A DNA stretch of 64,000 bases, from NCBI GenBank assembly GCA_964106915.2, contig OZ066926.1. One strand, 5' to 3'. A model generated the notes under the pieces. That model saw only the letters and a program-made list of their open reading frames with translations, was not told the DNA's origin and ran no database searches. Shown here piece by piece: positions 1 through 64,000 of this stretch. The translations under genes and the position numbers were made by a program. Numbering within the stretch: position 1 is the first letter of the stretch; every line of letters starts with the position of its first letter. Source of the DNA: Podarcis gaigeae (taxonomy: Eukaryota).

Positions 1-77
1 ACCCAACACACCTTGAGTTTGCATCTGTTGTTATATTCTCGGTGATAAACTATTTGTGTGTTTATTCAAATGGACAG

Positions 78-2415
78 GTTCCACCCCTTTCTACATGTAA
101 CCCAAATTGCCCTCCTGGCTCCAGCAAGAAAAAGAAGGAGGGGGAGAAATTCTGCTGCTATGATTGTTCTCCATGCCCTCAAGGCAAGATTTCACCCCAG
201 AAGGGTAAGAGACAAGAAATACTTCAAAGATAGTGCACATTGTAACATACGTAAGGAGACAGTTTCAGCAAAAAATGAGCCAATCATTGATGCCATTGTT
301 CTTTCTATAATAGCTGAAGCTCAGAAGCTTGAGGCTTTCAATGGTAATAATTGTATAAATTTTCATAACTTATTGGAGCAACACTCAGAAACTCAACTAG
401 TATCTTTTTATGATATTCCTTCTGATTCTAAGTTAGAAGCCATCTCCCCCCCCCCCCGTGATGTGATCTGCATGGGACTCCTCTTGATGATCAATCAGAG
501 GTTACCACTGACTTTGAATGGTGTTGGGCTCTTTTGGCAGTATTTCTACAGTTTATCTAAACTTTTTCAGAAATCGAAATTTCGCCCTCATTTTCTGGTG
601 TGTTATGCAGCAGGAGATAACTGAGGATGGGTCCGTAAGATAACTTACACAGGAATGCATCCAGTGCATTTGGATAGGACTTACTAATATTATTATTAAT
701 TATTCAATGTATGAATCACCTTTTAAGAAGATTTCTTAGGTGAATGAACAATTTAAAATAGCACATAGGAAATATAAAAGCATACAAATTCCATAGTTAA
801 CAAACAATAATGCAAGCTGGTGAGCACATAAAGCATACCCAACCTATAAGTGTCTTCTCCCACAACCATGACGTCATCACCACAAAATAATCTACACCTT
901 CAACTCAATCCCAAGAACAATGACATCAACATTCAAATGCCTAGGGAAACAAAAATGTTTTTGCTTAGCACCGAAGTCATGTCAAAGTTGGCCCCAAGTG
1001 AATCTCTCTGGGGAGAGCGTTCCATAAACAAGGGACACCATTGAAAAGCCCCTTTCCCTTGATGCCACCTTCCAAACCTGTTTCAGAGGAGACATAAGGA
1101 GGAGGATCTCTTATGGGGACCTAAACATCTGGATAGTCTGATGTGGGAGAAGGTGAGGTAATAGAAGAGAAGCTTGCAATCAAGCAGTTGATAGAACTCT
1201 GCCCTAAATGTATCTACCACTTTATGATTAATGCATGGGAGATTGAATATATGTCTGAAGGAGCCACTCCACTATAAATGTTCTTAAATCTTCAAACATC
1301 ATGTCTCCGCAGCAATCTATACAACAGATGATGGCTCCAGGGAAGTTAGCATAATGCAGGCAGACAACCCAGCAAATTATGCTGATTTCTGGTCCAAAGG
1401 TCATAGTGTATTTGTTCTGTCTAGGAATCCTTTTGGTACTCCAGTTTAATGTTAGGATGTCATAGACAGTTTCTGTCCGGCACACCGAGAACCTGCATCT
1501 CTTCTTTTTCCAGACATGGACAATTGCAACAGATGTAGTGAAGATCGATATCCAGACAAAGGCCAATCACAATGCATCCCAAAGGCAATAATCTTCCTGT
1601 CTATAAAAGAGCATCTAGGGATGAGCTTGGCTTCCTTTGCTCTTACTCTCTCTCTGCTAACAGTGTTGGTTCTAGCCATCTTTATTAAAAACCAGGAGAC
1701 GCCAATCGTCAGAGCCAACAATCGGGATCTCACCTACGCTCTCCTCACTTCCCTCCTGCTCTGCTTTCTCTGCCCTTTGCTCTTCCTCAGCCCACCAGAA
1801 AGAGTGATCTGCCTTCTCCGACAAGTTGCTTTTGCTGTCATTTTCACAGTGACCGTTTCTTGTGTGCTGGCCAAAACCATCACCGTGGTTCTGGCCTTCA
1901 TGGCCACTAAACCAGGATCCATAATGAGGAAATGGGTGGGGAAAAGACTGGCAGGCACAATTGTGTTTTCTTGTTCTCTTATCCAAGCAGGTATTTGCAC
2001 TGTATGGCTGATAACCTCTCCCTCATTCCCCCATCTTGACATGCACTCCATGGTGGGAGAAATGATACTGGAATGTAATGAAGGGTCCGTCACCATGTTT
2101 TACTGTGTTCTTGGTTACATGGGCTTCCTGGCTGTGGTCAGCTTTGTTGTGGCATTTTTAGCTAGGAAACTGCCAGACAGCTTTAATGAGACCAAATTTA
2201 TAACCTTCAGCATGTTAGTGTTTTGTAGTGTCTGGATATCCTTTGTTCCAGTTTACTTGAGTACCAAAGGAAAATACATGGTGGCTGTGGAGATCTTCTC
2301 CATCTTGGCCTCTAGTTCTGGCCTGCTGGGTTCCATCTTTGCTCCCAAATGCTACATTATTGTGCTGAGGCCCTATTTGAACAGTAAGGAGCAGTTAATA
2401 AAGAGGAAATTCTAA
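78..2415 (+). CDS. Vomeronasal type-2 receptor (class C GPCR), 3' part: Cys-rich exon 78..204 and 7TM exon 1514..2415; upstream exons lie outside the window
   Basis: Exon 78..204 (acag|GTT...AAG G|gtaaga) reads [28 protein letters not shown] (nine-cysteine domain). Phase-1 join to ttccag|AC ATG at 1514. The terminal exon has [51 protein letters not shown] and IFAPKCYII, typical of V2R/CaSR-family 7TM. Frame is intact to TAA 2415. Confidence 0.95.
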
Positions 2416-3547
2416 CATATTCCAAGACCTGCAATTTCTGCCATCATGCTTTCCTCCAGTGAGATGTTACTACTGTTGATGTGGTGGACAAATGAACATG
2501 TCTTACAAATATACATGGATCATTTTATTTCCTTTCTCTCAACAAACAAATTAGGACAGTTGTGTGATATATTATTCAGAATTAAATATAATGGATTAAA
2601 AATGTTAGTTGAGTGAAACTTCAGTGTTCACCGCTGTATGGAGTTCCAGTTTTGGTTTTTCATTTGATTTAGCCCACCCCAAGCTCATTTGTCACAATAG
2701 CAGGCATGGACATTTTCCATTCCTTTATTTCCATGGCATAAATATGCCAGAATATCAAGTGGCTATTTAGTGGTACCTACCACGAGGTGGAGTATGCAAA
2801 GAATACCGCTATGGCAAGCTAAATATTCAGAGTTATTCTTTAATTCACAGCTCTACACTCTAGTGCCTTCCTGGGCTGCATAGCGCCTCTCCCACAATAA
2901 TACATTGTTGAAGTGTCACTACTCTACTCCAGCATTTAAATAGACACCAGAGGAACATCTTATTAAAACCTCCTACTGAAGAACAGAACAGGACCCATAA
3001 ATTTATGGGAAGACTTCTAGGAGCTTATAGGCAAAGGAGGAGTATGGATGGGTTGATCATAGGTCAGTCAGGTAATTCAAAAGTAAAATGGAATTTATTT
3101 AAGCAAAACAAAATTTATCTGGCTTTAACAATCAAGAAAATGTCTCTTTTTTTACATCCTCCCATTGCATATAAAAGGAGTGATATTCCCTAGTTCAGAT
3201 CAGGATTGTAGTGTGCATTGAAGCTGGGCATATATGTCATGCATTCTTCAGAAATTATTATTTGGATCTTACACTGCAGTTGTATAGAAACTTATTATCT
3301 TCCGTAACCCCTCTTCTAATGGCCTCTTTCAATTGGCCTTGAGGTATCTGTGTATCTTTAGTTGAGCAATTGATTAAACAATGAAAAACACTGCATTGTC
3401 AGCTCCAACAAACTCTGAACTTCCAGAATCTACACAAATTGTGAGATTAAAAAAATATTGATGAGTAATTTATTTCAATGTCTGGAGAAGGAACTCATGG
3501 GTTTACATTGAAGATCAAGCTGACCTTTCTCGTAGAGATCCAGGATC

Positions 3548-3860
3548 CAGGGGCGTCTTGCCCATAGAGGCAAGTGGCGCAGGGTGCCAAGGCGCCAAGT
3601 TCTGGAGGGCACCAGGGAAGAGCTGGAGGCTGGACGCGGCGCCTCCTGGCATCAGCTCGCCTCCTTCGCCCGCCTCGCTAAAGCAGCACCATGCCCAGAG
3701 CCTCCGCCTCTTCCCCGCCAGAGGAGCCGCCCTCCAGCCGCTGTCCGTCTCCTCCAACCCCGCAAAGCTGCCGGCAGCGCTGTAAAAAGATCAGCAATTC
3801 TGGGAAACGGGGCAGAGGGATCTTTGCACCACGGTGCCAGATATACTTAATACGGCCCTG
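3548..3860. mobile_element. hAT-like non-autonomous DNA transposon (GC-rich interior)
   Basis: Imperfect TIRs CAGGGGCGTCTT / AATACGGCCCTG; 8-bp flanking repeat ccaggatc (3540-3547) / ccaagatc (3861-3868). Confidence 0.65.
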
Positions 3861-4204
3861 CCAAGATCTATTCAATTTTTAAAATTTCCTTTCAGAAAAG
3901 GAGTATTGAAAGAAACTGGATCAGAGACTGGATCAAATATGTTTTTGAAAGCATTTAAGTTATGAAATGTTGAATTGATGGTTCCAATGTGGCAGTGGAG
4001 AGCGAAATATAGGGAGAGAGGAAGGTAGGAGGGGACAGATCCCTGAACCAAAGAGGTAAGTAATACAGGTGCTTTGGTTGGCTGGTATGATGACCTCTGC
4101 CAATGCTCTTGAGCACATTGGAGTAAGGTTTGAGCCAGATGGGATTTGGGGAAATGTCTTCACCTATCCTTAAACACTATCACAAGTGTCCTGCTTCAGA
4201 GTGC

Positions 4205-4455
4205 TGGTTTGCTGCTAAAATTAGCAGATTTGCTGCTAAAATATTACGGTATTTGAGCAAAAATGTGGTATGTGGGTCAGGATGCCAAAAAATGACTGAA
4301 AGCATAACCAGATCAGGTCTCCAAAAATGACTAAAAATGTGACCCATGGGTCTGAACTCTGAAAAATAACCAAAAAAAAAATGACCAGGGGTTAGCAGCT
4401 GAAAAATGACCAAAAATGTGTGCTCAGAGATCAGGACTCTAAAAAATGACCAAGC
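4205..4455. repeat. Degenerate minisatellite (about 39-bp units built on AAAAATGAC/AAAAATGTG...TCAGG)
   Basis: AAAAATGACC/T recurs at roughly 40-bp spacing, preceded by a duplicated tttgctgctaaaat. Confidence 0.55.
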
Positions 4456-4494
4456 TCTCCAATCTGTTAATATCATCATTATTTAATCCTGATT

Positions 4495-4640
4495 CTGCCT
4501 TCTGCAGCATTAGATTCCCCTCCCAGTTTGGTGCCATCTGCAAATTTGATGAGCATACTCTCAATTCCTTCATCCAAGTCATTGAATGGGCCCAGGACAG
4601 AACCCTGCAGCACCTTACCTGTTACAATTTTCCAAAATGA
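4495..4640 (-). mobile_element. CR1 LINE reverse-transcriptase fragment (degraded)
   Basis: Minus strand resembles QGSVLGP..NDLDEGIESMLIKFAD.TKLGG, the CR1 RT core. Confidence 0.7.
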
Positions 4641-5627
4641 TGATGAACTGTTAGTAAGCGCTATATGAGTTTAAAAATGCATTAACTTTCTGTTGCAGCC
4701 TTTTATTTAGAAAGTGATCAGGGCATGCTGCTGCCCTACCGCAGCCACACTACACTAATAGATTTTACAAATGATTTCTATGATTGTCAGCTCTCATGTC
4801 CATCCTAAAAGGGCAGGGGCTAACATTGTTGTGGAGGTGGGGGGGGTGATTAACAAAATCAATCCTCCTGGCAAATTAAAAATATCCCCTCACTCACCCA
4901 AGTTTAGGATATTCCACCATTCTTGAGCAGAGTTTATTTTTCTTTTTTAAAAAACAACATTTTTTATTGATACAACAACAAAAAAACACAAATACCAAAT
5001 TACACACAAGAATAACCATAGACACATAATTTTCTTAGCAAACAATAAAACATCTATTGGTCTTAACACTAAAGACCCAACCTCCCATCTATTCCATATT
5101 TCAAATTCATATTACTTATTGCCAATACACACTTTTATCATAATTAAACTTATTCTTAATAAATTTATTATTAACTCGGGTAGAGTATATTTTTCTTTGA
5201 GCAAAATTAGTGGCTCACGTAAATGTGAACTAAGCTTTGATAATAAAGAAACCTGTAACAAAATAACACAATGAGAGAAACTAAATACAACAACATGGGG
5301 CAAGTCTGAGGCAAGAAACAAGAGGAGGCAGTTGGTCCCTCTTAACTGACACTCTTAACGGAACACACACTGAAGGGAGGGGCTGATTCCACAGCAAAAC
5401 ACACAAGCCCCGCCCACCAGATACCAAGCACTCTACTATTCAAATTCGGCTCCATTACAAAAATAGCTTCAAAGCCAACCTGGATGTTCAAAGCCCACCC
5501 CACCTCACAATATGCCTATCCTTTAGTTCAAGTGAAGGCCCTTTTCTTCACTTTTCTCTACTACCAACCTTACTGTACGCTTTGAAACAGGGACCACTTA
5601 TAAACACCATCTCCAACTCCACGAAAG

Positions 5628-5779
5628 ATTCCATCAACGATGTCTCCAAAAAAATTTACACATCGCTTGGGAAGACAGGCAAACTAATGCCAAGTGTACT
5701 GGAAGAAGCAAAGATCACCAGTGTTGAAGCAATGATTCTTCAATATCAACTTTGTTGGACTGGTCATGTTGTGTGGATG
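5628..5779 (+). mobile_element. RTE-clade LINE fragment (5' part of a split copy)
   Basis: Encodes SVLEEAKITSVEAMILQYQLCWTGHVVWM, matching the RTE ORF C-terminal RW.GHV.RM motif. Confidence 0.7.
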
Positions 5780-6126
5780 TGGGGGCGGGGGGCAGGAGAG
5801 AGGGACTGGGGTGGCAAAGCTTATTTAGTGGATGCTTGGGTTTTTTCTGTCAGCGTCACCTGGGGAAGTTCTCTTCCTATTCGCTTGTTATGTTTCTTTG
5901 GTGGTGAGAGAGGTTGGGGTGGCCCAGGGTGTGGTTAATCGTCTTTGGCTGGCTGTAGTGGGATTTGTTTGTGCGTGGGTGAGGGGGGTTGTTGGGTTAA
6001 GTTAGCCATATTGAATTGTATGCTGTTGGTGGGTTATGAGCTCTTTCTAGTGTGAGTGGGCATTGTTATCGTGGAAGATGTTCAGTAGGGCCAGTTTGGG
6101 GGTGACTGCTAGTACATGTTTAGTTA

Positions 6127-6296
6127 CCGTATTTTTCCGTGTATAAGACATCCCCATGTATAAGACGCCCCATGTATTTTTGGGGAGTCCAAATTAAGAA
6201 AACATCCCCTCAGCACTACCTGCTTATAAGACGAGCCCCAATTTTAAACCTATTTTTTTGGTTTAAAACCCTAGTCTTATACATGAAAAAATACGG
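6127..6296. mobile_element. Tc1/mariner-superfamily (Tc2-like) MITE
   Basis: TIRs CCGTATTTTTCCGTGTATAAGAC / GTCTTATACATGAAAAAATACGG, flanked by TA on both sides. Confidence 0.8.
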
Positions 6297-7293
6297 TATT
6301 TTGCTTATTTCTGGCATGACTGCGCACACTCCTTTTCTGACTGGGTCCTTGATTACTTGGTTTGGTGGGATCTGCTGGTTCAGACACAGGATATGTCTGA
6401 GAAGGCCCCACAAGGGATCATGGAGAGGAGGTGCGAGGAAAAAAACTGTTGTAACATTGTTTCTTTAGCAACTTCAAAGGGCTGTGGTGGGATCCAGAAA
6501 CAGCAACCTGGAGCCCCACTGACCACTTAACTGCTCTCTCCTCCATCAGCTTGGGAGCTTTTTCTGAGACGCTTGCGGGGTATTATAAGATGCTAACAGA
6601 TCTGCCTGCCTTTGATCAGTTGTGCTTCAAGGGAAGCTCACCAGTCCTCTGATTCTTTAATATTTTCCAGCCCAGATAGATGTTAACCAAATGATATCAC
6701 AATAGTCATCTCCTTGCAGGAGCAAGGAAGCATAGGAGAATCAGATGCACCACAAGAACATCTTGGTTGGGATGGCTTTCAAAGAGGGTGAGACAATTGC
6801 CTATCAAAGGCAACTAGCTGTGATGGCTATGCTCAGCCTCCCCTGTTGGAGGGAGCAATGCTTCTGAAAAGCACCTGTTGGAAGCCACAGACTCCCCAAA
6901 CATGTTTCACGGGGACCCCTTCCTTCCCTCTGCCCAGTACCTGAGGGTCGTCACGTCTCTCCAGGGATTTGGCCAGAACAAAGTATATGTTCCCTCCCTG
7001 GAAAGGCTCCCTCCCTGCAAAGAAAACGGAGCAATCAGCAGGCGCCTGGCTCCCAGCCATGCTAGCAGCAGTCTGGCGCATGAGGGTGGGGGACACGGGA
7101 AGAAAGCATTCCTATAGTATAGGGCACTCAATTGGCATTTCCACCTACCTGAACTCTGAGCCTTTCCCTCCTTGTTTTGGCCTGCCTATCTCCTAAGGAA
7201 GATGCAAGCTCTTGCTAGAAGCCACTGGTGGGAAGAGTGTTCCTATGATTTCCAAATGTTTCAGAAGCATCTTTTTGTTCCTTTAGTTGCTTG

Positions 7294-7425
7294 ATAGAAT
7301 CATAGCATGGCAGGGTTGGAAGGGATCCCAAGGGTCATCTAGCCCAACCCCTGGCAATGCAAGGATCCTGCCCACAGCCAGCCCTGGCTGGGCTCCAAAC
7401 TCTAGCCTTCAGGTTACCATTGCAG
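7294..7425 (-). mobile_element. Short SINE-like element: tRNA-Asn-like head remnant plus CR1 3' tail
   Basis: Minus strand tggtaacctgaaggctagagtttggagcccagccagggctg resembles the 3' half of tRNA-Asn; followed by atccttgcattgccaggggttgggctagatgacc...tatgattctat (CR1 end). Confidence 0.5.
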
Positions 7426-7511
7426 TTCTGCATGGAGTGGAGAAAGGAGAGAGGGAAATGTGTTGCTTACACTCTCATAACACTGGGATGAGATCCACAC
7501 TATGAAGCCCT

Positions 7512-7736
7512 TTCAATAACTAAAGTCTAAAGGGCTGTCACATGGAGGACAGAGCAAGCTTGCTTTCTCCTGCTCCAGAGGCCCTTAGGGCCTGAAGCAG
7601 TGACTCTCCTTCCTTGGAGGTTTTTAAGCAGCGCTTGGATGGCCATCGGCCATGGATCATCTAGTTGAGATTCCTGCATTGCAGGGGGTTGGACTAGATG
7701 ACCCTCAGATCCTTTCCAACTCTACAATTCTATGAT
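7512..7736 (+). mobile_element. CR1 LINE 3' end
   Basis: gactctccttccttggaggtttttaagcag...attcctgcattgcagggggttggactagatgacc...ttccaactctacaattctatgat, a canonical CR1 terminus. Similar copy at about 43880-44097. Confidence 0.8.
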
Positions 7737-8603
7737 GCGATGTTTTAAAGAGCATCCAATGCGCCTTTAAAGAACATGACTTCCACTGAAATGATTTGTG
7801 CCATTGTGACTTCCCTCTCACAGACCTACAATCCTCAGAAGCCCTAACAAACTGCAATTCCCAGGATCATTTGGGGGAAGACATCTGTTTTTTAGAACAT
7901 GGATGGAGAGCCTGGAGTTTGCTCATCCCCATTTCCTAGGAACCAGGAATAGGAAGCTCAAATGCTTCTAACAGTATAGTTATAGGGAGCAGCGTGTATA
8001 AAATATTGAATGTAATAGGGTTATTAAGGTAATTATATCAGAATTATTATGGGAATGTTAAGGAGGGAGGGAGAGGGAAAGGGAAAGGGAGAGTGTGGAA
8101 TTCTGGTGGTGAGTGATGATTGGATGAGGATTTGAAAGAGAGTTTGAATGTGAGGCAGTTGAAAGTGAGAGCAGTGGGTTCTGGAGGGGCTGGTTGGGCA
8201 ACTAACTATTCAGTTTAGGATCAGTAGTCTAGTCGTCATTTTTGTAATAAAGCAGCATATAAGATAAAGAGAATCTGAGGCCATAAGCTCAGGTACACAT
8301 ATCATCCTACAATCATTTAGTGAATCATCCATACAGTCTCCTTTAGTGAGGGTGCAGTACCTAGGATCTGGACCAAACATTGGTTTTTTGGGTTTTTTGC
8401 TCTTTTTATAGGTTCATAGGTTTATGTTCTGGTTCTAATGATGTAATAGGGGTGGGGCTCTTTAAATACTGGGCGCTGCCACACACTCCTTTTCTTCTTT
8501 AAAAAAAATAATAATTTCCCCTCGTTTTCAAACCACATGCATTGTCTCTTTCTTCAGGTTCTTCAGTTACATTTGTTGTGAGACATTGGTGTTATATGCA
8601 GCA

Positions 8604-8827
8604 CAGTGGTACCTTGGTTTAAGAACAGTCCAGTTTAAGAACGATTTGGTTTACAAACTCCGCAAAACCGGAAATAGTGTATTGGTTTGAGAACTTTACC
8701 TCGGTCTAAGAACGGAATCTGAACGGTGGAAGGGCACCAGTGACGGAAGGCCTCATTAGGGAAAGTGCACCTTGGTTTAAGAACAGACTTCTGGAACGGA
8801 TTAAGTTTGTAAACCAAGGTACCACTG
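8604..8827. mobile_element. Tc1/mariner (Tigger/pogo-like) MITE
   Basis: TIRs CAGTGGTACCTTGGTTTA / TAAACCAAGGTACCACTG; TA on the right flank. Confidence 0.8.
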
Positions 8828-8850
8828 TATAGGGTTGGGAAGAAAAGAGG

Positions 8851-9270
8851 GGATGCCCGATTATCATCTTCCAAAGCAACTATTCTATTCCAAACTTTAA
8901 AATGGTGAGCGTAATTTTGGTAGTCAACAAGAGAGGTTCAAATACTCTCAAGGCAAATCTTAAAAAATGTAGTATAAACACCAACAACAACTGGGAAACA
9001 CTGGCCTGCAAGCGCTTCAATTGGAGAACAGCCTTTACCAAAGGTGTCATGGGCTTTGAAGACGCTCGAACTCAGGATGCAAAGGATGCGCTAAAAGGAA
9101 GGCACGCTTGGCAAACCCTCACCATGATCAACTCCGTCTGGAAACCTATGTCCCCACTGTGGAAGGACATGTGGATCCAGAACTCGACTCCACAGTCACT
9201 TATGGACTCACTGTTAAGACCGTGTTCATGGAAGACAACCTTACTGGCTACGAGTGATCGCCAAAGAAGT
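8851..9270 (+). mobile_element. RTE-clade LINE 3' fragment (continuation of 5628..5779)
   Basis: Begins MPDYHLPKQLFYS, then LKANLKKCSINTNNNWETLACKRFNWRTAF; frameshifted RTE C-terminus. Confidence 0.7.
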
Positions 9271-9499
9271 ACGTGCAAAAGAAAAAAAAACTTTTGATAC
9301 GCTCCGAGGCACAGTGCTTCACTTGCTCCAGAGCTGCACTTTGATATTTAAAATATACACCTTGGCCCACGTTAAAGCTTAATCTGACGACATAGAGTCC
9401 AAACTGCTTAACACTAAAGGTAACTTTTAGAAACGAGCTCGACCTCTTCCCAACGGTCTTATTTATGTCCGTGTGGGGAGAAACACGCTTTCCCCCTCC

Positions 9500-10027
9500 G
9501 ACAGAGAAAGGACACGAGCCGTGGAAGCTTGGCGCCTGCGCGCTAAAGACAAACGAGGTTATTTTAACAAGCGGCCAAAAACGCTGAAGATCCCCTCCTT
9601 GACTAAAACGAGAACAGACGCTCTACTACGCTTACGTTGTCTCCCCGCCCACAAAAGCGCAAACGCTTCGTTTCCTTGGCTACGCAACCGCCTAGAGCTT
9701 TCGTCCACTCAGCCTCCGCTTATGTAGTAGAAGAGCGCCGCATTATGACGACCGAGCGGGGCCTGAGTGGGCGAAAGCTCTAGGCGCTTGCGTAGTCAAG
9801 GAAACGAAGCGTTTGCCCTTTTGTGGGCAGGGAGAGAACGAGTTATTGCGCAGATGCAATGAAGAATGGGGGGGCTGGGCGGCTCGTCATGTTTGAGGCG
9901 GCCAGTTCGAATGCAGAGCTCGGTGAGCGGAGGTGCGGGCCTTCCGTCTCTCGCTGCATCCTTGCGTCGTCCTTGTTTCTTCACACCGTATTAACCCTGG
10001 AGCTTTGGTTCTTCTGCCTCCACGATG
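9500..10027 (+). promoter_or_regulatory. HROB CpG-island promoter and exon 1, with 86-bp inverted repeat and CDE/CHR-like element
   Basis: CpG-dense. Inverted arms at 9635..9720 and 9755..9840. GGCGG-ccag-TTCGAA at 9897..9911. ATG|gtaata at 10025..10027. Confidence 0.75.
9635..9840. repeat. Long inverted repeat: 86-bp arms, 34-bp spacer
   Basis: Manual alignment of 9635..9720 against the reverse complement of 9755..9840 gives 78/86 identities with no gaps. Confidence 0.95.
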
Positions 10028-13000
10028 GTAATAGAGGGGCAGGAGGGACTGGGGAGGAGGGGGGTCCAGAGGGAGGACAAATGCCTTATAAACACATAGC
10101 CACAGCCCGTGCAGCAGGACTGTAGCCCATGACATTGTAGCCCATAATAAGGGGGTTGGCCTGTAAAGTGCCACAGGACTCTCTTGTGTTTGCTGCAGCA
10201 GACTGACGAGGCTATTACACTCCCCCCAAACCCCAGGAAACATTATTTTAACACAATGCAAGATATAGTAATAAAAAATGTTAACGTTATCAGGCAGTCT
10301 TTTGAATATCTCAAAACTCTTGTGGGTGGAAGATAATCAGGTTAAAAAAAGGGCAAGCCTGTTATGTACAGTGGTACCTCAGGTTAAGTACTTAATTCGT
10401 TCCAGAGGTCCGTACTTAACCTGAAACTGTTCTTAACCTGAAGCACTACTTTAGTAATGGGGCCTCCTGCTGCTGCCGCACCGCCGGAGCACAATTTCTG
10501 TTCTCATCCTGAAGCAAAGTTCTTAACCCGAGGTAATATTTCTGGGTTAGCGGAGTCTGTAACCTGGAGTGTATGTAACCTGAAGCGTATGTAACTCGTG
10601 GTACCACTGTATTTATTCATTTAGAATGCTTGGATTCTCCTTTTTTTAGCCCAAAGAGACACTTAAAGTGGTTTCCAAAACAACAACAACAAAACTCCCA
10701 AATCCCACTCAGACTTGTGTTGGAACAAAAGCAGCATGTAGCTAGAATAATTCAGGTAGTATAAGTTCAGGTAGTATAGAATATTTTTTTAAAGTTATTA
10801 TTTCTCCCTGCCCCCCCCCCCCCAGGCCTGTGGTCTACAGAAGCTGTTTGCTGTGGAGGCAGACTTTGAAGATGAGGTAAGAGAATATTGGTGAATCTGG
10901 ATGTATCTGCAAACAAAAGATACCCTTAAGCCTCCCATGGGCTCTCAGGCTCAGAATGTCCATGTAGTACAAAGCTGAGGGATGGCACTTAATGACAAGC
11001 ATTCTGTTTCTCTGTTCTTGGTAGGATTTTCTGTCAGCTGTGAATGATGTGGAGAAGCAAGCCCTGGATCCACCTACAGATAGCTCAAGAAGTCTTAGAC
11101 CCTTCTCAACTGGGTTGAGAGCCCCCAGCACCACCATTCCGGTCTCTGAGGGGCCAAGGATGACCATGTCCCCAGTCTTGCAGGTGCAGAACTGCTCCAG
11201 ACTAAGGTTTGGAGAAGGTAATGTCAAAAGCAGCCAGAAGACTCCTCTGGCGACCAGCTTCACAGTTCAGAAGGACCTGGCACCCACTGCAACTGAATGT
11301 AAATCAAGCGGCACTTCAAGCACAAGGTTCAGGTTTGTGAAGCAGCCTCCAACTAAGCTCCCCACTGGGGGTGCCCCCTGCGATGAGGAAATTGACAACG
11401 AGCTTGTATTGGCTGCGTGCATGGATCTGGAAGAGTCTGAAACACAGTCATATCCGGGGTCCTTCAGGTCCAACTGTATGTCCTGGGAGCAAATGCGAGA
11501 TAATAGTGTAGCAACAGCGAAGAAACCACGAGTGGTAGATTCGCTGGCATTGACTGACTCTTTTGGGTCAGAGACCTCACAGTTGCAAAGGACTTGGAAA
11601 CAACCCGTGGTAGAGGTCATCAGCCATCTGAAGCCGGCAGAGACTTCTCCGAAGTTGCCATTGAGGCCTCCTGCCGTAGACTCTTCCTCGTCTCAGTCTC
11701 GCCTAGGGTTGAGTAGCAGCACATGTGCCCTTACAAACTCCAGCTGCCAGGTGCTCAGGCCTTTCCAGGCATCTCTGCAAAAACCCACTGCCACATCCAA
11801 CAGCCCATGCTTGCCTCTGGTTAGACCCTGCTCTTCTTTTCAGTCAGCAAGTACCCCAACAAGGCCGCACAAACCATGGATGCCCAATCAGAGCTGCTCT
11901 GTGTCCAGAACGGCCAATTCTGGTGCTCAGCTGCTTTCTGCATATGGTCCCCAAGCAACCTCTATGGAGACTTCACCTGCCAACCCTAAAGTTCCCGGAA
12001 ACCTCCAGTCACCTGTGGTCACCAATCACCTTGTCCGTTTGGTCACAGCAGCCAACAAGATGCCAGAGCCAGTGACCCAAGTTCCTTTGCGGGCTAAGAC
12101 ACGGCGCTTCCCAGGACCTGCTGGCATTCTGCCACATCAAGTAAGAGGGCCAGCATGATAATAGGGCAATCTTTATGTTGGGGATGGGGAGTGTATGGCT
12201 GTCTAGATAGTAACTATAGCTACCTTTGGCTCTAACCATTGGCCATGTTGCCTGGGGCTGAGGGGAGGTGCAGTTCAGCAGCATCTGGAGAGTCACAGGT
12301 TAGCCACCCCTGCTGTATGTACAAAGGAGTGAGGATGCTTTGGAACCCATACTTTTCCATGTATAAGACTAGGTTTTTTACTCTAAAATAGTGTTTAAAC
12401 TACAGAGCCTAGGGCTTCCCAATCAGAAGGTCGGCTGTTTGAATGCCTGCGATGGGGTGAGCTCCTGTTGCTCAGTCCCTGTTCCTACCAACCTAGCAGT
12501 TCAAAAGCACGTCAAAGTGCAAGTAGATAAATAGGTACTGCTCCGGCGGGAAGGTAAACGGCATTTCTGTGCGCTGCTCTGGTTCGCCAGAAGCGGCTTA
12601 GTCATGCTGGCCACATGACCCAGAAGCTGTACACCGGCTCCCTCGGCCAGTAAAGCGATTTGAGCACCTCAACCCCAGAGTTGTCCGCGACTGGACCTAA
12701 CGGCTAGGGGTCCCTTTACCTTAATGTTTAAAAACAGGGGTCATCTTATACACAGGGGTCATATTTCCCCATTTTCATAAATTTTTGAGTCCCCCAAAAT
12801 AGGGGGGGTGTTATACACGGGGGGGATGTTATACACAGAAAAATACGGTATATGTGTGTCATGAAATATTTTTACCTTATTTCCTCCAATCCACCCACAC
12901 TTGCTATGTCACAAAAGGGGCATAAAAGCTGCCATCCTCCCTAAGTTTTCTCTGCTCCAAAATGGCTGCTATAGTTATTCTAATATGGAGATGACTAATT

Positions 13001-16000
13001 ATCTCCCTCTATGGATTCACTGAATGCTTCTTGGGGTGCCTGCAGGTAAAATAACTTTTTTTGCTCTGCTTTGCTGATAAAAATGCTCTGTGGTGGCTTA
13101 GAAAAACAATGCTAATGAAATTAATAATATAAAAAAGGATAAAATATTAAATTGAAACCTCAGTTAAATATTTTTGCTGAAATATTCCGCAACCAAAAAT
13201 CACTAAAAAGTGACCTCTGACTGGGGCTGAAGGGAAATTGAATATAGAAAGAAAACTTGTACATTCTCTCCTGATTTGGGACGTAGCTTTGACTTGGGGA
13301 GGACAGGAAGTCAAGCTAATAATTTTAGTCTATGCCAATGGTTTCTACAGGATAAGTAATGATAATAAAAAATAATTCATTATTTATACCCAGCCCATCT
13401 GGCTGGGTTTCCCCAGCAGCTCCCAACACAATATTAAAAAGATGATAAAATATCAAACATTAAAAACTTCCCTAAACAGGGTTGCCTTCAGGTGTCTCCT
13501 AAAAGTCAGATAGTTGATTATTTCCTTGACATCTGATGGGAAGGCGTTCCACAGGGCGGGCACCACTACCGAGAAAGCCCTCAGTCTGGTTGGTTCCCTG
13601 TAACTTGGCTTCTTGCAGTGAGGGAGCCGCCAGAAGGCCCTCGGCGCTGGACCTCAGTGTCCGGGCTGAACGATGGGGGTAGAGATGCTCCTTCAGGTAT
13701 ACTGGGCCGAGACCATTTAGGGCTTTAAAGTGTTTAGGTAGGGTTGTGTAACTGCCTTGGGAGCACAGAATTGGGCCCAGACTACCACATTCAGCACGCT
13801 GAGAATCTCAGCTTTCATTTTTTAAATGCGGCTGGGAGGGAGGGATCTACCTACCTTTGGATATCTTACTTTAAGGTGAGTCCATAACTCTGGCAAGAAT
13901 TTGTGTTCATTAGATTTTCTTCCTTTCCTTGTTCACTAAAAAAGCCTGATGGGAAAAACTTAGAAGAGATTCTCATTACAACTCCACAGACACCAACTCA
14001 TGGGGCTCTAGCGAAGCTGCGGACGGAGGTAATTCTTGGTTCTACTCTTCCCTTTCTTAATAGAAGAAGTCACGCTGCAGAGGGGGATTGGAAATTCTGC
14101 ATTGCCTCTGAGAACCCAGCTGTGATGCTAAGCGCACAGTTACAAACCCTGTTGGGTGTCTTTTCATTTAATGGGATATGAATTTCATTGGAACCAAACT
14201 TCATGGGAATGGGAGATTTAGCCCCTGCCTTTCGCAGTCCTGATGCCAATAAAGAGTTCCTTACCGTGTAACTACTGTATTAATGGTGATGGTCGCTCCC
14301 ATTGGTGCCACAGGGCGTTGCTAGCCAAGCTGGGGGGGGGGGTAACTTTTATCAGGCTCAAGCACAGGAAGGGAATGGTTAAACCTCACCCTCCAAACAC
14401 TGTAGTCCTAGTAGAAATTGGTGCCCTGTACTGGCTATTAATTTTTTAAAAACCTAACTCTGAAGCAGCTGTGCAGAATGACCTTTACAGGAGAAAATTG
14501 AAAATTTCCATCCCTTCTTTGTATTTCAAAAAAGAAAAACTAACTCATTTGTGGAAAGTCTTGAAATCTTTAGTACTTCCAAACGTCACTTGGTTATTCT
14601 TATTGTACAGATAAGGTCAATATTAAGGATGATGAATTGCAGAAACTCACCTGATGAGCCAGAGCAGTCCTGGAAACAACATTTAACAAGCCCTGTCAGG
14701 GAAGGGTTCAGGTAGTGTTAAAAGATGCCTCTGGACATGTGCTGAGTAACCCAAACCAGCCCTTGCATCTCTTGGACTACAGCAAATTTTTCATAGGTCC
14801 AGTCATGGAGACACTTTCTTGTTCTGCTTCAATAGAGATGTTTCTTCTAGCTATTCTTTTATATGTTTTAATGTGTGTGAGAGAGGGTAAGGTGGCGGGG
14901 AGGAGATTCTGGAGTGAGCAGAGGAAGGAGCATAAGCAATATGGCATGCACCCAGTAGAGCAAAACAGTTCCTATGGATAATGTTGTCTCCAAATGACTA
15001 AGTGCTTTACCCGAAGGTAAGGTGAAAAGTAAGCCCTAACCTGGAATTGCGTGTGCGACTCTAGGAGATGCCTCCTTCCCAGCAGCCAATAGAAGACGAA
15101 TTTGGAAGAGGCCCTTGGGCTGCCATGAAAACGGAGCTGGGACTGGACGAGAGAGATCCGTCCTGCTTCCTTAGGACATACAGCGTTGTTATGGTGCTTC
15201 GTAAGGTAAAGGCTGAGTTTGGTTTTGCAGGTGGGAAAATTCCACTTCACTTGAAGAAGAATCTCTTCTTGAAGTGCAAACGCCAAAGATGATAAAATGG
15301 TTGGGCCTGGAAGCAAGGATGTATTGCAATATTACTGGAGCCATGGATAACCTTATCAGTAATCTGGATGGGATATATACTGTTATCCATCTGCAAGGGT
15401 ACAGTATACATATAAACATATTTTCAAAAGAACATACAGAAGTTCCTCCATAACACCTTGGAAGTGTTGGTGACTAGTATTCACTCTAAATTCAGCTCAG
15501 TGAAGGCCAACATCTGCTCCACACAGCTGGGAATAACTGTCCACACCTCTGGTAGGACCGCTTGCACCAGGTTTGCATGCACTGGTGAACGAAGGTGGGG
15601 TGGGGCAATCCGCCCCGGGTCCCATGGGGGGGGTGCCATTGTGGCTACCCCCAGGACGCTCACTGCACACGCCCCGGGACATACACTGCTTGCCGCGCAC
15701 ACACACCCCGACATGCATAGACCCCCGGAGCAGGCCTAGTCTGGTAAGAAGGTAAACATGGTGGGTTGCTAGGCAACTCCCACATGCCTCTCCCTCCTGC
15801 CTCTTTTCCTGCTGCGCATCAAGCGATAAATGAGGTGTGGGCGGTTGCTTGCCGTTCAGCTGTCGTCCTCTCCACCAACCTTGAGCCATCAGGAAGCGAG
15901 CTACGAGGCCTCTTTGGCCAGCTGTCCTTTCGCTGTGTGTCACCGTACAACAAAGGACAGGAAGAAAGCTATATTAGAAGGCCTCTTCCATATCCTTCGC

Positions 16001-19000
16001 TGCTCTGGCGATCAGGCACCTTTTCTCAAATCTCAAAAGTTAATAAAAACCTGTTTCAGATTTGCCACCTTGGCTTCCCACAAATAGTGTGTTTCCCTTG
16101 CTCATTCTCTTTCACACAGGCAGCCCTGAAGCAGCTCCCAAAGAACAAGGTTCCTAACATGGCCGTGATGATTAAGTCGGTAATGCAGACCAACGTTGAC
16201 GCGGGCGCCGTGTTCAAAGACCCTACTGGTAAGGATGAAAAGAGTTCAGTGTCGTGACTTACTTCTTCGGCATGCATTATTGGTGGGGTGTTTCTGCTTT
16301 GCCTGTGGTGTCTGGGCAAACCTTGTTTGTTAATGGCCACCGTCTGACTCATTTCTGGGTGTTTGAATTGACTCTGACTAAATATGGTACAGTCCTTTAG
16401 GCACATTGTGCTACTGGGAATTGTTGCACAGGCTTCCACTAGCCTAACAATGGAGCTTGTATATAGCCCTGAGCAAATCTGTGTGTTTTGCTGACCCCTT
16501 GTGTTGATGGTGAAGGATGGAGAGGGAGAGTGCTGCCTTTTCGTTAGATTGAGGGAAAGGGACTGGATAGTTGTGGCATGGGGTTTTCCCAAAAAAACCT
16601 TCTTTGGAGCCAGGAGAGAATTGGACAAATGTTTCAAATTCTTAAGTAAAATGTTTTAGGTGCTTAAACAAAATTTGCGAATAGGTATTGGGAGAATTGC
16701 CTAGACAGGCTGGCTTCTCAAGCCAGAAGTGAAGCAAGTAAAAAGGCATTGGCTGGAGGGAGTTAGTTTACAATGGACTGCTCAAATATTGATTAAGCTT
16801 TTTTCCCTTTGCTATTGGAAATATGTATGTAAAACATATTTGCATTGACCATAACAAAAAAAGAAGACTGGGTAAAAAGCAACTTGCACCAAACAAAAAC
16901 ACAAACAAAACCAAAAAAAATACAAACACAACTTAATCTTTGGCATTTCCAGTTACAATTGATATTGGCAGTACTGTAGTCTTTTTGTTCATTTTTCAGC
17001 TTTGACTCCCAATGGTACCGTCTGGCTCTCCAGATGTTGCTGAACTCCCACTCCCATCATCCCTAACTATTGGCCATGCCGGCTGGGGCTGATGGGAGAT
17101 GTAGTTCAGCAACATCTGGAGGGACAAAGGTTCATCACCCGATTTAAATCCAACATCTGCCAGGGAACAAGCAGTCCAGCAAATATTGAGGCAAGTTCTC
17201 AGTTGAGCTAGTCCCACAAATGCACATGGAGGTTCCAGACTGACATTTTGGCACCATTTTTTTGCGGGCATAGTTTGAAACCTTGGTGCTCTATGCTACC
17301 AGGTAATACTAACAGGGCATTAAAAAAAAGTAGGCCATTTGGGATGGTTTGCTTCTTAACTCTCATGCATAAATATTCACTGCAAGCCTCTCCAGTATAG
17401 TTTGTTTTAGTTGCCACTCCCTACACAGCCACATTCTTGACTTCCTAGGATATGTTTTCATTTGACCATCACAAGGAATAAACAGGCAACACTGAAGTTG
17501 TCCTTAGAAGTCTTAAGCCTAGGTGGGGCTGATATGTGCATTTGCCTGGGACTAATTGTTCTTTGCTCCAGGTCACTGGCAAATTATGTGGCTGGTGTTG
17601 AGTGCTTGGGACCCTTCCTTCGCTGGGCTCTCCCTCCCATCTCTGTGTTCCTGTATAAAGGGCAGTGAGAGCTATTGGTGTGTGACGCTCATGTGTTTCC
17701 TCTTTGACTTCACTGTATATTTAGTGCTCCTGTACCTGATTGGTTTGGCCTTCTGTCATGCAGGAGAAATGCAGGGCACAATACATCGCCTGTTGCTGGA
17801 GGAGAAACAAAGTGAATTTAAGGCTGGTTCAGTGCTTCTGCTAAAGCAGGTACTAGAAAACAAGAAATCAAGGGCTGGGTGAGCTTTCATTTCCATGCAA
17901 AAAAATTATAACGAATAACTGGTATTTAAGACCTTCTGCTACAGGGGATCCAGAGACATTTTTGAGTGATAGTTCTGCTTGTTTGTGCCCCTGCTGGTGC
18001 AGTTATCATCTCCAGATTAACACAAGTTAACAAAAACAAGTTACCCCTTCTAGCTTTGTGTCAAATAGATGCAACCAATGTCAGTTGAAAGCAGAACTGA
18101 CAAGTCAGGAACCATCTACCAAAGATTGTCCATTGGATGGTGGAATGTTCCTCCTTCTACTGCCAGAGAGCTTTCTTTACTATTATCTGGGTGCTCTAAA
18201 TGAGGTCCATAAGAATATGTAGAAAGGTGTCTTAGAATTCTTTGCTCTAGAGACTCACTTAGTCCATCTTACTTCTGGAGATTGTAGGTGTCACTTTTAT
18301 TCAAATCTCTTGCATTCAGATGAGCTGGTCCAGGACACCAATTAAATAGTATTATCTCCCTCCTTGTTTTTAGAAGTTGGGTTGCATATTTCATTCTTTG
18401 GTTGTGAACTACCCCTTCCCAGCGATGAAACATCTGCCCCTTTATTGTTGTATTTATTTTTATTTTTTAAAGAATCGTCAATTGTGTCATATACCATAGG
18501 CAGTATTGATACCTACCTTGGGTTTCACAGGTGGGTGTGTTCTCCCCATCCTATCGCAACCACTACCTCAATGTGACACCCAGTAATTTGGTGAAGATAT
18601 ATCCTCCGGGATTCAGCAATGAGAAGACCCCTCAGTTATGCCAAGAGATTGAGGGAGGAATGCAGATGGAGCCAACACAGGTAAGGAGCAGGCTCTCCTT
18701 GGCACAATTGCTAGGATATAGGAGAGGCTGTGTGTAATCTGGATACTTTAAAAAAAAAAGTGTATGGAGGCACTTGTTCTTAATTACTGGGATGCTGTAT
18801 TTCATTAAGATTGGCAGCCATATGCGATGTATTAACTGTTAAAATGTGGGGGCAAGGTGGGGTGGGACTGGCCCTGCATAGGTTCTTTCCTCTTCCCACA
18901 CTTAGCAAATTCTGCATCTTAATTTAACTTGGAAAAATTGCCTAAATTCCTATTTTCTTTAGTCTACATAGGTGAGTTTTGAAGTGTATCTTGATGCAGT

Positions 19001-22000
19001 ATTTCCACTGCTCTAGTGCCGATTTCTCTCTCTCTCTCTTAAAACTTTGTCAGCAAATTCTGTAAAATGGGAATAGCAGCCGCTAAGGTAAAATGCATGA
19101 GGAAATGTTTGAATGTTAACAAAACGTTCAAGGTGAAGGGGGGGGGAGCAACAAGAGAGCTCCCTCTTCTCAAACATGCCGTGCTCAGGTTTGGCCAAAG
19201 TCAGGATGGATATGGAGAATGAGGAAGCAGCCATTGCTGCCTTGGTTAATTCCTATGCAGCTAAGGGAATTCCTCTCAATTGCCATGAGAGGAAATTGGA
19301 GGACACTGAGAAACCAGTCTTCTATCAGGTCAGACCACTAGTAATGTAGATCAGACTTAACTACTCTACAGTGACAGGAACTGGCTCCCCAGGGTTGCAG
19401 AGACAAATCTTGCCCTGCCTGAAGATCCCGGGGATTGGGCCTGAAGCCCTTTTTTTTACATTTAAAGTATATGCACTGCCACTGAGTTACGCTACTCAAG
19501 GGAATTGGCTTGAGTGAGTGAGATAGACAAGGGATTCCACTACACCCATCAGTAGATGATTGATCTGTTCCAGTTGTAATCACTGTTCATAGAATCATAG
19601 AGTTGGAAGAGAGCCCAAGGGTTAGCTAGTCGCACCCCTGCGGTGCATACTTCTACGCCAGTGTGGTGTAGTGGTTAAGAGCGGTAGTCTCGTAATCTGG
19701 GTAACCAGGTTCGCGTCTCCGCTCCTCCACATGCAGCTGCTGGGTGACCTTGGGCCAGTCACACTTCTTTGAAGTCTCTCAGCCCCACTCACCTCACAGA
19801 GTGTTTGTTGTGGGGGAGGAAGGGAAAGGAGAATGTTAGCCGCTTTGAGACTCCTGAAGGGGAGTGAAAGGTGGGATATCAAATCCAAACTCTTCTTCTC
19901 ATTCTCTTCCCAAATCACATCTGCCTTCTGAAGTTTAGGCCGTGTGCGATCACTTGGAGAAGTCATACTACTTCACTAGTAGAGCACATGATCTTTTACT
20001 GTGAATATCTCTGGCTGAGCCTCTGCCTATACTAGCATCTCAAGTACCAAACTCCATGCTAGATCTCACCTGCTTCAGACCTCGGAGAGCTTTAACTCAG
20101 GTGTGGGCAACCTTTGGCCCTCCAGACGTTGCTGATCTCCAACTCCCATCATTCCTGTCCATTGGCTTTGCTTGCAAAGGCTGTTGAGAATTGTAGTTCA
20201 GCAACATCCCAGAGTCCAAAGGTTCCCCACACCTGTTTTAACTGAGCTGTGCAGACCAGGGTTGGGGTGGTCCTTGAGATGATGTTGGACTCCCAACTCT
20301 TACAGGGCTGTGCTAGATTTGTTGGTGTCCTGATAACAAGGAAGCTCCATTTATCCTTTCCTGTAATTGATATTGGGAGCCAGTTATGATATGGGACCGT
20401 GGCTTGGTGATAAAAGTATGAAGGATGCTAAACTCAAACATTCTCTGCAGCCTCTTGGAAACTTGCAAGTGCAGCCTGCGCCGGAATTCCAGCAGGATCC
20501 TCCCACCAACGCCCCCATTGCCATGACTACAACAGACAACAGGAACAAAGGAGGACATGAGATGGATGAGGACCGCTATCAGCGCGTATCGGCATTAGAT
20601 AAAGGGTCATCATTGACATCAATTCCAGGGGTCTCTGGAGCAGGCAAATCAATTTTGCACCTTCCATCCCCAAAGGCTGAAACAACTGATTTGGGTAAAT
20701 AGAACTCTTAAGTGGCAATGGCCTGATAATGCTTTTCTGTCTCTCTTTTTCCACTGCCACCTCCAGAACAAGGAAAATAGGAAGTGTGGACTGCATCAGG
20801 GATGGGGAACCTGTGGCTCTCCAATTGTTGTTGGATTCCCTTCAGTTCCAGCCAGCATGGCCAATGATCAGGAAAGATAACCAGCAAAATGGACTATAGA
20901 AAAGTCCTACTGAGCCACACATGCAGCTTACAGGACTACATGTTGCCAACCTCCCCGCTGCTCCCCAAGCACTTAATGACTTTCGGATCAGCAGATGGCA
21001 TGCAGAGCCCTGTGTGTGACCATTCAGTGGCCACACATAGAGCACTGCATCCCACCTGCTGATTTGAGAGTGTGCGGCAAAAGCGGATATGTTGTTCAAG
21101 GATAGAATAAGGTACAGTACTTGGCATCCTGGGGACTGAAATTACCTTTTGGAAAACGGGCGAGCTAGCCCTCCTTGTCCGGGGAGAGCTTTGATAAGCA
21201 GCATCTGGCAACAGCTTCGAAAGCAGAGAGAAATTTGCCAGGGCTTTTGGTGCTGCCAAGGGGTGAAGCTGCATGCCTCTGTGCTGCTCCTTTGCCCTTC
21301 CTGATGACTACTGCTGTCTACCTGCATTCCTGCCCACTCACCCCGGTTCCTTCCCAGAAAATTCCAAATACTTTGGAAAACCTGAAACATGGAAGCAGGT
21401 CAAATGTATGAAACACAGATGCAAAGTAGAAAATGTTTGGCCATGGAAAGAGGCGCTTCCTAGGATATTCACAGCTGAGTAGGAACACAAGCATGTTGGG
21501 CCTCGGCTAAAACAACGGTGCTACTGGGCTATATTTGCTTAGAATTCAGGTTGGCAGAGACACTGCATAGATGGGGCCATGTCACCTGAACCAGTGATAA
21601 TTCTACCCACCCTGGCACTGTTTGCTTTATATATATAATGACAATAATTGAGCCCCACCCCACCCAAAAAAAGTGGAGATGGTGCAGAGATTATCAGAAT
21701 ATGAATTCCTCACTGGTTGTGAAATGTTGTGTTTGCACTCTGTGTCTGAAGCATAGATTGGACTAAGCCCTGACCAGAGCCTTGCTCACTGAGTCTAAAT
21801 GAGTCTGCAAAATTTTCTTTCCTATCCCTTTATTCTCAGTTGCACAGCTTTCTCACAGGTTGAAGAGAATGGGGCAGCCCCTGATCTTTGGAGAATCTCA
21901 TGTGCAAATAGGAACCTGTGCATGGGGCGCTGGGGTGATTTAGTTCCTGTTTTGCAGCCTGAATATCTTTTCATGTTTCCTATGCAGATGACCTGGACCA

Positions 22001-22061
22001 GCTTCTTGGAGAACTACCTGATGACTTTTTCTCCAACTTGGATGCCCAAAGCAATCTATGA
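10025..22061 (+). CDS. HROB: Homologous recombination OB-fold protein (C17orf53/MCM8IP), 685 aa
   Basis: Coding exons: 10025..10027 (ATG only), 10826..10876, 11025..12140, 13945..14028, 15065..15205, 16120..16228, 17764..17849, 18531..18680, 20451..20694, 21988..22061. Sum is 2058 nt; all GT-AG with consistent phases. Recognised motifs: MACGLQKLFAVE..EDEDFLSAV, VTNHLVRLVTAA, RAKTRRFPGPAGILPHQ, PQTPTHGALAK, FGRGPW, KVPNMAVMIKS, FKDPTGEMQGTIHR, RNHYLNVTP, DDLDQLLGELPDDFF. Exon 20451..20694 is the least certain. Confidence 0.93.
10369..10609. mobile_element. Tigger/pogo-like MITE in HROB intron 1
   Basis: TA|CAGTGGTACC...GGTACCACTG|TA; same family as 51760 and 52911 but opposite orientation. 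Confidence 0.85.
12347..12848. mobile_element. Tc2-like MITE interrupted by a Sauria SINE
   Basis: Ends ccatacttttccatgtataagac and ttatacacagaaaaatacgg|ta match the 6127..6296 family. Confidence 0.7.
12391..12722 (+). mobile_element. Sauria SINE, slightly 5'-truncated
   Basis: cagagcctagggc..agaaggtcggc..aagtgcaagtagataaataggtac..gggaaggtaaacggc..ggggtccctttacct tail. Confidence 0.85.
13365..13730 (-). mobile_element. L2 LINE 3' end
   Basis: Highly similar to 56541..57030; minus strand has the AFSVVVPALWNAFP-type L2 C-terminal motif and an AT-rich tail. Confidence 0.75.
19657..19900 (+). mobile_element. tRNA-derived SINE with (CTT)n tail (Squam3-like)
   Basis: A box (tggtgtagtggtt) and B-box-like (ggttcgcgtc), MIR-like core gctgggtgaccttgggccagtcac, ends ccaaactcttcttct. 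Near-identical to 38187..38478 (-). Confidence 0.75.
20098..20234. mobile_element. Palindromic hAT-type MITE; related copies near 12170-12312, 17015-17140, 20798, 22925, 54273-54410, 55945-56080, 59625-59760, 61940-62075, 62297-62400
   Basis: caggtgtgggcaacctttggccctccagacgttgctg...cagcaacatcccagagtccaaaggttccccacacctg is self-complementary over its whole length. Confidence 0.75.
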
Positions 22062-24652
22062 TATCTCACTGATGCTCAGATAAGGGGACCTGCTGTCATA
22101 GAACCATGGCTATTGTCCTGAGCCCTGCACAGACTTTTGCCCAGTGAGGCAGACTCCCTTGCACATATCTTTGAGATTTTTGCCTTCAGCATCTTTATCA
22201 ACATTGGTTGAGATTGGAGGAAAGACGCTCCTTCTGTAATTGGACAGAAACTGGAGCCCCAGCAGGAACACCATTGGACATTAAGCTCCTACTACTTCTA
22301 ATTTTACTGCAGCCTGCCAGTTGTTTAAAGGCACAGCCTTCCAAGCAACAAGATATCTGGCAGTGCACACCCAGCATCACACCTTATTCCAGACCTACTT
22401 CTGCCTGCGCAGCGCTTTGCCTGGATGTTCAAACCAGCCAGAACGGTTGTTTAGCACGTTAAGCAGCTGTCGTTCCCTTCCGATTTGAAACACTATCTCT
22501 CCTGATGCCTGCTTCAGTACTCTGTCACAAACCATGTCAGGGGCAACATGCAAATAATCTTTTAAATAACCTTGTAAATAATCTTATGCGGATGGAAGCA
22601 GTTAGCAAAATGTGTGAAGTTGATTTTTGCCGATAGAACCTTATGAAAAAGACGTTTGTGAAAGGAAGGTTTTGAGCGTGTTGTATCTTTTTATTTAATC
22701 CTTACCTTTTATTCCTTTGCGATTGCGATTGACATTTTGATTTACTGTGGGTTTTAAAGGGAGTGTGTGCATAATATGTTTTATACATATGAACTTAGTG
22801 ATCTGGCTCCAGAAAGGCAAGTAACCTTCTCTGCCAGGTAGCTCATGCCAATTTGAACTCTGGATGTCGTAGCAGCCATTTCTAGTACTGAGGCACTTAT
22901 ATGCGCACTGGTTACTTCACACAAGCAGGGATGGGAATCTCTGATCCTCCTGTTGTTGGACTCCACTTCCCATCAGCCCCAGCCCCTTGGCAAATGGTCA
23001 CTGATTCGCTGATGGACGGAAGCTCTTGGACTGGAGGACCACAAGCCTCCCATCCCCGCTACCTCTCAATTTTCAGAGTTGGCGCCGTATACCCATTGCA
23101 TGATTGCACTTCTCTACATATTGAAGTGAGGAGCATCCCCTGTTCATGGAGAGCTGCTTGGATACATACAATCACCTCCATATACTACATGGATAATGTG
23201 GGTCTGAGATATCGAAGCTGGATAAACCCAGTTTTCTTGTTTGTCTCCTTGGGAAATTTAGAGCAAAACAGAATGCTGGCAATAAAGAACCAGAAACAGC
23301 AAAAATGGAATGCCTTTTTCTTCTCATAAAGTGCTGTAGTCAATGCTGTGGCAGTTTGACCAGTTGCGTCAATGTATGTGATCAAATTTCATAAATTTAT
23401 TCAAATGACAAAAATTGGTGTGTTGGAACTGGTTGTCCACATGCACTTTTCGGAGATGGTCTTATAAGTGTATAATAAGAAATGTGTGTCATTGCTGCTG
23501 TCATCCCCTGCAAGATTAAGTGTTTAACTATGCTTATAGAACTATAATACGGTGGCATGCAGAGAACAACTCACTGTCGGATTGGTTAGAGGGCAAAAAA
23601 TACAGCTCCTGGAGCCTTGTTTTCAAACAGATATTTCAGTTAATCACAAATAAAAAGGGGGAAACCTCTGTGCATAAAATAACACGTACAGATTGGGAAA
23701 TGATACAATGGAAGAAGAAAAAATGTACACTAACTACTGTTTGCGCACAAGCTTCAAGAAAAGCTGACTGAATGTCACCCTATTTATTTTTATTTAAAAG
23801 ACTTAAGATACTGCTAATGATTGTGAATATCAAATGTGGTGTAAAAAAGATTAAAATGGTGCCATAAAAAATAAACGTAAAAAGAATACAGTACAGCAAA
23901 GTGGTTTCTAACTGCTACATCGAAGGCTTTGGTAAACAGGAACATCTTTAGCCAAATGCCAGAAAGAAAACAGGCGGCAACCATCTCTGACTCTTGGCAA
24001 GTCTCCTGGGGACAGGACATTGTCCTCTTTGTGCTCATGTTGGTACCCAGCCAACTCAAACTGGGATAAGGTTTGCAAATCATTAGACCAGTGTTATGGG
24101 GCGAGTTCTAGCATTCAAATGCCATATGCTCAGCTGCCCCCATTATACACATCAGAATCTTCATAGGTTGATGGTAGAGGTTCCAAATAGGCCAGTGCTG
24201 GATTTAGGGCGGTGAGGGCAATTCCCATACACGGTGCCGAGCCGAAGGGGGCGCAAAATTGAGAAGATCCATAATTCAGAAGATCTGTTTGGGGGCACCA
24301 AATTATCAAAGACTGCCTCTGAATTGGCAAGCAGACAGACACTTAAAATCAGGATAGGGAGCTTGTGGCCCTCCAGATTCTAACCAGCATCAGCTAGCAT
24401 AACCAATGGTTAGAGGTGGGAGTTTTAAACAATAAAAGCTGGATTGCACAGCTAAAGGAAGCAACAAGGAATGAGAGCCGTAATGGATGGGCAATGAAAT
24501 TCAGTGAAGTGGCAACATTACTTTCCCATGATATAAGCAGAAGGCAGGTGGCAATTTGTAAAACAAATCCTTGGATAGCTGACTTGTCATGTCTTTGGCA
24601 GCATCTACATTACACATTTAAAGCAGTATCATACCACTTTAAACAGCTGTAA

Positions 24653-25001
24653 AAAGGTAAAGGACCCCTGACAGTTAAGTCCAGTCGCGAATGACTTTAG
24701 GGTTGCGGCCATCATCTCGCTTTACTGGCTGAGGGAGCCGGCATTTGTCCGCAGGCAGTTTTTCTGGGTCATGTGGCCAGCATGACTAAGCTGCTTCTGG
24801 CGAAACCAGAGCAGTGCACGGAAATGCCGTTTACCTTCCCGCTGGGGTGGTACCTATTTATCTACTTGCACTTTTGACGTGCTTTCGAACTGCTAGGTTG
24901 GCAGGAGCAGGGACCAAGGAACGGGAGCTCACCCCATTGCGGGGATTCGAACCGCCAACCTTCTGATCGGCAAGCCCCAGGCTCAGTGGTTTCAACCACA
25001 G
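24653..25001 (-). mobile_element. Sauria SINE
   Basis: (AAAGGT)n tail at left, tacctatttatctacttgcac core, B box ggattcgaacc. Confidence 0.9.
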
Positions 25002-25284
25002 ATGGTAGAATCCCCCTTTCCAGTATGTGCTCTGAATTCCCCCCCTCCCATATTAATATTTATTTTTCAGACAGCAGACTTTGCTTACAAGATAACTTGG
25101 GGGGCTAGGGAGGAAGGCTTAAATACTTAAAACTTGGTGATTGCTATCCTCATTTTGTTCCTTTATCACTGTACTCTTCTCAGCTTTCCTCTACGGATCC
25201 ACCAACAAGTTAATTGCACGGAGATCCAGAAAGGAAAATTGACACTGCAGAGAGACTGAGAGTATTTTTGCTGTCATGATGACT

Positions 25285-25385
25285 ATTCCTTTCTATTTAT
25301 AGACACAGCAAAGCTTGGGTGTTTGTCCAATAAACAGATGTGTCCATTGGTGACACCGCGTCGTAACCATACCTTTTAAAATTGA
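25285..25385 (+). promoter_or_regulatory. Putative ASB16 proximal promoter with MEF2 site
   Basis: CTATTTATAG (25293..25302) is a perfect MEF2 consensus; CCAAT near 25327, E-box CAGATG near 25336, AT-rich TTTTAAAA near 25374; 100-180 bp upstream of the ATG. Confidence 0.55.
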
Positions 25386-25470
25386 AGCTGGGAGCAGCTT
25401 ACAGGTTGGGGGTAGATGAATTAGGCCTGTGTGGAGAAACTTTGGCTGCCTTTTCTTCTCGTGTGGAAGA

Positions 25471-28400
25471 ATGTCGAAGGAAACTTTCACGTTCACTTCT
25501 TCCACCCTTCGCTCCCTGCGTCTGCAGCGAGAAATGCTGGAATGGGAAGACCGGCGGAGGGCTGCGTCTCGCCAGTCTGTGAGTCGGAGGTACCAGCCTA
25601 GTTTGGGGAGCCTCTCTGCACTCCCCAAACTTTCCCGACGCCCACAGTATTGTCGGGATCCTGCTGTTCACAATGCCCTGTACACAGGAGACCTTCCAAG
25701 AGTCCGGAGCATTTTTAAGGATGAATCTACTGCCAACTTGATTGTGGAGACCCTCAGTGAGGAGCTGGTGTGGTCTGCCGAAATGGGTAAGAAGGGGTTG
25801 TCCATAGTGGGGGTTGTCCATAGGGGTTGTCACTTGGATTGGTCACTGGCCTTTTAGATTTTGACTCAGTTCTGTGGGGGTGGGAGACTTTTCAAGGCTT
25901 GGGTTCTGGCAGGACGACAAGTTGGAGCACAGGAATTTTGGTCCCACTGGGGAAAGATTCAGCATTGCAGGGTCTGTTATTAGGATTTCTTTTTAGCTTA
26001 GAAGGGCGTGGGGAGACGAAAAAGAACATGATAGAGGTATATAAAACGAATAATCTGCGTGCACTCACTGTCCTGAAAACAGTTTCACTGCCCTTTAAAT
26101 GCCCAGTATTTTTTATAAAAAAAAAAAAAACAGGTAAAGTGAATAGCCAGAAATTTAGTTGTAATCACAAAAATGTGGCCACTTCAGTAAAAGTGGTTAG
26201 TTTGGAATCCCCTTATGAAAAGTGGTATTCTGACTTCCGGAGGCGGCGCGAACGGTAATGGCTGCCCTTTCCTAACCGGGAGAGGGAAGCTCCGCTGGAA
26301 AAGGGTCGTCCGCTACGGCGAAGCGGAGACCCATTTTGGAAAACCGCAGGCAGCGGAAGCCTGCGGTCTCGGGACCCGGCGGGCGCCAGGAGCAACCCCC
26401 GAAACGTTGAGGGAACCCCGTAAGGGGCTCCGGATCGCAGAGGGGGCAGCGGCGCTGTGGGTCTATGCGCATTCAGCGGAGCGAAGCCGCGCTGCTGTTG
26501 CCGGTGAGCGCCGACCTTTCTTCCTGCAACACAAGATTCTGAAACGCAACAACCCGTGAGTAACTGAGGATTTTACTAAATTTTGGGACTAAAAATACTG
26601 AAAATAAGCTGAAAGCGGAGTGACGAGGAAAAGGAAGTCCGTCTTCCGCAGCCATTGACTTTTAAAGCAAAGAGCAGGAGGAGTGGAGGCACAGAGAGAA
26701 CTTTTGACAGCTCAGATTGAGCACCCGCAGAAATTACTTTCAATCCCCTTAAAGACTGTAAGTAACTGATTTTTGGACTTTTATCAGGACTTATATATCC
26801 TCTTCTTTGTGGATTACAACTTTACTTAAGAAGCCCAGGTGTCAGAACTGCCTGAGCAGTAGAACTGTCAGACTGCAAATTTGGATACATTGTATTTAAA
26901 CTTTGAGACAATCTGAGGGAGTTCAGAATGGTTACGTTCTTGCACTACGGAACTCCAGTAAGCACAACTTGAAATATTGTGGCAAACTTAAAACCAACTC
27001 TGCTAAAACTACTTTTGTGAAGATTCCTAAGTATTGGTTCAGATTTTGTATGATTGGAATGGACTCTTCTTCTTAGGACATTTTATGCTCCCCCTAGAGG
27101 ATTGAGGATTTATAACAAAAACATTGTTTTACTTTCTATTTCCCGGCCCTCTGTTTGACTGCTACCACCTGGGCCGTTGCTTTCTCATGGGAACAACTCA
27201 GCTTGACCTTGACTGCTAGATAACTCTGGAATGAGTGGCGCAAAAAGAAAGGGATTAAGAACTAGACAAACAACTCTGACAACCTTAACTGCAGCCTCAC
27301 AAACACGCAGATCATCTGTGCCTACTCTGCCCTCGGAGGAAAAAGCTACCTCCCTGTCACAGGCAGGGGAGGGAGAAACTGAGGAATTACAACTAGAAGA
27401 GATGGCCTCAGGAGGATCTGGTTCTGTATTAGAGAGAATTCTTGAGAAATTGGAGTCTTTGGACAGGAAAGTTGACCAACAAACTGCGAAAATTGACCTT
27501 AATACAGAAACTTTAAACAAATTATCTGGGCAAGTTGCACAAAATGCACAAGCAATCGGACAACTGAAGGAGGCTGCAGGTGAAAATCAGAGACTGGCCG
27601 AAGAGACCAGTCAAAGAGTGGGAGAGTTGGAAAAAGAAGTAAGGCCGCTCAGCAAGCAGGTTGGGGAACACCAGACCTACCTCTCTATGTTGGAACTTCG
27701 GAACAGGGAGACTAACTTAAGGATAAGATCGATACCAGAAGCGGAAGAAGGCAATCTAGCTGAGTTTTTGACCAAAGAATTCTCCAAGTTCTGGGGTCTA
27801 GAGGAGGAAGACTTTAAAATTGTGTCAGCCTTCAGACTTGGAAGACTCATAAAGAGAGAGAAGCCCAGAGACTGTTTGATTACGTTGAGATCAAAGGAGG
27901 AAAGGGACAAGATTTTGGGCCTGCACTACGGAAGATCCCTGAACATTTCGGACAAAAGAATTGAGATTTTTAAGGACATTCCTAAACAGCTGTTGGACCT
28001 CAGATCTGAATATCTGGACTTAGTAAAACTGCTGAGAAGCAACTCAATCATCTTTAGGTGGGACTTTCCTCAAGGATTATCCTTTACCTTTAGAGGGAAG
28101 AAGATTAAAATCAGAACTTTGGAAGATAGGGATAAGTTTTTGACTGCCTACGGAGAGGACCTTCATAAAGGACTTGAACTACCCCCAGGGCCTGAACCAC
28201 CACAGGTACCTGCACCACAGAACCCTGAAGACTCACAGAACAAAACACCATCCCAAGGAAATTAAACAGATTCATCCAGGATGTCTCTGCAACTTTTAAG
28301 CTGGAATATAAATGGCTGTAACAGCCCGGAAAAAAGGAAGAAAATCTTTCACATATTAAAAAAGGAGCAACTAGACATTACTTGTCTACAAGAAACACAT

Positions 28401-31400
28401 GTGACTAGGCCCCACAGAAAAATATTGGTAAATAAAAGGTTAGGCCAAGAATTTATATCTTCGGATTCAGTTAAGAAGAGAGGAGTGGTGATATATGCAA
28501 AGGAGAGCCTCTCACCAAAATTTCTATTTAAAGATGAACATGGAAGAATTTTGGCAATTGAAATACAGCACCAAGGAGAGAAAATTTTGATATTAGGAAT
28601 CTACGCTCCAAATGAAGGGAAATCAGAATTCTACAAGAAGTTGCATGAGATTATGCTGGACTATCTGGACTACGATAACATCATCATGATGGGAGATATG
28701 AATGGGATCGTCTCAACGAACATGGATAGGTCACAAAGCCAAAAGGTTACTAAAGATGGCAGACTACCAAAGACCTTTTTCGAAATGACAGACAACATGG
28801 ACTGGATTGACATATGGAGGACAAAGAACCCCTTGGGGAAAGAAGGAACATTTTTCTCTGAAGCCCAACTGACTTGGACAAGAATTGACCAAATATGGAT
28901 TTCTAGAGGTCTGGCTCCTAAGGTTAGGAAAGTGGAAATCTGCCCAAAGACCTGCTCCGATCATAACGCGTTGAAAATGGACATGACATTATTACCAACC
29001 GGCTCCTTTAGATGGAAGATGAATGACAACTTGTTTAGAGATCAGGAGATTATTAAGAAGGCCAAAAAAACAATAAAGGACTATTTTGAGATAAATTTGA
29101 ACACTGCAGTGGAAAAAAGAACAATCTGGGACGCAAGCAAAGCTGTGATGAGAGGGTTCTTGATACAACAGAACGCCATAAAGAAAAGACTACAAAATGA
29201 GAAAAAAGATAAGATTTTGGGGAAAATTAAAGAATTAGAGAAGAAACTAAGAGTAAACCCGAAGTCACAGCCGATCTTGAGAGAAATTAAACTTCATCAG
29301 GCACAATATTCCAAACTGATAAATCAGGAAATAGAATGGAAGATTAAATTAATGAAACAAAAAACATTTGAATCGGCTAACAAATGTGGGAAACTGCTGG
29401 CTTGGCAGTTGAAGAAGAGACAAAAGTTGAACATAGTAACAAATTTGGAAATAGAAGGAAGATATATTCAGAACCCGGTGGAAATTAGAAAATGTTTCCA
29501 GAAATATTTTAAGAAATTATACACTCAAGGGCCACAAAATGAGGAAGAGATTGCAAAATTTTTGGAGAAAAATGGACTTAAAAAACTATCACAAGAAAAT
29601 AGATCACTCCTGAATAGTAAAATAACACGATTAGAGATAGAACATGCCATTCAGAATATGAAGCTGGGCAAGTCTCCAGGGCCAGATGGCTTGACCTCCA
29701 AGTACTATAAGACATTAAGTGACTATTTGATTCAACCACTGATGGAGGTCAGCAATGAAATTATGGAGGGAAAGAAGGCGCCTGAATCGTGGAAGGAAGC
29801 TTTCATCACATTGATACCAAAATCAGAAACTGAAAAGACACAACTTAAGAACTACCGTCCCATTTCCCTTTTAAATGTGGATTATAAAATATTTGCTGAT
29901 GTTTTGGCAGGAAGACTCAAAAGAGTTTTAAATGAGATAATTCATAAAGACCAGGCAGGCTTTCTCCCAGGAAGACACTTGTTTGCTAATACAAGGAACA
30001 TTATTGACATTTTGGAACTTTTGCAAACAAATATTAACACTAAAGCAGTTTTAATTTTTATAGACGCGGAGAAGGCCTTCGATAACATCTCTTGGAAATT
30101 TATGAAGGGGAATTTAAAAGAAATGGGAGTGGGGCGGGGTTTTGAAAATGGGATTGATGCGATTTACTCAGAACAAAAGGCAAAACTGATAGTTAACAAT
30201 GTGGTTACAGAAGAGTTTAAGATTGAAAAAGGGACACGACAAGGCTGCCCGATTTCCCCCTTGCTGTTTATTTCTGTCCTGGAGGTGCTCTTGAACTTGA
30301 TTAGAGGGGACCGGTTGGTGCAAGGGATTCAGATCGGAGCGAAACAATATAAACTTAAAGCTTTTGCAGATGACCTTGTCTTGACATTGCAAGAGCCAGA
30401 ATCTAGCACAAAAAGAGTGTTACAATTGATTCAGGACTTTGGTCGGGTGGCGGGTTTCAAACTAAATAAACAGAAAACTAAGGTGTTGGGAAAAAACTTG
30501 ACAGATACAGAGTTGGAACGGTTTCAGAGAGAAACAGAATTAAATTTGGTAAAAAGGGTGAAGTACCTAGGGGTAAATATAACAGCAAAAAATTTATGTC
30601 TCTTTAAGGATAACTATGATAAATGTTGGTCTGAAATTAAGAGAGACTTGGACAGCTGGACAAATTTGAAGCTTTCTTTGTTAGGCCGAATTGCTGCTAT
30701 CAAGATGAATGTATTGCCAAAGATGTTGTTTTTGTTTCAAACGTTGCAGATTGTAGACAAAACGGAGTGTTTCCGGAAGTGGCAGAGAGATATTTCTAAA
30801 TTTGTCTGGCAGGGCAAAAAGCCCAGAATTAAGTTCAAGATACTAACTGATGCGAAAGAAAGAGGGGGCTTTGCCCTGCCAGACTTAAGGCTGTACTATG
30901 AAGCCGCAGCTTTCTGCTGGCTAAAAGACTGGCTACTTCTAGAAGACACTGATGTCTTAGATCTGGAAGGTTTTAACAATGCATTTGGTTGGCATGCATA
31001 CTTATGGTATGATAAAGTTAAGATCAATAAGGCCTTTAAGAATCATATCGTCAGGAAAGCAGTGTTTAATGTCTGGACAAAATACAAAGACCTATTGGAA
31101 AATAAAACTCCAAGATGGCTATCACCTCTGGAGGCCAAGGCCCGAAAAAGACCCAATATGGAGGCCAAATGGCCGAAATATTGGGAAATAATAGAGAAAG
31201 AGGGCAATAATTGGAAATTGCAGAGTTTGGAAAAAATGAAAGACAAAGTGCGAGACTGGTTACACTACGCTCAGATCCAAGAAATTTTTAAAAATGATAA
31301 AAAGTTAGGATTCCAGGTGGAGAAATCGAAGTTGGAAACAGAATTGTTAGAACCTAAGACTAAAGTACTCTCAAGAATGTATAACTTGCTGTTGAAATGG

Positions 31401-34400
31401 AATACACAAGATGAAATGGTTAAGTCGGCCATGATAAAGTGGGCACAGGATATTGGGCATAATATTATGTTTGAGGATTGGGAAAGGTTGTGGACCACGG
31501 GGATGAACTTCACGGCATGTAATGCTCTGAAGGAAAATGTAATGAAAATGATATATAGGTGGTACATGACCCCAGTTAAACTTGCCAAAATATGCCATGT
31601 GCCAGACAATAAATGTTGGAAATGTAAGGAAAATGAAGGAACATTCTTTCACCTCTGGTGGACTTGTCCCAGGGTGAAGGCCTTCTGGGAAATGATATAT
31701 AATGAGCTGAAAAAGGTATTTAAGTATACCTTCCTTAAGAAACCAGAGGCCTTCCTCTTGGGCATTGTCGGCCAGATGGTGCCAAAGAAGGATCGAACAT
31801 TCTTTTTGTACGCAACAGCAGCAGCAAGGATACTTATCGCTAAGAAGTGGAAAACTCAAGATCTACCCACGCTGGAAGAATGGCAGATGCAGCTGATGGA
31901 CTATATGCAAATGGCAGAGATGACTGGCAGAATTCGAGACCTGGGAGAAGAGAGGGTTGAAGAAGATTGGAGGAAATTTAAGACTTATTTACAAAAATAT
32001 TGTGATTTGGTGGAAAGTTAAGTAGGATGTTTGATCATAAATAATTGGCCACCACAAAATCGGATTGGAATGGGATGTAAAGCGAGACTAAGAGAAACAA
32101 ACTTTCAGAGGACTATATTTAAATAAGCGGTTATAAAATTTGCAAACTAGATGATAAATTGCATGGAAAAAATTTATGATGATGAAAATGGCAGTGGGAG
32201 ATGTGAGGAAGTCCAAAGAAGTTATGAAACTCTGTTGAGATAAAAGTAAGGTTGTCTATTGTCTTTGTACTCTATTCTGTAAAAAACCCTAATAAAAATT
32301 TTATTTAAAAAAAGAAAAAAAAGAAAAGTGGTATTCTTTGTAAACAGAGCCTTCTGTCACATTGCTTTTATTGCAACATAGGTATTTTGACATGGAACCA
32401 GTAGCAACTTTGGCAGAAAATGTTTGCTATTTTCTCTCTGCCGTCAACAAGTTGCGACACTTTTAAGAGCAATAGCCTTGAACTTCCTCAGACTTCCTCA
32501 GAGGCCCACGTTAATCCACAACCTGCAACACATTGCCCAGATTTAAGTAGTTTCAGGGCAAACAGCAGTTTTATTTCATCCTCACTCGCTTGCATGGAAT
32601 TTCTGATCACTAACAGTTACCCAGGCTAATGCTTAAATTCAAGAGCTGGTCTACCATGAGGCTATTGCTTTGGGAAAGCTCCCCAGCAGAGAACGATGGA
32701 GAAAGTCGTACTGTGCTGTTTGCTCCCATCACCAGAGAATCGTGGAATTCTGTGCTTCTAAATATTTATTAAGGTATTTGTTTCGCTCATTGGCTATCAT
32801 GGCTGATAGTCATATCGTCAGATTTTGTGGCAGCCTAATTATGCGCTGTGGGAAGGATTTTCTGTTTGTTTACCCTGAACCTATTGCAAATCCATTTAAA
32901 TGGCGGTGTTAACCTGCCGCTTCTCAGTTTCTAATCCTCCTGCCCAATAATCGTCTTCTGCAGGGCTGTGGGTGCTGACCCCCCAGAAGAAGCACACTTC
33001 TCCATTGTGCATCACAGCGGCCAGAGGCTACCAGGACTGCGTGAAGCACCTGCTTCTACAAGGGGCCGAGGTTGATGCTGTCATTGGTGGGAAAGCCGCC
33101 ATTCACGAAAGCTGTGCCAACCACCGCGCAGAGTGCACCCGCCTGCTCCTGAGCTACAGCGCAAACCCCAACCTTCTTTCGGAGGACGGACTGGCCCCTC
33201 TGCATCTCTGCACCACTCAGGAGTCTTTGCCGTATGTCTGGGAAATTGGGAAGGGGTGTATGTTTGTGGATTGAAGTGTTGCAGCAATAAGGCGACAGCA
33301 GAATAGCGGCAAAGTAATTAGCCAAATAGGACTAACGATTAGCCTCTATTAAACTAACAATTAGCCTTCCTGGTGGACTTGGCAGGGGGCTCCTTAATTC
33401 AATTGCAAAAGTGTCTTTCTCCCATGCTAAATTAAATGTAGATTGTACTACCTCAATACATTATGCAAAGCATGGTGTTAAATATTACAATCCGTGGACA
33501 ATTCAGATTCTGAAGCAAGAACCACCAAGTTTAATCTTGTTACGCATAATTGCTTTTGTTTACTCTGTTCCCTACTGTTTTCTGGTCCTGCTAGTCATGG
33601 GGGTGGAGAGCATCTTTGCAGGGCAGTGGAACCCCAATCACTGGCACCCTTCTCCAGCTGCGCTTCCTGAGAAAGCTGGATTCTTCTGTGAATGAAAAGT
33701 GTCCAGTTGAGCCGGGGTGAATGTAGCCAATGAACACACCAGAGTGGAAAGCCATGGCAGAAGGCACAGATTAGGTTAATACCCAACTCTCCACAACTCT
33801 GAAGAGTGCACAACACATATTTATACAGTCCCGGTACATTGTTACACGTGAAGGACGCGTGATCATGTGCTTCAACAGAATACCTTGCATTCAGTCTTCC
33901 TGTGGTCTTGGAGTTCGATTCCCAGAGTCTTGTCACTCTCCCAGACATTATTGACACTACCAGGAAATTTTCAACCACAAGGTCTGTTGCAAGTGGACAA
34001 CTTGACTTTTGCTTCTAAAAGCACCTTGTGGACAGCTAAATGGGTCATGCTAAGTAGGCCATACCGTTTGCAAGCATATCTAACTGGGGGGGGGGGGGAG
34101 AAGCCATTGTTATGGACACACTTAGGCCAAAAGGGTCTCTCTAGCCCCTTCACTTCCAGCTGCAGGGTCATGTCCTATATGGGGCCTGATTCTTTTAAAA
34201 CAAAAAAACAAAAACAGAGTAGCAGAACACTGTGTTCACTGCTGCTTCCCCAGATAAATATTGTGCAAAATTCCTGCACCCACCCATGGGTTGGATCGTC
34301 TGATGGTTGCCAAATCCCCCACAGCTACTCCTTGTGCTTTCCAGATGTGCCCAGCTGCTCCTGGAGTATGGAGCTCTGGTGAACCAGAATACAAGAGACC

Positions 34401-36404
34401 ACCGCGCTTCCCCATTGCACGTGGCTGCAAAACACGGCCTGGACGACCACGCGAAGCTCTACCTCTGCTTTGGAGCAAAGGTTGCCCACAGGAACCGAGA
34501 GGGAGAGACAGCCCTCAACGCGGCCTGCGCCAGTGCAGACAGGCCTGAGGAGGCTGGCCGCTACTACCGGGTGGTGAAGCGGCTGCTGGAAGGTGGGGCC
34601 GACGTCCGGATAGCTGGCCGGAAGAACCATACGCCCCTGCACAATGCCTGCAGCAACTGCCACATCCGCATTGTGGAGCTTCTGCTGCAGCACGGGGCAC
34701 AGGTCAACGTTAGAAACTGCGCCGGCTACACACCTGTGGATTGTGCCCTGCAAGCAGTGGAAGATTACCTGGAGGGGCAACCTGAGAGGCTTATAGCCAC
34801 CTTGCTCGACCATGGTGCTGCTTCTATCAATCCCAAGGTAAGGGGTGCCACCTCTATAAACTGCTGGCTGACCTTGGTATTGGGGAACCTTTTTGTACAT
34901 TCAACCCAATAGGAGGAGAAGGCAGGGCTGGCCACACCATTAGGCAGCTTTGGGGTAGCAAAGAGGTGCTGGAGGGCAGAGTTGTTTGTAGGGTGTGGTC
35001 TGCCCTGCGCCCCTTAAGCTACCTTGTTGTATTTTTGTATTTCTATCCCGCCCTCCCCAGCCGAAGCCGGGCTCGGGGCGGCTAACAACAATAAAATAAA
35101 TAATAATAAAATAAAATACAACATTCTAAAATCATTTCATTATAAAATTAATTCAAATCAAATTGATGGCAACCATTGGGCTAGAGTTCTGTGAAGATTG
35201 CCAAAGGAGGGAGTCAGGCTGCGCCCTGACCAAAGGCCTGGTGGAACAGCTCTGTCTTGCAGGCCCTGAGGAAAGATGTCAAGTCCCACAGGGCCCTAGT
35301 CTCTTGTGACAGAGCGTTCCACCAGATCAGAGCCACAGCCGAAAAAGCCCTGGCTCTAGTTGAGGCCACCCTAACTTCTCTGTGGCCTGGGACCTTCAAG
35401 ATGTTTTTGTTAGAAGACCGTAAGTTCCTCTGTGGGACATACCAGGAAAGGCGGTCCTGTAGGTACGTAAGTATGATGGAGGACACTCTCTCCTATTGTC
35501 AGCACAGTAGTAAATTTAACCTACCATTCAGCATGTGGAAAACAAAGTGGGCAGAAGTCATTTAGTCCTTGGTTAGGCAGCAACATGGTTTGGGTTAGTC
35601 CTTAGGCAGTGGGGAGGAGAACATTTGTCTGTGGCAGCCTTGGCCAACCTGGTGCCCTCCAGATGTTCTGGGCCACAGCTCCGTAAGTCATGTCTGTAAA
35701 TAGAAGGAAAGGAATGATATGAGAGAATCAAGGTTTGGTGGGGCCTGGAGATGGAAGAAGGGGTCCCTGGGAGTACGAGTGGAACCAGGGGTTGTGCAGG
35801 AGTCTGATGTCCCACTTCCTGGTTATTGGAAGTCATGCTCTGCAACCCCCACTTGTCTTTTTTCCTGAAATTTCCACCAGGTTTTGCCAGCATGTTCCTA
35901 AACAGTTTCCCACAGCCATATGTATTCTAAACATTTCTTTTTAAAATGTGTACTACAAGATACCCAGGATTACATATACTGTGCTTAATTATTTTACTGA
36001 GCCCTTGAAATCTTGGTCTCTGATATATGCACCCTCTTGGTCTTTTGGATTTCATCCTTTCAAGTTTATAAGAGCTAGAATGTATCTCTCTTCTGCCTTC
36101 CTTTGCCAAGGAAAATTCCCTGGAAATACTCAGAAGTCCTAACTGGAATCTTTCTGTTTTCTTTCCTTTTTCTTTCTTAATACTGAATTAAATTTATTTT
36201 TAGGCACTGTGATAATACAGGAGTTCTGGCTGAAGACTTCCAAGGGATGTAGCATAGGAGATTGCTCTGATTTTATCTGTGCGGGATTGATAATTATATT
36301 ATTTTATGTACCTTGCTTAAAGCAAGTTTTTCCATTAAGCAGTTTATATATATATTTCTAAATAAATAACTGAATCTTCTTTTCTTTCCAGTATGCTCAC
36401 ACGT

Positions 36405-36448
<44 letters not shown>

Positions 36449-37435
36449 TGGTAATTTTGCCTTCAGATGCTAAAATTTTGTGCCTTGTCACCTCAGGCTA
36501 TGGAAGTTGTTCTAAATTCCTATGACCGGATCCCACCCTGTGATTCTTGGGTGGATTCTGTGCCTCTTGAAGTGTGGCAGGTAAATTCCTCCAATCGAAT
36601 GTAATGCAACACAAAAACAAACACATATACACACACTTATGCAATCACAAGGCTTGCTGTTTTGTCCTGCAAAATCTATTTATCTACTTGCACTGGCGTG
36701 CCTTCGAACTGCTAGGTAGGCAGGAGCTGGGACAGAGCAACAGGAGCTCACCCTGTATGCCCTATAGGATAATATGACTTTGTATGGCATGCCTGCCTGG
36801 TTGCTTCTGCTACTACAGACAGGGAACCTGCGGCCCTCCAGTTATTGCAGTTCCTATTGGCCTCAGCCAAGGCTCAGGGAGAAGAATGAGAGGATTATGT
36901 TTGTGGTGGTCAGTGGAGGCTGATGTGTCTTAAGACTCAGAAGGCAGAGAGGCCAACACAGAGTGGACCCAGGGCTAATAACAGGCAGAGCCAACTAATT
37001 CTAGGTTTGCGCCTTCCCTCCTCGCTGCTGATTTCTATAGTGACAACACCAAGACTAAGGAGGAGGGAGTTGACTGCCAGGACCACTTCCCTAGGCTGGT
37101 TGTAAGCAAAAAGGCAGGCTGGTGGGAAGTGCCTGAGGGCAGACTGCAGTTGGTGGGGGAGTACCCAATTCACCTGCATGGACCAGCCTGGTGCTGTGGT
37201 GTGTGTGTGCGTTCAATGCCTCATTTTACTTTTCTTTGCATTTTGACAGGAGCATCAGGTGTTCTACGATTCAGCCATCTACCTGGTGAATCAGCCCCGC
37301 CCTCTGCAACATCTGGCTCGTTGTGCTGTGCGGAAGCAGCTGGGGCCGCAATGCCATCAGGGCATTGCTCAGTTGAAACTGCCCTCTTCTCTGCAAGACT
37401 ACCTGCATCTCCCACTGGAGGGCTATCTCCAGTGA
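25471..37435 (+). CDS. ASB16: Ankyrin repeat and SOCS box protein 16, 458 aa
   Basis: Exons 25471..25786, 32964..33231, 34345..34837, 36467..36580, 37250..37435 (1377 nt, phases 1/2/0/0). N-terminus MSKETFTFTSSTLRSLRLQREMLEWEDRRRAA; ankyrin repeats (SPLHVAA, TPLHNAC); SOCS box PRPLQHLARCAVRKQLG..LKLPSSLQDYL. Confidence 0.96.
27231..28265 (+). CDS. LINE-1 ORF1p (coiled-coil RNA-binding protein), 344 aa
   Basis: Long heptad coiled coil then ELRNRETNLRIRSIPE (L1 RRM entry motif), AFRLG..KPRDCLI, IEIFKDI; lies directly upstream of ORF2. Confidence 0.92.
   Translation: MSGAKRKGLRTRQTTLTTLTAASQTRRSSVPTLPSEEKATSLSQAGEGETEELQLEEMASGGSGSVLERILEKLESLDRKVDQQTAKIDLNTETLNKLSGQVAQNAQAIGQLKEAAGENQRLAEETSQRVGELEKEVRPLSKQVGEHQTYLSMLELRNRETNLRIRSIPEAEEGNLAEFLTKEFSKFWGLEEEDFKIVSAFRLGRLIKREKPRDCLITLRSKEERDKILGLHYGRSLNISDKRIEIFKDIPKQLLDLRSEYLDLVKLLRSNSIIFRWDFPQGLSFTFRGKKIKIRTLEDRDKFLTAYGEDLHKGLELPPGPEPPQVPAPQNPEDSQNKTPSQGN
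28281..32021 (+). CDS. LINE-1 ORF2p (APE endonuclease, reverse transcriptase, Cys-rich domain), 1246 aa
   Basis: EN: SWNING, CLQETH, GIYAPN, GDMN, RIDQI, SDH. RT: KSPGPDG, NYRPISLLNVDYKI, DAEKAFD, GTRQGCPISPLLF, FADD, KYLG. C-terminal CWKCKENEGTFFHLWWTC. No stops or frameshifts. Confidence 0.97.
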   Translation: MSLQLLSWNINGCNSPEKRKKIFHILKKEQLDITCLQETHVTRPHRKILVNKRLGQEFISSDSVKKRGVVIYAKESLSPKFLFKDEHGRILAIEIQHQGEKILILGIYAPNEGKSEFYKKLHEIMLDYLDYDNIIMMGDMNGIVSTNMDRSQSQKVTKDGRLPKTFFEMTDNMDWIDIWRTKNPLGKEGTFFSEAQLTWTRIDQIWISRGLAPKVRKVEICPKTCSDHNALKMDMTLLPTGSFRWKMNDNLFRDQEIIKKAKKTIKDYFEINLNTAVEKRTIWDASKAVMRGFLIQQNAIKKRLQNEKKDKILGKIKELEKKLRVNPKSQPILREIKLHQAQYSKLINQEIEWKIKLMKQKTFESANKCGKLLAWQLKKRQKLNIVTNLEIEGRYIQNPVEIRKCFQKYFKKLYTQGPQNEEEIAKFLEKNGLKKLSQENRSLLNSKITRLEIEHAIQNMKLGKSPGPDGLTSKYYKTLSDYLIQPLMEVSNEIMEGKKAPESWKEAFITLIPKSETEKTQLKNYRPISLLNVDYKIFADVLAGRLKRVLNEIIHKDQAGFLPGRHLFANTRNIIDILELLQTNINTKAVLIFIDAEKAFDNISWKFMKGNLKEMGVGRGFENGIDAIYSEQKAKLIVNNVVTEEFKIEKGTRQGCPISPLLFISVLEVLLNLIRGDRLVQGIQIGAKQYKLKAFADDLVLTLQEPESSTKRVLQLIQDFGRVAGFKLNKQKTKVLGKNLTDTELERFQRETELNLVKRVKYLGVNITAKNLCLFKDNYDKCWSEIKRDLDSWTNLKLSLLGRIAAIKMNVLPKMLFLFQTLQIVDKTECFRKWQRDISKFVWQGKKPRIKFKILTDAKERGGFALPDLRLYYEAAAFCWLKDWLLLEDTDVLDLEGFNNAFGWHAYLWYDKVKINKAFKNHIVRKAVFNVWTKYKDLLENKTPRWLSPLEAKARKRPNMEAKWPKYWEIIEKEGNNWKLQSLEKMKDKVRDWLHYAQIQEIFKNDKKLGFQVEKSKLETELLEPKTKVLSRMYNLLLKWNTQDEMVKSAMIKWAQDIGHNIMFEDWERLWTTGMNFTACNALKENVMKMIYRWYMTPVKLAKICHVPDNKCWKCKENEGTFFHLWWTCPRVKAFWEMIYNELKKVFKYTFLKKPEAFLLGIVGQMVPKKDRTFFLYATAAARILIAKKWKTQDLPTLEEWQMQLMDYMQMAEMTGRIRDLGEERVEEDWRKFKTYLQKYCDLVES
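35040..35468 (-). mobile_element. L2 LINE 3' end (second subfamily)
   Basis: Minus-strand peptide RARAFSAVALIWWNALSQETRALWDLTSFLRACKTELFHQAF is an L2 C-terminus. Confidence 0.7.
36407..36446. repeat. (TC)n microsatellite just upstream of the ASB16 exon 4 acceptor
   Basis: About 20 TC units ending about 20 bp before cttcag|ATG. Confidence 0.9.
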
Positions 37436-38186
37436 TGAGGAATGTACACACTGGCCTCAAGAAGATAGAAGTCAAAAATTCAGAATGACATATTATTTTT
37501 CCAAGTGGCCATTTCTCCAAATTTAAGAGGCTGCTCATTAAGCACGATTAATAAGGTTGTGGTGAAATGTAAAATTGTCTGGGAATGGTATAATCAGCAG
37601 CCATCTGCTCTCTCATCTTGAAGTGGTCAAGGATCACTCTAGAACCTGGGGCCTGCATGAGCACTTGGGCACCTGACACTTTAAATCTAAATTATTTAAA
37701 TTATATTTTAATACATTTATATTTATGTTTAGGTCTGAAAATGACTGACAAATGCCCCACAATGTACTGTTAGGCCCCTTCATCATATAATCTTTGACTG
37801 CACTAATACTGATTAGTATTAAACTGATTATTTCCTTTATTTAGCTTGTGTCTGCTTTTATCTGTTTTCTCTTATCAAAATGTTAGTCAAAGATGCCCTT
37901 TGAACCTAGCAGTGTAACAAAATCTCTTGCTGCAATGTTCCAGCTCCTGCCCGCAACACCATGTCGTAGACATCATCGTTATTAACCTGCCTATCTATTT
38001 ATATAACCTGCCTCTTTTAATCAACTATTTTGTATTAAAATATATTAAAGGCAGCTATCACAGCAAATTTTTAAACAATAAAAAATACGGGGGGGAAATA
38101 CTGAATGACAATGCAATCAAAAACAGAATAAAAATAAGAGAAGAGCCCATTTCAAAAGACAGTGCCACATAATACCCTGCTGGAAA

Positions 38187-38478
38187 AGAAGAAGAAGAAG
38201 AAGAAGAAGAAGAAGAAGAAGAAGAAGAAGAAGAAGAAGAAGAGTTTGGATTTGATATCCCACTTTATCACTACCCTAAGGAGTCTCAAAGCGGCTCACA
38301 TTCTCCTTTCCCTTCCTCCCCCACAACAAACACTCTGTGAGGTGAGTGGGGCTGACAGACTTCAAAGAAGTGTGACTAGCCCAAGGTCACCCAGCAGCTG
38401 CATGTGGAGGAGCAGGGAATCGAACCCGGTTCACCAGATTACGAGTCCACTGCTCTTAACCACTACACCACACTGGCT
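38187..38478 (-). mobile_element. tRNA-derived SINE (Squam3-like) with long (CTT)n tail
   Basis: (AAG)n run at 38187..38243, then the reverse complement of the 19657 element, with B box ggttcgattcc. Confidence 0.8.
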
Positions 38479-38499
38479 CTCCAGAAGGCAGGGGGCCAC

Positions 38500-39540
38500 T
38501 AGGGGCGCATTGGAAGATGGCCGACAATAACATATCTCCGATCCACACGAGGTAATTATGAGGCTGTTATGGGAGTATGCAGCCTCCCTTGCCCCCCCCC
38601 CAAGGGAATGGGGGGCACTGCCCTTGCCTGCTGTGCCCATATACCACCCCCAAACTCAAGGGGGTGGGGGCACTAGGCAGAAAGCCCTTGTGTGGATTTT
38701 GGCTCTCCTGGACGCTGTCTCTGATCGTGCCACTAGCTGCAGCAACTTGATAATAAACAATTACGAAGAAGCAAATGCACATATTTCAAGTGAAGAATGG
38801 GGAGTAAAGACTGCTAATTGAAGGGACCTCTGTGAAAGAAGAGCGGCGAGTTGGATCAACAGGAATATATCATAAGAAGACACATCAAGGCACGGTATGT
38901 CGGCAGCAGGACTGGCTGGGGGGGGGGACTTTTTTCTCTTTCTTCTATGTGATTAACCAATAATCCCCCCCCCCACAAGTCAGAAACGTCGCTTAAATGA
39001 CCTAAGATGGATGATTTAAGACTGTGTGAAAATGAACTCTAACCAAAAGCATGTTTTAAGGAGATCGAGGAAAGTGCAAGAGCTTTTGGGATGACACAGT
39101 AAAAAATAGTGTCGCCATTTTGGCAAGTTCTGTTGAAAGATTTACGACTCGGGAGGAGGAATGGACTTGTTTTCATACTGCGGGCGAACCTCCTCAGAGG
39201 ACTAAAGAAGGCGACAGATTTGTGAAGATTAATAATGGAAAGAGCACTTTTATTTATGAAAGCGATGATATATGGAAACCATCTCGATATGGTTCTTGGA
39301 CGAACGGAAAAATTCACACAGGACTACAATTGGTTTTTACCTGCTTATGGAGATTATTAGAAGAGGTCACAAAGAGAAAGGAAAAATATATGAAAATAAC
39401 AAGATGAGACGTGGGAAACAGCAAAATAGGACTGGATAGAATTATGAACATTATTTGGACAGATTTGTGGACATTAACGCAGCAGCAAGAAGATGATTGG
39501 ATCCCCTTCGGAACTACCATCAAAAGGAGAATTTGCATAT
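38500..39540 (+). mobile_element. Old degraded LINE-1 5'UTR/ORF1 remnant
   Basis: Starts gggggcgcattggAAGATGGCCG (YY1-type L1 start), followed by purine-rich broken ORF-like sequence. Confidence 0.4.
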
Positions 39541-39567
39541 GCTTACATATATATGTATATATAGAGA

Positions 39568-39670
39568 TTTAGAAATAATTACTGTAAGTTTACAGTAATT
39601 AATTACTGTAATTAATTACTGTAATAATTACTGTAATAATTACTGTAAGTTTAGAAATAATTACTGTAAA
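39568..39670. repeat. AATTACTGT tandem/inverted micro-repeat cluster
   Basis: Six direct AATTACTGTAA units plus an inverted TACAGTAATT copy, bracketed by a 20-bp direct repeat tttagaaataattactgtaa. Confidence 0.85.
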
Positions 39671-39941
39671 TATACCTTATTTCTTGCTTTTGTCAGAAGA
39701 GCATAACCTCATTGTGTAATTTCAGAAATGTTGGAAACATAACTTCAGAGTTAATACAGAAACTTTTCTTTCACGATTTGTGGGTTTTTATGTGGAATAG
39801 GACCAGGGTGTGTTAGAAGCGGACAGTGTTACAAGTGTCTAATGGGCCCTAACAGCTGCTTTTGTGTTGCGGGGGGGGGCACAAATTTTAAAACGTTCCG
39901 GAAACCTCCCCCTACTAATAAAGTTCCTCTATTATCCTCTT

Positions 39942-40303
39942 GGACGCAGGTGGCGCTGTGGGTTAAAGCCTCAGCGCCTAGGACTTGCCGATTGAAAGGT
40001 CGGCGGTTCGAATCCCTGCGGCGGGGTGCGCTCCCGCTGCTCGGTCCCAGCGCCTGCCAACCTAGCAGTTCGAAAGCACCTCCGGGTGCAAGTAGATAAA
40101 TAGGGACCGCTTACCAGCGGGAAGGTAAACGGCGTTTCCGTGTGCGGCTCTGGCTCGCCAGAGCAGCGATGTCACGCTGGCCACGTGACCCGGAAGTGTC
40201 TCCGGACAGCGCTGGCCCCTGGCCTCTTAAGTGAGATGGGCGCACAACCCCAGAGTCTGTCAAGACTGGCCCGTACGGGCAGGGGTACCTTTACCTTTAC
40301 CTT
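39942..40303 (+). mobile_element. Full-length CpG-rich Sauria SINE
   Basis: 12-bp TSD TATTATCCTCTT (39930..39941 / 40304..40315); A box tggcgctgtggg, B box ggttcgaatcc, (ACCTTT)n tail. Confidence 0.92.
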
Positions 40304-40619
40304 TATTATCCTCTTACGCGTGGAGGCTGGGCAGGGAAGCTGGTGGACTGCGCCCAGCAAAGAGTGACCTGAAACAGCCTTGCAGTGCGATCTCTTAATA
40401 TTGCAGTTAAAAACCCCGATTTCTCCGATTTCCCCCCTTGGGTGGAAAGTTGTGGGGATGGGCACGATAAAAATACTCGGACATGCGCATATATATCAAT
40501 TTATATAGTTCTGTCTGTTGTGTTCACTGGAAAACGAAAGGCACCCCCTCTCGCGCTTTTGGCCAAAAACAACATTTTATAGCTGGATAGTAATGTATAT
40601 AAAATGCTAAATGTACGCA

Positions 40620-41220
40620 ATACGCCTTGGACGCGAAATATATACGTCACCCATTCCCTTCCACAGCCGCTGCTATGGCAACCGCGGCCTTCCATCCTGG
40701 CAACCTCGCGCGCCTCGAAGTGACGTAGGCAGCGGGCGTTAGTGACGTAACCGTTTCCTCTGGGGAAGAAAGGGCTCTCGGGCAGGTGAGTGACAGCTTC
40801 CCGGCGGGCCCCCCGCTTGAAGCTCCGGGGCCGAGACCCCTGTGAAGCGGGCCCTTCCGCTTCTCCCCCCCCCCCCCGGGAAGTCCCTCGGCGCCTCCTG
40901 GTTGCGAGCGCTGCCCGCTCCCCGCTCTGCTGCTGCTGCCCTTTCGGCCGGACCTCCTTCCCCTCGGCGCCTCTCCACCCTTGCCTTCGCTTTCCTGCCC
41001 GCGGAAATGTCGGAACTTTCCGCCCCTTTTTTGGGCAGCGTCTCCTCTGCCCCGACACCTTTTCTTTCCGTTTGCACGCTGCTTTTTGGCCCCGCTTCCT
41101 CCTCGCCCTGCCTCCTTTCTGTCACCTCGCGCGGCCCTGAAGCTGCTTCCCTTTGCACTGGCGAGGCTCCACGTCCCTTCCCCCAAGCAAACCGCCCCCC
41201 CCCGCCTAGTGGGCTGTTTG
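40620..41220 (+). promoter_or_regulatory. TMUB2 CpG-island promoter and probable non-coding exon 1
   Basis: CpG-rich. CRE-like TACGTCA (about 40643), TGACGTAG (40721) and TGACGTAA (40743); RFX X-box-like GCTGCTATGGCAAC (about 40668); strong donor CAG|gtgagt at 40786. Confidence 0.7.
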
Positions 41221-43014
41221 TTTTGTTTTTAACTTTGGGAAGCAAAGCTCATGGAGAAGCCTAAGAGGGAGAACGGAATGGAGAAGGAAACCTTGCGGGG
41301 GGGGGGGCATCGGGCAGGGGCAATGTCCATAGAAGTTAATACCCGGGAGACGGATCTTGCTGAAACTTGGGACCGGATCAAAGGTGATGGGGAACATCAG
41401 AGCAAGGCTAAAAGACAGGAGTTGAGGACAGGCTCCTTGAAGGCTTCGTAGAAGGGAGAAGCAGGAACCCAGCAAAAGGCAGGTTGAGGCACTTGGGCAA
41501 AACAGGAAAGCTCTCAGCTAGCATACACTTCCTTGGGGGCCAAGGAGAACATGGAAATCACCTGTGCTATATCGTGCAAATAAGAGGACCACATGGAGTG
41601 CATATGTCATTAAGTGCTTATGTCATGCCAAGTTGTTGGTTCCTTGCTCCCTCCCTTATCAATGGAGTGGCTACTTCCCCAGCAGGCCATCAAAGCCAAT
41701 GGCAGGAAGCTAATTCTTGCCTGTCACATGTATTTTTTCCATCATTGGATAAGGGGGTGGTCTGGGTCAATCTTAAAAATCCTAATGAGATAGAGGGGAG
41801 TATATCTCTGCCGCTCCCCACCCCCCGCCCCTTTTAACGTCAACTGGACAAGAGGAAATTAAAGATATTTTTCTGGCATGGAGATAAGTAGTGGGAATTG
41901 CTTCACTTGCTTAGTTTCTGTACACTGGGTTGCTATTATAAGGTCAATAGCAAAGCTGAGACTGAAGAAAGCATACTCAGTCATAGCTGTCTCTTTTCCC
42001 CAAGTAATCTGCTTTCTTCACCGTATTGACATTTTAAGACGTTCTAGATCAAAAGTACTGCCTTGAATTGGGCTGAAAATCTATTGAAAACCAGTACAAC
42101 CAGCACAGAGCAAAGTAATGTACTTCTGTGAACTAATCTTCCCCAGGCGCTTCCATGAAGACATAGTTTTGCGTCACAAACTGGTTCTGCAAATGGAAAC
42201 TTCTCTCAAACTGGAGGCAGATTTATTTTTTAATATTGGACAGGGAGGCTAGCATGTAAGAGGATGTGAAGGTCTTAGGTTACAATCTAGTGGGATAACG
42301 AAGGCTTCAGCCTACAAGTTTTGGCTTTTATTACAAATCTTAGATCTAAATCCCGCTTGGTAAGTAAGAAACAAATAAACCTAGTCCCTATAAGTATGTC
42401 CTTAAGTCATATAAATTTTGGCTGCTTGATATCTTACTCCTGATAACATGTACCAAGCTGGTAAATTAAAAAAAGATTTGTTGGAATACAAAGAAACATA
42501 GGTCTCTAGAAATCTGATGATTTGTTGGAAAGATAGTGTGCATCAGCATGCAATGTTAACTGCTCTGTTTTCTAAATCCTCTTTCTCACTAAGTATATAT
42601 CATCAATCCATATTTGTACAGATTGTAAAGTGTTTTGTACATTGTCTTGTTTATCCTTGCAACACCCTTTCATTCCCATTTTACCACTGGAGAACTGAGG
42701 CTGAGATAGCAACTTGCCCAAGGCTCCTTGAGGTCATGACTGAGGTAGGGGCTAAATCTCACGGGACTGGGTTGAGAACTATGAATTGTGCCTCTCTGAC
42801 TTTGATGCCTATTTTATGTAACATTCAGAGAAACAGGAAAACTGAAAACAGCAGGTAAAACCAGGGGTAAAAACCACTGTCTCTCTTTCTCCTTAATTAA
42901 AAACTGCAGTGAGACATGGGACTGAAATCCTAATCAGATGCCATCTGAATTTCCCTCTGCTGCCAAGGCCAGAACTGCTATCCTTGTTGCTCCCCCGTTC
43001 TCTAAAGCTAAGAG

Positions 43015-45364
<2,350 letters not shown>

Positions 45365-45899
45365 GCAGCCATGGGGAAGGAGGGAGTGGCCTTAGCTGCC
45401 AAATCTTGAGTGCTCTCTGTTTCGTACTTCCACTCATTCATACCCTGTGAGGGACATATAAAGCTCTTATCCAGAATTCTCCGCTGATGGAGGTTAGAGC
45501 TCCACAAAACCTTTGAGTTGAAAAATTGTACTTAATTTCTACATTTTCTATCGCTACAGCATTTGGGTATCTTTGAAGAGTGATGCTAGAAGAGGGGAAC
45601 GAGACAAGTATAGAAGAGAGCAGGGCCACAGGTGTTTGCTCTGATCTCCCCTTATTCTCAGGATAGAATCCTTTCAACTGTCAGAAGCGTTGCCTTGCTG
45701 TCGTTCGGCTTCTAGGCCTCGAAGAGAGATTTGGCTGCCACATTCTCCTCCACAGCTACTAGGACTTGGAACTTGGTGATGATTATCGTAGAGAACCCAT
45801 TTGTACTGAAGTACAGTTCCTGTCCCTTGTGCTCTTAAGACTTCTGAGCCCCGCAATAGAGGAAACGGGCTCTCCACCTAAGCATTTGCCTGTTTAGTT

Positions 45900-45900
<1 letters not shown>

Positions 45901-45927
<27 letters not shown>
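45901..45927. repeat. (GCT)9 trinucleotide repeat in probable TMUB2 3'UTR
   Basis: Direct reading. Confidence 0.9.
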
Positions 45928-45930
<3 letters not shown>

Positions 45931-47169
45931 GAAAGCATGAATGGAATGATCTTTGGGCTCATGCTTCTCTCCATTTCATTGCCACTAATTACATGGTAGT
46001 TACACAGTGATGCACTGTGAACTAGTGAGACACCTGCCTTCTCCCCTCCCACCTTTCCAAGATACATGCACCTTGAACTATGTTCTGAAGACACCTGCCC
46101 ACTTCTTACTGTACGGACTCCATTGAGATGCTCACACTACCCCTGTGCTGTAGAAAAGAAGAGCCCTCTCCAAAGAGGGCCATTTGCATGTGCACACTCT
46201 GCAAGGATTATGATCCAGAATGCCATTAGTAACCAAGACGCTTGCATGGTTTGCCTCTTAACTGTCTACAGGAAGAATATTGGCAGCACTTGGGGGTTAA
46301 CCAGGTTGACTTACAAGTATTGAAACCACATGTATCTCCTTGGAATTCATGGTCATTGGCTGAGAGGGCTTCAAATAGAAGACAGGCAAGCTGAATTTCC
46401 CTTGTCTTCTGTGTCAGAGGTGATGATTTGACATCGAAGACATAAAAGACCAGGACTGGTAAATGTAATCACTACACCCCTCTCTGCTAGGTTGTAAGCG
46501 ACTTCTCTTTGAGCTTGCTAAAGTATTTTAAATCCCACAACTTGTCTCTTAAGTGGAGAGAGTTGGGGGAGTTAATTAAATTTCAGGCCTCATGGTTGCT
46601 AACCTAAGTTGGAACTGAATAACCAACTTCAGATATTTCCGATGGTAATTATCAGTGCCAAGTAATTTCCCACTCCTCCTCAAAATCAATCTCTAGTATT
46701 TGTACCACTGATCTAGCTTTTAAAATCAAGGCATTTATTAAAAGTTGTCAGAAATCATTCTTTTAAGTTAAACCTGCGCTTGACATCCACTGTGTGAAAT
46801 GTATTATAAAAATCCATGCAGATTTTATGTCGTCGTGTTTTCTTCTGTGGAGTTTGTTCAAATCTGCTTTAAGAGGAAGGAAAATAAGGAAGGAAAATAA
46901 AAACAGGCATCTGAGTAACTACCTGTGACAATTAAGCATCGTCTCTAAATGACTAGGCAGGGAAGCTTTTTGTAAATTGGGGGAGATTGGACTCTTCCCC
47001 CCCAGTCTTTGGTGTGCTACATATATATGTCCAGTTATTTACTTGTTTAAAAGGTCTTTTGCTGGAGCTGGGAAGTTTCCATACCCAAATTTTATATACT
47101 CTATATACTCTTCATATACAGGCTTTTCACACCACCAAATTTGGAACAGCTTTGCTGCATGATCTACAC

Positions 47170-47377
47170 CAGGCACGTCCAACTCCCAAGAGACTGCTAT
47201 CTACTCCCACTATTAAAAAATGGCATTAACTTTGGATTAACCAAAGTTGTTGAGCATTTTTTTGGGGGGGGGAGAGGCTTCAGCAAAGTTGTTTTGTTTT
47301 GGGGGGATCGGGATCGACCAGGGACACCCCACAATTGATCAATAGATTGTGATTGACCTGTTCGATGTACATCCCTG
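47170..47377. mobile_element. hAT MITE (same family as 59399..59540)
   Basis: CAGGCACGTCCAAC start, CATCCCTG end; 8-bp TSD atctacac/atctacag. Confidence 0.7.
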
Positions 47378-47918
47378 ATCTACAGTCTAAAACAGGGGTG
47401 CCTAACTTGTGGTTCTCTACCTGCTTGCTTCCTATCAGTCCCAGCTAGCATGGCCAGCACTCAGAGATGATGGGAGTAATCTTGCAACACTCAACCAGAA
47501 CTAGCCTTACAGCAAGATTGTGTGCTCTATGTAGACTCCAAATTTTGTTTCAAGAAAAGCTAAACATTCTGGGAGTTGGACAGCACTCTGAGTTAGCACA
47601 TACATGCTTGCTCCTGCGATTTACTCTAGCTTTTGAGAGGGAGCAGGAGCTTTGTAGCACTCATCTCTTCCCCAACCCTGCAAACTTTTGCTCTGTAGCT
47701 TCTTGAGATTTCACAATGTGCTTATGCCTGCCTTTTGACAATTAGATTATTTTAGACTCACACACTCACACTCAAGTCTTTCAGGTGCTGTCCAAAATTG
47801 CATTTTTGTAAATGCAAAAAGCCCTCTGGTTTCAACAGAAGATCTGATTCAACACTACTCTCAAGATGAGGATTGAGTAGGCATTGAAAGCAACAATTTA
47901 ACAGAACTAAGAACAGCC

Positions 47919-48242
47919 ATGGACTGCAAAAAGATCAAACCTATCCATTCTGAAGGAAATCAACTGTGAGTGCTCAGTGGAAGGACAGATCCTGAAGCTG
48001 AGGCTCAAATACTTTGGCCACCTCATGAGAAGAGAAGACACTCTGGAAAAAAACTCTGATGTTGGGTAAGACTGAGGACACAAGCAGAAGGGCACGACAG
48101 GGCGAGATGGTTGGACAGTGTTCTCGAAGCAACCAACATGAATCTGACGAAACTCCCGGAGGCAGTGGAAGACTGGTATGCCTGGTGTGCTCTGGTCCAT
48201 GGGGTTACGAAGAGTCAGACAAGACTAATTGACTAAACAACG
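47919..48242 (+). mobile_element. BovB (RTE) LINE, 5'-truncated 3' end
   Basis: tggactgcaaaaagatcaaacc..ctgaagctgaggctcaaatactttggccacctcatgagaagag..ggtccatggggttacgaagagtcagaca, the characteristic BovB terminus; 10-bp TSD AAGAACAGCC at 47909..47918 / 48243..48252. Confidence 0.88.
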
Positions 48243-48281
48243 AAGAACAGCCTGAGGCTCAAATACCAAGCAGAGTTGCAG

Positions 48282-48287
48282 TTTATT
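48282..48287 (-). terminator. Probable ATXN7L3 polyadenylation signal (implies 3'UTR of about 3.2 kb)
   Basis: Minus strand TGTAAATAAAC at the end of a long stretch (48290-51526) with no recognisable interspersed repeats. Confidence 0.55.
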
Positions 48288-51200
48288 TACACAGGCATTC
48301 CACAATCCATGGATGGGCAGGAAAAAAAATACAGATTTGACAGGGTTGTTTTGTTTTTTTAAAAAAAATCTAGCTACCTACCTGTACAAGCTGAGATTAC
48401 ATACACAAAACAAGTTTTAAAAAATAATTCAGAGACCACAGTACAGTACTTACTCCAATGATTTCTGCACATGTTCAAAGATATCACAGAGGTGCAGTTT
48501 GTACATCATCAACAAATTAAAAACCTCTCAACAGTCCACTCATGATAGAATACACGGGTTTGTTTTTTCTTCTTCAAGTGAAACAGGCCTACCTTAAAAA
48601 AATTAAAGGGTGCAAGTGCAGATACAGAGCCATATATAAAAAGACCTAGGTCTTCCCCCACCCTACCCCTCCCTCAATTAATGTTCAAAATTCCCCGGAT
48701 GCTACACTTCCTAGGTTATCTGCAACATGATCCCAAAGGGTTCAGCTGCAACCATGGAGGCTGAGCAGGGTTCTTCCTTTTCCCTCAATCTGGCCACTTT
48801 TGCGCCGCTTCAGTTTTACAGGTACATAATTTTAATGGGGTAGCAACTGGTTGCCAGGCATAGAGAAGGTAACTGATCCTGGTTTGAATAAAAGTCTACC
48901 TCTTCTTCTTCCTTACTATTTCTCTCTGGAAAGATATGATCCGGTTCAGCTAGTTAAGTCAGAAGCGGGTGCAAGGCTGATCATTGCCTGCATAGCACAG
49001 GCTGTCAAGTCATGTTTTCAAAAACATTTGCTAAAGCACAACATGAAGCATTGGTTTCTAATGATGGGGGAGTACAGACTGCCATAGAAGAAAACAGGTG
49101 ACCTTAAAAATAAAAAAAAGGTTGGTTGTGGTCCAGGATCCATCCCTTCAAGACAAAAGAACTGTACAATTCAGCTGGTAGAGCTCCAAGTCATGTTATT
49201 TATCTTTAAATAACATGGAGTTCTTGCTCCATGTGGGGCAAAAGCTTGCCTCGTCCTCTGAACAGTTCCTGCATACCTAGTACCTTTTGCCTAGGGAAGC
49301 AAAGTGAAGAGGAGCAAGGGGTGGGGAAAGAGAGAAAACTATAAAATGATTTTAACTTGCTGAGTAGGCTACCTCTACTTCCAGACATGCTGAACATCAT
49401 CAGTCACACACTCCCGTTCAGTGACTGCAGATTCAGCATCTATGCTGCAATGTAGGGAAACACGGCTGCCACAATTTGGGCCCTCACAGGCAGGAAAAGT
49501 GTGAGAAACTAAGGACGAAGCAGGAAGACATAAGGCTCTTCGGAGACCCTCCAAACAGCTGAACATGCAAAGAGTTTTCTGTTTCGGGACTGTAGTAAGT
49601 GATTGCTACGAGAAGCCTCTCCTTACAGAACTGAGCCCATGAATTTTAGCCGTGGCAAAGGCGGACTTTCATCTGCGACCCAACTGGCTTTTTTCAGCTG
49701 CTATGAGAATGGAGGAAAAGGTTCGAAAGGCTCAGTCCTGAAAAACCAGCATCAGCAGCAGACATCACTGTGCTGAAGCAGGCATGTGCGTAGCTGCAAC
49801 AGAACAGATTTATGGGAGGAAAATCTTAGTCTCTCCATACACCCCCCCCCCCAAACACACACATATTTGCATTCTCTGGAATAGAGGAAAGGGAAGAAGA
49901 ATACACGAGAAATTCCCTTTAAGTATGTTCAGAAGCTGGGGGTGGCGGGGCTGGGCTTGCACAAAGCTTATTAAGTCTTGTCAAAATTCCGGAAAAGAGA
50001 AGCACAGAGACACAATGAAAACCAGCAACACTCCACCTTCCAGAGTCAACTTTGCAATTTCAAGTTTCCATCTAGGACCACCATGATTTCTGGCGTTTTA
50101 AAAACTGCACCTGCTTACAGAAGGAATAGAATTCAGGCCAGGATTGAGGTGGAAGGGAGGTTTATATAGATGGGGAGAGAGCGGTGGAAGTACTCACTTA
50201 AGAGTATACATCCTCCCTCCCATCTCTTCTGCTGCCCCACCCAGGCACACTTAGATTGGCTCTAATACTCCAGCAAGGTTTTGTTTAGATTCATCGACCA
50301 ACACAGGCCACAGTAGGGAAGGCAGCACTGCCCCTACTGTGCTTGACCTTCATTAACATCTTCTGGGGGATGTTAAACAGCAGAGCCATTTTTTTAATTA
50401 AAAAAAGCAACAACCAACTATTCTAATTTGCAGCCAATTTTTAGGGCTGTACAGAGATTCATACCTGCATACGGAGTATGTATAAAGCATTGCAAATCTT
50501 ATGGTATTGGCTCACCAGGGTTGGGCAAAACCTAGGTTTGTGCCCAGTATAGGAAGAGTTCGGAAGCAAACAGCTGCACCAGCTTCCTGACATGCATCGC
50601 CGGGAGAGACTGCCCACATCATCAAAGCCATTCATCATGTTGCTTCATACACAGTCTTGGAAATGCCATTTGGCAGGGAAGCAGACACCGTTTGGCAGTA
50701 GTGACAGCAGCAACACAAGACCAAACCTCTCTTTGGCCTCCATCCCAGTTTGCTCAGGTTGTGTAGACGTCTGAGGACTGCTCTCTGCAGCAAGAGCATT
50801 ATTCCTGCCTGGGAGGGCAAGAGGGATACAGCAGCCACGGAGACAGCCTTTTGAACAACGGAGCGCCGCCGCAGCAGCTCAGAGGCAGGTTCACGATCTG
50901 GTGCCCCCTTCGCACGACGGAAAGGAGGCTCCGTTTTGGAGCAGAGGCTCTCGAGAAGGGAGGGCAGGCACTGAAGCGCAACAGACATTCTCCATTCCCC
51001 CCCAGAGACCCTTTAATTCTCTTGCAAACCAGGCCAAAAAGGCTGCAGGCCGACACACACCACCCCGCCCAGTCAGTCTCCAGGGTTGCGAAGCGATACA
51101 ATGCCACCGTATATATAGTCATGATTGAACATCCACTAACATCACAATAAATAGACGTGTTGAAACGGGGATGGGGGTGGGGTGGGGGAGGAAAGAGAAT

Positions 51201-51526
51201 AGCGACTCCCTGGCTGACGGAGTCACTCATCTTCAAGGCCCCGCCTCAAAACACCACCCCCCGCTTTTCCCCGGAAGAGGTGGGTGCCCACTGCACCAAA
51301 AGCAGTCCGGTCCTTTCGTTCTCACATCCAGTGGACACAAAGGGCTGTGCAATGTGTGCTGGAGGCTTGGGAGGAAAAGGGAGACATGCAGCCAACTCTC
51401 TTCACAGTTCATAAAAAGGTGTGCCTGAGAGGAGACAGTCCTGCTCCTTTCCCGCGAACTGGGTCGGACGGGGTTCCGGGGCATCTCCCCTCCTCCCTCT
51501 TTTCTTTATCCTCATCCCAGCATTAT

Positions 51527-54500
51527 TCAATTGATGTCATCATAAAGGCTGGGGGTGGGAGGTGCAAGCTGCTTTGGCTTGAGTTTCTTCTTGCTGGAGC
51601 TCATTCCTGGAGCACCTCCTACCAGGCTCATGTGCGGTTTCTTCTTTTTGGTTTTCCGGGACTCTGAGTTGTTTGTACCTGAGGTGGAGAAGAAGGCAAG
51701 TGCCCGTTAAGCCTCTGGTATGTTTCATAGACACTTTCCTCTGTTGACAACACTTTGTACAGTGGTACCTCGAGTTACATACGCTTCAGGTTACAGACTC
51801 CGCTAACCCAGAAATAGTACCTTGGGTTAAGAACTTTGCTTCAGGATGAGAACAGAAATCACACAGCAGCAGCACCGCAGCAGTGGGAGGTCCCATTAGC
51901 TAAAGTGGTGCTTCAGGTTAAGAACAGTTTCAGGTTACGAACGGACCTCCAGAACGAATTAAGTTCTTTACCCAAGGTACCACTGTATCTTTCTGATCAA
52001 TCACTTTTGGACTGAATGCATCAGCCACTTCATTCATACCCATGACAGCCTGTTCACGCATGCAAAACAAACACGAGGAAGCGGGCATGTGAGAATTGTC
52101 CCAATACCATTCAACACTTAAATGACTCTCAGCCAAACATATCAACTGCATGAATTTAGAACTATTGGGACCAAGAAGTGACATGCGCATCGCTGCTCAG
52201 TGTTATCACCATGTGACAAGTTGGCATGTATCTCTGTCTTTCAGAGTTCTTAGTCGCCTAAATGCTTCCTCCGTTCTACACCAAGATCCAGCTATTTTAT
52301 GACTGCTTCTTTTGTCTTCCTCTCACTGCTGCCATGCTGTGCCCAACACCTGGAACAGTGGGTTTCTAGTCTTCTATACTCAGGGGATCCTTCCCACATT
52401 GATTTTATCTGCCAAGGAGTTTCTTGGCATGCCAGAGGATTCTGAAAGGAATTCTCCACTCTCAGGGGGTGCTAAGCAATGTCTTCTGGGCCCAGTCACC
52501 AAACAAGACTGTGCACTGCAATACATTATCAAAGGACAAAGCTGTCTTTCAAGGAATCCTGCCCACCATTGTTCGTCTCCATGCCATGGACCCTCCAGGT
52601 TCCTGGAAGACTCCCTCCAATCCCTCAAGATTTCCAGCCAGCATTTGTGGCCATAAAGCAGTGCTGGAGAACAACCCCCCCCCCAAAAAAAATATATGGA
52701 GGTCCATATGATTTCTCACCCTAGTCTTACAGACTAAAAAGTACATAGCATATGCAATGCCTGGCCAAAAATAATAAATAAATAAATCTGGGTGTGGATG
52801 GGAATGGATGACAGGATAAAGCGGAATGCTGCGGATATTGTTTCAGTATCCTTGCCCCTTCCCAATGTCAAGCACAATATATTATGCAAAGTAAGAAGTT
52901 CACACCATTACAGTGGTACCTTGGGTTACAAACACCTTGGGTTACAAACTCCGCTAACCCGGAAGTAGTACCTTGGCTTAAGAACTTTGCCCCAGGATGA
53001 GAACAGAAATCATGTGGCAGCTGCGGGAGGCCCCATTTGCAAAAGCGTGCCTCAGGTTAAGAACGGTTTCAGGTTAAGAACGGACCTCCGGAACGAATTA
53101 AGTTCGTAACCCGATATACCACCGTAAAAGATTCTTGGGGAAGATTGTTTTAGAAAAGGCACAAAGAACATGCTGTCCCAGCACTAATGGCAGCCCAGTC
53201 CATCACCAACTTATGCCGTGCTCTAACTAGGCACCCCGTCCGATTCTTACTTGCTTTCGATGAAGCCGAGTCAGAAGGCGAGATATCTGAAGATCCGTCC
53301 CACTGCAGTCTATTCATGAGGGCTTGACTTTCCGCCACGTCAAAACTGTCGTTTTCCACACTTCCTTCTGCCTCGGGAAGTGAGCTAGGAAAAGGGGCAG
53401 ATGTATGAGAAGGGGTGAAGGAGCAAGATGACCCCCCTACAGCAGCTGCTGCTGCTTCTGCAGCTTCTCGGCTGAGGTTTTAAAGCCACGTCGAGAGTAA
53501 AAAGGAAACAAGGCAGTGTCACAAAGCAAAACACTCCACTCCTCCTCCTTGCCTTCACATCCAACTGCTTTTTCCAGAGAAAGGATTCTGCAAAACCTTT
53601 GCAAAACATTCACTTTGCAGATGAGATAACTCCCAACGTTAGCATTCCATGCCCCCTAATTATTGGCTGCAGACAGAAGTAATGCATCATTATGGGTGTG
53701 ACTTTAGGGAGATAGCTACCTTAGATGGCTTTGCTTCTTTTTTTTAAGGATTAGAATGAATTCATTGATAATTGATCTTATAGATGGCTTTTAACCCTTA
53801 TAGCCAAATGGAACCTCCGTGTGTAAAAGCAGTAAAGGTAAAGGGACCCCTGACCATTAGGTCCAGTCGTGGCTGACTCTGGGGTTGCGGCGCTCATCTC
53901 GCTTTATTGGCCGAGGGAGCCGGCGTACAGCTTCCGGGTGATGTAGCCAGCATGACTAAGCAGCTTCTGGCAAACCAGAGCAGCGCACGGAAACGGCGTT
54001 TACCTTCCCGCTGGAATGGTACCTATTTATCTACTTGCACTTTGACGTGCTTTCGAACTGCTAGGTTGGCAGGAGCAGGGACCGAGCAACGGGAGCTCAC
54101 CCTGTCGTGGGGGTTCTGATCGGCAAGTCCTAGGCTCTGTGGTTTAACCCACAGTGCCACCCGCGTCCCTGTAAGAGCAGTATATTTTCTGAATACCAGG
54201 TACTATGGGAGTTAATTTTTTTGTCTCCAGGGTCACCTGACTGGAAACAGGACTCCTGGAAACAGACTAGACCAGGCATGGGGAAGCAGTGGACCTCCAG
54301 GTGTTGTTGGACCACCATTTTCACTGTCCCTGACCACGGTCCGTGGTGACGGAGACTGATAGGAGTTGGGAATCTAGTGATATCTAGAGGACCCTGAAGG
54401 TTCCCAATCCTTGAACTAGACCAAAATGGCAAAATCTTCTGATTTACACTTCAAGACTCTTAACAAAGTTGTCATACCAGATTAGAACTGACAGAGGGCT

Positions 54501-57500
54501 GGTCCCTACCATGTCCAACTTTTTACAGGTAAAATGGAGATTTTTAAATTTGCAATAATGATCAAGGACTGGAGGGTCCCCAGTTATTAACTGATACAGA
54601 GTAACGGGGATGTGATCTAATGTTGTGCAGTGCATTAAAACAAAATTGTCTAGATGACTGAGAAAGCAAGTTGTAAGATGTGTGGGCAGCATGGGGTGGA
54701 ATCGCAGAAGCTTGAGTGGATAGAGGCTGAGGATGACTTGCCGATGACTTTCCACTCATGTGCAAACAGAAGGGAAGTTACGCCAGAGAGGCGGAGAGAG
54801 AGCGAGAGAGAGCGAGCATGCATGTTCAGGTGAGTAATGTATGCAGAATCTGGGTGCTCTCAATGCATGCTGCGTATTGAAGCACAGTAGCCAATGAAGG
54901 AGGAGACATGTTTGCGAGATCAGGATAGCTTCCATCCAGGCAGCAAATCCCGGGCAAGACAAAATGAACTCTGCGGTTTCAATGGAACATAAAACACTGC
55001 ACTAAGAAAGGAGACAAAAACTGCCTGCAAGCTTCGCAGGTGCAAAAATATGACCGAAAGAGAGTGTGGGCAGGATGGCCAGGTAAGGTTTCTCCCAGCC
55101 CTGCTGCCTCTCCTTGACCACCTATGCAGAATTATGCTAATCAGCTACAGAAAGATGCTCAATTTATGTCCGTTGAAGAATTCAGCTTTTTTTTTAAAAA
55201 AAAAAGCAAGCACAGTCCTTCTCCAGAGTCCTTCCAGTTGAACTTAAGTGTTAATCACATGACACTTTTTTGGGGGGGGCATTTCCTACACCACACCTGC
55301 CCTGCCTCCATCCCATCACACTTACGCAGAGGGTCCCAGGAGGTAGACTCTGACTGACCTCCGCTGTTCATCCGTGTGTTGGGGGCAGCGCAAAGACCTG
55401 CAGGAAAAACAGGAAAAGTCAGGGATGAGGCACAAACTGAGAAACACAGGTTTTCCTGTTCCTAAATGGATTGCTATTCATTCCAGAAATGGATAAAGCA
55501 CAGTGACTGCCTTGGAATCTTTTCCTTGTGTTCCTGTGGTATTTCGCTTCCAAAACTGTTTCTGTGGGTCTTTTGACTGCAGTAAAGAATGTTTGCGCTA
55601 TTCTGGAAAAGGAGTAACTAAGCCAGTCATATGAAGGGCTCATTTGGGTGCTGAAACATACAACCAGGAGCGTCCTTTAAAAAAAAGATAGGCCCCTTGG
55701 TCCAGTAATAAACCCAGAACTGTGTATTTTGCACAAGAGTTCAAATTCGGGAAGTGGGCATTGATTTCAGTGACTTTCTGGACCTCAGATGTCTTTCATT
55801 AAAAGCAAGTTGGTAGCTCTCATGGCTGCAAAACAAGAGGCTTGCAAGTGTGGGGCAATCTCAGCTGAAGCCTCAGAAGCCAGAGTGAGGATGTTGACCA
55901 GGATTTCTACTCATAAAGACATGGGGCTTCCTCGACCTCTCCACAGGTGTGTGACGGAAGTGGAGAATCTGTGGCCTCCCAGATGTTTTTTCTTCTATAA
56001 ACCCTGACCATTGGTCATGTTGATTGGGCTGATGGGAACTGGAGTCCAACGCCTGGAGGATAATAGGTTTCCCACCAGTGTTATGCAAAAATAAAAAATA
56101 AAGAAAAAGCTGGTGGACAACTCCCAGTCTCTTCACCAGGGTTAAGATATCAGAAGCAGCACACAAGCACCAGGCTTAAATGGATACTAATGAGCCCAAA
56201 TAACCATCAACTGGGACCATAAACAGCAGACCAGCAAGCAGTATGGTGGGCACTTGGCAAGTGAACACATGGCACCCATTGCCATCTGGGGAGGAAGTTA
56301 TCCATCACTCCGACAGGCAGTCAAGCCCAATGCCAACATCCTTCCACAGCCAGTCATAATTCTGGGGAAACTGGGTGGTGGTGGTGGTGGTAACACTGGG
56401 CTTAATTTGCTGGTTACAGAAATCACACAGCAAGTTTTTCAGCAGTTCCTGCACAGCTCCCAGTGATTTGAATGTCCTATGACAACGACTAAGGCAGGTT
56501 TTTAAGCAACTGTTTGCTGGGCCACGTGTGGTGACTTAAACTACTACTACTACTACTACTAATAATAATAATATTTATGCCCCACCCATCTGTCTGGGTT
56601 TCTCCAGCCACTGTGGGCGGCTCCCAACAGAATATTATTATTAATAATAAAGCGCTAAAACATCAAACATTAAAACTTCCCTAAACAGGGCTGCCTTCAG
56701 ATATCTTCTAAAAGTGAGATAATTGTTTATTTCCTTGACATCTGATGAGAGGGCATTCCATAGGGCGGGTGCCACTACCGAGAAGGCCCTCTGCCTAGTT
56801 CCCTGTAACCTCACTTCTCGTAGTGAGGGAACCACCATAAGGCCCTCAGAGCTGGAACTCAGGGTCCAGGTTGAACGATGTGGGTGGTGACGCTCCTTTG
56901 GGTATACTGGCCCGAGGCCGTTTAGGGTTTTAAAGGTCGGTACCAACACTTTGAATTGTGCTCAGAAATGTACTGGGAGCCAATGTAGGTCTTTCAGGAC
57001 CGGTGTTATATGGTCTCGGCGGCCGCCCCCAGTCTCTCCCAAGCAAGCAGGCAAAGAAACTTCCGCAAACTCATTAAGAGCTAGTTCCCTTTTAAGTTAC
57101 TGATAAATGACCAGCAAAACAAGGTGTGTTGTGACAGGCAAACCAGCAACAGCGAGTTGCAAGGGTAGATTGAAGAGTCGGGAAGATTTCCACTTCCACC
57201 TTCAGCCTGTGCAGGCAGTTTGCGAGCTAATCCAACGGGAAATACACTCTCCCCCCCCCCACCCGGCTTTCAGGACGTGTTTTGGCCTGAGCGTAAATTC
57301 TGAGTCAACGGCAGCGAACGGATCATGGTGTGGGTGTTCTTTCAGATCCATTGCAGTTAGCCTGGACTTCCACCCAGCCACCCCAAGCAGGCAGTCTTGT
57401 GAATACCTCCCACTTTCCTTGTGACCTGGGAACGGTTGCACCGGCAGAGGAACGGAAAGAGGTTATGGGGCTCAAGAAAGTAGAAGGAAGGGCTGCTCTC

Positions 57501-60500
57501 ACCGTGTACACATCTTCTTGGTGTGCTCAGATATCACCCCACATTGCTACGGAGAAGGAAATATATGGCGTCAACAAATTAAAAGCGTGCAGGAGCGAAC
57601 AAATCAAAGACCACCGAGTATGACAGAAGTGGGCTGGCCCCTTTCAGCCAAGCATGATACCACTAATGCTCTAACTGTATGGTGTAATAGAACTGGGGAA
57701 TAAGGAATTTATTAGCTGTTCCCTGCAAACCAAACGTGCCCACCTCTCAGAGGAGGCTACCTGTTTCATCTCTGCTTATGTTGTCCCTCTGGCCTTTCCT
57801 AATCAAGGTGGCACTCAAAACAGTGTCTCACGCAAATGTATTGGGGGGCGGGAAGGGAGCTCTGATGGAAGGCGATTCTTACTTTTACACATTTTGGAAA
57901 GTAAATGGGGGGAGGGGGGTTGTAAGAATAATTTTTGCCACCAGAAATTGAGGAGCAACACCCTAAATGCAGGTAGAGTTCTCAGAAATGCCATGAGGAT
58001 TGCCAGGATAAAGACAAAAGTTACAGTGGCTCCAAGAGGGGCTTAAGGAGGAGGATGGAAAGTTATCAGGAATGTGGAGGCAGGTGAGCCAATATGGCCT
58101 ACCTGGGAGCAAGGGAGGTGGTATGGGAGGCTCAAGGAAGCTATGAACAACCCTACTTGGGAGGTGGAGAAGACAGACGCGGAGGAACGTTCCCACTCAG
58201 AGTAGGGGAAAGGTAAGAGAGTAAAGCCATGATCCCTGGCAAGCTCAATACCACTCCATGGGGTAAAAACAAGGAAACCTGAGAGGCCTCACACCAAGGC
58301 CTAGGCAGCAGCTGACAGAGTGCATCAATATATATTCCTGCGCACACAGCTTTCTTTCACACCTCCATCAGCCACTGTCATCTCCACGCTGCTAGTCAAG
58401 GCCTTTGCAGCAACCTTCGCAGACTTTTAAGAGTTGGAAGGGACCCTGAGGATCATCTAGTCCAACCCCCTGCAATGCAGGAATATGCACTGTCCCATAC
58501 GGGGACTGAACCTGCAACCTGCTTATCAGCCCCGTGCTCTAAACCTACTGAACTATCCAGGCTGACCTTGTGCTTCAAAACCTAACCCTACAGAGCCTTG
58601 CCTGTCCCGCCTCCTCTGCTGTTCCCTGTTCCACACACCCCAACAAACAAGTCAGCTGGGGCTAAATAAATATTAAAGGTAGTATTTCGTTGCAAATAGC
58701 TAATCTATCTGCTGAACACACCGTGGTACTTGGCTAAGAGATGTCACGGGCCCTCCAGCTATCATTGACTTGTATGCTGTCATTTCACAGAAGAGGTTCT
58801 GGTAGGAAGCCATAGTAAACAAGTCATTTTATTGCAGTCAACGGCCAATAGCAATGAAGTCATAGTTAAGAGGCAACCCTTGCAGCTGATGGTGGACGAG
58901 AGGAAGAGGCAGAAGGAAACTCTGGTACTCACCGTAGTGAGCAAAGTACGGAGCTCCTCAGGGCCCAGCGTTTCATAGTTGATTCCAGCAGAGTTGTTAT
59001 ACTATTGGAACAGAATACACACAGAGCAAGGCACTTTAGAGGTTACGCAAATGAGAGTGATTGCTTTTGGGGCCCAATTCTCCAAGGGCATTCTCTATTC
59101 ACAGTGGCTCCCATACTGCGGCCCTTGAAAGTCCAACCCAGTGGACAGCTACGCAGAACAGCTCTATGGTCTCCTGAAGTCCTCTGAAGCAGGACACGAG
59201 AAGTTGAGAGCTACAGGGACAAGCTAAACTCACCTTAAATGGGTCCGAGTTACCACTCAGTTCCCCTAGGGAAGGGGGAAAAGAAAAAGAAAAAAATAGG
59301 GCACATATTAATAGTGATGGCCTCCACCTTAGGAAATGCACAAAACAAGCATGCTACAGAACTTGGGATGCAAACCCATGAATTTCATTTGTATATTTCA
59401 GGCATGTCCAACTCCCATGAGACTGTGGTCTACTCCCACTATAAAAAAAACTGGCAGTAAACTACCCATTGGATTGACCAAACTTGTTGAGCTTTTTTGG
59501 GGAGCCTTCAGCAACGTTGTTGACCAGTTGGACATGCCTAGTATATTTTATCTTTGTATAGTAACACACACACACAAACACAATGTAATATGCATCCAGC
59601 ACAGTTGAAAAGCTCACTTTGCTCCAAGGGTGCAGAAACTATCAACCGCCAGGTGCTGCTGGTCTACAGTTCTCAACATAACTGACCATTGGCCATGCGA
59701 GCTGTGGCTGGTGGGTGTCAGAGTACAGTGACATCTGGAAGGCCATAAAGCCCCACTGCCCATTTTACTCTCCCAGCAGCACTGAGGGCTTACTAGGAAG
59801 GAACGCATGGGCAAGTGATGAGTAGAGGGATAGGCTGATTGTCATAGGATCATAGAGTTGGAAGGGACTGCAGGGTCACCCAGTCCAACTCCCTGCAACA
59901 CAGGAATATTTCACCCAATGTAAGGCTCGAACTCATGACCCTAAGATTAGGAGTCTCATGTTCTACCAAATAAGCTATCATGCAGCTCCGAGCAGGTTCC
60001 CCATTCTGCACTGTGGTCTGAGCTGTCTTGCATAACGCCAGTTCCCAAGTATTTTTGCAACACTCTCTTTCCATTGGCTCCATCTGCATCTGCAAAGAAC
60101 TGCTACACACACAAACACCATCCCAGATAGCCACATATGTGGTGTATTAGGCCCCATTTGAAACTTCCAATTTTTTTTTTTGTGTGTGTGTGTGTGGTTT
60201 TTAAAAAACCTTCTCTCCCTACCTCCCAATTTAAAGGCCATCCATACGCCGCCTTTCCCTGTCAACCCCAACCTACAGTGGTACCTCATAAGACGAATGC
60301 CTCGTAAGACGAAAAACTCACAAGACGAAAGAGTTTTTCGTTTTTTGAGTTGCTTCGCAAGACTAATTTCCCTATGGGCTTGCTTCGCAAGACGAAAACA
60401 TCTTGCGAGTTTGTTTCCTTTTTCTTAAAACCGTTAATACCCAGGGAATCCGTGCTTCGCAAGATGAAAAAACTCGTAGAACGGAAAAACTCGCAGAACG

Positions 60501-61105
60501 AATTAATTTCGTCTTGCGAGGTACCACTGTACTCGGATGCCAGATTTTAATTAACACAGAGAAGTATGCTTAAGGAGCCCAGGAAATGCTTCTATAGTGT
60601 GTAAGGAGGGAATGAGCGAAGAGAACCGACACACATAATGCACTCACCATTTTTATGTTTCAGGGACTTGGATCGTCGGGGTGAGTTGGGATTCTGAAAC
60701 AAAAGGGGAAGAGCAGCAAAGGGTCATTTAAAAAAAACAAAAAACCTTACTGCTAACCTTGAAAAGTGACATCAGAGGGGACTATGGAACTTTGCTTCAA
60801 TATACGATTACAGCTCCGAGACTTTTATATGAAGATGGAAGGACCCATTATTACCAGCAACGAAAGAATGACTGTTAAAACTAACAGACTTAGTGGAGAT
60901 GGTGAAACGGACATGTTTAATCAGGGAAAAGTCGTTGCTAACATTTGTTAAAAGATTGGAAAACTCCCGTTGGATTTGAGGATTGAAGATAATATTTGTG
61001 TATGGAAAGTGGCTTTGCTGGGTATTATATTGGAGTGGGTGAAGTGAATGTTGTTTATATATAGCCGAGAGATGAAGAATCAGAAGTCCCTTACCTTCTG
61101 AATTT

Positions 61106-61149
<44 letters not shown>

Positions 61150-63927
61150 TCTTTTCTATTTCTATATTCCTTTCACTCTCCCCCCCCCTTCTCTTTATGT
61201 TTTTACTATATTTAAAGTCTTAGTTTGGGCAAAAAAAGGGGGGAATATGTTTGATATTAAATTATGTATTTTTCTGTATAAAATTTATTTTTTAAAAAAA
61301 GGAAAGGAAAAGTGACAACAGAGGAAGGCAGTGGTCAAATGGCCAAAGTTACCGAGCCCCAAAAGTCGAGCACTCCTTGCCATAACCAACAGGGCAGGTG
61401 TGCTGTCTAGCAGTAAAAAATTAAAAAGAAGCATCCAGGTACACAGAAGTATATTTACAGGATCTTTATGCAATAGAGTTGGGGACCAGAATCACTCAAC
61501 AATATGCAGGAGGGGATCCTCCTGAGAAGCTACCAATCAGAACAATTGTGATTAAAATCTACCACCAGGCCATTCCAAAGGATGCAGCGCTCTCCATCAA
61601 AAGCCTCCCCCAACCCTCCCAAGATTCGGCAAGCAACATTCGGCATATAGTTTAAGATCGAGAAAGTTGAGGGAAACCAGCAGGTCTGCTCACGTGCACA
61701 AGGGATGTGTGTCTTTAAGTTTTCTCCTGTACTGACCGCTCTTTGCAAAAAAAGTTAGAAAAGGTACACCTCATTTAACTGCGCCAGTATGCATAAGGAT
61801 GGTCTTACCTTATCTGATTTTCTCTTTTTTGCTAGGAAGGAAAAGAGACGAGACTATTTTAACAAAGCACCCCAAGAACAAAGCAGAGTCTCTGTTAGCT
61901 CAAGGGCCAGTTCTGACAAATGCTTTCTGCAAAACCTTCCAGCGTTTCCCAAACTTGGGTCTCCATCTGTTTCTGGAATACAATTCCCATCATTCCTGAC
62001 CACTGGTCCTGCTAGCTCGAGATGATGTGAGTTGTAGTCCAAAAACAGCTGGAGACCTCAAGTTTAGGAAACATTGTAGACAAAATGCTGCACAATGATA
62101 TTCTAAGTCAAATGATGATATTCATCAACATGATAAAGCCTTGGCCTACCAATCTGAAAAAAAGAACAAACCCAGTTCTGTCTAGTGTTTTCTGGCTGTT
62201 TCCCCTGTCCTGTGCTTTCTTTATAAAGCCAAACATCTGATGCAAATGGACAACTTTTGAACTGGGCTACATGCTCCCATAGGCCAGAGCTGCCTATGGG
62301 GAACCTGTGGTCATCCAGATGTTGCTAGACTTCAACTCCCATCAGCCCTAACATGGTCCATTGTCAGGGATGGCAGGAGTTGTGGTTCAGCAACATCTGC
62401 ATCTGTTAGACCAGTCCCTCCTCTATTGCCTTAGCTGTCCACCTAAAGGAATTTCTTTTGTTCCATCTGTAAATCATTCCCGTTTTCGTCAAGTTACGGT
62501 TTGGTTTATCCGTATTATCTGAACACCCTTTCCTTTGAGGTTTTATTGTTGCAAGCCAGAAAACAGTACAGAATATGCTATTTATAAACAGAATAAATAA
62601 TACGCCACCAAACCCCTTCCTTGTCTTACCTTTCTTCTCGGATCCATATGACCAGTCATTATCATTTATATCGTCGTTGTCTTCTTGGTCACTCTCGGAT
62701 TTGTTCATGTTGTTACTGCTTGCTATCCTATAGCAAAAGGAACAGGAAGAGAAAAAAGAAAGTGAGCTAGACAGCTTTGCAGTGGGAGGAGGAAAAGTCT
62801 CAGCAGCAGTTTCGAATGGCAAAGATGACACTTAATGGTGATTAACTTCCCCTGAAAGTTACATGGCCACATCTGAAGGCCAGCTCGTAACTAACAGGGA
62901 TGCCTGTGTTCCCACCACTGTCTTCCTCTGCAAAGCGCAGGCACAAGGCTGTGCTCCATGACACATTACAAGTTCCCACAAGGAGGTGAAGCCCCCAAGC
63001 AAGACTGGCAAATATCTACATGAACTGAGCAGGTGGCCCTAGAAGCTGCTCCCACACCCATGCCAACAAGGCAAGGGGGTTCTTGCCCAAAAACGAAATT
63101 TTAAAAAGGGGTCCCTGTTGAAGGAAAATTTGAAAACCCTGCTATTAGGATACAGTGCAGTGGAGCAAGGAGAGTCAAAGCCAAACCACACTTTCTTCTG
63201 ATTTGTCACCAGCAGCAGGTTCTTAAATATGCCATTGCAATTATAACACTTTTTGAGTGTTTATAGCAATTCACACAAAACCCCTCAGTACTCCCTTTCA
63301 ATATCCCTCTGAATTCCGTGTAATGATCCCCATATGGAAGACCGGGGATGGGGAGAAGAAGAAAATAAGGGTCAGGACAGAGAACAGCAGCTTTACCAAG
63401 GCCATTTGGACTTGGGAAGGTCAGGGGCAGAGGCAAGATTTGAACCCTCTCTTAGCCACAACTCCAGACCAGACCAGACCAGGCAATTGCTAGTGTTGAT
63501 CTGGGCTGTATTTTCCAGCCATAAGCTTCTTAGCGGTGCATAATTTAAGTTCAGCACAGCAAAGACATCAAAACATTGCTTTAAGCACAGGATATGCACA
63601 ACCTGGTATGAACCGGAAGCCAAAAGTTCACCCGTTTTTGGCATTTGTTCCTTCTTCCAGAAATCCTACCCTCGGCCTTCTCACAACCCTCGCCACCCGA
63701 AACACCATTTTGAGAGGTTTGGTTTTCCGGCAAGGCTTCGATTCTTAGACCTCACCTCCTATTGGCAATGCGGCTGCTGTTCCGGCCCATGCCAAGGCAC
63801 TTCTCCAAGTGTGGGGCAAAGCGGGAGGCGGCAATGCTTCGGCTGCAGTTTGGGCAAACACATTCCTTGTTCTTCCACTGGTTGTAGACCTGGCCAAAGA
63901 TATCCAGTCCTGGCTGATCTACAATTT
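51527..63927 (-). CDS. ATXN7L3: Ataxin-7-like protein 3 (SAGA deubiquitinase module, Sgf11 orthologue); 5' exons lie beyond the window end
   Basis: Exons in transcript order: 63927-63756, 62727-62630, 61831-61809, 60693-60648, 59265-59234, 59001-58933, 57546-57503, 55397-55326, 53384-53251, 51678-51527 (TGA). Phases are consistent. Sgf11 zinc finger [28 protein letters not shown]; SCA7 domain [22 protein letters not shown]; ends [11 protein letters not shown]. Confidence 0.96.
51760..51985. mobile_element. Tigger/pogo-like MITE
   Basis: TA|CAGTGGTACCTCG...AAGGTACCACTG|TA. Confidence 0.85.
52911..53124. mobile_element. Tigger/pogo-like MITE
   Basis: TA|CAGTGGTACCTTG...ATACCACCG|TA; interior similar to the 51760 copy. 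Confidence 0.8.
53835..54169 (-). mobile_element. Sauria SINE with B-box deletion
   Basis: 13-bp TSD tgtaaaagcagta / tgtaagagcagta (one mismatch); lacks the attcgaaccgcc segment present in the 24653 copy. Confidence 0.88.
56541..57030 (-). mobile_element. L2 LINE 3' end with (TAG)/(TTA) tail
   Basis: Minus-strand peptide [11 protein letters not shown]...[39 protein letters not shown]. Confidence 0.8.
58430..58563 (-). mobile_element. Short SINE-like element: tRNA-Ile-like head plus CR1 tail
   Basis: Minus strand gcctggatagttcagtaggtttagagcacggggctgataagcaggttgcaggttcagtccccgtatgggaca, then attcctgcattgcagggggttggactagatgatcctcagggtcccttccaactct. Confidence 0.7.
59399..59540. mobile_element. 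hAT MITE
   Basis: TIRs CAGGCATGTCCAAC / GTTGGACATGCCTA; perfect 8-bp TSD GTATATTT. Confidence 0.85.
59843..59983 (-). mobile_element. Short SINE-like element: tRNA-Lys-like head plus CR1 tail
   Basis: Minus strand atagcttatttggtagaacatgagactcctaatcttagggtcatgagttcgagccttacattgggtg, then attcctgtgttgcagggagttggactgggtgaccctgcagtcccttccaactctatgatcctat. Confidence 0.72.
60276..60529. mobile_element. Tigger/pogo-like MITE with internal CAAGACGAA subterminal repeats
   Basis: TA|CAGTGGTACCTC...GAGGTACCACTG|TA; interior differs from the other CAGTGGTACC elements. Confidence 0.8.
60770..61290 (+). mobile_element. Degraded LINE-1 3' end containing a (TC)n microsatellite (61090..61145)
   Basis: Broken similarity to an ORF2 C-terminus, followed by AT-rich 3'UTR-like sequence. 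Confidence 0.4.
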
Positions 63928-64000
63928 CTGGGAGTAGGGAAGAAATGGGAGATGATTTCTCAAGCGGGAGGGTGGGGAGGGACTGGCTGAATCCAAAGGA

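Follow-up and report, generated by a model that had tools for sequence, protein, structure and literature searches.

The window analysed here, a 64-kb stretch of lizard DNA, carries a LINE-1 (L1) element within the first intron of ASB16. The locus raises the question of whether this element stands apart from its relatives by its age, its potential as a source of new copies, its effect on the host gene or its target site, or whether it is one ordinary member of a young family. It is very probably a full-length L1 of lizard clade-1 type with open reading frames, which segregates in ASB16 intron 1 and arose by recent, ordinary TPRT from a large young family.

The host gene and the element

The host gene is ASB16, on the same strand as the L1. 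Gecko ASB16 maps by tblastn to five exons on the + strand, and the exon-3 peptide matches a gecko protein at 91% and the best named lizard ASB16 proteins at 85–89% (Eublepharis ASB16, 89%), hits that point to a squamate genome. The reading frame of the gene begins at 25471. The features of the gene and of the element are as follows.

25471–25786, + strand: ASB16 coding exon 1 (tblastn, gecko ASB16 residues 1–106, 81%; donor GT at 25787)
26217–26231, + strand: left target site duplication (TSD), 15 bp, single copy in empty-site contigs; putative nick ttat/GAAAA (bottom strand TTTTC/AT)
26232–27230, + strand: L1 5′UTR, 999 bp, beginning GACTTCCGG, as in Anolis clade-1 L1
27231–28265, + strand: ORF1, 344 aa (1,035 bp), open; coiled-coil-like at residues 67–147
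28281–32021, + strand: ORF2, 1246 aa (3,741 bp), open; APE endonuclease, reverse transcriptase and knuckle
32022–32322, + strand: 3′UTR, about 300 bp, with AATAAA at 32291 and an A tail (from the sequence)
32323–32337, + strand: right TSD, 15 bp (from the sequence)
32964–33231, + strand: ASB16 exon 2, ankyrin repeats (tblastn)
34345–34837, + strand: ASB16 exon 3, ankyrin repeats (tblastn)
36464–36580, + strand: ASB16 exon 4, ends approximate (tblastn)
37247–37435, + strand: ASB16 exon 5, C-terminal part, ends approximate (tblastn)

Intron 1 occupies 25787–32963 (7,177 bp) and measures 1,071 bp when the element and one duplication are subtracted, which agrees with the preliminary description, where the intron was said to have grown from about 1.1 kb to about 7.2 kb. 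A contig of a relative, from a run guessed to be RNA (X17), loses its match to the window at 25787.

The L1 proper extends over 6,091 bp (26232–32322) in sense orientation and is flanked by the duplication GAAAAGTGGTATTCT, which is identical at 15/15 positions and occurs only these two times in the 64-kb window. That the element is intact and of full length, as first described, is borne out by the perfect TSD, the two open ORFs and the motifs checked, but the CpG-rich stretch, earlier ascribed to the whole 5′UTR, comprises about its first 300 bp (26232–26531, with 33 CpG), after which CpG are few and the sequence is AT-rich. An ORF of 114 aa at 26215 has its start in the flank and was treated as a chance occurrence.

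ORF1 and ORF2 have GC contents of 44% and 38% and are separated by a spacer of 15 bp. Past its coiled-coil-like region, ORF1 bears a weak resemblance to the RRM-CTD of human ORF1p (PDB LINE-1 ORF1p, E 0.067 over residues 126–290), and a profile search returned no Pfam family above the cut-off for it. ORF2 matches RVT_1 (E 1.8e-37) and Exo_endo_phos (E 3.8e-13) in Pfam and is colinear with human L1 ORF2p (PDB 8sxt) over residues 4–1213 (E 7.9e-176), with the endonuclease (EN) catalytic motifs and FADD kept and a C-terminal C-X2-C-X8-H-X4-C knuckle (CWKC-x8-H-x4-C). The L1 C-terminal knuckle consensus is C-X2/3-C-X7/8-H-X4-C (PMC5381506). The features of the L1 clade are thus present: an ORF2 with EN and RT, a Cys/His knuckle, a poly(A) signal, an A tail (16 bases with one G, A7-G-A8) and a TSD of the variable-length kind. 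With its full length and with both ORFs and the catalytic motifs intact, the element likely could retrotranspose if expressed.

The element was likened to L1 clade 1 of Anolis carolinensis by way of published descriptions (PMC5381506), and on that footing its anatomy matches the lizard clade-1 type. Both have the same GACTTCCGG at the 5′ terminus, a long 5′UTR, a short or absent spacer, an AT-rich 3′UTR, the C-X2-C-X8-H-X4-C motif and a terminal AATAAA with an A tail. The 5′UTR, ORF1, spacer and ORF2 (999, 1,035, 15 and 3,741 bp) fall within the ranges given for Anolis clade 1 in PMC5381506 (792–1,465, 762–1,125, 0–110 and 3,645–3,813 bp, respectively), and the 3′UTR of about 300 bp is also within its clade-1 range. 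In contrast, the total of 6,091 bp is slightly below the range of 6,151–6,703 bp, the GC contents of ORF1 and ORF2 exceed those reported in the same source (about 37% and 33.5%), and the 5′ terminus diverges from the printed consensus beyond GACTTCCGG. There is also one CpG island here versus two in Anolis clade 1, for which PMC5381506 describes an exception family as well.

Presence and absence of the insertion and the fate of ASB16

Six DNA-type runs were compared. Runs X1, X2 and X3 belong to organism A and represent two samples, S1 (X1) and S2 (X2 and X3), under a label that may span several lineages; X4 and X6 are two samples of organism B, and X5 is from organism C, both organisms being relatives. 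In X1, one contig joins 25400–26225 directly to 32332–33300, with the 15-mer present once, and the same clean empty site is found in single contigs in X4, X6 and X5, so that four of the six runs show it. The flanks diverge from the window by about 0.1% in X1, where two bases differ, by about 1% in organism C and by about 2% in organism B. These empty sites mean that the ancestral state at the site is empty and directly support the conclusion that the empty allele occurs under the same organism label, so that the insertion is polymorphic. It is possible that X1 stems from the window's own animal; that animal would then be heterozygous, and the conclusion on the empty allele would be unchanged. 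The preliminary description had called the insertion very recent and possibly polymorphic and had named fixation across related species as the contrary outcome. The insertion is absent from X1 and from organisms B and C, and its nearest copies are 0.30–0.57% away.

The filled allele is seen in X2 and X3, whose contigs pass from the flank into the L1 with 0 substitutions in the listed flank pieces. These contigs enter the element by 26–27 bases, where a bridge call requires at least 31, and therefore the main evidence for the filled allele is the assembly. No contig covers the entire element, which could be taken to favour an assembly artefact, or an insertion that is fixed in its lineage. Such an explanation is nonetheless extremely improbable: the TSD is perfect, the sequence is unique and differs by 0.3% from even its nearest copy, two runs of a single sample yield junction contigs, and other samples have clean empty sites. 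In organism B, 26720–26983 of the 5′UTR has no cover at 90%; contigs show presence only, and therefore this gap was not taken as promoter turnover.

Segregating L1 insertions of this kind have been described in green anoles. Across 13 anole genomes, 1,089 full-length polymorphic L1 insertions were reported (PMC5389967), and complete elements make up about 40% of the polymorphic L1 insertions in anoles (PMC5389967, PMC3787681). The ASB16 insertion is likewise young, full-length and present or absent among individuals, and is one further example of a pattern already known in anoles. According to PMC3787681, full-length polymorphic L1s are selected against in these lizards.

Distances of 445 and 626 bp separate the element from the exon-1 donor and the exon-2 acceptor, respectively, and a simple splice-site scan of the L1 turned up neither an acceptor nor a donor with a strong match, under a rule so strict that it missed the true exon-2 acceptor. 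Because of these distances and the lack of a strong splice-like match, the effect of the L1 on ASB16 would most likely be little or mildly negative. Among contigs from two runs of relatives that were guessed to be RNA, the match is lost at exon edges, and no exon 1–exon 2 joint occurs among the contigs listed; they were given no weight in judging the insertion.

A stronger effect, in which early termination at L1 poly(A) signals or silencing through the CpG island would lower ASB16 in muscle and make this a functional hypomorphic allele, appears rather unlikely. The element is in sense orientation, its CpG island is 445 bp from exon 1, and it carries 13 sense AATAAA/ATTAAA hexamers, compared to 0 in the host portions of intron 1. 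The AATAAA at 32291, singled out earlier as preceding exon 2, does stand before the A tail, but as one of these 13 it is not the sole signal. Premature polyadenylation caused by L1 has been described (as cited in PMC5381506), and human ASB16, a little-studied gene, is muscle-preferential and has enhancer chromatin that extends from its promoter as far as intron 2 (PMC8594701). Against such an allele, the contigs of sample S2 pass unbranched from flank to element, suggesting that this animal has the insertion on both chromosomes, and the splice-site scan gave no strong match, with the strictness noted above. With its two natural alleles, the locus allows a test of whether the output of a reptile gene is reduced by a full-length L1 in sense orientation in the first intron, and the insertion is usable as a population marker.

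Relatives of the element and the search for offspring

The family is large. The 5′-terminal 31-mer of the element has 312 exact matches in the genome (control, 0), and the 3′-terminal 30-mer has 57. At least 312 copies with one exact 5′ terminus compare with 170 full-length L1s in 20 families in the anole reference (PMC5389967, PMC3787681). Seventy-six other loci, chosen for similarity and including two flank-duplicated pairs, were fetched; 33 of them are full-length copies, and 27 of these 33 have both ORFs at full size. The nearest copies differ from the ASB16 copy by 0.30, 0.43 and 0.57%. No hairpin was found at the truncation cluster (z 0.15). The count of near-identical copies, proposed earlier as a check, gives hundreds of young copies, 27 other full-length ones among them being equally intact. 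Because it is one among hundreds of young copies, the ASB16 L1 is an ordinary recent insertion.

The preliminary description also regarded the element as a candidate source. Five bases set the ASB16 copy apart from the first 23 near-full-length copies, and three, at 27592, 31911 and 32256, were still private after more copies were added: the base at 27611 is common to loci L086 and L109, and that at 32102 to L087, and both were dropped. One of the three, 32256C, occurs in none of the fetched copies whose sequence spans the position. Genome-wide searches with exact patterns over the diagnostic bases returned the ASB16 locus alone, or that locus plus one old fragment of 77.6% identity. Two daughter candidates were rejected. 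The first (L077/L079) matched the diagnostic pattern and is the old copy of 77.6% identity; in the second (L087), one of two apparent common bases is an alignment gap, and the copy carries variants of an older subfamily. The suggested look for 3′ transductions carrying sequence beyond 32337 found none in this assembly, in which the 3′ flank of the ASB16 copy is single-copy.

It is quite improbable that the ASB16 copy is an active (hot) source, driven by the ASB16 locus or by its own promoter. Its ORFs and promoter are intact, and at 0.3–0.6% from its nearest copies it ranks among the youngest members of the family, as a hot element might. The intactness thus holds, but none of the 76 loci has the full set of diagnostic bases, the exact-pattern searches gave no daughter, and the private 32256C and the single-copy 3′ flank point the same way. 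No trace of offspring was seen in this one assembly, which says nothing on other animals or somatic cells, and because neither a daughter nor a 3′ transduction was found, the term source element is unsupported.

The history that best fits the locus is the very probable one given at the outset, recent ordinary TPRT from the young family. A parent copy elsewhere would have been transcribed from its own 5′UTR promoter. Judging from the junction, ORF2p would then have placed its nick in the bottom strand at TTTTC/AT, and the C-ended primer would have been extended on the poly(A) tail. Copying would have continued as far as the 5′ terminus, and the duplication that is observed would result from another cut at a distance of 15 bp. 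The allele now segregates within the species label, as seen in two samples, and the element has left no detectable offspring in the assembly examined. Points against this history are a length just under the clade-1 range, an ORF1 that has no profile match above threshold, and the fact that organism A is represented by two samples only.

Target sites across the family

To our knowledge, nearly all L1 targeting rules derive from the human enzyme. It has been debated whether the TTTT/AA bias results from nicking or from priming (PMC12809410). The published human L1 target consensus is 5′-TTTTT/AA-3′ (PMC8565326), and the human enzyme accepts primer-end bases in the order T>C>A>G (PMC3649969). The ASB16 target, ttat/gaaaa, had been noted as non-canonical. 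Target sites were compared across the family, with the duplication defined as the longest stretch, 10 bp or more, that the 5′ flank shares with the sequence past the poly(A) signal. A first set of 45 loci (two flank duplicates dropped) gave 39 duplications and 33 further loci gave 26, with none in 13 of the 78.

The duplications in these 65/78 loci are 11–22 bp long, and their median of 17 bp agrees with the longer squamate L1 duplications reported in bioRxiv 10.64898/2026.06.26.733778. The base preceding the duplication is a pyrimidine in 61/65 (36/39, then 25/26), while the base at −2 is T in just 19/65, showing no T bias. The first duplicated base is A in 30, T in 18, G in 13 and C in 4 of the 65 loci, so that 35 are non-A; A starts are ambiguous versus the tail, and therefore non-A starts are, if anything, undercounted. 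A is found at position 2 of the duplication in 54/65 and at position 4 in 57/65. The family site is likely Y/NAAAA (bottom strand TTTTN/R), looser than that of the human element. The ASB16 site does depart from the consensus, but it is typical here, where 13/65 duplications start with G. On the bottom strand, its TTTTC/A is a degenerate form of the L1 site, and the terminal mismatch that it carries is the one tolerated best (PMC3649969).

Compared to the human L1, both use a T-rich primer, and a purine lies 3′ of the nick in 61/65 sites here; in contrast, the lizard family leaves the base 5′ of the nick free and shows no preference for the second A of “AA” (19/65). The primer-end base on the bottom strand is T in 30, A in 18, C in 13 and G in 4 of 65, which gives a purine in 22/65. 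This order is near the human one, and therefore part of the pattern may be shared biology. Of the 30 sites open to either register, 19 used the shifted one (p 0.20 versus even). An apparent preference for it in the first set (13/18) was not repeated in the second (6/12), and the combined count does not differ from even; both registers are therefore in use, and no preference is claimed. In 12/12 interrupted A tails (10/10, then 2/2), the final letter other than A is identical to the junction base, which could reflect re-priming in the course of insertion or slippage in subsequent replication. At the positions of Pro197 and His198, the two loop residues that contact the minor groove in the human enzyme, the aligned lizard ORF2 has Ala and Gln; loop swaps left the human nicking site unredirected (PMC8565326).

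These patterns allow a tentative reading, somewhat unlikely as it stands, in which integration by this family of lizard L1s follows a distinct chemistry. The nick would fall at TTTTN/R rather than TTTT/AA, often one base past the T-tract at a purine–purine step; a mismatched purine would prime 22/65 insertions; and re-priming at the target would rewrite the junction base inside the A tail, as in the 12/12 interrupted tails. The one-base shift could be a cause of the longer squamate L1 duplications. No description of such a reptile L1 target motif or of target-patterned tails was found among the openly accessible papers searched. The loose target register is possibly the only new point, and the comparison sets the lizard counts against a published human consensus.

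The family pattern matters more than the insertion itself. A natural L1 with a free primer-end base would allow nicking to be tested against priming. If the distinct chemistry is true, the family, with dozens of intact and still segregating copies, would be a ready non-mammalian system in which the choice made by the endonuclease could be told apart from the choice of primer.

Clustered 5′ ends of truncated copies

Truncated LINE-1 (L1) copies of the family do not all begin at scattered positions. The second set, the 33 further loci examined for target-site duplications, includes 30 truncated copies. Seven of these (L080, L081, L087, L090, L101, L105 and L108) have 5′ ends that fall inside a single 31-base stretch, equivalent to window positions 31909-31939 and approximately 400 bp from the L1 3′ end. 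The probability of such clustering, calculated post hoc, is about 1e-5. Six of the seven are flanked by their own target-site duplications, and the four that were compared all have older variants in common. A hairpin was sought at the cluster and none was found. The seven copies may mark a hot spot of truncation, or they may belong to a short subfamily of non-autonomous elements.

Duplicated, nested and rearranged copies

Two pairs of full-length copies, L012/L013 (C19) and L071/L075 (C31), have the same flanks within each pair, which may reflect either segmental duplication after insertion or duplication in the assembly. The 3′ flanks of L057 and L102 resemble L1 ORF2, which indicates that each of these copies is nested inside another L1. 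In addition, the tail of L008 contains a short non-A stretch similar to the junction of L002; it is possibly a micro-transduction from the flank of a parent copy.

Seven loci (L064, L066, L069-L071, L073 and L075) have 16-18 gap columns in common relative to the window copy, and probably form a subfamily with a small indel. L096 carries a 5′ inversion, and L085 and L093 give split alignments.

Other features of the window

The window also contains the following features:

1516-2415, exon for the seven-transmembrane region of a class C GPCR (PF00003, E 5.5e-83)
11160-12158, exon-like open frame
43015-43566, exon-like open frame
44831-45364, exon-like open frame

A very high-copy repeat, with a summed contig depth of hundreds of thousands, occupies approximately 35070-35680 in ASB16 intron 3. 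The GPCR exon presumably belongs to a vomeronasal type-2 receptor. A Pfam scan of the first two open frames gave no match. We take all three to resemble exons of HROB and TMUB2, an identity that would fit the human gene order around ASB16.
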